This document shows, in pieces, positions 1-64,000 of a stretch of 64,000 bases of DNA. The notes below the pieces were generated by a model. That model did not search any database and was not told the origin of the DNA. It worked only from the letters and a program-made list of their open reading frames with translations. Each line of letters starts with the position of its first letter. Within the stretch, counting starts at the first letter, position 1. The DNA lies in the NCBI GenBank assembly GCA_017499595.2, contig CM038999.1, forward strand, positions 682,001 to 746,000. The letters run 5' to 3'. Both the position numbers and the translations under genes were made by a program. The stretch comes from Psilocybe cubensis. Lineage: Eukaryota.

Positions 1-2347
1 TTGAAACCACCTCTTGCGCGGAATACCCAGGGACAACAGTATCTGTATGCACGATCTGAACCGGCAAAGATACTTTATCAACGTCAGGATACATGACCGG
101 GGGATTGTCCTGGACAGCCACTGGTAGCGCATGCGAAACCGAAACCGAGATCGAAACCGACGTAGGTGCTGCTTGACCCTCCTTCTCCTGGCTCCCCGTA
201 CCAGTACCAGTACTATTGGTCGCACCAGCAGGACCCAACACCTTCCCAATGACCTCGGGCCACCTGCGTTTATTCAACCCATGTAGAATGGCGCTCTGCC
301 CAATGACCCTCCGCATCGCTGCATCGATCTCCTTCACCAGTTCTTCCAAACTCTCGAACCGTTCCCCGATCTCGTCGCGCAGCATCTCGATCGCTTGAGC
401 ATCAAGAAGAGCGACGACGCGCGTGAGTCCGACGGCGCACGTCTCAACGCGGTGTCGGTAGTCCACATCGTTCAGAGCGAGTGGGCCGGCGTAGGGGCGG
501 AGCCAGGCGTGGAATTGCGCAAAGATGTCGAAGGTGAGGTGCATGAGTGGGCTGTGGATACCAGGGTGGCGCGCATAGACGTCCCGCAGGAAGGCCCAGA
601 TGTCGGAGCCTTGTTCTTTGGTGATGGCGTCGTTTTGGACGACGAGTTTGAAGCTATGGAGGAATTGGTACACCGTTTCTGATGATTAAAAAGACAAAAA
701 AAGATAATAGTATGCTCATTAAATACTTCATCTGCGATATCGAACCAAGGGAGAGAAAACGCACCATCGGAAAGTTCGTCCAGGTCCTCATCGCATTGGC
801 GTAGTGCTAGCCGTGGGACACATCGCGAGTTCGAATTCATAAGCCTGATCATACATTCCAGATACGAATTATGCAAGCTAGGATGTATATGCCTGTGCAA
901 CCATAAAAACACCATATAAATATGCTCCTCGACCTGCAGATCCTCGATCGGCGAGTTAGCATATAGCGCGGGTTCGTCAGTAGGCAAGAGCAGCTGGGGT
1001 AGATACGCGACTTCAGGATCGAGCGCACCAACAAGCTGCGCCGCCTGCGTGCTATTCAAATCGTACAGACAGTGGTAGATATAATACACCGTGTCGATGT
1101 CCTCGGAGAATGTCTGGTCGATCCACATGAGCCCACGCACGATATCATCACCGTCCTGGTAACCGGATGGCTCGCCTGTTTCGGGGTCGAGGTATGTCGC
1201 GTCGCGCATGAGCCGCCAGCGTACGTCGTAGTCGCACCAGTTCTTGTCGAGGTCGGCACGCACAAGTCGGTTGAAGTGTGAGAGCCCGCTGGCGGACGCG
1301 GTGTCAGCGGTCACGTCAAACCCAGCATCGTCCTCGATGTCGCTCAGTACCTGCTTACGCATGCACAGCGCAAACCGGGCACTCCATTCGAGCATGAGTT
1401 TGTGGGCGCGGGCGAGGTGGATGGTCAGTCGATAGAACGCCCAGGCTTGCGGAGACTTGTATGGGCACTGGCCGACCTTGAGGAACGGGTCTTTGGTGAA
1501 GTGGCTCTGAAGTGCCGGGAGAACGGTGGTGAGTACGAGGAGAAGGAGCACCAGAAAGACGACGACACTGATCCATATCGCGACGGTATGATTGTGGGCC
1601 CAGAGCAACTCGAGCATCCCCGCGAAGAAGAGTACCAGAGCGAGTTGCAGTAGGAGCGGCAGGAGCGAGAGGATTAGGGGTACTTTCCAGATGTGCAGCC
1701 CCTCGTAGCGCATTTGACGTATCGCAATTGCATCCTTGTGCGAGCGTGCCGCATCTCTGCCAAATTCGCGTAGCCATTGCATACACAGTATTCCAATCAG
1801 CACTGTGGCCATGCTCAAGGTCAGGCTTAGGAACCACAAAACGTTGATACGGACTTCGGATGCAGATACGGAAAACTCATCCACTATATACGGCGGTGTG
1901 GTTGAATTGTTTTGCAAGTCTTTAAGTTGCATTGACATGTGGGCGAGAATCTGGATGGCCTGGTCATCAGGTTCTTCGACGAGCCACCGGTAGGACTCTA
2001 TCGTGAAGGAAGTTACAGTTGCCGAAAAAAGACCAGCCTATTAACAGAGAAGAGGGTAAATAGTAAATACTAGGCAGATACATGTATTCAACAAGAGATA
2101 GACGAACAAAAATCAGAAGATTATCGACCTCTCCTTTCCAGGCTTTGAATGTATCTTCGTCATACTTCTGAACGAGATCATGGCATTCTTCCCAATGTTT
2201 ATTCGGCTTAGGGTTGGGGACTGGAAATTTCCACGAGTCACCACAACGCCACGGTCGGAATTCGCTCTATGTTTTGTAAATTCACAAATTAGTCAAGTCG
2301 GCACGCTACACACAGTCATGAACGCATTTTGTACGTACATGTTGCAT
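1..2347 (-). CDS. DUF6535-family fungal membrane protein, multi-exon, 3' end runs off the window
   Basis: Spliced reading MQH|SEFRPWRCGDSW..WEECHDLVQKYDEDTFKAWKGEVDNLLIF|AGLFSATVTSFTIESY..RINVLWFLSLTLS..LCMQWLREF..LLQLALVLFFAG matches the typical DUF6535 motif series; GT-AG introns near 2338-2267, 2108-2038 and ~770-680. Confidence 0.8.
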
Positions 2348-2445
2348 GGCCGTCTTTGCAGAAGAGGCCGAAGGAAGGTTGTTGCATGCGGGGTAGAAAC
2401 AAAAAGTTACTAGGGGGCCCAAAAAATCAACGTGTTCTGCTTTAT

Positions 2446-2674
2446 CACTGCCGGCGACGACTACTGTAAGTTAAACAAACAGCCATTGTTTTACATGTTT
2501 TATGTATGTTCAGCTGTAAGTTCGACATACATCATGACTTACACTCAAATAATTTCCATAAAAGGCGATTATTTGAGTGTAAGTAGACTGTATGTTGAAC
2601 TTACAGCTGAACTTACATAAAACATGTAAAACAATGGCTGTTTGTTCAACTTACAGCAGTCATCGCCCGCAGTG
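2446..2674. mobile_element. 229-bp foldback MITE with CACTG..CAGTG termini and 3-bp TSD (TAT), CACTA/CMC-like
   Basis: Arms 2446-2553 and 2568-2674 are near-perfect reverse complements around a 14-nt loop; TAT at 2443-2445 and 2675-2677. Confidence 0.85.
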
Positions 2675-3498
2675 TATATACTTGGTGATTCCTCGCTTAT
2701 CCCGATCGATTATTCGTTGTTTGATGGAGCGTTGAAGCAGTTACCCAAACAGGTAGTTGTAAGTGATGTAGCCCACTGCCGATAGATGGGGCAGTGCTTT
2801 TCCATGCGTTCCGACTGCCACCAGCGTGTAAAAAAAAGAGATAGACGCGCTTGGCGCTGAATGTGAGTCATATTTTCTGAGCGCCCGTCAGCTGCGACTG
2901 AGGCAACTTGCCCGACAAGACCCCATTGTGAAGGTCAGGCAAAACTCTGAACGGATTTCCTCGGCCGGTTTGGTTGAGAAAGAAGAATACGCGTCGAGCT
3001 GGCAGGATATAGCTACGAGAACTCGGTCATTATCTTCCGTATTCGAAGTATAGCCGTGTCAGAATTCATTGACTTCACATCGCTCATGGGCCTATTTGTA
3101 TTGCATTGTCTGGTGAAGACTGACTTGGTGCTAAGTGTGAAGCTGTGACAAAGTGGTATATAATGATGAACTCACAATAGGGCTTTCATTATCACTACAC
3201 CTTAATCACTCATAAGTTCGGTACTTCTCGTTGTGAACGCGAGTATCCGCACAATGCAGTGGTAGTTCAAGACGAAGACTGGGAGAATATAAAGAACCAT
3301 TAATAACGCACAGCTTACCAAATTAACTATTTTATTTGCAGCGTTAAGTATCGGATAAGACCTTGCTACGCCCACGTGGTAGTCGTGGGAATGCACTTTA
3401 TTTTTCTGAGGCTGTTTCAAGGTCCATCGACAGTGAGGATCCCCTAGATCCCCCACTAAAACTTTGAACCTCCCCTCGATCCCCACACATCCTCCACA

Positions 3499-6107
3499 AT
3501 GTCGACGAGCGGTCTCAAAGCAATTTCGCCGGTCCCAACGGCAACCGACTTCCTGGACATCGTGCTGTCCAAAACACAGCGCAAGACACCGACTGTGCGT
3601 ACCAGAAAATGCATTTTTTTATCTACGTTCGCATTCGAAGCGGAAGACATGGAATTGTGTTGCTCAATACGGGAATGCTGGTTTATATTATAGGTTATCC
3701 ACAAAAACTTTAAAATCAGTCGGATAAGGAACTTTTACATGCGCAAAGTCAAGTTTGCGCAAGATATATTCGACGAGAAACTCGGTGCCATCCTGACTGA
3801 ATTCCCTATGCTTGACGTGAGTTTCATGTTAATATTTTGAATATATTCCTTGCTGATTGGACAATGGTGGTATATAGGACCTTCACCCGTTCTTATCTTC
3901 ATTGATGAACGTGCTTTACGACAAAAACCATTACAAACTTGCCTTGGGTCAACTACGGACGGCTCGCCATTTAATCGACCATGTCGCAAAAGACTACGTC
4001 CGCCTGCTCAAATTTGGAGACAGTCTGTATCGGTGTAAACAGCTCAAGAAAGCTGCTCTCGGTCGGTGCGTAATCGATTCATGAATCGCAATCCTCCTTC
4101 AACTCAAAAAAATTCATTTTCAATTAATGTTATATACAGTATGGCAACAATCATGCGACGCCAAAAAGACCCCCTTGCATACCTTGAGCAAGTCCGCCAA
4201 CACATCTCCCGTCTTCCCAACATCGACCCCAACACACGCACGCTCCTCATCTGCGGCTACCCCAACGTCGGCAAATCGTCCTTCATCAACAAGGTTACCC
4301 GCGCAGATGTCGATGTGCAACCGTACGCTTTCACCACCAAGTCTCTGTTTGTCGGCCATTTGGACTACAAGTACCTCCGATGGCAGGTTATTGATACCCC
4401 GGGTATCCTCGACCACCCACTCGAGGATATGAACAATATTGAGATGCAGAGTATCACCGCTATGGCGCATCTGAAGAGCTGTATTTTGTACTTTATGGAT
4501 CTCAGCGAGCAGTGCGGCTACTCTGTTGAAGCTCAGGTAAGTACCATCATATACTGCTTTTCATTTTCAATCAGCATGCCAATTGCTTTTTTCTTTTTGT
4601 TACCCTTTGTAGTGCAAATTGTTCCACTCCATTAAACCCCTGTTCTCCGGCAAACCCACCCTTCTTGTCATCAACAAAATCGACGTCAAAAGGCTCGAAG
4701 ACGTGCACCCAGACACTCGCGCCATGGTACAGGAAATCATCGACCTTCCCGATGTGCAATGCGCTCAAGTATCCTGCTACTCCGAGGAAGGCGTGATGGA
4801 AGTCAAAAACAAAGCCTGTGACGCGCTGCTCGCGCACCGCGTGGACACCAAGATGAAGGGCAGCAAGATCAACTCGGTCATCAACCGCATACACGTCTCT
4901 CAGCCTAAGCCCAGAGACGATGTCGTTAGGGCACCGTTTATACCCGATGCGGTAAAGGAGAGGAAGAAGTACGACAAGAACGATCCCGAGCGCAGGACGC
5001 TGCAACGCGATATCGAGGCAGCGAATGGCGGTCCCGGTGTGTACAACATCAACCTGAAGCGTAAGTCGGATGTTTGCCTTGTGAATTTTTTTTTACCTCC
5101 CTTCTTGTGCTCACCCTGGATTTTAACAGAGGATTATATCCTGGCCAACCCAGAATGGAAATTCGACATCATGCCCGAGATCTGGCAGGGCAAAAATATC
5201 GCCGACTTCGTCGATCCCGATATCGAAGAGAAGCTCGAGGCGCTCGAACGCGAAGAAGAGAAGCTCCAAGCCGAAGGGTTCTACGACAGCGACTCGGACA
5301 TCGTACGTTCTTTCCACCCCTCGATAAATTTCTTTATTTACTCATCATCTTTATCATCTTTCTCTAGTTCAACTCGGACGACGAGCGCGAGGCCGCCGAG
5401 GCATCCATCGCACTCAGCCACAAAATCAAATCCCAATCCATCAAAAAGTCGAAAAAGAACCAAGCCCGCTTGCCGCGCACCGCGACGCTGCGCACGCTTA
5501 CGGAGCTTACGGAGGAGATGACCAAGGCCGGACTCGACCCGAGCCGCATCCAGGAGCGCGCAGAGATGCTCGCCAAGGTGCAGGGCGCAAAGCGAAAGCG
5601 CGCGCAAGAGGACGAAGATGTGGATATGGACGACGACGAAGACGAGGATGCGGACTCGGACTCGGACAAGGCGGAGGGAGGGGAGAACTGGATGGATGTG
5701 GACGACGAGGAGGGCGCACCCAAGAAGCGTGTCAAGACAAACTCTGGAGCAGTCGTCAACAAGCGTGTGCCCAGGTCAAATCGCCAACTGGCTGGTTTGC
5801 GCGACGAGGCGGTCAGTTTCCACCCCTTTTTTGCTCATCTTTTCTTTTTCTCTGGCTAAATTTCTGTATTCTTTTTTTGCGTACAGCAATACGACAAGGC
5901 CAACGAACTCCGCAACCTTGGACAGCGGCCCCGCAATATGTTGGCCAAAGCCGGAGAAGCAGATCGTCACATCCGCATCAAAATGGTTGGTTCAAATTTT
6001 CTTTCAACTTCCTATGCAACCCTAACAATATCATCATTTTTCTCTTTTTCCAGCCCAAACATCTGTTCGCCGGGAAACGCAAAGCAGGAAAAACACAAAG
6101 AAGATAG
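3499..6107 (+). CDS. NOG1: Nucleolar GTP-binding protein 1 (60S biogenesis), multi-exon
   Basis: [16 protein letters not shown]1 [26 protein letters not shown]-terminal [24 protein letters not shown]. Confidence 0.96.
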
Positions 6108-6996
6108 ATTGGTCTCCCTCTCACTCCTTTTCTGTCTTTTGTTGTTTTTCTTTCCTTGTATTTGGCTTACATACATCTATTTTCTCGCTCCTTGCTTGCC
6201 TTATTGCCCCACTATTTGTACGACCGCATTCTCTCCAAAAAATGTACTTGCACAGTGGTCTAGTAGAAATCAATCATTTTTTGAGATTTCCTCAATGTGT
6301 CCGATATATATTCAACATCTACCTACGTGCTACTACTACTACTATTTACATACATCCGCAGGACGTCCAGCATCTATACAGCGAAAAAAGTGAAAAGCGA
6401 AGATGAATGGGAAGAAGGAAGAGAGGCAAGACAGAAAAGGGAAAAAAGACATCGAGAAACAACTGAAAAGTAACTCGCAATAAAAAGATTTGTAAGCAAG
6501 AACGAAAGGCGAAAAAAACAAAGAAATCCATCGTAGAAAAAACAGATACTCGTACACAGCGCGTCAATCGTCAGGCAAAATGGGACGAAAGCATGCTCTC
6601 TAAGGAAGCAAACCAAGTGCCCAATCGTAAATCCGGTGTGACGTGTGCGGGAAAGTGAAAAGGGGCTGGGCGAGGGCGCACACGTCCAAGGGTCGGAGTC
6701 GAGATCGTCGAGAGGTCGTTTAAATTAAGAGTCGAAAAAAGTCCAGAGAAAAGCACATCTTTGGCTCAGGCTTTGACAAAAAATATACAAATAGATAGTC
6801 GTTTCGATTTTTTTTTTCGTGATGGGTGGGTTCGTGAAATGGCAGGACGAGGCAGATGAGTGGTGGGGGGTGTCGCAGGGTCGGTTTTGGCAGGAAACAT
6901 TGAAGAGTAAGATCCAGATCCAGAGTCCAAAAATAAATAAAAAAAAGGGAGAAGAGACAAGAAGGAAAGAGTACAGGGAAAGGAAAGAAAAAAAGA

Positions 6997-9900
6997 TCAA
7001 TCCCAGTCAATCGAGATACCACCAGCAGCGGGTGCGAGGCCTATGCCCCGTTCCGCCTCTCGCTTAAGCCACTTGAGAGCCCGCTTGTCATCTTTGAGGA
7101 ATGGTGCAATCTTGTCATAACAGCGTGTGTTGTGATCCTACAAAAAAAACACAGAAAAAAAAAAAAACCAGAATGAGTTCCGAACATACATCCAAAAATT
7201 CACAGGAGGTTTAGAGAACAGGTTTGATCGACTGACCTTGATCCATTGCTTCTCTTCCTTTGTGAGCATGCTCTCCTTGACCATTCTAGTTTGAATGGGG
7301 ACACAGGTGAACCGGTCGAACCCTAGCCAAACGTCACCGTTGAATTGGCCTCGTGTCTGAGAAAATTTAAACGTTGAGTCTATCACCTGAACGCAGTAAA
7401 ATAACAAAGAGTATCTCACCTTGACTCTCGTTACGACAAGAGCCGACTCGATACGCATGCCCCATTTACCTTCGAGGTCTATAGAAGGTATTAGAAACCC
7501 AATTAAGTCAATATGATAAGCTCCGTGAGAGGGTACGTACAGAATCCAGGCTCGTTGGTGATAACATGACCAGGAACAAGAGGAACATTGCTCGCGAAGC
7601 CATGAGGGCCTTCATGTACACTCAAAAACGCACCAAATCCATGACCCGTACCATGCTGCCAAGAATAGAGAAGCCGCAGTCAGCACAACAAACAAAAGAG
7701 CAGCAGAGATAAGGCTTTGAAGACCCGGGTTGGAAAAAACTTACCATGTAGTTCATACCATCCTTCCACAGAGCCTTGCGTGCAAGAACGTCAAGTTGGC
7801 GGCCAGAAGTACCTTCCGGGAAGATGGCAGTGTCGATAGCGATCTGCGTGGCAAAGGAGGGAAGGACATGAGTTTTCAATCAAAAAAAGGAAGTCACAAA
7901 GCACGCCACGTACATGACCTTGCAGAACACGTGTATAAGCCTCGCACATCTCTGGTGTAGGCCGACCAAAGTGCATAGTGCGTGTCGTATCGCAGGTTCC
8001 ATCGTAATACTGGGCACCGGAATCACTGGGAAAGTGAAATGTCCAAGTCAGTTCTTCTAATTCACCGGGTGGAAAAGTGATTGTTCACAAGAACTTACTT
8101 GAGATACGGAAGGTCTCGTGAAATCATAGCGGCCGTCGACTTCCTCGGCGAGTAGTGTGGCAGAGCTGCATTGGGTCCACTGGCAGAGATATTCTCGTAG
8201 GCGAGACCCATGAAGTACTTGTTCTTCCGCCTAAACTCCGTCAACCGGAAACCCGCCTCGTATTCCGTGATATCGTAGCCTTGCGCTAACTTGTACTCGA
8301 GCCAGGCAAGGAATCTTACCTATCAGTGTCGATCCTTGTCAAGCCAATCACATCAAAATGAAAGAGTTAAAGGCACGCACAAATGAGACACCATCGCGAA
8401 GATAAGCACGTCTCAAGCCTTCGATCTCGGTCTCGTTCTTTACAGACATCATGACCTCGACATATGAGGGAGCGACCGTATACCGGAAATGAGTCAACAT
8501 AAGCGAAATGGCATACGAAGTCTGGGGAGCAATAAGGACCTATAGACAATAATTTTAATGTGCTTCAACAATGATAGGGTGTATGTGACACAAACCTTGC
8601 CCTCTCCCCACTCCCTTCGTCGCAAGAAAGGCCATAAATCGGTATAGCTTTTGCGTTGAACACCAATTGTGTCAAGGTAGGCAATGACGTCGTCGTGTAG
8701 TTTCTGAGGTTCCACGAACAAAAAGGCCTTGTCCAGCGTAACGAACAGATAACCATGGAATAGTGGGTTGTATGGGATATCCGAACCGCGCAAATTGAGC
8801 AAATACGCTGATGTATACTGCATTCAGAAAAATTACTGTTTATAGAAAGTAAAAGCAGCTTACCGATGCAAGCTAAGGAGGTAACAAGTGTAGCAGTGTG
8901 CATCTGCGACGGCAAAGGCTCGCTCTTGGAATAGGACGGCACAGCGGCCGGCTGTTGTCTGATCCATTCACGCAATTTCTCCAACTTGTAAACAGCGTCC
9001 TTGCCTGTAAAACCGGAGGGTTTTAAGTTAAAAAAATTTAGCTCCATGTGGCGTGGTAAACCCTTACCTGCAAAGAGTGTACTCTGGATATACACCATCT
9101 CGAGCGACTTTGTTGGCTTGTCCACCCATATCAGGTCAACTAGATTTTGAGGTGGATACACAAGTTTCGAATCTTTCCCATTAATCTTAGTGTTGATGAG
9201 CGTCGCTTTTTCATGGGAGATCATTCGAGCATCAATGCCGATTCTTGAACCCTTGACCCGACCCTGAGCGACCATAATGGGTTTGTGAACCAGAGTAAAG
9301 AAAAAGCAGGTAGGCTTGACTTACCTCGAGCCATTCTATCCAGTCAGCGGGAGAACCAGGGGCACCACACCTGATCAGAGTCCAGTTGTGGTCAATTTCT
9401 TCCTGAGCCTGAAGCCAGTATCGTGAGTCGGTAAAGAGATACGCAGAGCTCTTCGTGATGATCGCCTGCCCTGCCGATCCCGTAAAGCTGCAACGGCGAT
9501 TTATGAGCAAATCCAGATCCTCACACAAGAATAGCCATCCACTCACCCGGAAATGAACTCGCGACGTTTGTCACTAGCAGCAACATATTCTGAGCCATGA
9601 GCATCTTCGCTTGGCACGACGCTGAAAACAAAGTCAAAAACTAAATAAAGGAATAGCTTATTATTACCAAGAATAAGACGTACTAGTAATCCAAGTTGTC
9701 TTTGGCCATCAAACGACGCATTTCGTCCAGACGATCGGTCGTGTCAGGCTTCATCCGAATGGACTCGACATCATTGATCTTGCGTTCAAACGCAGATCCA
9801 ACCAGTGTAGACGTCGAGTCCTGCGGATTCAGTGTGTGTCCGGACACCAAGGGTGGGCGAGGCTTAGGAGCTGTGGATTTGCTTCCGCCGCTTCGATACG

Positions 9901-10450
9901 TTTCCTGAGATTGACCCGATGCTTTGCTATTCTGGCTGGCATAGGTCCGATGCGTTTCCTGCGTCTTTTGCGTCGAGCGACTTGCTTGCGTGGATCTCGA
10001 GTCGCGACGGACGACAGGCTGGTATAGAGGAAGATCCACCTGGGATGACGATTTCTCATTCATAGAATCCTCCCTCTCCCTCTCCTTCTCTTTGTCCTTC
10101 TTTCCGACACCCCATCCATAGCCCCACTTGGATGATGTCGTCGATTTTTTGGTGCCTGTCATGGTGTTCGATCGGTTAAGCCTCGACCGTCCTTTCTCGT
10201 CTTTGTGCAGCACCGGAAGCTCAGAGGGGAGCTCGTCGTACTTCTCGGAGTCTGAGTGAAAGGTAAGGCTGTCGGCTTGAGTGGTGTAGGTAGATGTAGG
10301 AGAAAATGAGGGATGTCTGACGACCTTCTGATCCTTCGCGGGAGGAGGCGGCAGGGGCTGGCGTGAATCAGAGCTAGACCAGGAGAGACGTCGCTTGGGC
10401 TTTTTATTCGAGAACGGGAAGCATAGCGGCGGCGGTGGTGGAGGCGCCAT
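6997..10450 (-). CDS. Xaa-Pro aminopeptidase (aminopeptidase P, M24B) with long Ser-rich N-terminal extension, multi-exon
   Basis: [80 protein letters not shown] motifs. Confidence 0.92.
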
Positions 10451-10886
10451 GGGAGTCGATAAGCAAGAAGTGAAGAGGAAATGAAATGGCCAGGGATGCT
10501 GTGAAGTAGCAACACGAGGCAAACGGCGAGCGGATAGGCTAAGTCCAAGGACCAAAACGACCCAGGAGTGACTGGTCTAGACTCGAACCCAGTCTCTATA
10601 GGTGATAGCTAGCTTACACATGTGGCCTCCGAGTATTAGTCAGTTGAAATTATGTGATGAAATTTATCTGGATATACTAGGAGGGACGGGCGCCAGCTAT
10701 TTCACCTATATAGACTGGTACGGTTTAGCCGTGAGCGAGTACATGAGAATGATTCTTGGCACTTTTTCGATAAAAATGGTAATAAAAGTCTCACGTGAGA
10801 TTTACCATGTGATACCAAGCCTGCGCGTATCGCCCGTCGCGTCCGTGTTGAATGACGCATGACTGATTGAAAGACTCTCCTCAACT

Positions 10887-13858
10887 ATGTCATACACAAC
10901 TCGCACACCTCGCAAATGTACAAACGACGAAAACAAAACACCGTTACGGCGCCCTGCTTCCACGATTGTCTTTCGCCAGCCAAAACTGACACCCAGTCAA
11001 ACCACGCCGTCAAGAGAGCCTCTCACGCCTTTCAAATCCAATTCAACACCCATTTCTTTTGTTGACGGCCTTACTCCCCAAACCAAAAAGCGAAAAGCGC
11101 AGTCGGATATACAGGAGCAGAAGGAGAGACGTAGAAAGGAGAAAGAGGTGAAGGTTCTATCACAACAACAGCAAGAAAACGAGGACATTGACCATTACCT
11201 GGGGTTACTCAATGACGGCGGGTACACCCTTCACTCCTTTATGTCCGCGCTTCTCAGAACCACACACCCAGTTCGCTCATCGCAGGTTTCACGCATGCTT
11301 GTGAACCATGGCAAATCACTCTTGGACAACATAATGGCCCGTGAGCGAGTTGTAGCCACTGACTGGGCACTGTCAACAACCCGACAGCTTGCTGCAATGG
11401 AGGCCGATGCTCTGGCTGCGGAATTCACGCCATCCCGCGGCCAGTCAATGTTTGAAACTCTTGCCCACTTTTCTCTATCGGGTTTCTTGCAGGATGCCGA
11501 ACGAATTGCACCTACTTTGTACAACCATTTCCGTGTCGTTGCCTTTCCACCCTCGTCGGAGAAGTACAAACACAAACAACATGACCTGGTGTGTTGACTT
11601 TATGTTCCAACATATGTTTGTTGCTTACAATTTACCAGATTTTGGCTACAGTTTTTTGTATGCTTGCCAAGTCTCGGAGCGAGCATGCAACCGACTTTCA
11701 GACTTCAATGTGCCTATATCTATTGGCCTGCGGCACCTCGAAGTCGCTTTTTAATGTTCTGAATCACGCTGGACTCACACTTTCGTATTCACAAGCTGTT
11801 GAAAAGCTGAAAAAGCTGAGCGACGAGTTGCTTGAGGAAACACGGACTATTGCCCACCTGGTTACATTTATGATCATTTGGGATAACATCAATTTCGCCT
11901 TCCGTGTCAGTCAACAACGCCACGATGCAAAGGATCATTTCGATAATGGTACAACTGCCACTCTTGTCCCGCTGTTTGGAGTAGAGGTTGGGTCTCTTCC
12001 AACGTCCCTCAAACCGCCGCGTGTGGTACGCCCTCAAGTCTTAGAGTTTGATGGTCTCGATTTGCTGCCAAGTTGCGAGGAGGCTTTCCGTGTGCAAAAT
12101 GGGCAACTTTGGCACATCGAGGACATTCTGTATAACGCATTTCCAGATCTACGCAGTAAATTATTCGCACACATTCTTCCTGCACCAACAGTGCATCAAA
12201 TTCCAGTGCATCAAACACGTCAGTACCCATTACCGGCAATGCATATCGATGAGTCGAGTCTGGACGGAACACTCAATGTTCTTTCTACAATCTTGCAAAC
12301 GACACTTCAAATGTCCGAGGAAGATGTCAAACGACATGGTATTATTATTTGTGCTGGAGATCAACTGAGCTTGTCGCTATTGGACAAGGTAAGCCAGTTT
12401 ATATAGTAATATTACATCTCGCTAATGTTGCACTTTGGAAGGCATCGGCTATTCGGCGTGACGACACAAACTTTCTTGACAACATTGGCCGCTTTACAGA
12501 GGGTCAGGAGGGTCTTCTTCACCTCAAATTCTCACACGCTCGTATGATTGCAAATGAATTTTGGGGAAAACCAAATGCACGATCGCCGTGGTCATTATGG
12601 AAAGTCAATACTTTGCTTGCTCGGAAACCAATCTCTGCAGGATGGAAAGTAAAGTCGCCAGCCCCTTTCCGTCCGGTTTACGAGCTTATTCTTGATTTAA
12701 CACTGCCGGCCAACATACTCGATGCTTTCCGAATTCACTGTGGCTACGAAAGCCTAGAAACCTGGATTAAGACCGGTGTTACGAGTGTTGATGATGTCCG
12801 TAGGGTTTCTCAGCTGGTTTTGGACAAAAACTGCTCCGGACGCCGTGTGCAATCACTTCGGGCCACCAAAATGCGAGATATTCCTCTCGAAAACATCATT
12901 CTTTTCAATCGTGATGCGCTTTATCTTCGCCAGCTCAAATATGCGATCAAAAAGGGTGATGTTGGTGTTGTATTAGATCTTTGCACACATTTAATGTTGG
13001 CCTTTCGTGGGACGGGGAAAACGCCAAAATACGCAGATGCATTGTTTGGCATTGTTATGCGTCTAAAAAAGATGAATTCGACACTTCGGTAAGTTGTTGT
13101 TGTGATTTTCAATATCGCCTCGCTAACTGTGTTTTTGTCAGAGACGCATGGCTCAACAACTGGCTTGCAAATCTCAGTGGCAAAGTGGATGGGTTCAAAG
13201 AAATGGATCTATTGCAGGAGCATCAAAACTTCTGGCTAAAAGTGAGTCGGTTGTCAGTCAGTCAATAGTATTCTGTGTATCATGGGCTGATTTTTGTTAT
13301 GAGATTATTTATAGTGCCAAAGGGTCAAACCGCAGTTGGCAGTGGCTTTCAATGGTCTCCGTTTGCATTTTTGCATTACGCGATGTGATGCGGCGCATGC
13401 ACAAGGAGTACTCCACTCCTTTTAATAGCATTAGCCACACCACTCCGACAACAGCAACAGACATTGCCACCTTGCGTACCCATTTGGAAGCTCAATCATT
13501 GCAAACCTATACACCAAAACGTGAAAATAATGACGACTGTGTTGAAGCGCGTGACCTTCTTCAAGCCGGCTCGGAATATGCAAACAAACCGTCAGCATAT
13601 CATAACTTCAAGTATGCAAAGATTAAGACTACGCATCGAGGGACTAAATCATCAAATTTATCAGAAGAGTCGGTATACGAAAATGCGAATGACAAAGGTG
13701 TGTTTGAGGACGGAAATGATATTGATATTGGTTCAGATCTTTGTATGAGTATAGAGGATTTGTTGATGGACAACGAAGAGTTTCCTATAGGTGCAGATGG
13801 TGATTATTATGTATCAATTGTACAGGGCATCGCAAACGAGTTAAGTATATACAACTAA
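10887..13858 (+). CDS. DUF6589-type putative DDE transposase of the Academ-like element; exons 10887-11588, 11639-12388, 12442-13088, 13142-13241, 13304-13858
   Basis: Motifs IIWDNINF, LPAMHIDESSLDG, CAGDQLS, LLHLKF, AIKKGDVG, FRGTGKTPKYA, NNWLANLSG, EMDLLQEHQN; GT-AG introns join the exons in frame. Confidence 0.8.
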
Positions 13859-16025
13859 TCACAAAAGTTTTCTGGTGTCAATATATCTGCAAATGATATC
13901 GAAGCATACGGTGCAGGCACACTTGTTGAGTCCTTCGACTTCTCCTTTTCTGAACTTTCTACTCGCCTGTTCTCAAGAGCATTGTTGATATTCTCTAGTT
14001 CCTCCATAAGCATTAAGCCCCACTTGTTAGGTCCATCAATGCTTGAATCATGGCCAAATCCCCATCGCACAATTTGACGGAGGTGAGAATAATCTCTGAT
14101 TAGCTCGCCACAGCTTGCAATCTTATTAATTACCTCATCGGAGATAATCATACTACTTGAAAAGCTTGATAGGTTGCTGTAAACCGCGTCCATCAGATTA
14201 TGCTCTCGGAACTTGAAGAGTTTATTTCGAATATAGTTCTGTTCTTCTTCTGGCATTTTTTTCTTGCGTCCACGCTTTAAGCTGGTGAGTTGATGTCGCA
14301 CTATATTGTCCAATGGAAATAAATGAGGCTGACAGTTGTCACAGCACCGTGAAGTATGTGTAGTGGGGTTATACGTTGTCGTTTCCTGATATATAAGCTG
14401 AACTAATGTTCAGGTAAGTACTATACAATATTAGAATAAAAGAAACTTGACACTCACGTTTGCTTGCATTATTAAAGAATGCATCCCAGATCTTTCGGCG
14501 GCACTCTTTTGTGATCACAAAATTTAGCAAGGCCCGAGTTTCTTGCAGGTGAGTGTTTGTTTTTGTTTGCACTTTCCGTTTGCCTTTGGAGTGCCGTACA
14601 GAAGGTGTCATCGCAAACGTAGCATCAGCGTCTTCGTTATCTGACTCAGCTGCATTTGCAATTCGGACTCCTTCTTCATCTAGTGCTTCGACAGAGCGAT
14701 CCAGTTCTTGTTCACTAATAGGCCGATTTAATGCCTCGCCTTCAGCAGCCGCCATGACAATAGTATCGTTAAATGCATCCTCAGTAATTTCACCCTTTGC
14801 TATTCCTGGATTAACAATTAGTATTGCCTCAGCATCTGTATTGAGGTCTCTTCCTGCACGACCAATTCTCTGTACAAGAGAACAGAAGGTTTCAGGCAAC
14901 CCCCATAGGACAACTCGAGCAATATTGCGGAGGTCGCATCCCTGAGGTATGTTATTAGATTTGGTAAAATTAAATCATACAGACGCACCATTCCTAATGC
15001 CTCTGTACAGATGACAATCCGGATTTTATTATCAGAAAGCAGCTGTTCAATTTCGCGTTTACGGTCATTTCCAACGCAAGAATGGTAGAAAGCAATGGTA
15101 TTGCGAGGTATGCTTTGCTCTTCTGCCCAATCTCGAAGTCGATCAGCACAGTCCTCTGTTGTTGCACGCTGATTGCAATATACAAGAGTAACAGGTATGT
15201 CGTCCGAGTTATTTGCGTTTTGTGGAATTAAAAACCGCAAATCAGCCTTTGACGCATTGTCAAACTCCATGGTACGGACAGATAATGCAATGTTTGGTCG
15301 AGCGTTACTAACCCTGACCATTTTTGGATTTGCCAAACGTAGCTTTCCTAAGACATCGCTGAGAACATGGTCTGGTAATGTTGCCGATGCCGCTAAAATG
15401 GGTACATTGACAGGAATTCGACCTCGCAAGATGCCCAAGTTGCCATAATCTGGCCGAAAGCTACCACCCCACATGGTAATACAGTGGGCTTCATCAATGT
15501 TTACAGACCGAAGATGGTCTGTGATTTCTGGCTTCGACCAGACAAATTTGTGAAACTCAGGTGAAGCTGCAATCTCTGGCGAGACCATAATGTGTTGAAA
15601 CACCCCTCTAAGAATGTCGGAATACAGCTGATCTTTTCCGACTTGAGAAACTGTCTGTGCACAAACAGCTACAGTGTTTAACACAGCGCTTGATGTCTAG
15701 TAGGTGTCCAATGAATTATTAATAACATATTAATTCTCCTATTACAAAATTTGATACGTACTTGGTCAATCATCAGAGCAGTCAATGGTGATACGGTGAT
15801 TGACATATCAGATTTACATAGCATCAGTGGCAGCAAGAAGCACAGTGATTTCCCGCAACCCGTGCCAACATCAAGAACCACATCTTTTCCTTGCAAAATT
15901 GCCTCGGCAGCTATTAATTGCCATCGGAAAGGTCTTTTGCAAAGTATTTTCCATGAGAGATCGCTAAGAATGTTCAAAAGGGCTTCGTCTCCTTTGTACT
16001 GTTGAACCTTTGAAGAAATAGGCAT
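13855..16025 (-). CDS. RecQ-like superfamily II helicase carried by the transposon, multi-exon
   Basis: PFRWQ, Walker A GTGCGKS, SPLTALMIDQ, SPE, IDEAHCITMWGGSFRPDY, ASATL, FYHS, CTEALGMGCD, QRIGRAGR, ECRRKIW, CCDNC. Confidence 0.9.
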
Positions 16026-19000
16026 TTCGAAGATGGAGTAAGAAAAATTGAGATTTGAAACATAGCTACACCAATGTTTTCGTACACATATTGGCTGACC
16101 AGTCTCAATTCAAATCATCCGACCTGGTAAAAATACTGCATAGATTACTTTTCCAAAGCCATTCTGCTCTGTACATCTCAATACTATTAAACAGATTAGG
16201 GGTGCTAATTAACGACGCGTCGACGCCAAGGTAGTATAAATGATGGTGTTTGGCCAAGGCCTTGCACGTGCACCTTTTATTCCCTATTTCAGCCAAAATG
16301 TGCCAAGGCTCGCTCTCATGTACTGCCTTACGGTTAAACCCCACCAGACTATCTACGGAGTATACCGTGTGAAACCTGGTATATCCGGATTGTCTGGAGT
16401 CGAGACTATGACTGGTCAGTGGTCAAGCCGTACGCGGGCATCAGCTGGACAAGCGACCGGGCACGTGCACGGAGGTGCCGAGACTGGCACTGAGCCTTGT
16501 ACCTCCCCATCTCGGGCAGCAAATGCCCATAACTCGCTGTATTGAGCCGATCCGCTTTAATCCTACCGTGCTTAACCTTGTCTTCAGTTCACAACACAAG
16601 CTGTGTATCGGCTATGAATGCACGGTATGAAGTACTTGGACAACATAACGATCTTACGTTCATTGACATTTCCCCAGCCTGAGGATCGTCGAGGAAGCCA
16701 AGGTGCGCGGCACAAAGCCACGAAATTCCCAAGGGCTCTGGGACAGTCCCTGCATGCCTGGGGCGTGCCATGAAGCCGGGGCCGCAAGGCGAGGGTGAGT
16801 AGACCGCTACGACCGGACAACCCTCCGGTCAGTGATAGCCAACGCAGTCGTAGCCAGGCGACTGCGTTCGAGAATCTGGGCGAATGAACGGGAAACTTCT
16901 TGGAGCGGCTCAGAGATGCTAGACAAGACAGGCAAACAACGGGTGTCTGCACAACACTCGCCCAGCGATGCACGGTGACGCAATGCATGCAGGTGGCCGG
17001 AGACGGGGCATTGCCGTTCATTGAACAGCAATTAACAAACTTTTCATAGATAGCTGCGCATCTAACTCTTGCTGTGAAAAACGACCTACAAAAGGAAAAT
17101 GGAGGGCGGAGCATCTACATATACCGGTCAGAAATTACTTTTTGCGTAGAAATGAAGAAACCGATCCTACACGTCGTATACCCGGATGAGTATTTAATTG
17201 GGCAGACCCAAAGATATAACCTACAGCGTGAACACTCGAATCAAAATGGCATCTGGACCCTACCGTCGGTCTATACATTGTCAGAATCACGTATAGATAG
17301 CACCTCGGCTCGAAGGACCTAGGTTGGAGTTAATGCTCTAGAAATGTCCGAAGTGAAGCGATTGTAGTCTGGCAAACTCGCTATGAAGTAGATAGCGTCC
17401 ACACAGCGCCAGCTCGGGAGAAAGTCGGATATGAATTGAGAAGGAGAGCGATGTTATCGAGTTCCCTCCCAGGCTGTTTATCGGTTAAAATTATCCACAT
17501 TCTGCAGTGGTCCATCCAGTAACTCGCCACTTCCGACCAAATAGGAATCGGACCTCTATATCCATGCGGCCGTTTAGCACAGAAGTGCGATTACTTTGGA
17601 GCATTTTCACCGCTGAATGAATATTCTGTGGTCAAAGAGAGCGTTGAAGTGTATTTCAAACGCAACCCAGATAACAGGAGCCTGCAAATAGCCGACGCGA
17701 AGCCTGTCTTCTTGGTTCCTTTGTGATCTGTCGTGATTCTATCGTTGAGTGAGATTTACGGTGTTAAAGAGCTTCTCTTTACTCACTTGATGTCTTCAAA
17801 AATAACGGATCAGATACAATATTGCACTGTAGCACAGAACAACCCTCAAATGATGTGACGAACATCCAACGATCATAAACTGCGGCCACGTACTGACTGT
17901 ATTAAGAAGGTTATTCGGCACCCTTGATGCGCATATATGCACCCATTGTGTTGATTAAGGGGTTGAATACGGCAGACCGTTTAACCCACTGGCTCTCAAC
18001 AAGCAGAAGATTCCAGCTGATCGATGCCAGGGTTTTCAATTTAAAGCTTTACCACACCACTATGTATGGTAGCGGTCACAGGGATTTCCCGACGAAGGGC
18101 GCGCATATAAACACTAGAAAGCAAAAATAAAAGTTAAACACACATTGTATTACCTCCACCATTCGATAGTTCCCCTTTTCACTCACAAAGATGTGTTGCC
18201 TGGCACCTGACCCTTTCGCAGTGATGTTATACGTAGTGAGTTGGCAATTTGTGTCCTCTTGACGTAGTTAGATGGGAGATACACCCAAGCTAGGATGTTT
18301 CCTTAAGAACATCATCCTGAGGGCTGCTGTGGGCGGTTCGACGGATGGAACTCTCCTGTAGATTTAAAACGGTCATAATTCTATGTTAGTACTTCTTGAA
18401 AAGTAGAAATCTCAATTAAATGCCGGATTGTGATGGTAGTAAGAGATCAAGGGTCTGCCAAAATCGGTAGGCGCCCACAGTGTGACCCCACGTGACAAGA
18501 TAACAAGGCCAGGCAATTTCACCAAATCGCCAAATTTTCATTGTTCTCGTCTTAACCACCATTGGCGCCCTCCAAATTTGCGTTTAAAACCTGTTATTTC
18601 TGTTCCAAATGGATACCAGACTCCAGGATTGCCGCAAGGGGACCTCTGGGCTATATTTATCTGTGCTCCATGTTGTGTTGGAGGAGAAACCCCGGATCTG
18701 TCCCACGAAGTGTTTGTTCTTTGCTCTGAAGAACACCTACGGCTACGACGCGTTTGAAAAGAGGAATCCGTTTGCATAGGATCTTTAAGTGAGATAACAA
18801 TCTGCTTATGCTCGTTGTATTGCATGGCAAATGTGTTCACGCTGACTTGAAAAAGCAGCATGTATGCAGCAGTTTTAGGTCCAGAATTCATATGTCGTTT
18901 TCAAACCGGCTTTCAAATGGTTCTAGATAGTGTCCATCTTGATGACAGAAGTCCACAACCTCGATGAAACGAGGCCCATGCTACCTTCAGTTTCAAAAAT

Positions 19001-19174
19001 AACCATAGGTGACACATTCCGGGGATTCTCCCGTCACTTCTCCGCTCCAAATGTAATTTTACGGCAACCCCAGTCGTAATGGTCCCATCGACTTCAGTTT
19101 AAAAGCATGGGAAATCAGTTAGTGCACTTTGTTCTTCCCCTCGAACCTCTTGCTTTTAGTTCACACACACAAAC

Positions 19175-22125
19175 ATGGCTGGTGGTCCCGCTGTTGCATC
19201 GGATGGCGCTGGCTATAGGCAGTTTATTACAGATACTCGGCCATGGTACAAGAACAAACGTTGGTATCAGCTTCGAAACTTCTACGTCAAAAACACTGAA
19301 TTTTTTTCGTAGGCATTATTGCCCTTAATTTATGCATCTGCTTGCTGTATGTCATTATCAAGGACCTCATGCTCATGCTGCCTAACTCATAAATGTAATA
19401 GACTCATCACATCGTCGACGAACGGTTACGATGGTAAGAGGGTCTTGGAATTTGATGTACAGTAACCCTGCTGACGACAATTTTACAGGTAGTATGATGA
19501 GTGGGTATATCCTTTCGTCATTTGAAGTGGAGTACTCAGTGAGTCTTCACCAGATGGTTTGCAGAGTGTCACGGCTTGGGAAGATGAATTCCACACCCCG
19601 CATGGAGGCAAAGTATGTGGGCTATAATTTCCTACTTATGTTGCAGTCTAAATATGTGTCGTGGCGTAGTTGGGGCTCTTCAATGCAATCCAGGCATGCT
19701 TCACCTCATACCCTTCAATATGTCTGTTCTAAACCTGGAATCCTAGAACATCGGGTCTCTCGCCGCATACCCCTTCGCTCCATACTTCGCTGATGGCTTT
19801 GGTCGTCGCCCAACCATTTTCTTCGGAGCATGTATCATGGTAGCCGCTACCATTCTGCAAACGGCGGCACACTCCTTCGGAATGTTTATCGGTGCACGGT
19901 GCGTACATGTCCCCATTATGGCGTGCACAGGATGCTAAATTATTTTTGCCTATCGGACGATTCGGATATCCCGCAATGCAGATTCCTCATTGGCTTTGGT
20001 CTCACATTCGCCGCAGCAGCTGCCCCTCTTCTCGTCACGGAAATCGCATATCCAACTCAACGTGCTCAGGCGACCTCCATGTACAACACACTCTGGTAAG
20101 AAACCTCCTAAACGTCATGAAATAATCGTAACATTGATCACACTATACTTCGTTAATCTTAGGTATCTCGGAAGTATAATGTATGCTCCATATCTACTCC
20201 TCTCAACTGATCAGTAGCACTGACGCCGTGATCATCTGTTCTCAGTGCGGCGTGGACAGTAAGTTCAATACATTTTTGGTGTTGATACGTCGGATGAAGT
20301 CAGTGCTCACGCGCTGTGCTATTTTAGACCTTTGGCACGTTCCGCATCAACAACAACTGGGCATGGCGCATTCCCTCCGCTTTGCAAGGCTTGCCGTCGG
20401 TTCTCCAAATTTTCCTCATTTGGCTGGTCCCCGAGTCTCCTCGTTTCCTCGTCAGCAAAGGACGGTGAGTTTGCTTGCTTTTCTGCCCTTCAAAAATTCT
20501 TAATATTCTTGTTCATAGTGAAGCCGAGGCACTTAAGACTTTGGCGTATTACCACGCAAATAGCAACCAGTGCGTGCGCATGACCTTGCTGGTTTAAATT
20601 TATACTAACTTCCCAACAGAAATGACCCGCTCGTCCAATACGAGTTCGAGGAGATCAAAGCTGCCATTGCCTTCGATCGAGATGTTGCCGCTAACGTCGG
20701 ATGGCTTTCTTTGTTCAAGTCTGCGGGTAACCGCCGCCGTATGCGCATTATTATTGCCATCGCTTTCTTCTCACAGTGGTCTGGCAACGGTCTGGTGTGA
20801 GTAATTTTTTTCATTCAGTCAAGCAATCACTGATATACATTCTATTCCAGATCTTACTGTGAATATTTTTGTATTTTTGGCTTTCTGGCATTGTTTAACT
20901 CGTGCTTGATACTATAGACCTCAACAAGGTTTTCATCAGTATTGGAAGTAAGCTCAATCCCTTTGTCCTCGGGTCAATCATCAATCTAACACTGTCTTAG
21001 TCACCGACAACAGTACCCAGCTTCTCATCGTACGCATTCGCTTTGTAGATTGTGGCCATTGACACTGATGCATTTGTTTCTCACAGAATGGTATCTTGAA
21101 CATCTGGAACTTTATCATCGCCATCGGTGCCGGATTCTTGTGTGAGAGAGTTGGACGCAGACGCCTGTTCATGACATCGACTATCGGCATGTTGATCTTC
21201 TGGACTCTCCAATCTGTCTGCGTGTCTTTGTACGCCCAGGACAACAACAGGAAGGGAGCTGCTCACACTGTTATTGCCATGATCTGTGAGTTATCAATTT
21301 GGTAAATTATTTTTCCGTTTTGCTGACATGGTTGCAATGCTATTTTACAGTCTTGTTCTACGGTTTCTGTGAGTCTTTTTTTAGATATATATGACTTCAG
21401 AAACTGACAACTGCTCACAGACGATGTGTGTTATTATGCTTATTTCAATTTGTGGAATGACCTAACTTGATGTCTCCAGCTTGCCTTCACCCCTCTTATT
21501 GTATCGTATGTAACTGTGATCTGCTTTTCGTCACTTTGACTTATACGTTCTAAAGATACACCGTTGAAATTCTACCTTACTCGCTCCGTGCTAAAGGATT
21601 CACCATTTTCAACTTCTCAATTTCGTTGTCTCTCATCTTCAACCAGTATGTCCATCTCCCTGAAGTATAGTTTGTCTTTTTAATTCTCTTGCCTCAGATA
21701 CGTCAACCCAATTGCTCTTGCACACCTCGGCTGGAAGTACTATGTAAGCGTTCTTGGGAACTAGTTGGGAGTGTATGCTTATGGTCAATTAGATGGTGTA
21801 CGTTGCCTGGATTGCATTCGAAGTCGTATTCTGCTACTTCTTCATCATTGAAACCAAAGGGGTCAGTAATTTCCTTCCTTTTTTGAAAACATTGTTTGAC
21901 ACCATGGTCGTACATTACAGCTCAGTCTTGAGGAAACTGCTGCGTACGTCTTTGATTCAATGCATTTTCATTACATGACACATATTAATCTGTTCTTTAA
22001 CCAGACTATTCGACGGCGACGAAACTGTCAATATGATCACCGGAACAGCTCATGTTGGAACAACCGGAGAGAAGGACATTGACAACGACAGCAACGAGAA
22101 GATCTCTGACACTCGAATTGAGTGA
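19175..22125 (+). CDS. MFS sugar porter (lactose permease/cellodextrin transporter-like), about 20 introns
   Basis: TSSTNGYDGSMM, ADGFGRRP, EIAYPTQRA, WAWRIPS, VPESPRFL, SQWSGNGLVSYY, ERVGRRRL, YTVEILPYSLRAKG, IETKG. Confidence 0.9.
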
Positions 22126-22623
22126 ATACTGTCGTAGTGGTCTTTCATTTTTCGATCCAGCTCGTCCCTCGTCATCCTCCCCTCGCAATAACTGCAAGTG
22201 TATTTGTTATCGCACCCCGCGCACACACAGATATCCCCTTTGATATACCAACTGACTACTTGTGGCATCGTCGACCTTTACGTACTTACCTCCGCGTCCC
22301 ATAACAAATTAATCACAGGAGTCAGGAATGTATTGTACTAGTATCTGTTCGGTATCACTTATTCCTCCAATTAAATTTTCCTTCTCTTTCAGTTCGCGAA
22401 GTCTTCGAACCTCCGTGGGATTACATATAATTAAACAGAATCAAACGTGTCGTAAGTATTTACGACGCGTGGGGCCTTACAGCTTTCTGCCCGTCAAGTT
22501 TGAGGTTCGCCTTTCACTCAGATTCTATGGGTATGAATCTGCAGCAGTGTAATTCATGCCAAAAATTTATTGCAGTGTATAACTATCTGACGTCGTCAAC
22601 AAATCAGTTGTATAATACTTCCT

Positions 22624-24427
22624 TCAAGGCAAAAGGTCAGTATGATATAATAATAAAATTGCCTTTCTGAAGGTATGTAAACTTACATCTTCGTATATAC
22701 GCCATTTGTTACTGTGATCGTTTTGTGTATCAAAACCAGCGTAAGTAGCCAAGAGACGGGGATTCGTTACGGGTTCAGGGTAAGTTACAGTCAACTTGAT
22801 TTCGTGGTTGTACCCAATTGACTTCGTATGGTTTTCAAGTTGCTTAATGAGATCCATATGTTGTGGGTGGTCGAAGGCCACGTTTAGGCAGTGTAGTGGT
22901 GCCAATTCCCCTGATTGGGCAGATTCCATTTGATTCAACAAATTTGGATGTCTGACTCTCTGTCAATTAGTTCCAGCGACTTCAGACATGGTAGAGGAGG
23001 TCCGAGTCTTTGAATTTGCCCACTGGGCGCGTTTTCTATGTGCTCTGGTATCAGAAAAACTTCTGAAAAATTCCATAGAGTGGACGTCTCATTCCCCGCC
23101 TTCACAAAGTCCTCGATAGATCCATAAGAGAAGTGGGTTATGTGGTCTATATTGCGTAGCAAAAATGCCATATCTGCACTCGAATATCGACTTGCATGCA
23201 ATCTAAGTTTCTTTAAATGTATTGACCTTCGTAATAGTCCCGCGAACGCATCGGATGGTCTTTCCGCTCGGTATCGAGCCCAGAATAAAATCTCAGATAA
23301 CTGAGGGGCATCGATGGCATTGTAGAAGGCGATCGAATCACGTCCACCAATAAGGTCTGCGATGTTCATTGTGCAAAGATGTGGAAGGTAAATTGTGGAA
23401 AACTTTTCTGGAGAGTTCTGCCTGGATAATCGACATAAAGTAAGCTTCAAATGAACTAGCCCTGAGCATTTCTGAAGGAGAGTTACGGCCTCTTGGTAGG
23501 ATAAACTTTCATAAATAAATAAAGATGTGAGGTTTTCCCATGGACCAAAAGCCACTGATTCTGGAGCGTGCGCAAGTGATAAAGATTTGAGGTTCGGAGC
23601 GTATAGCATTTCCTCTTGTTCTATGATCAACTCGGGACCAACGTCATAAAATGTGATTCTTAGCCTTACAAGGCTATGGACCTGTATGGGAATGATGTTT
23701 TCTTGCATTAAAGTGCGGTAGAGGTCGAAGGGAAGAAACATTTCGACTGATTGCCAACGTTCAGATACTCTGGCTAGTATCCCAAATAAATGTTTTGACA
23801 GCGCCGAATATTCTGTGGGGACGTTGGAGTCCCAGGGATCTTGGGCACTCACAAAGCGGATGGATAGAGAAAGAGAACAATCAGCAGAACGTCGAAACCA
23901 CTCTTCAATCGCGAGACATCGAAGAAGGAGTTTTTCTATTATATCTATAGTCGGAAGTCGATTGATTTTGGTTAGCACCTGAGAATAGTCATCGGACGGC
24001 TTGGAAATATCTGGTAATAGGTCGTGGTCTGTAAAGACTATGTGGATTCGAGCCCATAGAAGCGGTGTGGACAGAGCAAGTGACCTCCAGAAACTGCAGA
24101 CATGGCTCAACAAAATGGGCGCTTCTGTGACCAAAATTGCAGGGTTTCGATGGGGATCCAGACAGTGAAAAAATATCTCACGAAGAATGTCTGCTGGGAT
24201 TCGACGCATTGGTGATAATATGGAACTATAGCACTCGATGGTTTCCTTGACCTTGGATCGTTCTTGATTTCGGTTAAACGTATTTCCAGTATCCTCATAT
24301 CCTCGTCCAATTCGTCTAGCTCCTGCGTAATCTCACAAAGTAGGTTTCGGACCTTTGGAACGTCAACCTCCGATGGCTCGTCGTTAGTTGTCAGAAGCCT
24401 GTCTATCGAATTTTGTTCTGAATGCAT
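22624..24427 (-). pseudogene. F-box/LRR-like gene, frameshifted
   Basis: LLTTNDEPSE coiled coil, then LSPMRRIPADILREIFFHC..LLSHVCSFWRSLALSTPLLWARI; frame breaks near 24255 and 22945 without evident introns. Confidence 0.7.
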
Positions 24428-24620
24428 CGTGACTCTGTGCGTCTTTGAGAATTTGACGTATCGTTTGAATGGGTCGATTTCAAAATTTGACTCCTCCAGA
24501 GAGATGTTTAAAGATAAACTAAAGAGATCCGTTCAAAGTGAAGTATAGCAGGGCAGACGAAATATGAGAGTTTGTTGGAAGGACGGGAAGAATGCCACAG
24601 AAGAGGGTTCGAGCGGCGTC

Positions 24621-25712
24621 TATGGCTGTCCGTTTGCACATTTAATACCAATCAATAAACTTTTTGTCCCATACATAGAAGTCTCAATTCTACACAATTC
24701 CATATACACACTCTGATGTCCTGGATATAGAGAGATGGTTTCCGAACATATAAATCCAGTATCCATATATTCATAGGTTGCATCCTCAGATACAACTTTG
24801 AGTGCCATACATATAGTTTTGGTGCCCACATATACAAATTACAATCCCTTACATAGAGAAAACACTCCCTTTTATACATATTTTGTTGCCTTACTTATAT
24901 CTGAAGGTTCCCCGTATGATTGTTCTTACCTTTCTTCATCCCGAAGATATACAGTCATTTTTCGGCATTCTGTCTATGCCGTGCATGCCTAGACATCGTG
25001 AGAATCGGCAAATCTCGGCAAATGTGGACACAAATTACAGTTCATTGCCTGTATGCCTATCGACACACGCTGATTGAACATTAAAAAGATGCACATTTAT
25101 CCAATTAATCAGTAAATATATTCCTGTGTAGGCTGATTACAGAAGTAGGTTGTCTTCATAGTTTGAGACGAGTGCTTTGACCAGCCCAGTCGCCGTGCTA
25201 AGGCTTAAAAAGGCCTAAGTTGAGGTTGCAGACAGAAAATTGCATTGGAGTAGTCTATATTCAGTCTTATGTGACTTTAATGTACGAGTGTTTATGCTCA
25301 TGATTAATTTTATAATCTTGTAATGACTGTCCTACTTTCTTCACAAGTAGCAAGCCACTGCAAGCGGGACGAAAATCGAGTTCCCACGCCTCTACGGCAC
25401 AGACGGCACGAATAATATTCATCTGGACAACTCTATATCTTCGGACAAAAGTTGAGGTACATGCGGAGAGGGTCACAGACTATGGTACTGAGTTTTTTTA
25501 TGTATGGATAGCATACCCTTATGTGTGCAGCTCCCATTCAAACTGAAGGGCATGCAAATACAATGACCGGGATAATTTCCTCTATGCTCGGAAATTATCT
25601 CTCTATAACCGGGACACCAAGGTATGTAGTTGGGTTCAAGAAAAATTGTGATTTATATGTATGGGGAAAGAAGTTTATACTTTGGTATTAAATGTGCAAA
25701 CGGACAGCCATA
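24621..25712. mobile_element. Non-autonomous TIR element copy A (1092 bp), TIR TATGGCTGTCCGTTTGCACATTTAATACCAA, 6-bp TSD GGCGTC; IS3EU-like
   Basis: 31-bp perfect TIR; GGCGTC at 24615-24620 and 25713-25718. Confidence 0.92.
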
Positions 25713-25996
25713 GGCGTCGGGCAATTGCCGATGTGTTTGTGCCACAACCCAACGCAGTTCCCACACTTTGACTAGTTTCCTTGCTTCAATGTTGTCCAGA
25801 AATCCTAGATTCACGTTTATTCCGCCTCTTCGTCCGAAATACTTGAAAATTATGCCACCAGTGGATCACCTTTTTCAGTCAAATCAAGCCCCATCAGACA
25901 AGGAACGAATACTAGTTGAGGAGTTTTTGGACCATATTGACAGAGAAATAGAGGAGGTAAGTAATAGACAAAAAGCTAAAGGAAAAGACGGTCGCA

Positions 25997-27095
25997 TATG
26001 GCTGTCCGTTTGCACATTTAATACCAATCATTAAACTTTTTGTCCCATATTTAGAAGTCTTGGACTAAGTCTTCCAATAACTATATCTTATGGTGTCCGA
26101 AGATAGAGAAAAGGCTTCCAATCATAATGATCCCATATCCACACATTTGTATATTGCAACCTTAGGTACAACTTTGAGTACCATACATATAGTTTTGGAG
26201 CCCACATATATATATATATTAGAATCCCTTACATAGGAAACCCATGCCGTTTCATACATTTTTTGCTCCCCCACATATATCTACTGGTTCCGGCAATCTT
26301 AGATTTTACCTGTCGTCGTCCCGAAGAAATACAGGTGATTTTCGGCATTCGTTCCTGCCGTGGCAAGCTTGCCTTCGTGCGAATTCGGCATATCTCGGCA
26401 ATCAGCCAGACGAATCACAGCACATTGCTGTTTTTTCACCTTGACACAGGCAGAGTAAGCACTGACACAGTTTCAAATACTAACCGATTGTGAATGCTAT
26501 AATGTAAGCTAAATACAGCATTATGAGTGTTTTTTCTGAGCCAAGCGCTGTGATAATAGCCAGTAGCAGATATGTTAAGTTTGGTTAAGGTTAAATACAC
26601 CTGAAGTTGAGGTTATAGGTGGTCAATCTACTCAGGGTCAGCTATACGCACAGGTTTTGTGTTTCATCATCAAACTCGAAATTTTTAATGCATATCTGAA
26701 CTTAAAGTATTCCCCTAGCTGCTTCAGGAGTAGCTATCCACCCCAAAGCGGGGTACAAATATAATTCCCACACGGATTCGGCAGTGCCGGCACGCAGGGT
26801 AGTCATCTCGACAACTCTATGTCTTTGGAAAAAATGTTAGATATATGGGGAGGGGATTACAAAGTATGGTACGGGATGTCATATATAGGGGTGAGATGTA
26901 TATATGTATGTACCATTCATTAAAGTTGAAGATTCTGTAAATACAATTATCGGGATGATTTCCTCTATGCTCGGAAACTAGCTCTCTATGAGTGGGACAG
27001 CAATATATATAGTGGGGATCGTATAAAACTGTTCTCTATATGTATGGGACAAAAAGTTTAATGATTGGTATTAAATGTGCAAACGGACAGCCATA
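25997..27095. mobile_element. Non-autonomous TIR element copy B (1099 bp), 6-bp TSD GTCGCA
   Basis: Same TIR family with ~50-bp perfect TIR; GTCGCA at 25991-25996 and 27096-27101. Confidence 0.93.
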
Positions 27096-28873
27096 GTCGC
27101 ATTCGAAATACTTCTCTCCAAACAATCAAACACCGCTACAAGGCCCTGCTTCATCCTTTGCGCTATATTGCCCCGGAGCTTCTGGAGTTAATATTTCTCT
27201 GTACCGTTAATGAACAACCAACGCCAATTCCAACCGTGGCAAAGGTGTGCCATCAATGGCGGGAGGTGGCCCTCATCACACCAAATCTATGGAGAAATAT
27301 TGTATTCAAGAGGAACTTGTGGGATTTCAAAGATCCAGACGAAGAGAAATACATGCAATTACTGGATATGCAGCTCAAACGACGAGGCCGTGCTCCTCTT
27401 CATGTTTTCATGGAATTCTACACTCTAAAACAAACCACACATCCCGGCGTAATCTCAATCCTATCTCTAACAAACGAATGGGAATCAGCGACCATCAGGG
27501 CCGATTACGACGTTTTGCATTCCTTTGACCAACCGGAACGCAGAGGCCGTTTTGCGTCTCTCCGCCGACTGAAATTGACCTCAAACTCACTCGGAAAAAT
27601 TAATTGGTCAAATCGTATCCACTTTCCAAACATGTTGTTCGCAATCGCACCTTTGCTTCGCGAAGTTCGCATTTTTGGGGTGTACAATTATTGCGATTTC
27701 CTCGTCCCGTGGTGGCAATTGGTAATACTTGATGATACCCAGAGATTCAAGGACGACACATTTAGCACGGCTGTACTAGATATCTTGCCTACGATGGGTC
27801 ATATACAAGAACTTAAATTGTCATGGGGCATTAGAGCACAGACGCATCTCCCATTCAGACTGCTATTTGACAACCTCGAGGTTCTGCACGTACAATTTTG
27901 GTCTCGATGTCACCGTGGACTGCTCGACAACCTCATACTACCGAATCTCATAGAACTCAAGATAACTGGACAACACAGAGACCCTACGGATAGCATCATA
28001 TCTCTGATCAAGGCCTCCTGGAATCGCACTTCCATGCTCCAAAAGTTGACTGTGCATCACGACTCTTTCCACTCTGCTCCCCTTGTAGAGCTTTTGTTGC
28101 TTACATCCCACTTGCGAGAACTCGAGATCACACTCCCTCAAAAACAGATCTTGCAGCGCTGATAGTTGACCAGGAACATCTGCTTGTGCCGGATCTCCGT
28201 GTGTTGCGTATCCTGGCGGATACCGTCTGTGGAGATGGAATTGCTGCCATCATACACAAAATTGGTGTCTCTCGTCTGATTGCTAATGATAACCCAGCCG
28301 CGCCCCTAGCGGTGTGCGTAACTAAACTGGACGAATTGACTGTAATATTTCCTACTGATGAAGATCGACTTTCTGAGCTCAAGTTTCTAGAAGACGGATC
28401 TGGATCATCCGCTGGCATACTCACAGTTTCACTTCCGGAGCAAATTCATGACTTTGTACGTCTATATCGGAAAATGGATTGTCCAGATCATTTTTATTGT
28501 GCAGCTTCATATTTTGAAGAAGTCATCGAGTCGTTGAAAGAATACAAGATTCAGGACGCTTGCTATCTAAATGTATGCCGCATTTGTTTTCTACTTTTGC
28601 CTCCCTTTTTCATGTTCCTCCAATTCAGAATTCTCAAGTCCATGTAATGCTCCACAGATTTTTAGTCAAAGGATTGAGTCGGTTGTGGGTGCTACCATAT
28701 AAGAAGGAAAAGCTCCTAGCGAAGCTCTGTCGACAAATTATCGGTAAATGGGAACCACTTCTTCTAGAAGATCTCCCAAACAGACACTGGGCGTTGATTG
28801 GAGCTAGCTCAGTCACTTATATAAGTGCGGACAATAGTAAGTAACTATTTTCCCGTATCATTCATGTGACCTC

Positions 28874-30195
28874 TATGGCTGTCCGTTTGCACATTTAATA
28901 CCAAAGTATAAACTTCTTTCCCCATACATATAAATCACAATTTTTCTTGAACCCAACTACATACCTTGGTGTCCCGGTTATACAGAGATAATTTCCGAGC
29001 ATAGAAGAAATTATTCCGGTCATTGTATTTGCATGCCCTTCAGTTTGAATGGGAGCTGCACACATAAGGGTATGCTATCCATACATAAAAAACTCAGTAC
29101 CATTATGGCTGTCCGTTTGCACATTTAATACCAATGTATAAGTTTCTTTCCCCTTACATATAAGTCATAATTCTACACGGTTCCGAAGATATACTTTGGT
29201 GTGTCCCGGTCATTGACAGATGGATTCCCAGCATGGAAGAAACCATCCCAGTCATTGAATTTACATGCCCTTCAGTTTTAATGGGAGGTACGAGCATAGC
29301 AGTAGTTCCCTCATATATAGAAAGACTAGTATCTCTCTTTCTAACTCCTTCCGCATATATAGAAACTTTCTTCCGCAGATATAGAGTCGTCGAGATGACT
29401 ATCACACATGCCGTCCTTGCCGGAGGCGCGTGGGAATTCGGTTTGCATCCCGCTGCAATCAATTGATACTCGTTGAGAAGCTAGGATGGATATTAGATTT
29501 TGTTCAAAGTCCTAATAGCATGTAGTGATTACTACAGACAGTTTTATGGCATGTCATGAATAGAAATATTCCACTTTCTCACTTATAACCTCAACTGCAC
29601 GTGTATTTAAACCTAGCACACCGGCTAGGCTTCAGTAATGGTGAATCGAAGCTCTTGTCTCCAATCAGATAGACGAGATACGTCTATAAGAAGCATACAC
29701 GCAAGCTTTTATAGTACGTATGAAGACTGTCTTTTCTCACTCAGCGTGTGTTGACTTCAAAAAACTGTAATGTGCTGAGATGTGTCTTGTCGATGGCCGA
29801 CATTTGCCGAATTCTCATGATTTCCCGGCTGACACGGCATAGACAAATGCCGAAAAATGACTCTATCTCTTTGGGACGGTGATATGTAAAATCAATAATA
29901 CACGGAGCCTGTAGATATGTGTAAGGGTACAAAACATTTATGAAAGGGTGTGGGTTTCCTATGTAAGGGATTGTAACTTATATATGTGGGCAGCAAAACT
30001 ATATGTATGGTACTCAATATTTCATCTGAGGGCACAACATTTGAATATGTGGATTTGGGATTTTCATGTGCGGTAACTTGCTGTCTGTCTGCGGATATCA
30101 TAAGATTTACGTACAGGACCATTTACTCCCTACACTTATATGTAAGGGGAAAGAAACTTATATATTGGCATTAAATGTGCAAACGGACAGCCATA
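28874..30195. mobile_element. Composite TIR element: 230-bp end of an A-type copy (28874-29103) fused to inverted full copy C (29104-30195); 6-bp TSD GACCTC
   Basis: TIR starts at 28874 and 29104, TIR end at 30195; GACCTC at 28868-28873 and 30196-30201. Confidence 0.9.
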
Positions 30196-30726
30196 GACCT
30201 CAGGGGACTCTTTTGAATATGATAACTTCCCAGAGTCACGCAAAATCGACCCTCAGAGCCTTATCTACGGCCCAACCAGCATCGAAGATATATATCTTTT
30301 CCGTCACTTAACGTCTGCAAACTACACACTTTTATAAAATTAATGACGAGACCACAAACATGAAATGAAATATATCAGACCTACTAAACTGTGCTGCTGA
30401 CTCTGAAGACCGTCTGGATGAGCCTGATACATTACAAAGACTCTCTGCTGCTGGTATCTTTCGAAGTAAACACGGATATAGCCCCTATCTGTTCTGCCTA
30501 AAAATAGTTCTTGGGTTTTGTTTGGCTACTTTGTCTGTTATAAACAACCACGACATCAAACGCAGGAAACCAACAGGAAACATGCGACTTGTTTGCCCTT
30601 TTACTTTCCAATTTCTTTCTTTCTTTTGACCCTGTACATTTACTGAGTCGGAGATTTCTGCTCTGAACCTGCTTTTCAACCGAAGGTACCCTTTAGTGCA
30701 CGCGAAACGAAACATTTTAGAAGCTT

Positions 30727-31788
30727 ATGGATTACGAAACCGAGCCGCAACACAATGAAATCAACTTGATTCGCCTGGTACGACGACTCGAGAAATCTGT
30801 AGCTAATGTAGATGACTGGAAGCCAAGCGCAAGCCTGCGCAAGGAGGAGATTTATCTAAGTGCATTGAAATCATTACAGGTGAGCTTGTTACAAACGTCA
30901 CCTGCGTGTTGAGTTCAAACGTATCTTTAGAATGTAAAGTTTGCAAAAAGGCTGGTTAAGAATATCGAGGCAGATGATTTTGAGCCACCACCGTTCGTCT
31001 CTTGAACATCTTCAAAGGCATTCAACTTACTTGGATACAGGAAAAAGTTGCAACGTCTCGACGACGCAAAGGCCAAGCTAGAGCGTGTCGAGTCCTTTCT
31101 CAGCAATGTAGAAAAGGTTTAGTTTTTACGTATACATGCCTTTAAGCATTCTAATTGATATATTCAGACGACAAAACCAGAACCTAAGGAACCTATTCCC
31201 ATACTCCCTACTCTACCTGTACCACGCCCTCCCCTGACCCCTTCACACATTGAACCGTCACAGCAGCAGCGATCCCAAAGTCCTACACCTCAAGAACTCA
31301 AAGAAAAATCGCCGTCACCCGCTTTATCGAAGAACAACTTATTTATCACTCCTCCTGACCCCGAAGAAATGTCTCCAACACTCATTACTACCGCCCTGCC
31401 CTCCCTTCTACCATCTTCGTATCCTCCAGAGACAGCAACCACATCCGCATTCTCGCGTAATTTCGGGCCTACACCTACTGCTCGTAAACTGGGAGGTACC
31501 CATGCGTCGACGGCCGTGCAAGAGGAGCTTTCGACCCAGCTTGAGCTCATGGCGCAGCAACTCAAACGCAATGCCATGCATTTCTCCACATCTCTGGAGA
31601 AGGACAAGGCGGTTGTGGAGCAAGCGCAGGCCAAGTTGGAGGGCAATTATGACATGATGCAGCAAGAACGGGTGCGGCTACGAGACCATAGCGGCAAGAG
31701 CAGGTCGACGACGTGCATGACCCTTGGAATTGTGATACTTGTTTTGTTGGTCTTCATGCTCATGGTTTCAGTTATCAGGTTTTCTTAG
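30727..31788 (+). CDS. USE1: ER SNARE Use1-like, multi-exon
   Basis: N-terminal EINLIRLVRRLEK; SNARE helix QEELSTQLELMAQQLKRNAMHFSTSLEKDKAVV..ERVRL; C-terminal TM anchor. Confidence 0.75.
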
Positions 31789-32065
31789 TTATATATCCCT
31801 TATGTGCATCATGGACATTAACTCTTATGTGTGGATACATTCCTAGCACTGCCCAAGGTCCTTGCTTGAGAACCTACGGTTGACCTACTTGAATGCACAG
31901 ATATCGAAGCTCCCAAAAACTTAGGCACAATCGGGCAAATATAAACTAATTCGTGGGAAACAGAAGCTTCAAGTCTTTTTCATTTTTTCTGTTGACTCTC
32001 GCCTGCCCCAATCTCTTTGACCACTTCCTCTTTTCACGCCCACTTTATACCAGATCAAACATATC

Positions 32066-33868
32066 ATGATACCCCAGTCTTGCGATCCATGCCAGCAAAC
32101 AGCCTGTTCTATTTTGCATGACGATTTACTCGTGAAATGCTCTCCAGAGAGATGCGACATTTGCATGCAACGGACCAAAATCGACGAAGAAATCACCAGA
32201 ATCCAGAATAGACTTGTCGAACTTGCCAACGACCGACTACAAATAAAACAACGGTTAAACGGTCGTCATGACCTTTTGACTTGCCGTCTCCCAGTTGAAC
32301 TGGTGTCGCGAATTTTCATTTTCGCCGTTCAATCGAGTAATTTCCCGCAAACAGGTCAACCACCTCCTCTCTGGAATCCTTCTATTCTTTTAAGCGCCGT
32401 ATGTACACGCTGGAGGTCAATTTCTCTCAGCACGCCCCAGCTCTGGTCGTCTATCACTATCAGGCTGAATCACCGGCATCCCAACGTTGATATCATCACG
32501 GAAATGCTACGTCGATCTCAGGCGCTTCCTCTTTCCATAAAGTTCGACAAATCTGTCTCTAACGAAGGAAGAAAAGAAGAATTTAACAATGTGTTAAAGG
32601 TTATACACCTGCATTGCGACCGCTGGAGAAGTGTCGAATTAGCCGATCTCACCTTTGACTTTGGAATCCTTTCTGGCCTTGAAGAAGCACATCCCATTGA
32701 TTGTCTTAGGCTCATTTCCGTTCAAAATTACCGAGTTCGCGATACGTTTCCCAGTCCGAACCCGAAGTACCTTGTTCCCACTACATTGTATATGAACGAC
32801 AGTTCTCTGATAATACCCCTGATACGTTTGGATAATTTGACCCATCTTGAAGTAGCGAGGGTCCCCACCGATCAAGTCCGAATAACCCATTTCACTCAGC
32901 ATGCTGCCTTGTCGTTCCCTGTTGATTCTTTACCTCCGACACCAATCGTCAACAACACTATAACACATGCTAAAATTCGATCTGGATTTAACGTGTCGTT
33001 CAACCTCCTGGAGTATCTTGCCCTCCTACAGTTAAAGTATTTCTATTACGATATTGGTCCGTCATCGAATCACCTCCTTAGACCTCTCCTTGCGTTTCTT
33101 CGCCGCTCCCAAGCTCATTTGGACGATTTCGCCTTCAATTTTACGGTGATTTCGCGTAATAAATCCACACAGCTTGATAATCGGTTCCACAAACTGTCCC
33201 AAATCACCCGTATCAAGTTGAAGGTATCGACTCGACCTAATCGACGCCTGGGCCCGTTGTTGGACAAGTTTTTAGGAGCGCTCGACAACAGGAATTCTGA
33301 CTCGTATTTTCCAAATCTTCGCGAATTGGAAATCATTGTACCACCCATGTTGATGTCGCCTGTATCGTGGTCCAAGTTTTCTTGTATCTTTCCGTCTTCG
33401 GGTGAATGTGAACAAATTTTCTTATCAAAAAATGGGTCAATTGGATAAATATGCTGATTTCTTTGTGGTGAACGTCCTTCAGCAACCGGGTTATCTTCTC
33501 GCAGTCACCAAAACCGGCATGTACGACCTTAAACTTTTGTCAAACTAGTAGAAAGGATAGATTTTAAGAGGTATGATAGCTGGGAAGTAGGATCAGACCA
33601 GGAATATACAGAAGAGAATACTTATGTGGAGGACACTGAGTCGGATGACACTTCAGATGAGGAGAACCTTCACGACATTTGTGGCTTCAAAGGGGGTATA
33701 ATCATGGACAGAACAACTTATGATCTCATAGTCCACGCTCGGAAGTCTGGAATATCTGTTGACTTAATCAATACCGACGGCTCTGATATTCTCGACAATG
33801 TTGCTAGGCTCGGGTTCGGTGAAGAGGATAACAAAAATGATCCTTCTACAGATCATTCCGCTTGCTAG
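32066..33868 (+). pseudogene. F-box/LRR-like gene with probable nonsense codon at 33530-33532
   Basis: RLPVELVSRIF..LSAVCTRWRSISLSTPQLWSSI; after putative intron 33402-33482 reads HVRP*TFVKL where the paralogue at 47739 has RPLKYVRI; homologous C-terminus (ARKSGISVDLIN) lies beyond the stop. Confidence 0.6.
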
Positions 33869-34011
33869 TCTTCCATGCCTTTGCATGGTCTAGTGTATGG
33901 ATGTGGATGTTTGATTTACAGTTAGGAGAATTGTAGTATAATTCAAAGCATGAGTTAGGAACGTAAAAATAAGTAGTAGGGAGTGTTGGGGATATATGAT
34001 ATACAAACAAT

Positions 34012-35476
34012 TCATTCTTTAATAGGTTGCCACTCTTCGGGTAACCACTCTCCTCGCCAGAGACCTAGGATGATGCTAAACTCAGGAATTTCCCTCATGT
34101 ACCCATTGTTGCATATTGGGTCCGTCCACCAAGGCAGAGTGATCGACAGCCACACCAACACCCACGTAAATCCGAGCAGCCTGACCGACCATGGGGGTAA
34201 CTTCTCATCATTTGCTCGAACATCGGCATCTGCGATATGTTTTGTTGTTTCCAGGTTGGCCTTAGCTTCCTTTGTGGTCGTGATTGACCCGACTAGTTTG
34301 AGGACGAAGTCTTCGATCGTGATACCGACAGCTTGCAGCATGAAGAATTGGAATGAGCCTGCTTTTGATATGCTTTGCAAAAACATTGCATCTCCCCCAT
34401 GGTGCAAAATGCCAGTTAAGGCGAAGACAACATAGAGAGTAAAAAAATTTGCAGCAGTGGATTTACGAGGAATACCCAATTTCTTCAAGAAATAGTTTGC
34501 ATGAGCGAGTCCAGCCTAAACGCATTGGTGGACGACGAATTAGAATATCGCTAAGACATGTATAGATAGTGGAGACGCACTCTTCTAAACATCTGATGCC
34601 ACATTTTGCTGATGAAAAGAGGATGAGAACGAATTTGTTGCGAACGAAGAGATTTACTTACCCCCACAGCCCGCGCAGGGAATATGCGTATTTAAATGAG
34701 TGGAATAAAGGTCGCCAATCTTCGGCATCGGAAATGCCAAACCCAACAAATATCATGGAAGCTATCTTGTGTTGGAATTGCACCATCAAATATATCCCCA
34801 CACCGTACAAAAATCCACCTAGACGCCAAAGTTGTTGGATCCCTTCTACCTTTGGAGTTGGGAAGCCGAAATAAGGGTTCGCACGAGCGACTATCTGCGT
34901 GACATCGTATATAAATATTCCGATGACTAGGTCGCGGAGTTGGCGCAGAACAAAAGCGCGTCGTGTTGGGAATGAAGGTCGGGGAGGTAGAATGTTGGTG
35001 GCCTCGTCCGAGTAGTTGATGGCGCGCGGATTGAACCAGACATCCATGAAGGCCCACTTCAAACGCGTCAAAAAAGGCTCTTCCGAGATACTTCTGCTCA
35101 GCGCTCCCTCCCTGATGTCATCATTTTTCTTCTGCTGCCTAACTTTTGCGCGTTTTGTAGGTTGTAAATCGTGTTGAATGTCGGATAAGAGGATATTGGT
35201 CGAAGAGAGTAGCAAAATAGCCGTGAGGCGGCATGCCATCCCCCAGCCACTGTTGGCAACATGCTCGAGGTGGATCATGTGCGTGCAGAATAGAGAATAG
35301 AGACATAGGATAGCAATAGGCACAAAAAAGACAAGCGGCCGATGCTTGAATGGTTTGACGGTGTAGGAGAGAATGAGGAGCACTTCAATGAGCACCCATA
35401 TCCTCGCTTTGAACCTGGGCTTCAAGCCTGGTTGGAATGTAAAAGGTAAGGCCGTCGTCGGTGAGGTCATATTCAT
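34012..35476 (-). CDS. Membrane-bound O-acyltransferase (wax synthase/MBOAT_2-like)
   Basis: Hydrophobic; DWRPLFHS..YSLRGLWGKMWHQMFR, VFALTGILHH, FFMLQAVGITIED, LGFTWV. Confidence 0.85.
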
Positions 35477-36033
35477 GGAGGTTCGACGTTGAAGATAGCG
35501 TTGAATAGGACCTGAGCCGTTCCCCACTTTTATTGTCGATCGCTACTGAATATGTTACAGATCGAATGGAGACGAAACTTGTCCGTGAAACGCTGGACAC
35601 TAGCGCTTAGTACGGGGATAGTTCGGCTCTTATCTCCAGCCAGTGACTCTGCTCGTCATCCCCCAGCGTGATGCTGCGCATCACATACTGAAGGTGCCTA
35701 ATTACATACCATGATTGACAAGCCTCAGGGCGCACACAGCGTCCCTGTTGAAACTGTAGGCTTGAAACTCTTGAATGGTAGTTTGACTGGAAAATATCGA
35801 GTTCGATGATTAAGGCATAGCATCCCGAACAGTTTAAAGCCATTCAGGTCAGCATCGATGCAGGATGCAATCCATAAAGACGAGAGTATGGGCTAACTGC
35901 CGACACGATGTGACTATATAGGTTTCGACAACCTTTTGACCTTTTGACGACGTAACACGTTGCCGGCTGTGCTGACAATCAATTTGAAAATTCTGTGATG
36001 GCGCGTTGTTCTCTTCTCACGTAAACCACCATC

Positions 36034-36719
36034 ATGTTCGCTCCTGCTGCGCGAAGCCTCCTCGCCACATCAGTGCGTGCATCGGCGAACCCAAAAAACG
36101 CATTCAACAAAGTTTATGGGTCCGCCAGGACAGTTGTTACTGTCAAAACTGTCAAGGTGTGTACACTCTCGAAAACCCGAATATACTACGTCATTTCTGA
36201 CATGCTTGGATGTGCAGTACACCGCGACGGCGAGAGCACAAGGCGCTGGACGGAATGGCACAGTCAAGTCGGGAAATCTCGATCTCAAGCTTGCATCTCC
36301 CAAGGAGCTAGGAGGAGATGGAAAGGGCGAGAATCCCGAGCAGCTTTTGGCCATGGGATACTCTGGTGAGTGTGGATATACGAATAAAGTCAACATCTAG
36401 CTCATGCTTTGAACACTAGCATGCTTCCTTGGGGCCGTGCAACTGCTTGCGAAGAAGCAAGGGAAAGAGGAGATGGCGAAAGCAGCTCAGATTGTTGCCA
36501 ACGTGAGCTTGGGCGAGTCGGCTGAAAAGCCTGGCTTTGGTTTGACTGTGGACATTCAAGCCGTGGGTATTGACGAGGAGTTGGCGCAGGCAGCCCATGA
36601 GGTACGTGTATGCGCTGTATTCCTCTCGAAATTGCGTGTTCATTAGGTCTTCACAGTTCTGCCCATTTAGCCGCGCCTTGACACAAGGTGCAGTTGTCAA
36701 TGTTTCTGTTTCCAAATAA
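36034..36719 (+). CDS. ohr: Ohr/OsmC-family organic hydroperoxide resistance peroxidase with probable mitochondrial presequence
   Basis: YTATARAQGAGRNG, PKELGG, NPEQLLAMGYSACF, AHEFCPFSRA (two catalytic Cys); Arg/Ser-rich, acid-free N-terminus. Confidence 0.9.
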
Positions 36720-36927
36720 ATTATATCTCCCAAATACCTGATCTTTGTAATTCGATACCTCTCATCAATGAAGCTTCAGTGAGTGCTTTTAAGCAGTATG
36801 TGAATTTAATTATACGACCTCGCAGGTCTGTTGAATGAGATACACAGATATTGCATAGGTATACAGATGCCAAAATATGAACGCGGGTATATAAAACTCC
36901 AATCAAGCAAAAAGAATAATCGAAAAC

Positions 36928-37670
36928 CTATGAAATGAACTTGACGATCCATGTTTCTGCCCACAAGGTGTCTCCAGGCATGCATCGTATCTTGGCCAAT
37001 TCATCGTCCTTTTCCAGCCCTCTAAAAAGGGTCACATCCCCTAAAAAGTCGATTCGCTTCAAAATTTTCTCCGAGCTCTTGTTAGCCTCGCATCGCTTCT
37101 TCATTGCTCCCTCCACCGTCGCTCTGAGATCCTTGTCCCTGATGATAAAGCCCCACTCGGAATCTCTGATTGGCTCTTGTAGGCTTTTGTATAGCGCGTT
37201 CCAAATGTCTTCACACGTAATGTTCTTGTGCGATGGAATGTCGATCTGCCATGGGAACGATCTGGAGATCAGGCGCAATTTTGTTGTTGGGTTTCTGAGC
37301 GCGAGCTCGTGTCGGTGGGCATGGAATGTGGAGGGAACGATAGCGGACGATGGCTCGATTCTGGTGTCGTACCGCAGCAGCGTGGTGTCCTCAGCAAGGA
37401 CTGGGTTTAATTTTGGGTATTTGAGTGATGCGAGTTGCGTGGCTGCAGAATAGGTCAGCTAATTGTTACCCACATTCACCACCGGAAAAACTTACCAGAA
37501 GGTGAAGTCAGACGATATGCCTCTGGATTCACGGGTGCTGGGTTGGCGGTGAAATTGTACCATCCATGGGCTACTGGAGGTGGTGGTGGGGCCGGCTGAT
37601 AATACGCTCTTGGGTCTGGTTGCATGTATCGCGGCGGGGCTTGCCATCCTGGTCCAGGCCATGAAGACAT
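36928..37670 (-). CDS. DUF6699-like fungal protein with Pro/Trp-rich N-terminus
   Basis: LNPVLA..LRYDTR..P, LISRSFPWQIDI, ITCEDIWNALYKSLQ, KRIDFLGDVTLFRGL. Confidence 0.7.
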
Positions 37671-39074
37671 TGTGTTGTAGCGGGGGTCCAAAGAATCTGT
37701 GGTGTACAGGGTGGATGGATTTTGGGTGGCAAATGAAGTGATGAGCAAAACACCCTCCACGGATGCCCATCTCCCTTTTTATATCTTATCCCAGCTGCGA
37801 GGTGAACCGCTACCGAGGGTTTCTCCGTTTGGTAGCACGGCGTGGGGACTGACCCGCCATGACTCAAGCGCTCGTTACCACGACCCGATGGATGTTCTTT
37901 TGGCGAATTTCAACACTGAAGGCTGTCCGAAGGGCCATGCCCATGTTCAAAATGCCATAGCTTGGTAAAGAAAACAAAGGATCTTTTTGCGTAATCTGTT
38001 AATCAATGCAGTGGTTGTCATTCGAATGTTCAACGTTCAAGTCGTACTACAAAGTCGTCATGAAGATTTTGGCAGATCCAGAGTTAGCCCAGAACAAGGT
38101 TCTCTGCCTTGACAATGGACACGCCAACAGCGCCTTTGTGCAGTAAATAGCATGGCCGAGTGCTACGCTATCACCTGGAAAATTGCATTCGAATCGTCGG
38201 GGCCGTGCGACTATGGTCCCATCACCGCCAAAATGGCTGTGCTAAGCAGGCAGTGCCTCTGAACTTAGTGGGTAGCGTGGCGTGTCATTTGGCCTCTCTC
38301 TGTTTTGCGAAATAACTTTCCTATCCCGGTAATTTTACTTAAGGAGATTATAACTGAAGTGAATAGAATCAATACTCTCCGTCAAGCTTTGAACTTGTAA
38401 GTATTGTCATCCGTCTATGATACTGCTAATTTGGCAGTCCCAGGACCCTGTGATCTATTCGAGAAGCCGTAAGAGGAGTCATTCCAGATCATAATAATTC
38501 CCTAGAACGGGTGCATTCGCAATCTGCTGTCCAGCGAAAGAACCTTCGAGAGTCCAGGGTGTCGAGACTGGAGTCGATCTGTCGGGACAGCGGAGCTGCG
38601 ATCCAATCACAAGTAAAGTTATTTTTACCATCTGTAGCGATGAGGACGCAAACGAGCTCTTATTCGAATGATTGGGATTCTCGGCTATCTGTGTATCAAA
38701 ATTTTTATCTATGTTGCATGGCCAGCTTTTATTTGTGGATTAACTGGGACTCGGGTTAGACCGTTGCCTTACCTGAAAAGTTCACTATCTTGACTTTGCA
38801 ATTGCAAGGCAATGACAACCTTAGCGTGGGTTTTGCTGTATAGCATTCCGCGAGAAGTGGCGCGTTGCGCTAGCACTTAGACAATGTCACAAAACTTTTC
38901 TGGCCATGACATTCTATCGACCGATGGAAACGGATGGAAGGTATAAACAGACGCGCGGCACCCAGATTAGCGCCCAGCGTTTCCCCGTTCACATGCTTGC
39001 GTGTACGTGGTAAGAAGCAAAGATACGTGGATTTAAATTTAATTAGAAGTGGAACTAAAAAGGCGACACTGGAA

Positions 39075-40609
39075 TTAACGCAAGCGGCACAGCTTGAAAA
39101 AATTTTCTCGCGGATTCAGAATCAAAGCAGAACGTTTGTAGGGAAAATCGATTAACTGTGCAAATGCATTAGCGAAAAAAGCTGGGATGGCATGCTGTGG
39201 GTAGTTGACATACTGTCTCGAGATGAAACCCAGATTTCGACCCAACTTTAATAATGGGCGTATTGGAATGATTGGGCTCTCCACAAACTCTGTCCGTCCG
39301 CGGGTCGGCGAGGAAAATGTAGTGAACAAGTGACCGGAGCCATATTTCGGCTGTAAAACCTGTGTCAGAAAACGCACGCGCGCCAGGAAGATGGATAGGG
39401 TAACGCACATCTTCCGCCACCAAGGAACTTGTCTTCGCCAACAAGAACGTGTATGCCGCGTTCCCAGTCCCCAGGCGTAATACCAGTAGGGTAGTGTTGT
39501 GCGACGTGGTCTTCCTTTACGTATACAATCTCAGTATATCCCATCAGCTCCCCGTCCCAGCTCATCATGCAGGGAAGGACATGCGGGTCCGCGAGGACGC
39601 CCTCGATGTAGTCTCTGTGCGTCTCGAGACTGCCTCGCTCGCCCCAAGCGCTGTTCACGCGCTCGTCGTTGTGCCACTTGTGGAACGCGGCCATGTGACG
39701 TGATAACCCCTTCGGCCCTGCGAGTACCTTTGAGCCATCGTGTACGCCTTCGAGGTCAAAATAGGTGATCTCAAAGGTCTGCTTCACATGGCTGCACCAG
39801 CGTCGATAAAGGACCTCTCCTGGCTGCGGCTTTGAGGGACGGAGGGGGTGTTGGGCGATAACTTTCTCGTTGCGTGTGAAAGCGGAGATGGATGGAAAGG
39901 GGATTTGGGGGTTTAGGATCCAGCTTAGGCGGTGGTATCCAGTCGTGCCGGCGCCTTGCCAGAACGTTGCACGGGAAAGGAACAGAATGTCGTCGGTCGG
40001 TATAGAATTTTTGGGAGCAATCCCTGAAGTTGGGTATGCGCGAGCAAGGCCTGTGGTAAGTAAATAGGATTTGAGCTCCTCGACATTGGGGATAGAAGGG
40101 GCGACGAAGGGAATGTATTCGTTGTCGGGGTATAATTGGAACAATGCATATATGCCCACCCAGAGTTCGGGTATGGATATATCATTTGAGCGAGGAGGTA
40201 GTGAATTTGAGAGGGGCGCACTGAGGATATACAGGTTGTATTTAGGTATGTGGGTCGTCGCTCCCTGGTATCGCGTGCCAATAGAAGTAATGTCAAAGGC
40301 GTATGATTTCGACGCCGAAATAGTGTAGCACAGAATTACAGAGCCATTGAGAATTATCTCATTCACTTTTTCTTCTCCAATTGCCAACGCAGTGGATACT
40401 TTTCCTCCGTCAGGAAGGACTAGGAGGAGGGTTCCCTGCTCCCGTTTCCCAGAGGAGCTGGTATGGTTGCGCAGGGTTTGCAGACGGCGTGTAGCGGCAG
40501 TGGAGGCTTCCATTTCTCTTCGTTCGTATCTGGTCAAAGAGGCAAAAATTTTAAGAGCAACCTCTACGGCAAGTGGTGCTACTGTCGAGGGAGAAGGAGG
40601 GTTCTCCAT
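39075..40609 (-). CDS. Siderophore-biosynthesis N-hydroxyornithine/lysine acyltransferase (IucB/SidF/SidL-like GNAT); true start possibly 40513
   Basis: HPLRPSKPQPGEVLYRRW, FHKWHNDERVNSAWGERG, GYTEIVYVKED, WERGIHVLVGE, FLADPRTDRVCGEP, IDFPYKRSAL. Confidence 0.88.
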
Positions 40610-40625
40610 GCGCTTGCATTTTGTA

Positions 40626-40663
40626 ATCTGATAAGATTGATTTTTTTATCCGTCTTATCAGAT
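40626..40663. promoter_or_regulatory. Inverted pair of ATCTGATAA GATA boxes (SreA/Urbs1-type iron repression sites)
   Basis: ATCTGATAA 40626-40634 and TTATCAGAT 40655-40663; third site ATCAGATAA at 41137-41145; all match ATCWGATAA and lie upstream of the siderophore acyltransferase. Confidence 0.7.
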
Positions 40664-41322
40664 ATGATGTGATCGCTTGTCAACCTTGGCGCTAGTCGTT
40701 ACCCTCCATGATTGGTCAACCCTTCAAAACCATGTTGTCCTTGCGATGGCCATCGGATTCCAAACATCTGGGTTCACTGTAAAGTCACAGACGGCATGGG
40801 TCTAGAAGGAAGCGGCATCGTAGAGAGTTCAAGGGACTTGCAAGTCGGATTTGTCGGATTAATGGGTCCCATGTGCAAAGGCCTGAGATTGCGGTCGAAG
40901 GTCTCCATGCCCGCCGAGCACGAGTGGCGCATTTATGAGGCCCCGAGGAGACCTGATTAGATGGAATATAAGTCATACATTACGGTGAAGCATATAGATT
41001 TCGTTGAAAAGCACAGACAAGATGAAACGCATCAAACCCAATCCAACCGTAAGTAGTTGGAAAATTCACCACAGTGTCAGATTAAGTGTCATATATGTCG
41101 CGTATACTGCTGAGATATTGTTCGTCCATTTGAATCATCAGATAAGTTGACGAAGCAAGATATTTGGGGCCGAAGCGCTGGAAGCCAACTCACAGTTCAC
41201 TGCATTGTGCAGGTACAGATATTAAAGCTCCGAAGTCCTATTTAGGATGTTTTTCCCACAGGCACGTTAATTCATGCGCTGTTGGGAGTCAACTCAGTCC
41301 TTGAACTACAACGACGACGACG

Positions 41323-42796
41323 ATGGCGACCATCCACCCTTCACGAATGGGTCTTATTGCTCCAGAAATGAGAGCAAGCGCATCCTCTCAGAAAAGGGGA
41401 CGCTCACCGTCTCCAAGACGCCGAAGGAGTCCGTCACCTCGCAGGAGCCGAAGTAGAGACAGAGATTGGGGCAGAGACAGAGAAAGGGAAAGAGGAAGAG
41501 ACGGTGGCAGGGAAAGAGACTCTGGCTATGGCGACCGACGTAATGGCAGAGATGATAGCAGAGAACGAGGGCGCGATAGTCATCGGGACGACCGTCGAGA
41601 TGGCCCTGCCGAACCGCGCAGAGCTAGCCCTCAATACGACGACTACAAACGCCCACCCCCTCCCTCAGGCAGCGCAGAGTCTTCGGTGCCTTGGAGGAAG
41701 CAAGACAGCATGTACCCTCCGAAACAAAGCTTCCAATATCAAGGAAGCGGCGGCAGCAATTTCTTAGAGGCGTAAGTTTTCCATGATCAACAGGCCCCTT
41801 TTATATGTTGCTGATTTCTGCTTGAAGTCGTCGTGTGCAACGTGCAGCACAAACTGTCGATATATGGCCTCCTTCACCGAAAGCACCTGCTCGTGATCTG
41901 TACGAATCTGTCTCCTCATCCAATTTTTCATTTTCATCTAACCATTATTCAACGTTAGGTCCCCGAGAGGTAAAAAGTCGAGCAAAAAGTCTAAACGTCA
42001 CCGGTCACCCACCCCCAGTGACACCGACTCTGAAGAAGAAGAACGAAGGAGGAGGAAAGAACGAAGACGTGCTCGCAAGGCCCGCGAGAAAGAGGAGCGC
42101 AGAAAAGAAAAGAAGCATCGCAGGCATCGCTCTCGGTATTCCAGTGACGATGACAGTGATGATGACGACGACCGCAAGCATAGCAAACACCGCAGTAAAC
42201 GAACTCGTAGTCGATCACCGAGTCGGAGCAAGAGCAGGAGCAAGAGCGTTCGGGACCGTAGCAGAACCCCTACGGCAGACAGAAAAACACCTGATGTCGC
42301 CCCGTCCAAAGCAACACCTACCATTCCCATTGATGTGCCCTTTTCCTCCTCAACCTCTCGACATCAATCTACCAGCCAGCCACCACAAAGCCAAGGCGAC
42401 TCCGATTCCGGCGAGGAAGTCGGTCCGCAACCTATGTATAAAAAAGGAGGCAACAAAAAGGTCGATGAACGTGCATATGGTGGCGCTCTTCTTCGTGGTG
42501 AGGGTAGCGCCATGGCTGCTTTCTTGCAGGAAGGCACCGAAACACGTATCCCTCGTCGTGGTGAAATTGGTTTGACATCAGAGGAAATAGCCAAGTACGA
42601 GGAGGTTGGATACGTGATGAGCGGTAGCAGGCACAGGAGGATGAACGCTGTGCGTATGAGGAAGGAGAACCAAGTTATCAGTGCAGAGGAGAAGAGAGGG
42701 ATCTTGAAGTTACAAAAGGAGGAGAGAGAGAGAAAAGAAGCCATTCTAAGAGACGAGTTCAGCCAGCTGGTCAACGAGAAGCTGAAAGCTGTCTGA
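41323..42796 (+). CDS. NKAP-like RS-rich spliceosomal protein (DUF926 C-terminus)
   Basis: [13 protein letters not shown] repeats, [56 protein letters not shown]. Confidence 0.9.
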
Positions 42797-43031
42797 CGGA
42801 TGTTGTGGGCATTTATTTGCGTTTGGTGAAACTTCGATTTCTCTCATCGCTGTGTGCTCTTTTTTCACTCAATAAAATGTAATATTTATTAGAATCCCGT
42901 GTTTGCTCAAACATCTTTTCATTCGTAATCAACAATATAAGTGCTACAGTTCTTGACTCAAAGAGGTCAGTGATTTCCTGTATGACCTATACGCTTTGTG
43001 GAAGTTCCAAAGATTGTGACGGATATCAGTA

Positions 43032-44321
43032 TTAGAGGCACTGCGCAAAGGTCAGTTTCTGTTATTATTACAGTGTTGTGCCCTACTGACCTGGGAATAC
43101 CATGGGTTGAGAACCCTGCAAGTAAAAGGGCTCGCGCAGACGGTGGGCCCTGTCCACCCATTGCTTTGAAACCACGATATCAGAAAGTCTCAAATAATAA
43201 TAACGAACATGGATGCATACCCTCCGCATTGGCCGTATTGCACTTGAGTGGGTTGCTCCGGGGGGTACGTGGTGGTGGTCGATGGGGGTCTGGTTGTGGT
43301 TGTGGTTCCTGTTCCAGGAGACCCGCCAACCAGGCCGAACCATTTCAGAACCTCGTTCTCTTGGATGGGGATGCCGTGGGTCGCTGGTGCGCTGATGGCC
43401 TGGAAGTTGGGACCATAGATGCTTCGCGTCCATCCAGAGAGAGGGTCATTCGTTTGTGTGCTGATAGGTGTAGTGCTGTACCCCAATACGTTGGTCCACT
43501 GCTTGATGCCCTCCAGCTGGTTGTTATAGTTTACGACTTCGTCCCTAAATGGCAGGATAACTAATGAGCCTCGTTTTAGGTCACAAAGGTAGAATGCTGC
43601 TCACTGTAATCCGTGCCAAAGCTGTATTTTGGGGCGGGGACCGGTGTAGCCGGGATATCCTCTTCGAACGAGATCTCCCTGGATGGACCAAGTTCGTGAA
43701 ACGGTATCCAAGATGTATGTCAACACTCACCCATTCCTGGGGCGTTTTCGAAACTCTACCGGTCGCACAAGGGTTGTTGATCATTGTGCTCTCCGAGAAA
43801 CACGCGTATGGAACTCCCGAAAACGCAGAGCCAGCGGCGAAGAGGTCTGGATACGCACCAGCCATCACGCTAGTCATCATCGCGCCAGACGAGAACCCAG
43901 TCAAGAACACGCGGGCAGGGTCGGCAGAGTAGGTGGACAGGGAGTACTTGATGGCGGACGCAACACCGAGCGAATCCGAGCCGCCGTTGTGCGTGAACGT
44001 CGCGTTGCTGTACACCTCCCAGCACCCATTGCTATTGGGGGGCGAGCTAGGGTAGATGACGAGGAAGGTCTTTAGCGAATCGGAGAGGTCAGCATATCGT
44101 GTCTGCGAGAACCAGCCTGGGCCACTACCGCCGCACGGGTGGAGCGCCACAATCAATGCTGGGTTCGCTACAAGTCCAGTGGGTCGGTAGACATGCAAGG
44201 CGATGTTGGATGGGTTGGTGCCGAAGTTGAATACCTGCTGCAGACTATTCTGAGCTGCGAGGACGTGAGTCGCCGCCAAGATTGGAACAGCGAGGAGCTT
44301 AAGGGCAGTAGCTGCAAACAT
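43032..44321 (-). CDS. Secreted CE1 acetylxylan/feruloyl esterase with C-terminal CBM1 (copy 1)
   Basis: Signal peptide, [27 protein letters not shown], Thr/Pro linker, [24 protein letters not shown]. Confidence 0.92.
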
Positions 44322-45481
44322 GTTCAGCGTTGTTGCACTATCTTTGACCCTTGCATCATATTTATAGAGTTATTCGCTGAAAATGTTCTTAGGTGGTTGG
44401 CATTATCAAAAATGCGTTTTTGCCGACGAAGTCCCGTAAGCATGGCACAGTGATTTCAGCAGTATCATGACCGAAGAATCGAAGTCGATTTTTGGCGTCT
44501 GCTATTAGGTGGCTGGTTCTTGGAAACGTCTCCCAATGTCAATTTCCTTTCTTTTTTTCGAATAATCGCTTTTACCGGGTTGGAGGCAGGCTGGATTTGA
44601 CGAGAAGCGCATCTCATGTGCACGCCAAGATACCACTATCTTCTGAAGCAAGACACCTGATTCACTGTATTCTGAACACATGGAAGAGAAGGTATTGAGT
44701 CTAAAATGTTAAACCAAATTTCTAGAAGAATATCGGGGAATTGCGAGGGATTATAGGGGTTAAACTTACTTTCCTGGGCCAGGTCCACGAATTAATACGA
44801 GTAATCATATTGATTCGCAAGGATAAACTGATTACCAGAACAAGAGCGGTGAATTAGCACGGAAACAACCTGTGCGACGGGCGCGTACAGCTAGTACCAC
44901 GAGCGTGAACCCCAACGGAGGCAGTGATTCGGGGTGCGTCACTCTCGGAAAATGGGAATTCAAAATTGATTTTTGACGCTCCATGATTGTTGAGAATAGA
45001 TCCGAAACTCCTCCACAGTGGATCCTGATGAAATTTTGTCGACGAACGAAGCGGACGAACTTGACTCTCTGCAGTTTCGAGACACGAAAATTTCTCCCAC
45101 TGTCAGGGATACAAGCAAACCTATACGACCGTCGTCTGCATTTAGCAAAGGAACTTTTCTCTGACGGTCCCCTAAAGTCCCTAGTTTTTTTAAACCCCCA
45201 ATCAGTTGTTCATTGTTTCGTCTAATTCCTGTTCGAAACGCGGACTAAATATCTTTCATCGACAGACACATTTCAGGACCTTTTTTTCCTGTCATTTATC
45301 TTTCACAACGTTTAATTTTCTTGGTTCACGGACTTACGACCAAATTTATTTTTTTATCAAGCGACGACTCAAGGTCCTACTAATTACATTACGACTACCA
45401 ACATGATGACGTAGAAACCGTGCGACTGGAAAGCTTAGGGATTCTTCCGTTATGATTGGCAACCGCCAGAATCTCAATTCG

Positions 45482-46788
45482 TTAGAGGCACTAGTCCAAG
45501 GTGAGATTTTGACGGCATAAAAAATGTACTCTGCTCTTACTTGGTGATACCAGTCGTTGATGACCCTGCAAGTGAAAGGGCTCGCGCAGACGTTGGGCCC
45601 TGTCCATCCAATCCTGTTTGATGCCATGATATTAGGAAAAATTTGCACATAAAAATAAAGGGATCACATACCCTCCACATTGGCCGTATTGCACTTGCGT
45701 AGGTCCCCGTGTGGTGGTTGGCGCCACGGTTGTGGAAGTCTGGGTGGTGGTGGGAGGAACGGTGGTGCTTGATGTTCCTGGCGTGCCGCCGATCAGGCCG
45801 AACCATGTGAGAACTTCGTTTGCCTGAACGGGAATGTTGTGTGTGGTTGGGGCGCTAATGGCCTGGAAATTGGGACCGTAGGTGTTTCTCGTCCATCCGG
45901 AGAGTGGGCTGTTCGATTGTGTGCTGACAGGTGTGGAACTGTATCCAAAGACGTTTGTCCATTGTTTGATTCCCTCGAGATGGTTGTTGTAATTGAGAGT
46001 TTCGTCTCTGGAAAGATAATTGAAGGTGAGCCGTATTGGAAAAGAAGCAGTCATGATGTTAAACTTACTGTGTACCGTGCCAGAGCTGCATTTTTGGACG
46101 TGGACCAGTATAACCAGGATATCCATTTCGGACAAGATCTCCCTGGTAAGTGGGGACGTATTCAGCCATTTTCTCTGCGAGATAAACGATATACACTCAC
46201 CCATTGTTGAGCGGTCTTGGTAAGCTGGCCAGTCGCACAGGCGCTATTCCACATTCCAGGACCAGAGAAGCAAGAGTACGGTACTCCAGCCCACGCAGAT
46301 CCTGCAGCAAACAGGTCGGGATATGCACCAGCCAACACATTGGTCATCATAGCACCAGACGAGGTACCAGTGACGAAAACGCGTGCGGGGTCAACGCCAT
46401 AATTGGAAATCGCATACCGAATCATCGACGCGATACCAAGGGAATCACCTCCCGCATTGTGGGTTAGCGTCGCGCTGGTGTGCACGTCCCAGCATCCTCC
46501 GCTGTCCGGCGCGTTCGGGTAGATGACAATGAAGCTCTTCAACGAGTCAGCGAGGTTGGCGTATTGCGTTCCAGAGAAGTAGGCCTGTGCGGTGCCGGTG
46601 CAGTAGTGGATGGCCACAATCAGAGCTGGGTTTGCCGCCAGTCCGTTGGGCCTGTAGAGGTACATGCCGACATTTGTCGGGTTGGAACCAAAGTTGGTGA
46701 CCTGCTGCAAGCTATTCTGTGCTGCGAGAACGTAGGTCACAGCCAAAAAGGAAACAGAGAGAAGCCTGAGGAAGGTAGCGGCAAACAT
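45482..46788 (-). CDS. Secreted CE1 acetylxylan esterase with C-terminal CBM1 (copy 2)
   Basis: Signal peptide, [56 protein letters not shown]. Confidence 0.93.
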
Positions 46789-47738
46789 TTTGACGCTTGT
46801 GGGTGCGTTTTCATCTCATGCGCCGCATTTATAGACTAACATGATCTCTCGATATCTGACATTGCTAAAGCAGCGTTGCGTCCCGACAAAGTGCCGCACG
46901 CAACCAGTGATTATTGGAGTGCCTAAGACGGTGAGGCTAGCTAAAAAGCTTCCATCGTTAAGCCGGCTACACCACTGCTTCACAATGTGGGGTTTTCAAA
47001 TGGTATTTCCGTGAAGTATCAAAGAGTGCGCGCTTGGCTAACGAGAAGCGCGTTTTATGTAGGCGCCAAGAAGAAGTGATGTGGTCAGTGGAGACACCTG
47101 ATCGAAGATTTCATGTCCACATGGAAGAGTAACGAGTCTAAATGTAAAAACCCGAGTTCCAGAAGACGGCTGAAGTAGCATCACGGAAAGAGAACGGCGC
47201 GAGCGGGGTATAATGTACAATGAAAAAAACAAGCCCAACTGGATCGCGCGGTCCGCTGCCCAGAAAATTGACAATTGAGGAGACTTTTTAACGCTAGATG
47301 AGTACTTTGCAACTGAGTTTTAGATCCGATACTGCTCCAGAGTGGATCCTAGATAATGTTGATGAGCAAAACCCACCTTGAACTGCTTGGATAATGCAGA
47401 CAGGCAACATGTAAACCCAGCCCGGAGCCGTCATCGTCGGTCACCAGCTACACGGTAGGTTCCGACCAAACGACGAACATAATCCGGTAGATGTTCGAAT
47501 TTTGAAATGCTATCTTGTCCGAGGTCGTCAAAGCTAATCATGTGCAACTAGGGAAAATTATGTATATTTTACGTGTGCAAGAGACTACATGAGACCAGCT
47601 CAAGCAGCACTGCAGGCGCTAAACGGCGTGTGCTACGACAAAGGTGTACTAAATAAAAATAAGATATAACTTGTCAGGACATTGAGGTTCGGGACCTCCG
47701 AAAAAGATTGGAGAGTTCTCCATAGTCGTAGTAGATAT

Positions 47739-49511
47739 CTAAATCATCGTGCCGTTGAGGACATCGTGGCCTTTGGAATTGATCAACTCTAACGTTACCC
47801 CCGATTTACGCGCAGAAAGAAGGAGGTCCAGAGCTTCAGCACCCATGATCAACTTTTCGTGGCCATCATCCAAGTCGTTGTCGTCGTCATTGGCGCTGAC
47901 ATTCCCGACCTGAGGCTGTGGGCACTTAATTCCAAACTGTTTTAAATACGCTATTTTTTGCTGTTGTCCTGTTTCCGACTTGATTCTAACGTATTTGAGC
48001 GGTCTTTCGTTGCTTGTGCCTTCTTGATCAATAGAAAGAATAGAATTCCTATAATTCATGTTCGACTCCTCATTATTCTGTTCAATATACCCCCTTTTAC
48101 ATGGAAAAATACGGGCAAGCAATAACCATGTCGGTGGCGGCAAGTCAAACGGTACAGTTACATCCAAGCGCTGCAGCACAGGAAGCCAACGATAATAAAC
48201 TTCCTCTGCAACGAACATCTCAAAAAAACAATTCAACCACCGAAGACCATGCACCCCAAGCTGCGTCGACAAGTTCAAGTTCAAATGCGTGATCTGATGC
48301 AGCTTCCCAAGCCAGTGCCCATCGTGTGGAACATGTGTCGGGGGGACCACGGTACAGCTGAAAATGAACACGTCCAAGGGCGTATTTGGGCAAGAGCGCT
48401 CGAGGAAGCCGATGAGAATGTCGATGGTGCCTGGCTGACTGTTGTACGTAAAATCCAGATAGTTGAACCGCGGCCCGAGAGTGATGTACTGCAGAAGACT
48501 CGAGATCAGCAAGATGCCCATCTCGTTCAGCACCAAGCATCGTATAGAGTTTTGAGCGATGGGCGAAGACGGGGGACGGAATGAGTCTTTAGGAGGCAGA
48601 AGTCCAACGCGTTCTATGAGCTGCGTGATTTTAGGAGCCTGAGAAATGATTTTAAGTACTTCATCGACTCTGACACCGCACACCTCCAGATGTGTCAGAC
48701 CTCCCCAGCGCAAAGGTAATTTTTCAGGAAAGCAGTTTCGAGCGAAGAAGAATTTGGGAAGCACAGAGAATCGGGAGCGTATTCGCGGCATACAAGATGC
48801 GCTGTATACACTTTGCGCCGGGAGGTCAATGTACAGGTACTCCAGCGCAAGAACGGAACGCAGGTCTGTAAACACGTATTCGAGCGATAGCTCATGAACA
48901 CCGACGGTGTGCCAGCGGTCCGAGTGTGATTGGACAACTACCATCAGCTTTTTAAATTTTAAGTTGTTTTTATCGGGAGGGACAGACAGAAATGTCATTG
49001 TCAGAGGAAGATTCTGTGACCGTTTCAGCATTTTGGTGGTGGTACCGATCTTCAAGTGATGGCGACTTAAATTGATGACGATGTGTGTCCATAGAGATGG
49101 AGTGGCCCGCGCAGCGTCCCGCCAGTCTTTAGATACAGCGCTGAGAAGGATCGCAGGATGCCACGTAAATGTTTTACCGTCTTCGGAGTCTTGAACATTA
49201 TTGTTGTCTTGAACAGCCAAGAAGAATATATGTGAGACGACACGGGAGGGGAGACGCTTGAGTAGACGGTCTGAGCTTTGCGTAGAAAAATATGTATAGC
49301 TGCGAGAGGGAAGAGTGCGAGTGGGAAAGGTAAAGGAAGAGGAAGAGATACGAGTAGACCGGCGGGGTACATTTTCTTTAGAGACGCGATCCCGCCGGGG
49401 AACGGAATTTTTAATATGGTTAGGTTCTCGTTCGTCTACTTGGTTGGTCTTCTCTGAGTCGAGGAGTGGAGAACTTGTGGTGGATCGCCCGTGAATCATG
49501 GTATGCCACAA
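47739..49511 (-). CDS. F-box/LRR-like protein (apparently intact; start uncertain)
   Basis: RLPSRVVSHIF..LLSAVSKDWRDAARATPSLWTHI, LKRSQNLPL; paralogue of the 32066 gene. Confidence 0.7.
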   Translation of the reverse strand: MWHTMIHGRSTTSSPLLDSEKTNQVDEREPNHIKNSVPRRDRVSKENVPRRSTRISSSSFTFPTRTLPSRSYTYFSTQSSDRLLKRLPSRVVSHIFFLAVQDNNNVQDSEDGKTFTWHPAILLSAVSKDWRDAARATPSLWTHIVINLSRHHLKIGTTTKMLKRSQNLPLTMTFLSVPPDKNNLKFKKLMVVVQSHSDRWHTVGVHELSLEYVFTDLRSVLALEYLYIDLPAQSVYSASCMPRIRSRFSVLPKFFFARNCFPEKLPLRWGGLTHLEVCGVRVDEVLKIISQAPKITQLIERVGLLPPKDSFRPPSSPIAQNSIRCLVLNEMGILLISSLLQYITLGPRFNYLDFTYNSQPGTIDILIGFLERSCPNTPLDVFIFSCTVVPPTHVPHDGHWLGKLHQITHLNLNLSTQLGVHGLRWLNCFFEMFVAEEVYYRWLPVLQRLDVTVPFDLPPPTWLLLARIFPCKRGYIEQNNEESNMNYRNSILSIDQEGTSNERPLKYVRIKSETGQQQKIAYLKQFGIKCPQPQVGNVSANDDDNDLDDGHEKLIMGAEALDLLLSARKSGVTLELINSKGHDVLNGTMI

Positions 49512-50411
49512 AGTGTACGTGTGCGGTGGTAGAAGAGATAGAACAATTCGTAGAAGCCATTGGGGCTTTTAGCCAATATTTCGATGGTTCAAGTGTATGC
49601 TCTTTTTGGATAGGCACGTCTAGTAGCCATTGACCTTCCATCCGCAATGGATCGAATTTATTGAAAGAGTTCTAAAGGTTGTGAGGGTTATACCCTCCCA
49701 TATGTGAATGGTGATGCTGGTCATTGAGATTGCGTAAACGGGATTCATAGCCTGAGGTCGGTGTGGTTCGTTAACCGCATGTAGTTTCTTGCTGTAGCGG
49801 AGCCCGTTCATTAAACATGGTTGTATGATTCAAAAGCCAGTTAAGCATCATAGCCGTGGTCCTCGTATCGTGTCAAGCCACTGACCAATATCACTCGGGA
49901 CATGAAAGGCCACCAGAAGTGAAAAATGATCTTCAAAAGCTTGTCTGACAAAGACCAATCAGCATTTGTGAATTGGACCTCCGTCTCCGCCTCCCATCAA
50001 TCCACGCTAACAACTGGAGTAAACACTTCGACGGGTGCTATTGATTTGCCGCCCGAAGCGGGGAACTAGAGGGAACAAGTCATCTGTAATAACCAGATCA
50101 ATGAGTTTGGCGGAATAGGGTCAAATAGTGTCAGTATTGCTTGCGAAACAGCCTAGGCTCTTACCTTCAGGGATCCATTGTAGGTCAAGAATGTCCTTTG
50201 GCTTAGTGATTGAGACTATTCACATTGAATGGCTTATTCAATCTTGGAAACCCATGTTACCCGATGGTCGAGACCAATTGAGTGGACTGAAGACATAAAG
50301 AAGTTCTTTGTATATGAGAAGATAGAATCGCGTCTCTTCAACCGAACGTCAAGATCGAAACTTTCATACATCAGTCGATATCTTTCCTTTGTCGAGATCA
50401 TCGTAAACGCA

Positions 50412-51303
50412 ATGGCCCTGCCCGATTTTTTGCTTGACCCAAACGTCGTCCTCAAAGATCGTGCGTCTTCTTCCTAATTGACGTTTCCTGGCGAGAAGAT
50501 CATGGCTAAATTATGATCTCGATTTCGCAGAGTCGACATGGCGATACAAGACTGCGCCCGACTACACGGCCACCAACGCCAACTTTGAAACAGGCAAATC
50601 GACATCATGGGCACCATCGTCCCTCGAGTTCCTGGTTCAAAATCTCGTGAAGAACTGGGAGAAAGAAGCTTCGTATAAGACCGACCCCAAGGAGTGGCGG
50701 ACTATCTCACAAGAGAAATACGCGTTCCACTTGAACGGTGGCCCCGCGCTGGACGCGAACGATATGTTGCGACTGGGGACGTACAATGCCTTGATCGGGG
50801 AGAGCGGCGTCAAGGACGTATATGAGACCAAGGAGATGGACTTTGGGGCGTCGCATAAGCTGTTCAAGGGCGTGATGCGGACGTTTAACTGGGAGGTCCT
50901 GGAGTTGATCGGCGCGCCCCCGAAAGTGAGCATCAAGTGGCGGCATTGGGGTAAGTGGATACAACTCCTATCGCGCTGCCTCCCAGCTATGATTTACGCG
51001 CATATATGCATGACGCTTGCAGGTACCATGACGGGCAACTATCGCGCGAAGCTCAGCTCTGGACGCACAGTCATTGCCAAGGCTAATCACAAGCTCATCG
51101 AGGTGTTCGGTGTGACGATGGCTGAAGTTAATGAGAAGTTTGAAATCACCAAGTTGGAGACGTTTTGGGAACCAGAGTCGATGTTCCGCCAGCTTATTAC
51201 AGATGATATGAAAATCCTCGCAGAGGGCGAGACAGTGGAATCAGTGGTCCCCGTTGATGAGACTGGGCAAGCACAAGGCGGTGGATGTCCGGTTGCGCAT
51301 TGA
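50412..51303 (+). CDS. Pathogen-related protein-like (NTF2/SnoaL-type fold), 3 exons
   Basis: LPDFLLDPNVVL, WRYKTAPDY, LVQNLVKNWEKEASYK, GTYNAL, SHKLFK..FNWEVLE, WRHWGTM, GCPV. Confidence 0.75.
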
Positions 51304-52339
51304 AACACAAGGAGGATGTAACATAAATGGAACCTAAGATAATGGAAGTTTGAATAAAGCTATTGGACGTAAATTGCATAGATGGTAGTCGAATGGTGGT
51401 CACCAGTCAGGCCTCAGGACTCAGAAGATGTTGGTTCATTGACAAAATGAAGTGACCGGTCTGAACCCTCCAAAAGGGGAAGTTATTTCCTCATTCGGCT
51501 TCATAGTGATCCACGTGCTCTTACCAATTTTTTTCGTGGGAACTAGCGCACGGACCATATTCTCCTGTATAAATAGTGGGCAGGATCCTTTTGTTACTCT
51601 TTAGAACATACTCAATCAGGATCTGTTTACAGAAACTGACCGAGTCTCGCATTTTTACAAATGCCGCATTCTTTAAATCCACTCGATGACATCCGCGCTA
51701 TCTCGTTTGACCGAGAACATGGCCTCATCTTTTGATGAAGTCTCGATGAAGTTTGGTTCGCTTTTTTCTTGTCTCGCAAGAGGCAAGACAATTCGAACCA
51801 GCGAGAATAGCGTCTGTCTGATGGATTACTATTATTTTGTACTTTGTTTTCTATGTATTGTAGCAAATGTATTTATTTATGTTCAAATTTTTAAAAGTAT
51901 GGTCATCACCTTGAAATAAGTTCTTAATATTGTGAGTTTTTAGCCTTCGTTTGTGGTGTTTATATAGGAAATATCAAGGTGCATTGTGTTTTGGGCGCTT
52001 AACTTGATCTTCAATGATACATTCTCTGTTGGTGATTCACTGAACTTCTGAAGTATGTAGGTTCGCCATGCATTCCATTGATTTGGCATTTATCTGCTAT
52101 AGAAGCCCATTATATTGATTATAAGTAAAATTCCAATCAAACACTGATACGGTATGCCTGCGATGTCTGTGTCGCGCCCAGCGTCAATGTCAAAGGCTTT
52201 CAAAGAACGTAGAGCAGTTCACAAAAATAAATCAATGCCGACTGGATATGGAGCCCGGGAGCCCGGAAAATTTTCTGGACAACACCGGCTGTTGGATTAT
52301 AATTTGTACACGTTTCCCGTCCATGCCCAGTCCGACCTA

Positions 52340-53596
52340 TTAGTAATAGCCATATTGACTGGGGAAGAACACCGCCCTCATCGCGTTATTTGCGTGAACT
52401 GCCAGAGCCTGTACAAATATAACGGTGAGTACAATTCGTGAAATAACTGTTACCTGACTTACAAAATTATTTGTTGCCTGTATCTGCAGCATGTGTTCGA
52501 TCATCAGTGACAACAAAAGAAGTGCCGGAACCGAACAGCTTACCATCCCCTGTTGTTGGTGATTCGCGATTGCTGTAGGACGCACATTTTTCAATATGCC
52601 GTTTAAAACGAATAAGAAAAATACGGACCTTGTTTTGATTCCTGTGTTGCAAAAGATGCTTTTAAATCTGCCAGTTGCTGAGCCATAGCATCGGGTAGAT
52701 TCCAATGCATCATAATGGCGTTCGTTTGTGTATTTCGGAACTTGAGAAAGTAGTAGTTGACGTTCCACTGGCACAACGCGGATCCACGTTCGATTGTCCA
52801 TGGCGGCTGGCGGTTGATATAGTCGTCCATGAGCTGGAAAATCATCAATGATCTGAATCTTGACGCGTCTGTGAAATGTGTACCTTTTCCACAGCAGTGT
52901 TTTCTGTCTCGTGGTCTGTGTAGTACGAGAAGCAATTTTTGAACATGAAAATCATGGTGCTGCCTTTGCCGAAGAGGATTCCATCCAGGGCACGGTTGAA
53001 AACATCGGGCCCTCCAACGCTGGCCTCGATCACCCGCAGATTCTTGATGTTCTCGTTCTCGAGGTATGAACTCCTGTCAGGGAGTATTATAATCCTTGTC
53101 TACGGTTGGAAGACTGATTTATACACACCAGGTGCCTCCAGACATAATAGCGCAAAAGTTTTTTTTGTTGGGACCAAATGTGATATATTCGGCGGCAGGC
53201 GTTGCATGCAACTTGCTGATTGCGTCTGGTGTGACCCGTGTATCATATTCCACTAAGAAGATAAAGCCTCCGTCGTCAGATATTTTTGGGTGGTGATAAA
53301 GGGTGATATGTGGGCGCCTGTGCTTGGCAATTTAATTACCTCGACTGCTATAAGCGTCCCTTGCCATAAATGCGCCGTCTGCATCGATGCTACATGAGTA
53401 TGAGAGTCAGATCATGGAGTGGTGCGATCCAATTGAGCAAGTGTTCTCACCTCATCCACTTGATTTGGATTGCAGGCCATTTACTTATGGTCCCTTGTGC
53501 AGACGCCGGCATACCGGGTGCGTAATAACGCATCCCCAGGCCAATATAATAGATGTCGGGTCTGGGACCGAAAGCGATCACTGGAATATCCGACAT
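52340..53596 (-). CDS. Uncharacterised ~270-aa multi-exon protein (paralogue A)
   Basis: Exons with GT-AG introns align with the paralogue at 58244: MSDIPVIAFGPRPDIYYIGLG..GILFGKGSTMIF..YYFLKF..MHWNLP. Confidence 0.75.
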
Positions 53597-54498
53597 TCTC
53601 TGAGAAACGGAGTTCAGGCTGAGGGAGAGGTAAACCTGTCTGGGCAAGTGGATGGGAGAGAGCAGGCTCAGAAGTACTGAGATGACGGCCTCCCGGTTTT
53701 CATATGCGCGGGATGATAGCCATCCTCATAGCGTGAAAAGCTGAAGCCTTCGGCAGAACAGGGAAAGTGACAAGCACAGCTCTCTTCGTGAGGTCGCCCC
53801 CTCTGTCGACCGCCCTTCCGGCACTGGCCTGCCAGAGTACTGTGGGTAAAAATATGTCAACGCCGCTTGGGGAATTCATCATGAATCGAAGAAGCCGATG
53901 AGCTTCATGTGGATTGTACATGATTTGAAAGACCCTTGCACATTTATGGTGTATGTTCGTGTATTGCAATGGTGATTGTTGATATATATATTGACTTGAG
54001 AAGACTTCGAAAGCATCGTAGTGGGATTGTCTGGAGGCACGACCGTAAGTGCAATGACCGCGCCCCGATATAACCGAATAAGTCGGCTCGCTGTTCAGAT
54101 GCGGTTCTGACGCATATGTTCGTTTCTCCTATCAGCCAAAGGGAAGTCGGATCCGGACCAGTGGTCGTTGTCTATCCTCGAGCCGCTTTGCTCGAGGTTC
54201 TGAAAGGAGTTGAAGGTTGCCCCGAGGTTGCCTGCCCTCTGAAGATATAGCTAGTTCACATTGTAGTATTGAAGAGAAAGAGACTTACAATGTCCTATCT
54301 TGTCTTTGAATACAAAGTCAGAGAGGGATCAGGTCAATGTGACTCCTGGAATATCGTACAAGCCCAACTGTGGCGGCGGAGTCAGATCAGGCCACGTGAC
54401 CGACTATAAGCGAAGGGAGGGGCTCGAAGAGCTTGTCCGTGAACCACCACCACCACGATCTTCACATTCTATCGCATTTAGCTTCTATAGTCAATATC

Positions 54499-56684
54499 AT
54501 GGGATCAGACTACGAGTACTCCGACGACGATGGCGAGTATTACGATGATGAAGAGATGTTTGACGGCACGCAAGACGAAGGTCAGCATGTTGTCTAATCT
54601 ATCTCATCTGGTTGCTTTTACCAATGGCATGGACGTAGAGGACTCAGGGGATGATGTAGATATGGACAATTTTGGTGACGACTTCAAAGTAGCGGGTAAG
54701 GGGAAGCGGAAATCATACGAAGTGGACTACGACTCGCTCAGTCAGCAAGCGGTGGAAAAACTCATGCAGCGAGATGTGGATCATATCTGTGGCATCTTTG
54801 GTGTAGATGTGAGTTCCGTATCTAATGTATTGGAAGACTAGTAGACTGAAAGATTTCCAGACTGACACGGCCAATTTGCTCCTGCGCCACATGAAGTGGA
54901 ACAAAGAGCGCCTGATCGAGAAGTTCATGGATAACGCGACATCCGTGCTGGTTGCAGCAGGTGTGGCAGCTCCAGAACCGGCATCTCCACCAGCTCCTGT
55001 GCGTACACATAACAATTCGGCGCCAAATTCATCAACCACTCGCCGGCCTACTACACGTGGCTCAAAGCTTCTATCGCTCGCCTCTGGATCCAAATCAGCC
55101 AAGTCCCCTCCCTCCACGCCGAAGCCAATGCAACGGCAGTTATCAAAGAAGCAAGACGAGCCGTTTGTGTGTCAGATCTGCTTCAACGATGCGCCTGACC
55201 TCCAGACTCTGTCTCTGGGGTGCGACCACGCGTTCTGTACCGAATGCTGGACGGACTACATCGTCTCAAAAATTCGAGACGAAAGCGAGCACTCAATCCG
55301 GTGCATGGCTGAGGGGTGCGCCCTCGTCGCACCTGACTCTTTCATCCGATCCGTACTTCTTCCTGAGACGGGAGCGGATCCGGAAAAGCAGGAATTCAAT
55401 GAGAAGACATGGTCGCGTTTACAAGAGCTCTTTGTGCGCCACTTTGTCGGCTGCAACTCGAGTCTCAAGTTTTGCCCGTACCCTTCGTGCACGAACACGG
55501 TATCGTGTCCGTCTGCGGCCTCAAAGTCGAGTCTGACGACCATAGTACCCACTGTGTCGTGCGGGGCACGTGGGATCGGGAACAGTGCCCAGGACCCGGC
55601 GCAGAGCCAACAGGCTAGCCTGGGGCTTCAGGGGAAAGAGCACAAGTTTTGCTTTGGATGCGATATTGAGAGCGACCACCGGCCGGTCATCTGCGGCGTC
55701 GCGAGAATGTGGCTTAAGAAATGCCGCGACGATAGTGAGACCGCGAACTGGATCAAGAGCAACACGAAGGAATGTTCTGCTTGCCAAAGCACGATCGAGA
55801 AGAACGGCGGTTGCAAGTGCGTAAATCAGTCTAAAAATTGATTATGATACTGATTTCATCTCCCAGCCATATGACGTGCAAGAAATGCAAACACGAATTC
55901 TGCTGGGTTTGCATGGGTCCTTGGAGTGAGCACGGTACTGCATGGTACTCCTGCAATCGCTTCGACGAGAAGACTGGCGTCGACGCTCGCGATGCTCAAA
56001 GCAGGAGTCGCGCGTCGCTCGAACGTTATCTCCACGTGCGTTTCATTTATTCCCTTCGCTCGCTTACATTTCCATTAATTACGTCTTTACCCCAGTACTA
56101 CAATCGCTGGGCGAACCACGAGCAGTCTGCGAAGCTCTCTTTGGATCTCTACGCCAAAACGGAGAAGAAGATGGAAGAGATGCAGATCACTTCCGCGTTG
56201 ACGTGGATCGAGGTGCAGTTTATGAAGAAAGCTGTCGAAGAAGTCGACAAGTGCCGCATGACCCTTAAATGGACGTATGCGATGGCCTACTATCTTGCGA
56301 AAGGCAATGAGAAAGAGTTGTTTGAGGACAACCAGAGGTTTGTATTCATTCGAACTGTATTCAACTTTTGGTCATTAAACGTTACTTTATATGAATAGGG
56401 ATCTAGAGAAGGCGGTAGAAGACCTTTCAGAGCTCCTTGAATCCCAGATCGAGGCTGAACAAATCCCGACGCTGAGGCAGCAAGTCACGAACAAGACAGT
56501 GCGTCATTTCTTACACGAATCACGACTGACTGGCGAAATGCTAACTCATTGTCTTTGAAATCAGGTTTACGTGCAGAAGCGAAACGAGATCGTATTAGAA
56601 GATACCGCCAATGGATTCCTAGAAGGACGATGGAGGTGGAATGTACCTGTACCAGGCTTCGACGATCCTGTCGAGACTGCATAA
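54499..56684 (+). CDS. Ariadne-family RING-IBR-RING E3 ubiquitin ligase (Hel1/ARIH-like)
   Basis: Acidic N-terminus, WNKERLIE, RING1 CQIC..CDHAFC, IBR, TKECSAC..IEKNGGCNHMTC, SLERYLHYYNRW, LKWTY. Confidence 0.93.
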
Positions 56685-58243
56685 TTTTGTCCAGATTCAA
56701 CCTGGACATTCCCATTTGTGGAGTTGTCTCAATCGTCGAGTACAGATCTGTCGGACGACTGCTTCAGAGTGTTTTAGCACCGTTTTTCTTGCATGTCTTT
56801 CTCTCCTATCATCACTATTTCTCGCTTTCATTTCCTGCTCTTCTGCCACTATCACTGTCCTTTCGCTGTTTGCGTTTTTTTGCTAATGTCACTAGTAGAC
56901 CCGGTAACCAAATTTCTGTTTTTAGTTTTAAATTGTAGCTCTCTTGTATTTAGAAAATAACCAAGCTCACTGACTACACAACTTGAGAGGCTGTGAGGAC
57001 ATTGAAGGTTGGAGTTCGTGTGAACAGTCGTTCCCATGGCTACTTGAACTTTGTAAATGCCAACGAAAGCCATGTTCAACGCTTCATCTTAAATTCCGAA
57101 AGTTATTCTCTGTTAAAGACATTGATACAGTCATCTATTTCGAAGAGCGTATTTATATAAACGCATAACTCGGAGTGGTCAACAACGAGACAGCAACTAT
57201 ATTTGAGTCGTAAGGAGATATTGCACAATTAAGCGCCGTATAATACTTATCAACCCCGCTGGATATTCTCTCTGCAAGTACAAACAGAAAACGCACCTTC
57301 TGGGTTGGCTCAAAAACGTTCATCAGTGAGTTAGTAAAACTGTTAAATGAACTTGAATAGCCGCGTTCTCAGGATCATTATCATTGCATCAAGCTCTTGC
57401 AAGACTGGCACTGAACATGTACAGTGATTTGGCCGTTCTGGAACATCATATCAACATACTTGATACCTATAAACAAAAAAAATTGGGCTTTCCAAAGGAA
57501 TTTTCACAGGTTTCTCCGGGACGGCTTCCAGGACCAACAGCTTAAATTGATCTGTCAAAGGTTGACTCTTGAACGATGGGAGCCAAAAAAGCAGGTCAAG
57601 TTCGACGTCGATTGATGCTCCGCACAGCAAATAACGGTAAGAGGACATCAGTAATCCAATGAAAGCATCATTGAGTTGCTCAATGATTAGAAGTGGGGTA
57701 AAATGTGGTCAATACTGGAACGATGATCAAAGGTAGGTGAGAAAAAATGTTGGAAATCGACAAACAGCACTCAAAAGGTCAAGTATATACAATGATTGAT
57801 TTACAGCTGGCTGTACCTTAGTGAAAACTCAACGCATGTCATTGGAGTTTAGAATGATTCAGGTATAGCATAAACGAACATAGGAGGTGGAGCCAACCGA
57901 GTCAACTTGACATTCTTTCCGTTGTTCTATTTTTGGATGGGCAAATCAGTAATCTATTTTTATCGTCAACTACTCCTTCAACATTGACAACGCCGCTTGC
58001 AAACGTCTGTCCTGTGTTTGACTCCGAGCGCGACATGCATAGCACTCGCCAGCTGCGCACATTGCGTTAAATTGTATCACACAACATAGGCTTTAAGAAT
58101 ACGGGCGTTGGAGGAGGGTGGAAACGGTTATAAAATCGTCGTTTCAACCCGACGCGTTGAATTGCTAGCATTCATTCAAGCTCAACGACACAGCACACGT
58201 CTTAATCACCTACACTCTCAGTTCATCCCCCGCTGATAAAATA

Positions 58244-59512
58244 ATGGCAAATGTTCCAGTAATTGCGTTTGGTCCTAATCCGGATATTTATTACATTGGA
58301 CTGGGGCTACGTTATTACATGAGTGGCATGCCAGCGTCTGTACAAAACACGATTCAGAAGTGGCCTGCGATGCAGTTAAAGTGGATGAGGTAGGTATAAT
58401 TCTCTAATTATTCTATAATTGACACACCAATTAATTCTACAATTCTGTCTCTGAAGCATTGATGTTGATGGAGCGTGGGCGGCACGAGATGGAGGTTCCC
58501 TTCGCAGTATGTGCAAATTAATACAAGCATTAATGAAATGGTCGGTCAACTAATAGTACTATGCTGCAGCTGAGTATGATACAACCATTACACAACCTGC
58601 TATAGATAAGATTGTAGCCTTCCCCACCGCTGAATATGTAACCTTTGGAACCACCAAAGATATGTACTGTGCCGTCACACCCGGCAATGGCTGGTGCGTT
58701 GAAATATTCCCTTGCTCGATTCATGCTGTTAGATGGGGAAACAATTCTAATTTTTTAACTCCTATAGGGGTGCGAGCTTGGAAGATGAGCAAATAGATAG
58801 TCTGCAACAGGTTAAGGCCTCCATGGGTGAACAATTGTTCGACCAGACACTCAAAGGCATCGTTTTCGGAAAAGGAATGACAATGATCTTCCTCTTTAGT
58901 GGTTCCTTTAGCTATTACACCGACAGAGAGGCTGAGGGCAGCCAAATGGAGAGTGTATGTCGTCATATCTTTGTATAAAAGTAGGCGCTGATCATCTCTA
59001 CAGCTGCTCAACGAATACATTTACCGCCAGCCATCGTGGACTGTCGAACCCGGCTCAGTTCTGTGCCCATGGAGCATTGACTATTATTTCCTCAAGTTTA
59101 AAAATCCCCAGACCGGGGAGATCAAGATGCATTGGAACCTGCCACCAACCATGGACGCTAATTTAGCCGATCTTCAGGCAACGTTCAATACACCAGAGGC
59201 ACAGCAAGGTACGTCCAAATTTCCCCAGTGTGCTGTCCGTCAAGGTCAGGTCAGGTATACTAATATTTATATTCAAATTTCAATCTACTAGCAATCGCTA
59301 ATCGTCAACAACTCGGACTGGTAAGGATTGCGATCTCGTTAGAGTTGAATTTATTCTCATTATTAAACGGATTTTTTTATTACAGGTTCAGGCTATAAGC
59401 AACTATGTACGTCTACGTTTCAGAGAAGTTAGATAATTTGTCAAAGATGCTGACTTGAATTTAGAATGTGTCGTTATCGGCGGCGAATGCGTTAAGGCAA
59501 ACGTGGTGGTGA
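58244..59512 (+). CDS. Uncharacterised ~265-aa 8-exon protein (paralogue B)
   Basis: Splices in frame from MANVPVIAFGPNPDIYYIGLG to ..NALRQTWW*; intron positions shared with paralogue A. Confidence 0.78.
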
Positions 59513-59738
59513 AACGGCATTTCTCTTCTCTTTCTCTTTAGCCTCGAATGTGCACAATGTAAAACCCGATAGGGCATGCTATTTAATTATTATGTATTGC
59601 TGGAATTGTCGAAAATATTCTATCTCCATTACTTACATTAAAATGACTATTGCTCAGTGCCCTTGCGAGTTCTAGTGCCTGTTGAGAAAATCCGTATAAA
59701 AATAGAACATAAAATCTGTGAGTGGACAAAATAAAAAG

Positions 59739-59856
59739 AACCACAGCACCCAGGATTCCCGCGTGGTCCCCCACCGTGGTACTAACAGGGCGGCACACTG
59801 TTTAACTGCGCAGATCGGACGGGATGCGGTGCTTTCAGTGTCCTATGGCCGTGGAT
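59739..59856 (-). rRNA. 5S rRNA gene, dispersed copy
   Basis: ATCCACGGCCATAGGAC..CATCCCGTCCGATCTGCG..TTAGTACCACGGTGGGGGACCACGCGGGAATCCTGGGTGCTGTGGTT (118 nt); terminal helix pairs; followed by a T-run Pol III terminator. Confidence 0.97.
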
Positions 59857-60051
59857 ATCTGTACAAGTCGGTACCCAACCATATCCCTACATTTTTGACC
59901 TCAATCAGCGCAGGCAGAGAGCGAGAGTTTACAACATATTATAAACTGTATTTCTACCCAACAACAATACAAAGTCAATGAACTCTCAGGAACGTACATT
60001 CCTAATCCTAATCAAGTGAAGAAAAAGAGAAGTATCCTTGTGGGACAACTA

Positions 60052-62403
60052 CTACTGTTTTATCCCAAGGAAAAGCAGACCTCTCCGTGCAAGCTCGACA
60101 GCCTCCTCCAAATCCCTACCCTCACTGGCCGACCATGTCAAGCCAGCTAGGCGCATTTCTTCTGGAGTCTTACCACTCTTGAGTGCGGTGTCGAACGCGT
60201 TCTTGCGAGCGTTCAGAATTGACATCCGGCGAGGGTCTGAATGACCAGTAAATATCACGACAGCAGACCGCGGTGGGAGATTGGCGTGCAGAGTTTTCAG
60301 ATGTTTATTGAGCTGTGTAAGGACAGGCGCGAGTTCAGTTGCTGAAGGAGGTGGGTCGACGGTGGTAGGAGAGGGAAGAGGTCCGTCCGCTGAAGCCTTG
60401 GGCGTTACCCCTGAGATGCAAGTTAGCAATAACAAAATTTGCTTCATTCCAAAAGTACGCACATCCAAGCGCATTGGCCAGTGCCATAAACCGGCCAAAC
60501 ACAAACTGATGAGACGGGATGGCATTCAAAAGGCCCTCCAAAATCTCATCGTCACTCTTGCACCCAATCGCCGTATTCGCCTTCGCGCCATGCATAACCG
60601 ACGGGTTCCCATGGTCCACCACCGCGCTCTTCACCCCACCCACCACGCGGCCGTTCTTCGCAGTCGAACGCGCCATGCGCTCAAAAATGGACTCAAAGTC
60701 GATTTTGAACTCGCCGTATCCAGGCCCGTTCTCCATCTTCTTTTTTAGCAGGTCGAGGCACGCCCGCGCGTCTTCTTCCGGGTCGTGTCCGCCCTCGCCG
60801 CGCGTCTGGATCTCGCGCCCGCACCATTTCTTCGTGAGCCAGGCAAGGCCCGGTTTCAGTGGCCGGCCACGCGGGTGGTGGTAGATGAGTGCGGTGTCGA
60901 TGCAGCGCGGGTGGCAGATTTTGAGGGCTTTCAGGTCAGACTCAAGGGAGTGCCCGAGGAGAATGGGGGTAGGGGGTGGCGGTTCTGTTGTCGTAGACGA
61001 TGAGAACGGGTTGGGGGCAGGTGGGGAGAGGAGACGGAGAACGTGTGCTTGAACTTGGGCCAGTGTTGTTGTCACTGGACCGAGAGCTTCTGCTGTGATA
61101 CCTGACCATCGCGTGAGGTAGTCGGTGATTGGCTTTGTGGGCTTCACCAGCTGGTCGTAGATGACGATGCCGGTGTTATAGTCAATAATACAGACTCTCG
61201 TCAGCTCTTTTCCGTCCTCCGTCAAGCACTATGCATAATATTAGCCAAAAAGACGAAAATAGAACGAACTGAAGAACAACGTACCATCTCGCAATCGATG
61301 GCGTATATCTTTTGCTTCTCCTTATTTTCGTTTCCTGTAGGCTGGGGCGTCTCCATCCACCCCGTCGGTTTCTCAAACACGTCGGCCATATAGGAAGGTA
61401 TAGGATAGTCATTTTCGATCATCTGTTCCAACGTTAGCAGATACTGCGTCGGATCCGTTTTGTTGAGCTCTGCTGGAAACAAACCCCTGCTTTAGCCATG
61501 CAGAACGGACCAATCAATTAACGAGCAACTCACATTGCACTCTCTGCGTAAGCCTCCGCTTCTTTTCCTCGCCGCTAACAGGCCCTGTGAAGAATGTGCT
61601 GAGCACACTATGCATTCGCGTCTGGTCGCCCGGCGCACGTGTTGGGCACGCGTGGCTAAAGGTGGTGGCAATGAAGGGTATACTGGCGGTATCAGCCGTC
61701 GACGGCAGAAGGGGTATTGATAGTGGTAGATTAGGGTTCTGTGTCGCCGAGGTGGGGAGAGGAGGCAGGGAGAGCAATTCAGGGGTGAGTCCTGGCACGA
61801 GCAGTGCGACGACCTTTTGGACCATGTTCGCATTCTGCACCAGTGTTCAACAGCCTAGCCTACACTTTTAATATACGATAGTACTCACATCTATACGTAG
61901 CCAATTTGGTGGTGGTGCATCCGCGATAAGATGCAGCACGAGATCTCTGACATCCTACAAAGTCCGCGTTAACGAGTCTTCCAATTACAATACTTTAATC
62001 CAACTTGGAAAACCCACATCGATGTTAATAGCATGGCTCCGTTTGACAATCTCGTGGTTCGAGTACATGAACCGAGGTTGTGTGGTCTGCTGCAAATGAT
62101 ATGTCGGTAAGTACATGATGTACAGGTACCAACCAGGGAATGCATGGCTTTCCTGGGCTTCGCCTGACCGGTTAAGTTATATAAGGGAAGAATACACACT
62201 TCGACTTTGCCCTCGTTCTTTGACGCCTTTTTCTTCTTTCGTTTCTCCACCTTGGTCCATTCTTCGCCGTTTGCCTGGTCCGCTGCGGTTGGTGGTGGTA
62301 CTGGCGGTGTTGCCTGTGCTGGTTTTCCATTTTCAAGCTTGGCCTTTTTCGTGCTCAGAGACTGCGTTTCGACAGACGCCATCTCGGACTGTCCGCGTTT
62401 CAT
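60052..62403 (-). CDS. DEDDh RNA 3'-5' exonuclease, Rex1/Rnh70-like, multi-exon
   Basis: AIDCEM, ELTRVCIID, DYLTRWSGIT, LGHSLESDLKAL, IDTALIY, HDPEEDARAC. Confidence 0.88.
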
Positions 62404-63006
62404 GGCGGGGCAACGTTGAAACCAAGTCGTTCAGAAGAAATAGCCCCCTGAAAGACTTTCAACGCGACGCAGGGCGCTTAAGAGTTTGTAAAAGAAAGGT
62501 AATCCAAGAAATTTAGAAATTTGAAGAATCCAAGTGTAAGCGGAAGTTGCAGCCAAACAAGCACAACTACATCTATTCGGCGTTGTAACTCAGTGACGAG
62601 CGACGAGTTCAAATTTCGACGGAAGGAATTGATAAAAAGTTGTGTTTTCATTTGTGCTTGAGAGAAGGTTTGATATGGGATACATGGGCGAGAGGAGAGA
62701 ACATATTTGAATGTAATAATGTAAACTATGTACCAATTAAAAAGAGCAAAAGGAGGAAAGCCGTCGTGAATGAAGCATAAAGAGGGCATCACAAACATGA
62801 TCATGAAGGCAAGATAACTTGTTTTTCCGAAACTTGGGAGCCGACAATGCAAGAGGTTAAAAAAAAAACAGAACGAAGAGGTGAGTCCACTTTGGCACAA
62901 AGAAAAAAGGAACCGATAAATGAAACAAGAAGAAAAAGACAGAACGAAATAATAATAATAACGGAGGTTCCAAAAAATGGACACAAAAACGCAGTCGCAA
63001 TTCTGT

Positions 63007-64000
63007 TCAGAGTTCATCTTCAGGATCCCATTTTGAAATCTTATCGAGAGGACGCCAGTAGTACTGTTTGTACTTCTTCGTCTCACTTCGTTTGGCCGGG
63101 CGAGGCATCATAGCTTTGATAAGCGCAGCTCTCTCCTGGTCTTCATCCAGCTCAGGCACATAGAACCATTGAGCTTCCAAAGGTCGATCTGCGTCGTCCT
63201 ATTTGAAAAAGAAAAAACCCAATAAGAACCAAGGCAGTGAAAAAATACGCAAAAAACAACAAACCTTGCCACTGCTCTCAACTTTCCCAAACAAACCTGA
63301 CCCTCTCCCAGCTTCACCACTATGCAGAACACGATCAAAGAGCCTCATCCACTCCTTATCCGACCTCTGGCTTTTCAACGCCGGTTGCGACTTCATAACC
63401 ATCTTAAACAACGTGCTAACCGCCAACGACGAAGCACGCGACATCGCCATCGTCTCAATCAGGAGCCCGCACACCTGCGCATGGAGCGCCGCCGTTTCTG
63501 GGTCCAAAGGCCCCTCCGACGCCGCACCACGCCCAGCTTCGACGTCAGATTCACCTGCGCTGTCGTCTAGGTAGCTAGACGACGCACGGCGTCGACCGGA
63601 GCCACGAGGCGCTTTCCCGGCCCGTCGCCCACTCGAAGAAGAGGCAGAAGGCTCTCCGCCGCTCCGCTTTTTCCTCTTGCCCTTGGTAGCAGCCTCCACC
63701 TCGGACGCAGTATCTTTCTCTGTCGCCTCAGACTCAACCTCGACTTTCCGCTTCACCACCGTCTTTTTCCTGGGCATCTGCTCTGTGGGACCAGCATTCA
63801 CTTTTGAGCTGTCAGAAGCGGGGAGGCTGGTATGGGTGGGAGCGGTCTCGTTCCTGAGTTTTCCGCCAGTCTCGGTCTTCTGCTTCTTCTTGACAGGCTC
63901 TTCAGAACCTTGTTCCTTTTTTCTCTTATCGGCGTGAGCCTTTGTGGCACCAGAATGAGGTAATGAAGAATACGGGCCATCGTTTTCCTTCGACGCATTC
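63007..64000 (-). CDS. C-terminal part of a Tos4/Plm2-like protein (5' end outside window)
   Basis: FGKVESSGK|DDADRPLEAQWFYVPELDEDQERAA..RSETKKYKQYYWRP resembles the Tos4/Plm2 C-terminal motif. Confidence 0.55.

Follow-up and report, generated by a model that had tools for sequence, protein, structure and literature searches.

The ends of eukaryotic cut-and-paste transposons are usually seen as duplex inverted repeats that are bound by protein. In En/Spm (CACTA) and Ac/Ds elements, the transposase binds short subterminal motifs that occur in both orientations, and RAG/Transib systems use 12/23 signals. Helitrons carry a 16-20-nt hairpin located 10-12 nt from the 3' end. In the IS200/IS605 family (e.g., IS608), subterminal hairpins form in single-stranded DNA, the two ends are unlike, and the cleavage site is read by pairing with an internal guide. 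We know of no explanation for why some DDE transposons carry a helicase. Published accounts describe AcademH, of the Academ superfamily, as generating a 9- or 10-bp target-site duplication (PMC10045372) and as carrying a helicase besides the transposase, in fungal hosts and at low copy number (PMC10045372, PMC10799480). KolobokH, likewise a DDE transposon of fungi, is described as having a RecQ helicase that follows the transposase domain downstream (PMC9587614).

The element analyzed here lies within a 64-kb stretch of DNA, hereafter the window, to which all positions refer. It is 5,831 bp long, is flanked by a 9-bp direct repeat and contains two converging genes, one for a DDE-type transposase and one for a RecQ-like helicase. 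A 9-bp duplication and a separately encoded helicase are in keeping with an AcademH-like element; the transposase fold is compatible with Academ and not specific for it. The likeness to AcademH as published comprises the 9-bp duplication, a helicase with its own gene next to that of a DDE transposase, the fungal host and the low copy number. KolobokH was considered and rejected: in the window the helicase has a gene of its own, which lies on the other strand and converges on the transposase gene, and the 9-bp duplication fits AcademH. In the literature searched no account of folded or dimorphic Academ ends was found; the termini may be covered in the original description of AcademH.

The ends of the element recall several of the other systems in part. 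With Helitrons it shares the coding of a helicase and a predicted hairpin ~10-11 nt from the terminus, whereas Helitrons have a Rep/HUH nuclease, no target duplication and a hairpin at one end, as opposed to the predicted DDE fold, the 9-bp duplication and the hairpins at both ends seen here. As in IS200/IS605, the ends are unlike, each with its own predicted hairpin, and the bases of the tip match bases of the hairpin foot within an end; the bacterial host, the Y1 HUH transposase and the lack of a target duplication that mark this family do not apply. A single-strand HUH transposon of either kind was rejected on the modeled DDE-type fold and the 9-bp duplication. Each end contains a conserved motif in inverted copies, which is reminiscent of En/Spm and Ac/Ds. 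There the motifs are short and do not differ between the ends, whereas here a complementarity of 13-25 nt extends into sequence that the ends do not share. The presence of two kinds of ends, one of each per element, is a likeness to RAG/Transib, with the differences that the loop lengths are not fixed (29-93 vs. 6-52 nt) and that the heptamer/nonamer logic was not seen.

A mobile element and its two genes

Contigs from four public runs (X1, X7, X8, and X9) were compared with window positions 10450-16550. Runs X7-X9 covered the element in pieces only, and the conclusions from them are limited to the covered parts; copies of the element outside the window are known through the run contigs. In run X1, one contig comprised exactly positions 10578-16408, at a depth of 148.6 compared to 24.9 in the flank, from which about six element copies without any differing letter are estimated. 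The empty site was present in a 55-kb X1 contig and in an X8 contig, where 10568 is joined to 16409 with nine shared letters and a single TGACTGGTC. Alternative flanks abut 10577/10578 (X1) and 16408 (X7). A further X7 contig joined 11258 to 15780; this form without 11259-15779, which keeps both ends, is an internal-deletion, non-autonomous derivative of the usual kind. The identical copies, the empty site, the other flanks and the deletion derivative with both ends show that the termini are exact and that the element has been mobile recently. Within the 64-kb window, no more copies of the termini or of the inner block were found besides the two ends, and 10-mer matches elsewhere in it were at chance level (9 found vs. 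6 expected). The ORFs flanking the insertion matched no Pfam family.

Diverged relatives occur in the same genome. Two long X1 contigs match left subterminal parts (10612-10742) with many differences, a 3.6-kb X1 contig at ~3x the flank depth matches short coding pieces (within 12236-15506), and an annotated paralogue of the transposase (P0002) is 69% identical. In run X8, a contig at ~160x (others ~3x) matches just the 36 nt from 16317 to 16352, i.e., the foot of the right 3' arm and ~30 nt inward, and is unlike the window on both sides; it probably represents a high-copy related family or a miniature element that shares the conserved foot and the subterminal block.

The transposase gene is spread over four reading frames and is therefore probably spliced. 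Pfam PF20231 (DUF6589) matched three ORF pieces (E 1e-22, 4e-44, and 3e-8), and the central ORF is 100% identical to an 865-aa hypothetical protein of Psilocybe cubensis (NCBI). DUF6589 was present in all 41 homologues found, the named sources of which are Agaricomycete fungi. The AlphaFold model of the 865-aa protein had a mean pLDDT of 74.8 and gave weak Foldseek matches only, the best being Hermes (E 7.9e-3). VIA-align placed model residues ~250-770 on the Hermes transposase (Z 11.7, rmsd 6.7, 296 residues), with further matches to ISCth4 (Z 9.5), the P element transposase (Z 8.6), RAG1 (Z 7.6) and Transib (Z 7.2); the best 30 matches were transposases or integrases without exception. The model has an RNase-H-like core interrupted by a helical insertion, of the type found in hAT, P and RAG/Transib. 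Because of these fold matches, DUF6589 is concluded to be a DDE-type transposase with a helical insertion domain, of which hAT, P and RAG1 are fold relatives.

The helicase gene matched Pfam DEAD (E 1e-9 and 3e-8), and its matches to Helicase_C and RecQ_Zn_bind were below the Pfam cut-offs. Among the best 80 of the 132 related contigs, a helicase homologue lies beside the transposase and on the opposite strand in 32 of the 32 loci where one was found. In L062 and L066, which are the most distant of the families whose contig carries both genes, the helicase is located upstream of the transposase in divergent orientation; in the 30 remaining loci it is downstream and convergent.

Palindromes at the ends and their covariation

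The left end reads TAGACTCGAACCCAGTCTC from 10578 and the right end, read inward from 16408, TAGTCTCGACTCCAGACAA. A sequence-only reading of this DNA had proposed that both ends fold on themselves, with a mini-hairpin at each tip and a longer alternative stem. On re-reading, the mini-hairpin sequences proved correct at both ends: AGACT-N7-AGTCT on the left (10579-10583 and 10591-10595) and GTCT-N7-AGAC on the right (16392-16406). The two ends have their first 17 nt in common save for positions 4, 10, 11, and 16 and are unlike from position 18; positions 4 and 16 and the inner block had been rightly named as differing, to which 10, 11, 18, and 19 are added. The inner block is ATAGACTGG on the left (10710-10718) and ATAGTCTGG on the right (inward from 16352). 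Since only ~17 nt of inverted repeat are shared, standard inverted-repeat finders would see no relation between the subterminal parts of the two ends. Further in, 10707-10797 and 16265-16355 form an ordinary inverted repeat (91 nt, 76% complementary), and the left end is ~70 nt longer than the right. A nested insertion with the inner TAGNCTGG as an older terminus was rejected: the inner block has inverted and not direct flanks, and every family shows this layout.

The two long stems are also present as described. The left one, in which 17 nt are 94% complementary according to the inverted-repeat search, pairs 10589-10610 with 10695-10718, and the DNA fold of 10578-10725 had a predicted energy of -23.5 kcal/mol (z -4.18, 0/200 shuffles as good). 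For the right end, 16336-16408 folded inward (stem 16344-16397) gave -12.1 kcal/mol (z -2.78, 2/200 shuffles as good). The mini-hairpins alone were at chance level, with -1.8 kcal/mol (14/200 shuffles as good) on the left and -1.0 kcal/mol (61/200) on the right. The features of the element are listed in the table; the labels A-type and B-type were coined in this analysis.

Features of the element in the window, with their positions, strand and basis
Feature	Position	Strand	Basis or remark
Left copy of the 9-bp target-site duplication, TGACTGGTC	10569..10577		identical 9 nt at 16409-16417
Transposon, entire, 5,831 bp	10578..16408	+	separate X1 contig with exactly these ends
Left terminal tag (A-type), TAGACTCGAAC	10578..10588	+	bases 2-6 are mini-hairpin arm 'a'; motif TAGNCTCGANNCCAGNC
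Left 5' arm of the long palindrome, CCAGTCTCTATAGGTGATAGCT	10589..10610	+	first 7 nt double as mini-hairpin arm 'b'
Left loop, 84 nt, G runs toward the 3' side	10611..10694	+	fold
Left 3' arm, foot AGACTGG at its end	10695..10718	+	inverted-repeat search, fold
Left subterminal block common to the right end	10719..10797	+	inverted repeat
Transposase gene (DUF6589), four reading frames	10863..13858	+	Pfam PF20231; 100% match to annotated protein
RecQ-like superfamily-2 helicase gene, converging with the transposase gene	13855..16109	-	Pfam DEAD
Right subterminal block common to the left end	16265..16343	-	inverted repeat
Right 3' arm, inward GGTATACTCCGTAGATAGTCTGG	16344..16366	-	fold
Right loop, 11 nt	16367..16377	-	fold
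Right 5' arm, inward CCAGACAATCCGGATATACC	16378..16397	-	fold
Right terminal tag (B-type, T/A variant), TAGTCTCGACT	16398..16408	-	sequence comparison
Right copy of the target-site duplication	16409..16417		sequence match and empty-site joint

Relatives were collected by using an alignment of 20 homologues against public metagenome contigs, among which chimeras are possible and dead and live copies are mixed. The search gave 233 pattern-matching stretches, 132 of which encoded a relative, and the best 80 were taken. Ends were sought in these with the pattern TAGNCTCGANNCCAGNC, allowing up to 2 mismatches, requiring a TA start, leaving positions 4, 10, 11, and 16 free and ignoring the hairpin. 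This yielded 32 ends, including the two of the window, in 27 clusters (lineages) at 85% identity; the pattern fixes 13 bases and misses very divergent ends. A looser search that required a hairpin added 11 ends with a tag one base shorter, which were used for state counts and not for prevalence. Matching 9-bp duplications flank four elements, namely that of the window (TGACTGGTC), L038 (ATTGTCGTG), L045 (AGTCTGGAC) and L062 (GACATTTCC). L007, L028, and L056 have both ends on the contig and flanks that do not match; they are probably assemblies across copies, as the left flank of L027 is the right flank of L028. For L079, an inverted-repeat search gave no usable second end. The transposases of L062, L066, L067, and L079 are 29-31% identical to that of the window, and the end feature is still present in them. 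The target duplications of the window and of L045 include the stem-foot motif GNCTGG, which is absent from those of L038, L062, and L027, and the window target with its next base (TGACTGGTCA) is nearly palindromic.

Each end is best explained as a three-part module and not as a plain inverted repeat. It consists of a tag, TAGNCTCGAnn, which is 11 nt long in 32 ends and 10 nt long in 11, of an imperfect palindrome whose arms measure ~13-25 nt, and of a loop. The palindrome foot is CCAGNC paired with GNCTGG in every case. In all 32 pattern-defined ends the stem starts from base 11-12 and the best partner stretch ends in CTGG, with loops of 7-93 nt and with differing stem sequences; a start at base 11 or 12 was seen throughout, in 42 of 42 ends and on both sides of every element. 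The spacing of the arms (the loop) ranges from 7 to 96 nt across the related ends. When folded against 100 dinucleotide shuffles each, 24 of the 32 ends outdid 98 or more of them (median z -3.3), and the eight ends that failed this threshold include visibly decayed copies. Fifteen shorter, intact-looking ends chosen for comparison had z values from -1.8 to -6.9, with at most 1 of 200 shuffles as good in 13 of them. In four ends (L062-, L067-, L045-, and L038-), additional pairing of 4 nt of the tag with the 4 nt after the hairpin lengthens the stem beyond an internal loop, a feature not seen in general.

Covariation was assessed for a stem of 19 pairs named on a MAFFT alignment of the 27 lineages and compared with 500 shuffles. 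In this alignment, 75.0% of the cells were paired, as against 63.7 ± 1.4% after shuffling (reached by 0/500) and 31-42% when the arms were slid by 1-3 columns, and the covariation score was 0.311 compared to 0.151 (0/500) and 0.07-0.12, respectively. The two of the five measures that are least inflated by relatedness were borderline: double-sided changes occurred in 15 of 19 pairs (12.1 in shuffles, reached by 13/500), and there were 35 further pair types (31 in shuffles, reached by 38/500). In helix 2 all eight pairs had double changes; 58% of its cells were paired in the fixed columns, which is partly due to indels, and the columns of the distal helix are uncertain. RNAalifold, without a given structure, predicted the stem foot (columns 12-21 with 181-190), in which 6 of 9 pairs were compensatory.

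The arms of an end also fit each other better than those of its relatives. The mean arm-fit score was 27.3 for the cognate arm, 16.7 for non-cognate arms of the same end type and 12.2 for those of the other type, and the cognate arm ranked top in 22 of 27 cases. In a sister test, each end was paired with its nearest relative of the same type, the choice of pairs being ours and each end being used a single time. Without selection, changes after the split should hurt own and swapped arms equally; the sum for own arms exceeded that for swapped arms in 17 of the 17 independent sister pairs (binomial p 7.6e-6). In five elements, the arm fit within an end was 21-39, compared to a likeness of 8-17 between the left and right 5' arms. 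Pairing was lost by single transitions in the decayed-looking copies L044 (compared with L038) and L056 (compared with L028), and stem position 5 carries a fixed C.T mismatch in 7 of 34 lineages. Pairing is conserved with compensatory changes across independent lineages; it has been upheld over a clade whose transposases have diverged to ~30% identity, and selection on within-end pairing is supported. The sequence-only reading had postulated selection on intra-end structure and not on terminal inverted repeat identity, to be seen in the termini of related families. For the long stem this holds (27 lineages, 17/17 sister pairs, folding better than shuffles), and for the mini-hairpin it is not supported.

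The mini-hairpin and the two end types

The only mini-hairpin pair that varies is 4-16, which was A-T in 10, G-C in 8, T-A in 2 and unpaired in 7 of 27 lineages. Pair 2-18 was unpaired in 18 of 27, and the remaining three pairs are near-invariant and uninformative. The covariation of base 16 is not peculiar to the mini-hairpin, since this base also occupies the fifth position of the long stem. The mini-hairpin was absent from the minimum-energy folds and from the RNAalifold prediction. With its chance-level fold and the break at 4-16 in 7 of 27 lineages, it is a weak stem.

Three bases were scored over 42 ends in 34 clusters, namely bases 4 and 16 and the one in the center of the 3' foot GNCTGG (the foot base). 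The triples were A/T/A in 15, G/C/G in 9, T/C/T in 7, T/A/T in 2 and A/C/A in 1 cluster, i.e., base 4 was identical to the foot base in 34/34 and base 16 was complementary to it in 26/34. In the T/C/T families base 16 pairs with neither partner. These include L027/L028/L055, which are near-identical copies in three contigs, so the mini-hairpin need not be perfect. On the transposase tree, G/C/G is found in the outgroups, T/C/T in two large clades and T/A/T in the window and L021 only. Based on this distribution of states, position 16 seems to have been repaired late in a single lineage, giving the A/T swap of the window. The claim that the swap keeps pairing within the window's ends is correct; its status as a private compensatory event is not upheld, as it is the local form of a dimorphism in which the B ends of most relatives have G/C or a mismatched T/C at positions 4 and 16. 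Perhaps 3-4 independent switches lie behind the identity of base 4 and the foot base, which is flagged here and not built upon.

This dimorphism divides the ends into two types. A ends begin with TAGACT and have the foot CCAGTCTC and a median loop of 63.5 nt (range 29-93 nt). B ends begin with TAG[G/T]CT and have the foot CCAG[C/A][C/T]G and a median loop of 21.5 nt (range 6-52 nt); the loop lengths differ between the types (Mann-Whitney p 4e-5). All seven contigs with both ends had one A and one B end, and none had two alike. The A end adjoins the transposase gene in the window, L028, and L045, and the helicase gene in L038 and in the L034/L032/L036/L010 clade; in L026 the B-type end is on the transposase side, implying an A end beside the helicase. 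The gene next to the A end flips at least 3 times on the transposase tree. As the neighbor of the A end differs among families, the dimorphism does not serve the promoter of one gene. Recombination between the inverted subterminal blocks, by inverting the whole interior, would produce such flips.

Competing explanations and a possible mechanism

Since the two arms evolve together, the palindrome is read as selected to self-pair, and we give the reading that the conserved palindromes act as folded DNA about an even chance. The arms could instead be inverted binding sites for the transposase or the helicase on duplex DNA, comparable to the subterminal repeats that other cut-and-paste transposons have, in which case complementarity would be a by-product of two copies of a site. 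The strongest point for duplex sites is the conserved foot and proximal arm with partly parallel change at both ends: within an end type, the sequence of the foot and of the first 8-13 nt of each arm is kept throughout the clade, arm parts (TATAG, TCTGG, TTACGG) undergo parallel changes on the two sides of a family's element, and the conserved G-run motif of the loop (36 GGG vs. 1 CCC run) resembles a site for another protein. Most difficult for this explanation is that complementarity runs on into unshared sequence across spacings of 7-96 nt. It includes the loop-side arm parts, which differ between ends and families (21-39 within ends vs. 8-17 between them), and the eight helix-2 pairs, all with double changes; moreover, such spacings are ill-suited to a fixed dimer, and two type-specific versions of the site would require two specificities. 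We consider duplex sites unlikely. It is improbable, in our estimate, that the palindromes have no role and are kept up by template switching, arm-to-arm correction or repeated inverted duplication while hitchhiking with functional neighbors. Arm-to-arm correction is known for quasi-palindromes, perfecting and compensatory changes look alike in alignments, and the change of position 16 from C to A in the window and L021 lineages is a possible correction. On the other hand, L044 and L056 have lost pairing by single transitions that were left uncorrected, and a stem start at the same place in all 42 ends suits constraint better than repeated accident.

Two further explanations concern what folds and where. 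Base 4 always matches the foot base, base 16 is mostly its complement, and pair 4-16 occurs in three Watson-Crick forms, all of which would suit a mini-hairpin (2-6 with 14-18) that is a real alternative to the long stem, with base 16 switching between base 4 and the 3' foot. Against such a switch, the short stem has just 4-5 bp and -1 to -2 kcal/mol, no better than shuffles, and appears in neither the minimum-energy folds nor the RNAalifold prediction; it has a single varying pair, which is broken in 7 T/C/T and 1 A/C/A lineages, and the identity of base 4 and the foot base goes back to perhaps 3-4 independent switches. We hold it to be quite improbable. That the hairpins act in RNA seems very unlikely, whether the transcripts start at the ends or read through them, and whether the hairpins give rise to small RNAs or control the inward-facing transposase and helicase genes. 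In favor of a role in RNA, both genes are read inward, which places the ends in or near promoters or leaders. Among 500 stem cells, G.T mismatches (7) were no commoner than A.C mismatches (9), so neither strand looks RNA-like; the end type is uncoupled from the neighboring gene, with the A end beside the helicase in at least 3 clades; the stem starts 11 nt from the tip, outside likely transcripts; and Rfam gave no match for window positions 10000-17000.

If the palindromes do act as folded DNA, they would form a DNA hairpin at some step of transposition, most likely when the transposon end is unwound, and the element's own RecQ-like helicase would be the obvious candidate for this unwinding. 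The DDE transposase could then read the conserved foot and the tag at a fixed distance of one turn and cut beside the foot, and the two end types may let the machinery tell the ends apart. Where the loops are large (30-96 nt), single-strand hairpins would be favored over cruciforms extruded from duplex DNA, and the folded-DNA model would need an unwound state of the end. We infer pairing in DNA, its timing, the part of the helicase and the function of the foot as a recognition site. The full proposal, in which a DDE transposon recognizes its ends as single strands folded by way of its own RecQ-like helicase and requires the pairing of an A with a B end, is doubtful at present. If true, it would place the logic of IS200/IS605 and Helitrons, in which the hairpin keeps a constant distance to the cut and the tip bases of each end match its own hairpin foot, in a eukaryotic DDE cut-and-paste transposon, and it would give a first mechanistic rationale for helicase-bearing DDE transposons (AcademH, KolobokH). 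A whole clade keeps a foldable palindrome 10-11 nt from the tips, with compensatory changes and two end types, and the question can be put to the test in an element that is active by nature, is present in about six identical copies and has left an intact empty site.

The loops are G-rich on the inward-reading strand, with 351 G compared to 161 C in 27 ends, from which the GGG and CCC runs were also counted. A GAGGG-like motif is often located just 5' of the 3' arm, and some A-end loops (L016, L079) contain at least 4 G runs. Judged by their sequence, these G runs may be a protein site or may form a G-quadruplex, the latter being notable beside a RecQ-like helicase.
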